Source of the DNA: Conexivisphaerales archaeon
GTDB taxonomy: Archaea; Thermoproteota; Nitrososphaeria; Conexivisphaerales; DTJL01
NCBI GenBank assembly: GCA_049509455.1
Contig: JBEKZX010000056.1
Span: forward strand, 1 to 10,703
Reading direction: 5' to 3'
DNA: 10,703 bases
Shown here: piece by piece, positions 1 through 10,703 of the stretch
How positions within the stretch are numbered: the first letter of the stretch is position 1
Layout of the letters: every line of letters begins with the position of its first letter
Program-made: the position numbers and the translations under genes
The notes under the pieces: generated by a model
Told to the model about the DNA's origin: nothing
Databases searched by the model: none
What the model saw: only the letters and a program-made list of their open reading frames with translations

Positions 1-133
1 ACCACGTACCCTGTCCTTCCGCCCTACTTTTGTTCAACTACGCTGGAGGAATTCACCAATCTGCCTCAAATCACATGATTCCCATATCCAAATGCAATAA
101 GGTTAAGAGATGCATCATTATTCTGATACTATC

Positions 134-253
134 GGCATGGTTCACCTTCCGCAAGAGGTTGGTGAAGGCTCCCCGTGGAGGATTTTCGCGGAGGGCAAAG
201 TCGGTAGGGGGACGGCGTTGACGATTTCGCTTCCGCTGGTGAGGGGGCCGTAG
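134..253 (+). pseudogene. Frameshifted remnant of a histidine-kinase HATPase_c C-terminus
   Basis: The frame ending at TAG 251-253 reads RIFAEGKVGRGTALTISLPLVRGP*, resembling the typical HATPase end (GGRIxxESxxGKGTTFTIxLP). Just upstream, another frame reads TFRKRLVKAPRGG (resembling xCKRLVEAHGG), preceded by GGC ATG (GM, G2-box-like). At least two frameshifts are needed. No upstream kinase-like sequence is seen in 1-130. Confidence 0.6.
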
Positions 254-254
254 A

Positions 255-2879
255 TTGGCGAAGTCGGACGACCTCTCCAGGACGCAGAGATGGCTGGTCA
301 GGAAGCAGGCCCCAATCAGGCTGACCGCGCTGGCCTCCGTCGTTGGGCTCCTGGCCATCGTCATCTTGGACCTCTACACGACGATGGTGACCGGGGGGAC
401 GGCGGCGACCTTCCAAAAAGAGGTCCTGGGCGACCTGCCATTCCTGGTCCTCTCTCTGGTCGTCCTGTACTATATCCTCTCCCGCTACTCGAACGCCCTT
501 CAGAAGGCCCAGGTGAACACCCGCTACGAGGCCTCGCTCGTCGACAGCGTCTCGGACGCCATCATAGCGACGGACCTGAACTTCACCATCACCTCTTGGA
601 ACAAGGGGGCCGAGAAGTTGTATGGCTGGACCACTGAGGAGGCCCTCGGGAAGAACGTCATCGACTTCCTGAAGACGGAGTTCCCCGACACCACCCTGGA
701 AGACGTCCTGGCCCGGCTTTCAAAGGAAAGGTCGGTCAGGGGTGAAGTCTCGCAGGTCTGCAAAGATGGGAGGACCATCGACGTCAGGGGCTCGACTTCC
801 GCCCTGATGGACGCTGACGAAAGGCGCATCGGCTACGCCAACGTTTGCACCGACATCACGGAGGCTAGGCATGCTGAGATGGAATTGCGCTCTGTTGCGG
901 CGTTCCCCGAGGAGAACCCCATGCCAGTCTTACGCCTTATGGCGGATGGAACCGTCGCGTATTCCAACGGCGCTGGAAGGGAGATACTCAAGGTGTGGGG
1001 CTGCGGAGTGGGAGGGGTAGCCCCCGAGTCCTGGCGGGAGAGGGTGAAGGAGGCCCTCGCGGAGAAGGCGAGCAGGGTCGTGGAAGAGGGGTACGGCCTC
1101 GTCGTCTACTCCTTCTCGGTCTGCCCCGTCCCCGAATTCGGCTATGTCAACCTCTACGCATTTGACGTCACTGAGAGGAAGAAGGCCGAGGAAGACCTGG
1201 CCCGCCGCAGCAAGCTTTACTGGGCGCTGAGCGAGTCGAACCAAGCGATCGTCAGGGCGGCCGACAGGGAGGAGCTCTTCAGGGAGGTCTGCGACGTCCT
1301 GGTCCGCAGCGAACTCTTCGTCTTGGCATGGGTGGGCTTCGTCGACCCGGAGACCAGGAGGGTCAGGCCCGCCTTGTGGGCGGGGCACGAAGACGGGCTC
1401 CTGGGCTCCGCCACGACCTCCCTAGACGGCGCCTCCTTGGACAGCCCGATCGCCAGCGCCATCCGCGAGGGGAAGCCCTTCGTCTGCAACGATGTGACGA
1501 CCGACCCCTGGATGTTCCTCAGCCGGGAGGAGGCGCTGAAGAGGGGCTACCGGTCGTCCGCCGCCTTTCCGCTGATGGTGAGGGGAGAGGTGGCGGGCTC
1601 CCTCTTCGTCTACTCCGAGATCCCCTCCTTCTTCGGGGAGGAACAGGTGGGCCTCATGGAGGAGGTCTCGATGGACCTCTCCTACGCCCTGGAAGGGCTT
1701 AAGGTCGAGGAGGAGAAGGGGAGGGTCCTGGAGGCCCTCCGCACGAGCGAGGAAAAGTACAGGGAGCTCGTCGAGAGGGCGAACTCCATCATCCTCAAGG
1801 ACGACCTTCAGGGGCGGATAATCTCATTCAACGAGTACGCCGAGCGCTTCTTCGGCTTCGACAGGGAGGAGGTGATCGGGAAGGGCTTCTTCGAAACCAT
1901 TACGCCGCCGGTGGAGAGCACAGGGCGCGACCTGACGAAGTTGGTGACCGACGTGGTGGCCCACCCGGAGGAGTACAGGACAAACGTCAACGAGAACGTG
2001 AAGAAGAGCGGCGAGCGCGTGTGGATACAGTGGAGCAATTCCGTGATCAAGGACGAGCAGGGGAAGCCCACGGGCGTCCTCTGCGTTGGGACGGATATCA
2101 CTGAGCTCCGCAAGATGGAGGAGAAGCTCATGGCCCACAGCGCCTCGCTGGAGGACATGGTAGAGGCGCGGACAGCCGAGCTGGAGGAAACCCACCGAGT
2201 GCTTCTCGAGTCGGAGAGGCTGGCGGCCATAGGAAGGGTCTCGACCCAGCTGGCCCACGACCTCCGCAACCCCCTGGCGGGGATAGAGATGGAGTCCTAC
2301 CTGCTCAACGAGCTCCTTCCCAAGTCACTTGACCCGAGGGTGAAGGACACTTTGCGGCTTCTCTCGGGCTCGGCTGACCATGCGGGGAAGGTCATCGAGG
2401 ACCTCCTCGAGTACACGCGCGTTCAGGAACCCCGCAGACAGCAACTGGAGCTTGGCGCCTGCATCGCGGATGTGGTGGCAGCGTTTCCCATCCCGAAGGG
2501 TGTCAGCTTGGTGGTCAAGAAGGCTCCCAAGGTCCGCGTTCTGGCGGAGCAGGGCCAGCTGGTGAAGGTCGTCAGGAGCCTGCTAGACAACGCCGTGGAA
2601 GCCATGCCCTCCGGAGGGAGACTCATCGTTTCCTTCGGACTGAAAGGCGGCTTAGTTTCAATCTCCGTGGCGGACACAGGGGTGGGTATCGACAAGGCAG
2701 ACCTTCCGAAGGTCTTCCTGCCCTTCCATTCGACCAAGGCGAAGGGCCTAGGTCTGGGCCTGCCCATCGCCAAGAGGATGATTGAGGCGAATGGCGGCTC
2801 CATGGAGTTGAAGAGCACCAAGGGGAAGGGGACGAAGGTGACGGTGATGCTCCCCATCGCTTCGGAGACGCCCCGATAG
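255..2879 (+). CDS. Membrane-bound multi-sensor histidine kinase (2 TM, PAS, short PAS-like, GAF, PAS, HisKA, HATPase_c)
   Basis: 874-aa ORF with a TTG start. Two hydrophobic N-terminal segments; PAS motifs (DAIIATDLNFTITSWNKGAEKLYGW; SIILKDDLQGRIISFNEYAERFFGF); GAF region (LSESNQAIVRAADREELFREVC...SSAAFPLMVRGEVAGSLFVYS); H-box LAHDLRNPL; N-box LLDNAVEAM; G1 ADTGVGI; F-box FLPFHSTK; G2 GLGLGL. No response regulator in the window. Confidence 0.95.
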   Translation: MAKSDDLSRTQRWLVRKQAPIRLTALASVVGLLAIVILDLYTTMVTGGTAATFQKEVLGDLPFLVLSLVVLYYILSRYSNALQKAQVNTRYEASLVDSVSDAIIATDLNFTITSWNKGAEKLYGWTTEEALGKNVIDFLKTEFPDTTLEDVLARLSKERSVRGEVSQVCKDGRTIDVRGSTSALMDADERRIGYANVCTDITEARHAEMELRSVAAFPEENPMPVLRLMADGTVAYSNGAGREILKVWGCGVGGVAPESWRERVKEALAEKASRVVEEGYGLVVYSFSVCPVPEFGYVNLYAFDVTERKKAEEDLARRSKLYWALSESNQAIVRAADREELFREVCDVLVRSELFVLAWVGFVDPETRRVRPALWAGHEDGLLGSATTSLDGASLDSPIASAIREGKPFVCNDVTTDPWMFLSREEALKRGYRSSAAFPLMVRGEVAGSLFVYSEIPSFFGEEQVGLMEEVSMDLSYALEGLKVEEEKGRVLEALRTSEEKYRELVERANSIILKDDLQGRIISFNEYAERFFGFDREEVIGKGFFETITPPVESTGRDLTKLVTDVVAHPEEYRTNVNENVKKSGERVWIQWSNSVIKDEQGKPTGVLCVGTDITELRKMEEKLMAHSASLEDMVEARTAELEETHRVLLESERLAAIGRVSTQLAHDLRNPLAGIEMESYLLNELLPKSLDPRVKDTLRLLSGSADHAGKVIEDLLEYTRVQEPRRQQLELGACIADVVAAFPIPKGVSLVVKKAPKVRVLAEQGQLVKVVRSLLDNAVEAMPSGGRLIVSFGLKGGLVSISVADTGVGIDKADLPKVFLPFHSTKAKGLGLGLPIAKRMIEANGGSMELKSTKGKGTKVTVMLPIASETPR

Positions 2880-2902
2880 GGTGTGAACACCCTTTCCTTT
2901 CC
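2878..2902 (+). terminator. Possible terminator: small hairpin plus pyrimidine tract
   Basis: AGGGTG-TGAA-CACCCT (6-bp stem overlapping the kinase stop codon) followed by TTCCTTTCC. Confidence 0.35.
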
Positions 2903-3253
2903 TAGAAGGCGTACGTAGGGTTGTCCTGTAAGACTCACTAAGAGCAGCACCGAGCCGAAGCCGCCTTTCCCCACTTACACGGGGATACCTGCGGCTCCGG
3001 TCACTACCGCTACTCCGCAATCCTTGGTTTCCAGGCACCGCCACGCTTCCATGTCGAGATACAAGCCGCATGGCTCCAGGGTGAGGGCTTTCACTCGCCG
3101 TCCGTTTCTTAAGAACAGAGAAGGCGCAGGAAGCCATAGGGCCCAATGCGGGATTGCAGCATTGATTTGAGCATAGCATCCTATGTCCGTGTTCCGGTTA
3201 GAACCCAAGGTCCAAGTCGATTGAGAGCGTCGGTTTGATACCGAGATAGCCAC

Positions 3254-3295
3254 GAATCCGCCCCGGCCCAAGCCACCACGGCGGGGGCGGAGTTC
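3254..3295. other. Strong GC-rich inverted repeat (hairpin) of unknown role
   Basis: GAATCCGCCCC (3254-3264) pairs with GGGGCGGAGTTC (3284-3295): an 11-bp stem with one bulged G and a 19-nt loop. Confidence 0.6.
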
Positions 3296-3300
3296 ATAAC

Positions 3301-3308
3301 TTAATATA
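3301..3308 (+). promoter_or_regulatory. Candidate archaeal TATA box for the zinc-ribbon gene
   Basis: TTAATATA in a GC-rich context. It lies 27 nt before the in-frame TTG at 3335, suggesting that TTG may be the true leaderless start rather than ATG 3311/3314. Confidence 0.45.
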
Positions 3309-3310
3309 TC

Positions 3311-3673
3311 ATGATGGGTCAATCATCAATACCTTTGAGTAGGCATGACAATCAGTTGGCATATCAGAGAGCCAACTTCGAGCGAGCGTTGAAAGGAGCC
3401 CGATGTCCGAAGGACGGAGGCCGCGTGCTTGAAGTGTCCATGCCTGATGTCATCTGTTCCAAATGCTCGACTACCTATGTTCTGGCGATGCGATCAGGTA
3501 CTTTCTTCATGAGGTGGAAGCTCACTGAGAAGGCAGCACCACAGCCTGCCATAGTGAAGGAGAAAGAAGTCATAACGCAGGAGATCGGGAAAGCTCCCTG
3601 CAAGTATTGCGGCAGCTTGGTGGACATAGCCAGGGACCGATTCTGCCCTAACTGCGGTAGAGCCCTCAAGTAG
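3311..3673 (+). CDS. Small protein with two zinc-ribbon-like modules
   Basis: 120-aa ORF with CPKDG...CSKC in the N-terminal half and CKYCG...CPNCG at the C-terminus, separated by a Pro/Lys/Glu-rich linker. The start may be TTG 3335. Confidence 0.75.
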   Translation: MMGQSSIPLSRHDNQLAYQRANFERALKGARCPKDGGRVLEVSMPDVICSKCSTTYVLAMRSGTFFMRWKLTEKAAPQPAIVKEKEVITQEIGKAPCKYCGSLVDIARDRFCPNCGRALK

Positions 3674-3793
3674 ACTTGTACGCTTGGACGCAACCGTTGT
3701 CTATGCCTGAGAGGGAGCCTATTCAACGAAGCAAGATAATAGAATGAGTAAGACGGACAGCGACGAATTGAGGCTATATTTCGCCAGGTGATG

Positions 3794-4213
3794 TTACTTG
3801 CTTATGATGGTAGCGCTGTAATAGCCTGAAGTCCCGTCTTCGAAGACAGCCCTCATCGTAATGTAATAGCTTTGACCTGGGGTCTCACTCCCGTAGTTGG
3901 TGAACTGAAGGGCTCTTGATTGTCCTGGGGAAATAGGGTCGCTACCTGATACCGCTGAGCCGTAGGCAAAGTAACTTCCTTGCCTCGCCCACACATAGAC
4001 AGAGGAAATGAGCATGTAGCTATGGTTGGATAATGCTAAAGACACTATCCCCTCGGTAACGTTACCGGAAACACCCGGGACGGTCACGTTGGTAATCTCC
4101 AAACCACTTACGCCGATCGTCTGACCGATGCCAAGGACGAAATACAGGAACGCACCCACGGCGACCACTATGATAACTACCCCCAATGTCGCCAGTGCCG
4201 GTCGGGGATTCAT
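3794..4213 (-). CDS. Membrane-anchored exported protein with a beta-rich (Ig/pilin-like) extracellular domain
   Basis: The ORF track gives 3794..4276; ATG 4213 (MNPRPALATLGVVIIVVAVGAFLYFVLG) is preferred because a TATA-like TATATTA lies 28 nt upstream. One N-terminal TM helix, a Ser/Thr/Gly-rich beta-strand pattern and three N-X-S/T sequons (NVT, NVT, NHS). Confidence 0.7.
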   Translation of the reverse strand: MNPRPALATLGVVIIVVAVGAFLYFVLGIGQTIGVSGLEITNVTVPGVSGNVTEGIVSLALSNHSYMLISSVYVWARQGSYFAYGSAVSGSDPISPGQSRALQFTNYGSETPGQSYYITMRAVFEDGTSGYYSATIISK

Positions 4214-4240
4214 CGCGAATATTCTGTCGTCGTCGGCGAC

Positions 4241-4247
4241 TAATATA
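4241..4247 (-). promoter_or_regulatory. Candidate archaeal TATA box for the exported-protein gene
   Basis: Minus-strand TATATTA, 28 nt upstream of ATG 4213. Confidence 0.5.
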
Positions 4248-4372
4248 GATGCGCCCTTCGTCACGTCAGGACGCAATCGTTATAGCATGATAGTCGCAAG
4301 CCAGCAGTGTTCCAAGGCAACTACACTTCGGACAACATCTCGTTCGCGGAGCGCAACCGGCACTTGCCGACG

Positions 4373-4379
4373 TTTATTA
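4373..4379 (+). promoter_or_regulatory. Candidate archaeal TATA box for the S9 peptidase gene
   Basis: TTTATTA ending about 26 nt upstream of the TTG start at 4405. Confidence 0.5.
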
Positions 4380-4404
4380 GGATGAGTCGCCAAACCTTTG
4401 CAAG

Positions 4405-6192
4405 TTGAGCCAATCAGAGGTGCTCGAATTCGTCGAGAAGGTCATCCGGATACCTTCCCTTACCCTATGCGCTCTCTCGCAGGACGGAAGGTCTGCCCTC
4501 TTCCTCTCAGACCTATCAGGATCGTACCAGCTCTGGTCTGCCGATACTAGCACTGGCAAGCTGGCCCAAGTCTCGCACGGCGACCAGCGCGTGAGCTTCG
4601 CTGAGATATCGCCCGACTCCAAGTCCGTGGCTTTCATACGCGACTTCGAGGGTGCCGAGCGACACCAGTTCTTCCTCGTCCCAATCACAGGTATGAAGGA
4701 GGAGGTCCAGGTCTCCGACCTCAAGGACGTCCGTGTTTCTGAATTCGACTGGTCACCCGACGGCACGGAGATCGCGGTCGCCGGCTGCACTGCGACGGAC
4801 CAGTGCCTCTGGACGCTGAATCCGAAGACGAAGACACATGAAGAACTCTATTCGTCACACGGTTACATCTTCTCGCCCGCCTACAGCCCCGATGGCAAGC
4901 GCATAGCGGCCATGGCGAAGACCACGGACGCTCCGAGGTCCTCCGAGCTGCTCGTCCTTCACAGAAGGACCGGAGAGGTCAACCTGTACTCTCCGAAGTT
5001 GGGCAGCGAGAATGCCACCCCGAAGTGGCATCCCAAGGGACGGAGGCTTCTCTTCAAGACGAACGCGAAGGGGAAGTATGACCTCGCAGTCTACGACCAC
5101 TCGGAGCAGAAGCTGACCTATCTTAACGCATCACATGTGGGTGTGGATTTCATTAGCTATGGCTGGATGCCGAAGGGAGATGCTGTATGGTTCGTGGCCG
5201 TCAGGAACGGCAGGACGAGGCTCTACATTCAGAATAAGGAAGGCGACCTCAGACTTGTTCCTACGCCGATTGGCAAGATTGACAACGCCAAGCTGAACAA
5301 GGGGGGTTCATTCTTCATCTTCTCTTGGTCGTCGCTTTCGAACCCGCCACAGCTGGCGAAACTTGACCTGAAGACGAAGAAGGTCTCGACAATCTACAGC
5401 CCCCGGTACGACAAGGGTCTCCCACTCGGCATATCGCAGTTCATGACGTACGGCTCGTTAGACGGACTGAAGATACCCGCATTCATGCTTTTCAGTGGCT
5501 CCAGGCGGCCTAAGCCTCTCGTCATCTGGCCCCACGGAGGGCCCTGGTGGGAAGTTGCCGACGAATGGAATCCAGTAATTCAATCGATATGTATGGCTGG
5601 CTTTCACGTCTTCTGCCCCAATTTCAGGGGAAGCACAGGGTACGGCGCAGAATTCGAGCGAATGGACATCGGCGACGCTGGCGGCAAGGACTTTCAGGAT
5701 GTCTTGGCCGGCGTGAAGTTCGTCAGGGAGAAGGGGTTCGTCGATGATGGAAGGATCGCAATCACTGGCGCAAGCTATGGCGGATTCATGACCTTCCTCG
5801 CCATGACCAAGGAGCCAGGACTCTGGAAGGCAGGGGCGGCGATAGTCGGCATCACAGATTGGAAGGAGATGTACGATCTTTCTGACGCTTTATACAGGGA
5901 TTTCGTCGTAGACATGCTGGGAAAACCAGAAGAGAATGCCGAGCTCTACAGGGATAGGTCAGCCATCAACTTCGTGTCGCAGATTGAGGCTCCTATCTTG
6001 ATCTGGCATAGGGCGAACGACTCCCGCGCCCCTCTGCTGCCGGTGCAGAGGTTCGCCAGCAAGCTGCAGGCACTGGGTAAGCCTTACGAGTTCCACGTTG
6101 TGGAGGGCGAAGGACACGGCGCCCAGAAGACGGACAACCTTGTCAAGCAGTACAGGCACGTGGTGTCATTCCTGCTCAAGAACCTGAGCTAG
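4405..6192 (+). CDS. S9 family peptidase (acylaminoacyl-peptidase/dipeptidyl aminopeptidase-like; beta-propeller plus alpha/beta hydrolase)
   Basis: 595 aa. WD40/TolB-like repeats (ISPDSKSVAF, WSPDGTEIA, YSPDGKRIA); PHGGP; PNFRGSTGYG; nucleophile motif GASYGG; catalytic Asp region NDSRAP; catalytic His EGHG. Confidence 0.95.
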   Translation: MSQSEVLEFVEKVIRIPSLTLCALSQDGRSALFLSDLSGSYQLWSADTSTGKLAQVSHGDQRVSFAEISPDSKSVAFIRDFEGAERHQFFLVPITGMKEEVQVSDLKDVRVSEFDWSPDGTEIAVAGCTATDQCLWTLNPKTKTHEELYSSHGYIFSPAYSPDGKRIAAMAKTTDAPRSSELLVLHRRTGEVNLYSPKLGSENATPKWHPKGRRLLFKTNAKGKYDLAVYDHSEQKLTYLNASHVGVDFISYGWMPKGDAVWFVAVRNGRTRLYIQNKEGDLRLVPTPIGKIDNAKLNKGGSFFIFSWSSLSNPPQLAKLDLKTKKVSTIYSPRYDKGLPLGISQFMTYGSLDGLKIPAFMLFSGSRRPKPLVIWPHGGPWWEVADEWNPVIQSICMAGFHVFCPNFRGSTGYGAEFERMDIGDAGGKDFQDVLAGVKFVREKGFVDDGRIAITGASYGGFMTFLAMTKEPGLWKAGAAIVGITDWKEMYDLSDALYRDFVVDMLGKPEENAELYRDRSAINFVSQIEAPILIWHRANDSRAPLLPVQRFASKLQALGKPYEFHVVEGEGHGAQKTDNLVKQYRHVVSFLLKNLS

Positions 6193-6305
6193 GGCGCCGT
6201 TGTGGATGCTTTTAGACCGGATTGAAGAGCAAAGTCCCCTCGTTCGATGTCGGAGGTGTGTTAAATTGAACTGGGGGGACATCGGTGTCGACCTTGATGA
6301 CGCTT

Positions 6306-6347
6306 TCGTTTAATTGACCTATTGTTCTCGATGATGTGAAGATGAAC
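6306..6347 (+). repeat. Extended left arm of repeat copy R1 (paralogous to 7978-8018)
   Basis: TCGTTTAATTGACCTATTGTTCTCGATGATGTGAAGATGAAC aligns with 7978-8018 at 30/42 identity, with 11 transitions and one indel (manual alignment). Confidence 0.7.
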
Positions 6348-6350
6348 GAA

Positions 6351-6379
6351 GCCAGCCCATTCGCAGGCCTAAGCCTACG
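6351..6379 (+). repeat. Inter-gene repeat copy R1
   Basis: GCCAGCCCATT-CGCAGG-CCTAAG-CCTACG; lies between the convergent S9 and GNAT genes. Confidence 0.9.
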
Positions 6380-6391
6380 AAAGCCACCAGC

Positions 6392-6883
6392 CTAAGGTTG
6401 GGGTCGTGTGTACGGCTTCATGTCCAGCTCCAGGAAGACTTCGCCCATGGTCCAGTCGCCCATGAACTGCTTGAAATGATGAGCCTCATAGAATCTTCGA
6501 GCATCAGGGCTAGCTGTGGAGGTTTTGACTCCGATGGCCCCTTCCTTGATCGAATAGGCTATTGCCCTTTTCAGCAGCCTTGAGCCGACGCCTTTGCTGC
6601 GGGATTCCGGGTCGACGTAGAAGCTCGTAATGAAAGAGACTGGACCGCCATCGATGATGTCCTCATACATCACAGTATGGATGAACCCTATGACAGCGTT
6701 CTCTCTGTTGGTGGCTACAAGGAGCTCTCCGTTCCCCACCGCTCTCTTGATCGATGCTTCTCGAGGGGTCTTCCAATGCAACCAATCGATTATGCCCGAC
6801 TCGATAGCCAGCGTATCCTCTGAGATCGCTCGACGAATCCTGATTCTCTCCGACAAGTCCCATCGTTGCCTCCTCAGGTGCAA
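6392..6883 (-). CDS. GNAT family N-acetyltransferase
   Basis: Acetyl-CoA motif A (FYVDPESRSKGVGSRLL) and motif B region (ASPDARRFYEAHHF). The start is uncertain; TTG 6856 (MSERIRIRRA) is a plausible alternative. Confidence 0.9.
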   Translation of the reverse strand: MHLRRQRWDLSERIRIRRAISEDTLAIESGIIDWLHWKTPREASIKRAVGNGELLVATNRENAVIGFIHTVMYEDIIDGGPVSFITSFYVDPESRSKGVGSRLLKRAIAYSIKEGAIGVKTSTASPDARRFYEAHHFKQFMGDWTMGEVFLELDMKPYTRPQP

Positions 6884-6920
6884 AATTCAGCTCTGGTATC
6901 TACAAAAGGCTTCTCTTTCC

Positions 6921-6953
6921 GTCAGCCCATTTCGCAGGTCCAAGCCCACGTCC
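6921..6953 (+). repeat. Inter-gene repeat copy R2
   Basis: GTCAGCCCATTT-CGCAGG-TCCAAG-CCCACG-TCC; lies between the divergent GNAT and AKR genes. Confidence 0.9.
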
Positions 6954-6989
6954 CAAAGAGTATGATTCAAAAGAGAGAGCGACCATCCG

Positions 6990-7907
6990 TTGGATGGCTT
7001 GCGAAGGGATGACTTCATGATACCAGAAAGCCAGTACCGTCATCTCGGCGCCTCCGGAATAAAGGTCTCTCCCCTAGGCACAGGGACCAATAAATGGTGG
7101 AAAGGAAGAAACGATGAGGCTGTTTTCCAGACCTTTCATTCTCTGGTTGATGTGGGTGTGAACTTCTTTGACACTGCTGAGGCCTATAGTTTCGGGAAAT
7201 CGGAGAGCCTAATAGGCGACTGTCTCAAGAGAGATCCTCGACCGGTGGTGATTGGCAGCAAGTTTGCCCCTTACCCCACGCGCTTTTTGCGCCGTCAATT
7301 CATGAGCGCCCTGGACGGCAGCTTGAAACGCCTAGGCCGGCAGGTGATTGACCTGTACTACCTCCACTTCCCTTCCCCTCTGCCAAGCATTGGAACGGTG
7401 ATGGACATGATGGCTAAGGCCGTTGAAGCAGGAAAGATCCGTGCAGTGGGCGTAAGTAACTTCAGTGCCGATCAGATGTACGATGCCGCGGATCGTCTTG
7501 AGAAGTACGGCATTCCTCTAGCCGCCAACGAAGTCCGCTACAACCTTTTCCATCGCCAGCCTGAAGTGAACGGCGTCTTGGATGCCTGCCGTAAACTCAA
7601 CGTAGCCCTAGTGGCCTACCGCCCGCTGGAGGGAGGTCGACTCGCAGTCTCCCCGACAAGTCAGAAGGGGAAAGCAGCTTCGAAGGAGGAGGCAATCCAG
7701 GAGACCCTGCAGAGGGTTGCGCAACAGCGTGGAAAGGGCGTCAGTCAGGTTACCCTGAACTGGATGCTACGCAGGGACGAACACGTGATACCTATCCCTG
7801 GGAGCACCCATGCAAATCACGCGTTGGATAATGTCGATGCGCTCATCTGGCGTCTCAGTGATGATGAATTCGCTGCTATTGACCAGGTCTCTTCACCAAC
7901 CGACTAG
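6990..7907 (+). CDS. Aldo/keto reductase
   Basis: FFDTAEAY (catalytic Asp/Tyr), GSKF (Lys), IDLYYLHFP (His), KIRAVGVSNF and IPGST. The true start may be ATG 7017 (MIPESQYRHLG). Confidence 0.95.
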   Translation: MDGLRRDDFMIPESQYRHLGASGIKVSPLGTGTNKWWKGRNDEAVFQTFHSLVDVGVNFFDTAEAYSFGKSESLIGDCLKRDPRPVVIGSKFAPYPTRFLRRQFMSALDGSLKRLGRQVIDLYYLHFPSPLPSIGTVMDMMAKAVEAGKIRAVGVSNFSADQMYDAADRLEKYGIPLAANEVRYNLFHRQPEVNGVLDACRKLNVALVAYRPLEGGRLAVSPTSQKGKAASKEEAIQETLQRVAQQRGKGVSQVTLNWMLRRDEHVIPIPGSTHANHALDNVDALIWRLSDDEFAAIDQVSSPTD

Positions 7908-7977
7908 TACTGTTTGCCTAAGCTACAGGTTGGGCAAACTTAAAAACCACCAACGGCAAAGGGCCAGCCTTCTGCCC

Positions 7978-8018
7978 TCGTTCAACCAACCTATTGTTTC
8001 AACAACACAAAGATGAAC
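7978..8018 (+). repeat. Extended left arm of repeat copy R3 (paralogous to 6306-6347)
   Basis: TCGTTCAACCAACCTATTGTTTCAACAACACAAAGATGAAC. Confidence 0.7.
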
Positions 8019-8020
8019 CA

Positions 8021-8052
8021 GTCAGCCCATTGTTCGCAGGTCCAAGCCTACG
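8021..8052 (+). repeat. Inter-gene repeat copy R3
   Basis: GTCAGCCCATTGTT-CGCAGG-TCCAAG-CCTACG; lies between the convergent AKR and M29-like genes. Confidence 0.9.
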
Positions 8053-8079
8053 CGCAAGAGGGGTCGTTAACGATTCTGG

Positions 8080-8107
8080 TTCCTCTTCCAACAGCACTGA
8101 TATCCAA
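8080..8107 (+). repeat. Secondary repeat B, copy 1
   Basis: TTCCTCTTCCAACAGCACTGATATCCAA; related to 9388-9412 and 10527-10553. Confidence 0.65.
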
Positions 8108-8169
8108 GAACAGAATGCGCTGCAGCCAATGATGCTCCCTGCTGGGTCTTCCTACTTAGCAACTGCACT

Positions 8170-9315
8170 TCATACCAGCAGCTTGCCGTTGCTCAATACA
8201 GTCATGCCGTCAATGGCGACGGTTGCTCTTGTCATGGACGCCCACCACTCTCCGTTCGCTGTGTTCTTCCCACCTTTGGTCGTGTTATCACCGAACCCAA
8301 TCGTGACTCCTCCAAGAACCTTGTCGTCTTGCGTGCAGCCGGGCCGGAGATTGGGGTTCAGGCCAAATCCAATAAATGCGCATTGGCCAGCGCCGCCACC
8401 TCCTTCCTCCAAGTACTGCTGGAAGACGCCATCACCTGCGACTGCTTCATGGCGAATGGCCTGCCCATCACGGACTAGGACCTTGAGTTTGTCCACCCTT
8501 GATGTTCCTGCCGGTACCGGAACGTCGTAAACCACCGTGCCGTTTGCGCTGTCCTCTTTGACCGAGACCTCCAACGCGCCAGCCGGAAGGAACGTGACCA
8601 TCGCCATCTTGGCCTCCTCTTCTCTCGCTATCCCGTCGGACACGCCGACTGGCCTTCTGTCAAGCTCAAGGCTCAAGTCCGTCCCGAAAGGCGTCGTCAT
8701 CCTGACATTCCCCCTACCAGAAAGGAGCTTCGCCAGCACTTTGCCTCTCCTCGCCATCTTCTCGTGGTCGACCAAGCAGCCCTTGAACATCACGTTCCGC
8801 CATTCTTCGTAGTTCAGTCCTTGCGCCCTTGCTCTTTCAGGTGTCGCAAGGGTGGCTTCTATCGCAAGCATCCGCACACGGTGTTCGCTGGCAATCCGAG
8901 CCCATTCCTTCGCATACGGTGTCTTGTCGTATCGCACGTCTAGCCAGACGGAGACCATTCCTCTTTTCTCCTTCGGGATAGCACTCCAAGGGATCGGGTT
9001 TCTAGGCCCCAAGGTGAAGATGTAGAACTCGGTCTCTGCCAAGGCCGCAGCTTCTTGCGAGCCAACAACGCTCAGCTGCTCCTTGGAACCATCCAGTATC
9101 GAACGAAGCCACAGGTCCTCATACCTGATGCTCAACAGATACGAGCACGCCCGCGACGAGCATCCAGAAGTAAGGGCCCTGGCGAGGTCGAGAGTGTGGT
9201 CCCAACTTTGTATCCAGACCCTGTCCTTCGGTTTCACGCGTAGGCAGGTATCAAACACCTCTCTGACAAGGTGGGAGTAGTCTACGGCCTCCCGCGGGCG
9301 ATGCTTATCCGCCAT
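8170..9315 (-). CDS. M29 (aminopeptidase T)-fold protein, apparently lacking its metal ligands
   Basis: 381 aa with M29-like landmarks (CLRVKPKDRV, TPFGTDLSL, LPAG...EDSANG, GFGLNP, KVLG..IGFGDN..GG). The positions where the family usually has Glu/His/Asp ligands are substituted. Confidence 0.85.
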   Translation of the reverse strand: MADKHRPREAVDYSHLVREVFDTCLRVKPKDRVWIQSWDHTLDLARALTSGCSSRACSYLLSIRYEDLWLRSILDGSKEQLSVVGSQEAAALAETEFYIFTLGPRNPIPWSAIPKEKRGMVSVWLDVRYDKTPYAKEWARIASEHRVRMLAIEATLATPERARAQGLNYEEWRNVMFKGCLVDHEKMARRGKVLAKLLSGRGNVRMTTPFGTDLSLELDRRPVGVSDGIAREEEAKMAMVTFLPAGALEVSVKEDSANGTVVYDVPVPAGTSRVDKLKVLVRDGQAIRHEAVAGDGVFQQYLEEGGGGAGQCAFIGFGLNPNLRPGCTQDDKVLGGVTIGFGDNTTKGGKNTANGEWWASMTRATVAIDGMTVLSNGKLLV

Positions 9316-9343
9316 TCCCGCATGAACGTTCGTCTTTCAGGAC

Positions 9344-9349
9344 AATAAA
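9344..9349 (-). promoter_or_regulatory. Candidate archaeal TATA box for the M29-like gene
   Basis: Minus-strand TTTATT, 29 nt upstream of ATG 9315. A 7-bp inverted repeat (ATGTCGT 9352-9358 / ACGACAT 9378-9384) lies directly upstream. Confidence 0.5.
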
Positions 9350-9387
9350 CCATGTCGTATTCCTAGTGACCGCCTCCACGACATTAG

Positions 9388-9412
9388 TTCCTTTTCCATC
9401 ACCAACGGATAT
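9388..9412 (+). repeat. Secondary repeat B, copy 2
   Basis: TTCCTTTTCCATCACCAACGGATAT, directly abutting R4. Confidence 0.6.
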
Positions 9413-9413
9413 G

Positions 9414-9445
9414 GTTGGCTCCATTTTCGCAGGTCCAAGCGTGCA
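9414..9445 (+). repeat. Inter-gene repeat copy R4 (most degenerate)
   Basis: GTTGGCTCCATTTT-CGCAGG-TCCAAG-CGTGCA; lies between the divergent M29-like and Ddn-like genes. Confidence 0.8.
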
Positions 9446-9581
9446 GCATGGATGAGAATCATGTATTCCGAGTCGATGTCTCGGAAGTCTTTTAGGGGCC
9501 TGGCCAATTGATTCGTTGCAATGAACTCCCGCAAGTTTGGAGGGAACATGGGTCACGACCAATTTCAAAGGAAGCGAGCTC

Positions 9582-9995
9582 ATGAGTAGACCCGGCGACT
9601 TCAACGCGCACAATATCGCCGAGTTCCGCAAGAACCACGGAAAGCTCGGTGGCTACTTTGAAGGGGCGCCGATACTGCTACTTCATACCATTGGGAGACG
9701 CAGCGGCAAACCTCGAATCAACCCGATGATGTACCTCAAAGACGGGGAGCGTTACCTTGTGTTCGCGTCGAAAGGGGGCGCCGATACCCACCCGGATTGG
9801 TACTACAACCTCAAAGCCCATCCCGACGTCCAGATTGAGGTCGGTGACGGCACAGTCGACGTGCACGCCGAAGAGATCACCGGCCGTGAACACGACACCC
9901 TCTACAAGCGCCAAGCCACCCTGTACCCAGCATTCGCCGAGTATCAACACAAGACGAAGAGGGTGATCCCGGTGATAGCTCTGACAACGAAATAG
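9582..9995 (+). CDS. Deazaflavin (F420H2)-dependent nitroreductase/quinone reductase family protein (Ddn/FDOR-A-like)
   Basis: LLLHTIGRRSGKPRINPMMY, VFASKGGADTHPDWYYNLKAHP and FAEYQHKTKRVIPV are hallmark motifs of the family. ATG 9582 is preferred to 9537 because the family N-terminus (DFNxxxIAEFRxN) starts there. Confidence 0.93.
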   Translation: MSRPGDFNAHNIAEFRKNHGKLGGYFEGAPILLLHTIGRRSGKPRINPMMYLKDGERYLVFASKGGADTHPDWYYNLKAHPDVQIEVGDGTVDVHAEEITGREHDTLYKRQATLYPAFAEYQHKTKRVIPVIALTTK

Positions 9996-10138
9996 CCCTA
10001 GCTTTCTTCCACCCGGTGTTCCAGGCCTTTCTCATCCTGCCCAGCTAGACGGATCCTGGTGAGACCGCAGAATACCGAACTACAAATGGTCATATTCAGC
10101 CGGAGCACGGAATACTACCGATTCAAATCCCCAACGAA

Positions 10139-10174
10139 GCCGGCCCATCTTTCGCAGGCCCAAACCCTACGTCC
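10139..10174 (+). repeat. Inter-gene repeat copy R5
   Basis: GCCGGCCCATCTTT-CGCAGG-CCCAAAC-CCTACG-TCC, preceded by AACGAA as in R1. Confidence 0.85.
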
Positions 10175-10245
10175 TGAGACCAATCATCCGTCGAGTCGCT
10201 TCGTATAAGAACGTGGAGAGTTCATGAGTTGCTGGCGAGAGTGGA

Positions 10246-10461
10246 TTGAGAAGGGAGTACATCGCAATCACGGCTGTTGTGGCAGCCTTCATCTTGTTCG
10301 CCACTTTCGTTCCTTTCATAACAGAGCCCAGTAATCTTTGCGCTGTGGGATGTCCGGCATCGTCAGTCAACGCCACTCAAACTGCCTCTCTGACCTACCA
10401 CTTCTCCCTTTTTGGGGCAGTGATAAGGCTGGATTCCACCTACCAAATGCTAATCTATTGA
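10246..10461 (+). CDS. Small hypothetical membrane/exported protein
   Basis: 71-aa ORF (TTG start) with an N-terminal TM helix (YIAITAVVAAFILFATFVPF) and a CAVGC pair. It fills the R5-R6 interval; a TATAAG lies at 10205-10210. Confidence 0.6.
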   Translation: MRREYIAITAVVAAFILFATFVPFITEPSNLCAVGCPASSVNATQTASLTYHFSLFGAVIRLDSTYQMLIY

Positions 10462-10472
10462 GTGAACACCAA

Positions 10473-10507
10473 GCCAGCCGCATTTTCGCGGGTCCAAGCT
10501 TACGTCC
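10473..10507 (+). repeat. Inter-gene repeat copy R6
   Basis: GCCAGCCGCATTTT-CGCGGG-TCCAAG-CTTACG-TCC. Confidence 0.85.
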
Positions 10508-10526
10508 AGGATGGACAGTAATGTAA

Positions 10527-10553
10527 TTCCTTCCAACAACCACAGATATCCAA
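10527..10553 (+). repeat. Secondary repeat B, copy 3
   Basis: TTCCTTCCAACAACCACAGATATCCAA. Confidence 0.65.
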
Positions 10554-10618
10554 ATGGCCGACTCAGTTTCGTTTGCCAATAACCTCAGTCAAATAGGTTG
10601 GCCGTCTGTCCCATCATC

Positions 10619-10703
10619 CTACTTGGTTTCCTCGAATTCGACGAGCCCGTCCTGGAAGTCGACGTCCACGTGGGCGCGGTCACATAGGGGTTTGTTCATC
10701 GAA
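10619..10703 (-). CDS. C-terminal part of a CDGSH iron-sulfur domain protein (5' end outside the window)
   Basis: The minus-strand frame from 10702 reads SMNKPLCDRAHVDVDFQDGLVEFEETK*, matching the SxNKPxCDxxH end of the CDGSH motif. Not in the supplied ORF track. Confidence 0.75.
   Translation of the reverse strand, partial: SMNKPLCDRAHVDVDFQDGLVEFEETK

Follow-up and report, generated by a model that had tools for sequence, protein, structure and literature searches.

Does an archaeon exchange genes between copies of a short repeat, much as bacteria do between the attC sites of an integron? The question is raised by the window, a 10,703-nt stretch of DNA from a Conexivisphaerales archaeon of peat soil, in which positions 6346-10507 hold six copies of one site, all on the + strand, with a single gene in each interval. 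The initial annotation had taken these copies for the joints of an integron-like platform for gene capture that uses a site other than attC. The site is ~35 nt long and consists of AGYCAGCCCA, a variable T-run, the invariant 16-mer TTCGCAGGTCCAAGCC and YACGTCC; its core is asymmetric and the consensus is without dyad symmetry. R1, the first site of the array, occupies 6346..6382 (+), with its 16-mer at 6360-6375 (2 mismatches). R2 (6917..6953, +; 16-mer 6931-6946) and R3 (8017..8055, +; 16-mer 8033-8048) have a perfect 16-mer and form the left and right joints of a unit that carries an aldo/keto reductase (AKR). They are followed by R4 (9414..9448, +; 16-mer 9426-9441, 1 mismatch), whose 3' tail has diverged, and by R5 (10137..10173, +; 16-mer 10151-10166) and R6 (10470..10507, +; 16-mer 10485-10500), with 2 mismatches each, which are the left and right joints of a unit with a 71-aa ORF. 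From start to start, the 16-mers are 571, 1102, 1393, 725 and 334 nt apart. Chance would yield 0.13 matches to the 16-mer at up to three mismatches, and 0 of 200 shuffles gave six. The motif is confirmed as reported, with its 1-2 nt indels, which are genuine length differences in the T-run, and with the upstream region free of copies (given as 1-6200; our profile search was empty over 1-6340).

The genes named in the initial annotation also hold. Unit 1 carries a GNAT acetyltransferase gene (6392..6883, - strand) together with the region upstream of it, and this unit recurs from site to site on G004:C8, 90% identical and among different neighbours. Unit 2 is the AKR (6990..7907, +); in the window's genome three AKR-paralogous units begin at equal distance past a site. 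Unit 3 is an M29-like aminopeptidase by a weak match (8170..9315, -), the sole G004 match of which is 68% identical and has no site nearby, while unit 4, an F420H2-dependent quinone reductase (Ddn-like; 9537..9995, +), has an 83% identical copy on G004:C5, directly 3' of a site. Unit 5 is the 71-aa ORF, which matches no family (10246..10461, +). Only the 3' end of the unit 6 gene lies within the window (10619..10703, -), and its identity as a CDGSH iron-sulfur protein comes from the full-length copy in L115 (zf-CDGSH), where another site comes after it.

The array was described as one of six copies and all six are present, but R6 is not its end, as five more co-oriented copies follow in a contig of 99.7% identity. 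An array of at least 11 gene cassettes thus begins in the window, which holds six of its joints. Its left border is an S9 prolyl-oligopeptidase-family gene (4405..6192, +) and its right border, seen in L115, comprises an NHL propeller, an archaeosortase and an F420 oxidoreductase; neither is the tyrosine/serine recombinase, IS110 or HUH gene for which the initial annotation proposed to look at the end of the cluster. Likewise, the rule of exactly one gene per interval is true of the window but not beyond it: units measure 0.3-1.4 kb here and up to ~6 kb elsewhere, and a crude ORF count gives one ORF in 27 of 55 intervals, none in two and a maximum of 6. Cargo ORFs lie on the strand of the site or on the opposite one in equal measure (58 vs 57), and the site occurs at similar frequencies in all four configurations of flanking genes.

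Among 185,579 species genomes, a 20-mer of the site is confined to one genus of Conexivisphaerales (Nitrososphaerota), to which the site is limited and whose genomes carry ~25-70 copies each. These copies are clustered and locally point in one direction, unlike the genome-wide scatter of a REP or MITE. In the window's genome 37 of 39 pairs of neighbouring sites no more than 10 kb apart are co-oriented, as are all 110 such pairs on metagenome contigs. In the near-complete genome G004 the copies again cluster with a shared orientation, and the direction changes in only two pairs of neighbours; on G004:C2, sites are + from 15.5 to 103.9 kb and then - to 139.8 kb. Across four G004 contigs the orientation flips at least 7 times, once inside 4 kb. 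Each genome has dozens of distinct clusters, which lie in lower-GC, variable and poorly conserved islands, and the 12 contigs of at least 40 kb (774 kb in all) carry just 1 of 70 sites.

Gene order at these sites is not fixed, and the strongest evidence is that strains 99% identical to the window differ by single units with breakpoints inside the motif. L145 corresponds to window positions 2005-6950 (99.7%) joined to 8021-8852 (99.0%) through one site, so that the AKR unit is missing exactly from R2 to R3 and the two sites are fused as one hybrid. In the same manner, L090 joins 7481-10174 to 10468-10703 through one hybrid site and lacks the 71-aa unit exactly from R5 to R6, a unit that L115 keeps. 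All indels of at least 120 bp between contigs at least 96% identical fall at these repeats. Where two copies share a common flank (129 pairs), they share it on one side only in 121 cases and on both sides in 8, and markers in the flanks map the zone of exchange to the 16-mer. Moreover, units are 88-95% identical between species, as against ~72-88% for the syntenic core genome. Among 48 independent site pairs at 85-99.9% identity, we found no case in which the partner lacked the site. The site is thus where the DNA breaks when units are gained, lost or reordered and when they pass between species, and this gene swapping resembles that of bacterial integrons, with a different site. The crossover point varies: it falls within the 16-mer in two events and at the site's 5' edge in a third, and a gene-order swap breaks at the end of a side module, U1. 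Only 5 nt are identical at the crossover between R5 and R6.

Such side modules form the families U1, U2, U3 and D1, which are optional and combine freely upstream and downstream of the site. U1 (TTAATTGACCTATTGTTCTC...AAGATGA) precedes R1 (6307..6346, +) and R3 (7981..8016, +). A copy of U2, a small hairpin of the form GTTTGCC-N14-GGCAAAC that also occurs alone elsewhere, lies at 7908..7945 (+), and alignment reveals a diverged D1 (...TTCCTTCCAACAACCACAGATATCCAAA) after R6 (10505..10554, +). Of 90 sites, 20 are accompanied by U1 and 16 by the D1 family; conversely, a site follows 24 of the 57 unique U1 copies detected. Mini-units of the form site-D1-site exist. When sites were traced via their modules, the 16-mer either was missing or matched at 14-16 of 16 positions; two further matches, at 11-12 of 16, look like chance. 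There was no decayed series, although the modules themselves vary. Read from its sequence, U1 also carries an AT-rich box ~27 nt upstream of ATG that could be a promoter.

For the recombinase that the initial annotation placed outside the window, no conserved or array-linked gene was found across four site-bearing genomes. Their tyrosine recombinases are paralogues mostly far from sites and, being only 23-44% identical, are not one conserved enzyme; several tyrosine integrases of 400-500 aa are present, two of them inside site clusters in G002. The only PF00589 gene of G000, the window's genome, is on a contig without sites, and IntI is absent. No Y1, resolvase or TnpB genes lie near sites. 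G000 (on C118) and G004 (on C5, at 213 kb) have one Y1 gene of IS200 type each, neither flanked by sites. The sole recombinase genes found adjoining sites are those of IS110 elements, which occur in only 2 of the 4 site-bearing genomes.

We propose that each cassette would be a self-contained unit that ends in a polar site and whose accessory genes, one or several in number, may lie on either strand. Recombination between two neighbouring co-oriented sites would free the unit as a circle with one site, and recombination of this circle with any resident site would reinsert it, within and between species. Reinsertion at a resident site would keep all sites in one direction and let arrays build up. 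A sequence-specific recombinase may catalyse the reaction, a step of lower confidence than the circle itself. The lack of a dyad and of a hairpin makes a classical tyrosine or serine recombinase less likely than an enzyme of asymmetric sites, for instance an RNA-guided one of DEDD/IS110 type or a member of a new family. We would give an even chance to the reading that this is a cassette array exchanging its units via the polar site, perhaps by a sequence-specific recombinase. The fuller proposition, that the genus has a cassette system independent of integrons in which a novel or IS110-like RNA-guided recombinase reads the 16-mer and moves single-site circles, is more tentative and falls somewhat short of even. 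If true, it would be an archaeal gene-cassette system arisen independently of integrons.

The varying crossover points make general homologous recombination a serious rival to a dedicated recombinase. The same architecture and exchange would then arise through RadA and Hjc, or through replication slippage, with 16-30 nt of shared identity sufficing; the sites would be a successful dispersed repeat, and the DNA between repeats would be deleted, circularised, reinserted and replaced. Crossovers at the 16-mer, at the 5' edge and in U1 are what homology-driven recombination would give. In addition, neither an array-linked nor a genus-conserved recombinase was found, the site lacks the dyad or hairpin typical of targets of classical site-specific enzymes, and integration of circles by homologous recombination would also maintain co-orientation. 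This explanation nevertheless does not account for how upwards of 200 distinct units came to share one terminal site, or for a 16-mer that still matches at 14-16 of 16 positions, without decayed copies, while the modules drift. Furthermore, the 5 nt of identity at the R5/R6 crossover make a poor substrate for strand exchange, and two conserved boxes around a variable spacer resemble recognition elements rather than plain homology. We consider it doubtful, although a real contender. The site might otherwise be the conserved end of a REP-, MITE- or PATE-like element inserted strand-specifically, for instance into single-stranded fork DNA, with shuffling secondary. The long runs of one orientation, as on G004:C2, the family-specific side modules and the Y1 (IS200-type) genes of G000 and G004 are consistent with this. 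However, none of the 48 pairs shows an empty site, even though unit-level events are seen at equal divergence; the site has neither a hairpin nor a terminal inverted repeat; no Y1 gene is flanked by sites; the flips in G004 are too frequent for replication direction; and modules mix freely, with no subfamilies of whole elements. We regard this origin as improbable.

In staphylococcal SCC composite islands the att sequence is duplicated at each integration. A comparable pile-up of small integrative elements, at an att that stems from a tRNA or other host gene, would place co-oriented direct repeats around each unit, and 400-500-aa tyrosine integrases are present, with two of G002 within site clusters. 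Yet the integrases are divergent paralogues and the units carry none, the clusters number dozens per genome where a single att locus would be expected, and the best tRNA match has an E of 0.44 among 25 tRNAs found by aragorn, which many intron-rich tRNA genes of this genome escape; this makes a pile-up very improbable. Recurrence as a regulatory or RNA element (a promoter, terminator, leader or small RNA) would suit the intergenic position of the site and the AT-rich box of U1 ~27 nt before ATG. Against it, all four gene configurations are alike in frequency, cargo strands divide 58 to 57, the site has no Rfam match and no conserved fold, and site-bounded gain and loss of units would be left unexplained; we think it highly improbable. 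A canonical integron array, or a cluster of attC sites lacking an integrase (CALIN), would account for co-oriented sites, small units, accessory cargo (GNAT, oxidoreductases) and many scattered clusters, and archaeal integrons reported in MAGs are mostly CALINs (PMC9668308). The defining features that we tested refute it, and we give it next to no credence: the R''/R' boxes (RYYYAAC...GTTRRRY) are absent at the conserved positions of the site, IntI is absent with the sole PF00589 gene of G000 on a site-free contig, and cargo is on both strands. Nor does the site form a hairpin. The DNA of R1, R3 and R6 was no more stable than shuffles on either strand (z -0.45 to -1.34, or roughly -0.4 to -1.3), and a site-D1 stretch gave z +1.2/+1.7, in agreement with the earlier statement that the site is not attC.

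An attC site recombines as a folded single strand, an imperfect 55-140-nt hairpin that carries an R'' (RYYYAAC) and an R' (GTTRRRY) box. Integron arrays start with IntI and attI, which CALINs lack, and their ORFs are mostly promoterless, run in one orientation and are expressed from a common promoter, Pc. As in integrons and CALINs, including those of archaeal MAGs (PMC9668308), the units described here are small and each is closed by one polar site. Sites of one lineage resemble each other more than they do those of other lineages, single units vary between close strains, a given unit is found among different neighbours, and many clusters are scattered without an adjoining integrase; accessory genes, many of no assigned function, make up the cargo, and insertion sequences specialise on the sites. 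The archaeal site differs in being ~35 nt, asymmetric and unstructured, with no IntI, attI or common promoter; its cargo genes have their own upstream regions and lie on either strand, units often hold several genes, and crossover position varies among the few events mapped. The gene capture of the initial annotation is supported as gain and loss of units at the site, but in the integron sense of expression from a common promoter it does not apply, genes being equal on both strands.

The pdif modules of Acinetobacter plasmids are bounded by 28-bp dyad sites for XerC/XerD (11-6-11) in alternating orientation and are served by the host Xer enzymes. They share with our units a short bounding site, varied contexts and no recombinase encoded alongside; the archaeal site, however, has no dyad and is co-oriented. 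REP/REPIN-RAYT systems and MITEs likewise consist of short intergenic repeats that are specific to a lineage and number from tens to hundreds. The present site differs from them in lacking a palindrome, inverted pairs, empty sites and a flanked RAYT, in its strict local co-orientation, and in that synteny breaks at it. A further parallel is dRS3 of Neisseria, a 20-bp site with 6-bp terminal inverted repeats (ATTCCC-N8-GGGAAT), present in hundreds of copies in the arrays of neisserial intergenic mosaic elements, together with RS modules and with non-coding intervals of 50-150 bp (PMC1797815). For dRS3, a site-specific recombinase of IS110/Piv type has been proposed, with homologous recombination completing the exchange (PMC1797815). 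Both are short, genus-specific repeated sites with module families alongside, strain-variable arrays and an association with variable genes. The archaeal site, unlike the bacterial dRS3, is polar and without terminal inverted repeats, and most of its intervals are genes. We found no published description of the present system.

The IS110 elements beside the sites are parasites of the site. Two different elements are involved: one interrupts a copy of U1 on G000:C52, and the other, a 1.3-kb element of G004, targets D1 and is present in three copies, at TTTCCAG|CAGC. No insertion was seen inside the 16-mer, the insertion points being the side modules, and no 12-mers of the site occur elsewhere in a non-coding RNA-like context. 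These are ordinary 1.3-kb insertion sequences in D1 or U1. Their position parallels that of IS1111 elements in integron attC and that of the IS110-type phage recombinase at dRS3 (PMC1797815). IS110/IS1111 elements target repeated sequences via a bridge or seek RNA (PMC11208160), and insertion of the archaeal elements at a fixed point, with a guide-like sequence in the non-coding end, is seen for D1 and U1 but not for the 16-mer. TTTCCAGCA, at the upstream end of one IS110 element, equals its insertion point TTTCCAG|CAGC as read from the sequence, a match that would fit RNA-guided targeting of the repeat.

The window, which is the entire 10.7-kb contig C93 of a 2.05-Mb MAG in 140 contigs, belongs to a gene-cassette array that is real and active and whose units meet at a polar site that is unstructured and bears no relation to attC. 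Six copies of this site (R1 to R6, 6346-10507) lie on the + strand, as the initial annotation had described. With up to 3 mismatches the 16-mer TTCGCAGGTCCAAGCC has 6 matches in the window versus 0.13 expected, and 0/200 shuffles reached six. A profile derived from every copy in the genome found none in 1-6340, in agreement with the reported absence of copies from the left part. Each site reads (A)GYCAGCCCA, a T-rich spacer differing by 0-5 nt, the 16-mer and YACGTCC. The gene set initially read between the sites also held, comprising a GNAT acetyltransferase (R1-R2, - strand), an aldo/keto reductase (AKR; R2-R3, +), an M29 peptidase that is a weak match (R3-R4, -), an F420H2-dependent quinone reductase (Ddn; R4-R5, +) and a 71-aa ORF (R5-R6, +). 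To the left of the array are a PAS/GAF histidine kinase, small ORFs and an S9 peptidase; GC content is 53-56% in the array part versus 62-64% in the kinase gene.

Comparison with near-identical strains shows that single units are gained and lost. The three contigs compared (L090, L115 and L145) come from peat metagenomes Ga0187881, Ga0187857 and Ga0187889. One of them (L145) follows window 2005-6950 at 99.7% identity, then resumes via one site at 8021-8852 (99.0%). It is without the 1.1-kb AKR unit, and its leftover site combines the left part of R2 with the right part of R3. A second peat contig (L090) matches 7481-10174 and then, via one site, 10468-10703; it lacks the 333-bp unit that carries the 71-aa ORF. 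That unit is present in a third (L115, 99.7%), which extends the array by five more co-oriented sites (R7-R11) whose cargo includes CDGSH, ABC-transporter and small unknown proteins; beyond R11 lie an NHL propeller, an archaeosortase-like gene and an F420 oxidoreductase. The initial annotation had looked to relatives for gain, loss or reordering of genes, and in these ~99% strains single units were lost or kept with breakpoints inside the motif. Moreover, wherever contigs of this data set with at least 96% identity differ by an indel of at least 120 bp, the indel falls at these repeats, and a bare site was present in one partner and absent from the other in 0/48 independent site pairs. Therefore, the moving entity is the unit and not the repeat.

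Units are also shared between species. The GNAT unit, exactly from R1 to R2 (6348-6950), has 90% identity with positions 5500-6108 of contig C8 in a genome of another species of the genus (G004), where the adjoining units differ. The Ddn unit lies on a different G004 contig, directly after a site, and the AKR gene was not found in G004. Other blocks common to the genome of the window (G000) and G004 contig C2 show 88-95% identity versus ~72-88% in the syntenic core, and their ends lie 0-85 nt from sites; for example, G000 C112 2221-4391 corresponds to G004 C2 26692-28864, site to site. Among pairs from 289 unique site copies in genomes and metagenomes, 58 had a common upstream unit and 79 a common downstream unit, with both in 8 only. 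Where the upstream unit is common, homology reaches the site and then ends; where the downstream unit is common, it begins ~22 nt past the 16-mer start. Polymorphic markers on the 5′ side of the 16-mer go with the upstream unit and those on its 3′ side with the downstream unit. Four AKR paralogues of G000, including that of the window, start at an identical distance after the site and have different preceding units.

A profile search of G000 found ~70 site copies over 30 contigs, only one of them on the 12 contigs of at least 40 kb (774 kb). Neighbouring copies at most 10 kb apart were co-oriented in 37/39 pairs in G000 and in 110/110 pairs on 53 metagenome contigs. The genomic scan suggested initially thus revealed clustered, locally one-directional copies, mostly off the large contigs. 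Among 41 related genomes, the 16-mer with at most 1 mismatch has 60, 58, 44, 24 and 1 copies in the five species of the genus searched, and the 36 genomes from other genera gave one single-mismatch match in all, probably by chance. Among 185,579 species (one genome each) a 20-mer of the site was found, other than in G000, in three MAGs only, titled Conexivisphaerales or Nitrososphaerota archaeon. The near-complete G004 (10 contigs) carries co-oriented clusters on seven contigs, matching lower-GC stretches. Its 286-kb contig C2 has 18 copies on the + strand at 15.5-103.9 kb and six on the - strand at 104.6-139.8 kb, with zero sites in the remaining 146 kb; the site region is 0-47% alignable to G000 and the syntenic part up to 100%. 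Replication direction was rejected as dictating orientation, there being too many switches and GC skew being uninformative. The only orientation switch on C2 (103884-104640) is a near-symmetric structure in which two arrays meet head to head, with U3, site and D1 (U3 and D1 being side modules), a 0.4-kb unit, and D1, site and U3 inverted. The first 15 kb of C2 (1-15000) has a GC content of 42-46% versus ~60% in the core genome and no G000 match, and is probably foreign DNA.

Copies without a common unit share sequence only within ~70 nt on each side of the site. Three optional modules lie upstream, namely U1 (20/90 copies), U2 (11/90), which is a small hairpin and also occurs alone, and U3 (4/90), and one downstream, D1 (16/90); upstream and downstream modules combine freely. 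D1 was discarded as an array-end marker, as it occurs within arrays too. When sites were located via U1 or U2 and not via the 16-mer, the 16-mer was present at 14-16/16 matches or absent, two 11-12/16 matches looking like chance. Since no decayed 16-mer series was seen among these sites while the modules themselves vary, the pattern argues for constraint on the 16-mer. U1 often continues not into the site but into TTAAGCGATTGAG...GTCGTCGGTCAGGCC and then D1 (L046:1345-1441, - strand, and ~33 other places). This linker aligns at the site position with weak resemblance to the site, of which it could be a variant or a decayed form; an empty site is a further possibility.

Folded as single strands, the sites were no more stable than shuffled sequence on either strand, an Rfam search matched zero families, and the conserved positions contain neither integron R''/R' boxes nor a dyad. 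The site is therefore not an attC, a REP hairpin or Xer-type. A coding repeat, against which indels had been cited initially, is ruled out by the 0-5 nt variation of the spacer between GCCCA and the 16-mer. Likewise, the site occurs in all four flanking-gene configurations and crude ORF calling placed 58 cargo ORFs on the site strand and 57 on the opposite strand; it is thus neither promoter nor terminator, in line with the initial annotation. A tRNA-derived att site was dismissed for want of significant similarity to detected tRNA genes. The sole exact 20-mer in IMG/VR (UViG_3300033508_000303; L155:10494-10513) falls in a tail-like gene on a tailed-virus contig, which has an integrase as well. 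This copy is in a coding region and is without the 5′ box; a viral source was rejected and the match is most likely chance.

The initial annotation had asked whether the cluster ends at a recombinase gene, and no enzyme for the site was found. The sole PF00589 gene of G000 lies on a site-free contig. As the tyrosine recombinases of four genomes share only 23-44% mutual identity, none is the conserved partner of an identical site; these are divergent paralogues that are not array-linked. Y1, resolvase and TnpB genes all lie away from sites. The only recombinase genes adjoining sites are of the IS110 family, in two of the four genomes and in side modules only, with no insertion within the 16-mer. 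In G004 a 1.3-kb element occurs three times (contigs C3 and C7; L032:3225-4520, L033:3997-5295 and L031:1403-2709), the copies being 93-95% identical and one of them having a broken gene; the insertion point is always TTTCCAG|CAGC within D1, at most ~50 nt from the site. The non-coding end of the element, on the upstream side of its transposase gene, carries TTTCCAGCA, which resembles the target guide of a bridge RNA. A second, different element lies inside U1 at the end of G000 contig C52 (L034:4810-5253), inserted after ...CAATAACATA, 8 nt short of the U1 end, and the contig stops within the transposase gene. The IS110 elements parasitise the site region in the way that IS1111 elements parasitise attC. 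A guide-RNA search found site 12-mers outside sites at about chance level.

Four crossovers could be mapped. Those of the AKR event and of a 310-bp event between G002, another site-bearing genome, and a metagenome contig fall within TCGCAGGTCCAAGCC. The R5/R6 event crossed over at the 5′ edge of the site, in the 5 nt AAGCC, and a two-unit swap between G004 and L116 is bounded by the U1 end on one side and the site 3′ end on the other. These events (n=4 only) disagree with one another and do not point to a fixed crossover position. We lean to a dedicated sequence-specific recombinase, a hypothetical enzyme that would act on the site and possibly read its asymmetry through RNA, and rate this at about even chances. 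A less probable, tentative alternative is that general homologous recombination acts at a conserved repeat; it is favoured mainly because the four crossovers share no single phosphodiester. What weight remains is divided among transposing-repeat, tandem-integration, integron and regulatory readings. Of the integron-like shuffling platform proposed initially, unit exchange and a non-attC site stand; its recombinase was not found in our searches.

To our knowledge, integrons alone are well understood as a platform for stockpiling and shuffling single genes, and all integrons known to us, archaeal included, rely on IntI and folded attC sites. The arrays described here show the same population-level behaviour in wild peat metagenomes: units bounded by sites are gained and lost between strains of 99% identity, and one unit sits amid differing neighbours in sister species. 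Their site is without any attC feature and no integrase accompanies it. Integron CALINs (PMC9668308) are closest in behaviour, and neisserial dRS3/NIME arrays (PMC1797815) are closest in that they combine short sites, side modules and an IS110-type link. We found no description of this system in the literature. If a dedicated enzyme exists, this would be a second, independent invention of gene cassettes, and the short asymmetric site could become a tool for inserting DNA directionally. If there is none, a 16-30-nt polar repeat and ordinary recombination would suffice to modularise about a third of an archaeon's accessory genome; the reading of variable islands in MAGs would change, and assembly breaks in such regions would be explained too, 14/70 sites in G000 lying at most 400 nt from a contig end.

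Three array protein families, of 451, 287 and 425 aa, gave zero Pfam or PHROG matches. The largest recurrent family has 39 members, with an ArsR-like wHTH (DUF7347), a membrane segment and a variable outer domain, or in some members just a signal/membrane start; it is cargo and was set aside as a recombinase. Its members occur in arrays genome-wide (e.g. G000 C96:2994-4118 and L131:7670-8824), and this make-up suggests that they form a large set of paralogues acting as membrane-anchored regulators or as surface proteins. Next commonest are ABC ATPase and permease pairs, beta-propellers and an adenylate-cyclase/TPR protein. Lastly, the small hairpin module U2, GTTTGCC-N14-GGCAAAC, at 7908-7945 of the window also stands alone, site-free, in many places in G004 (e.g. 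C2:19208 and 30916); it is a separate genus-specific repeat and possibly a terminator.
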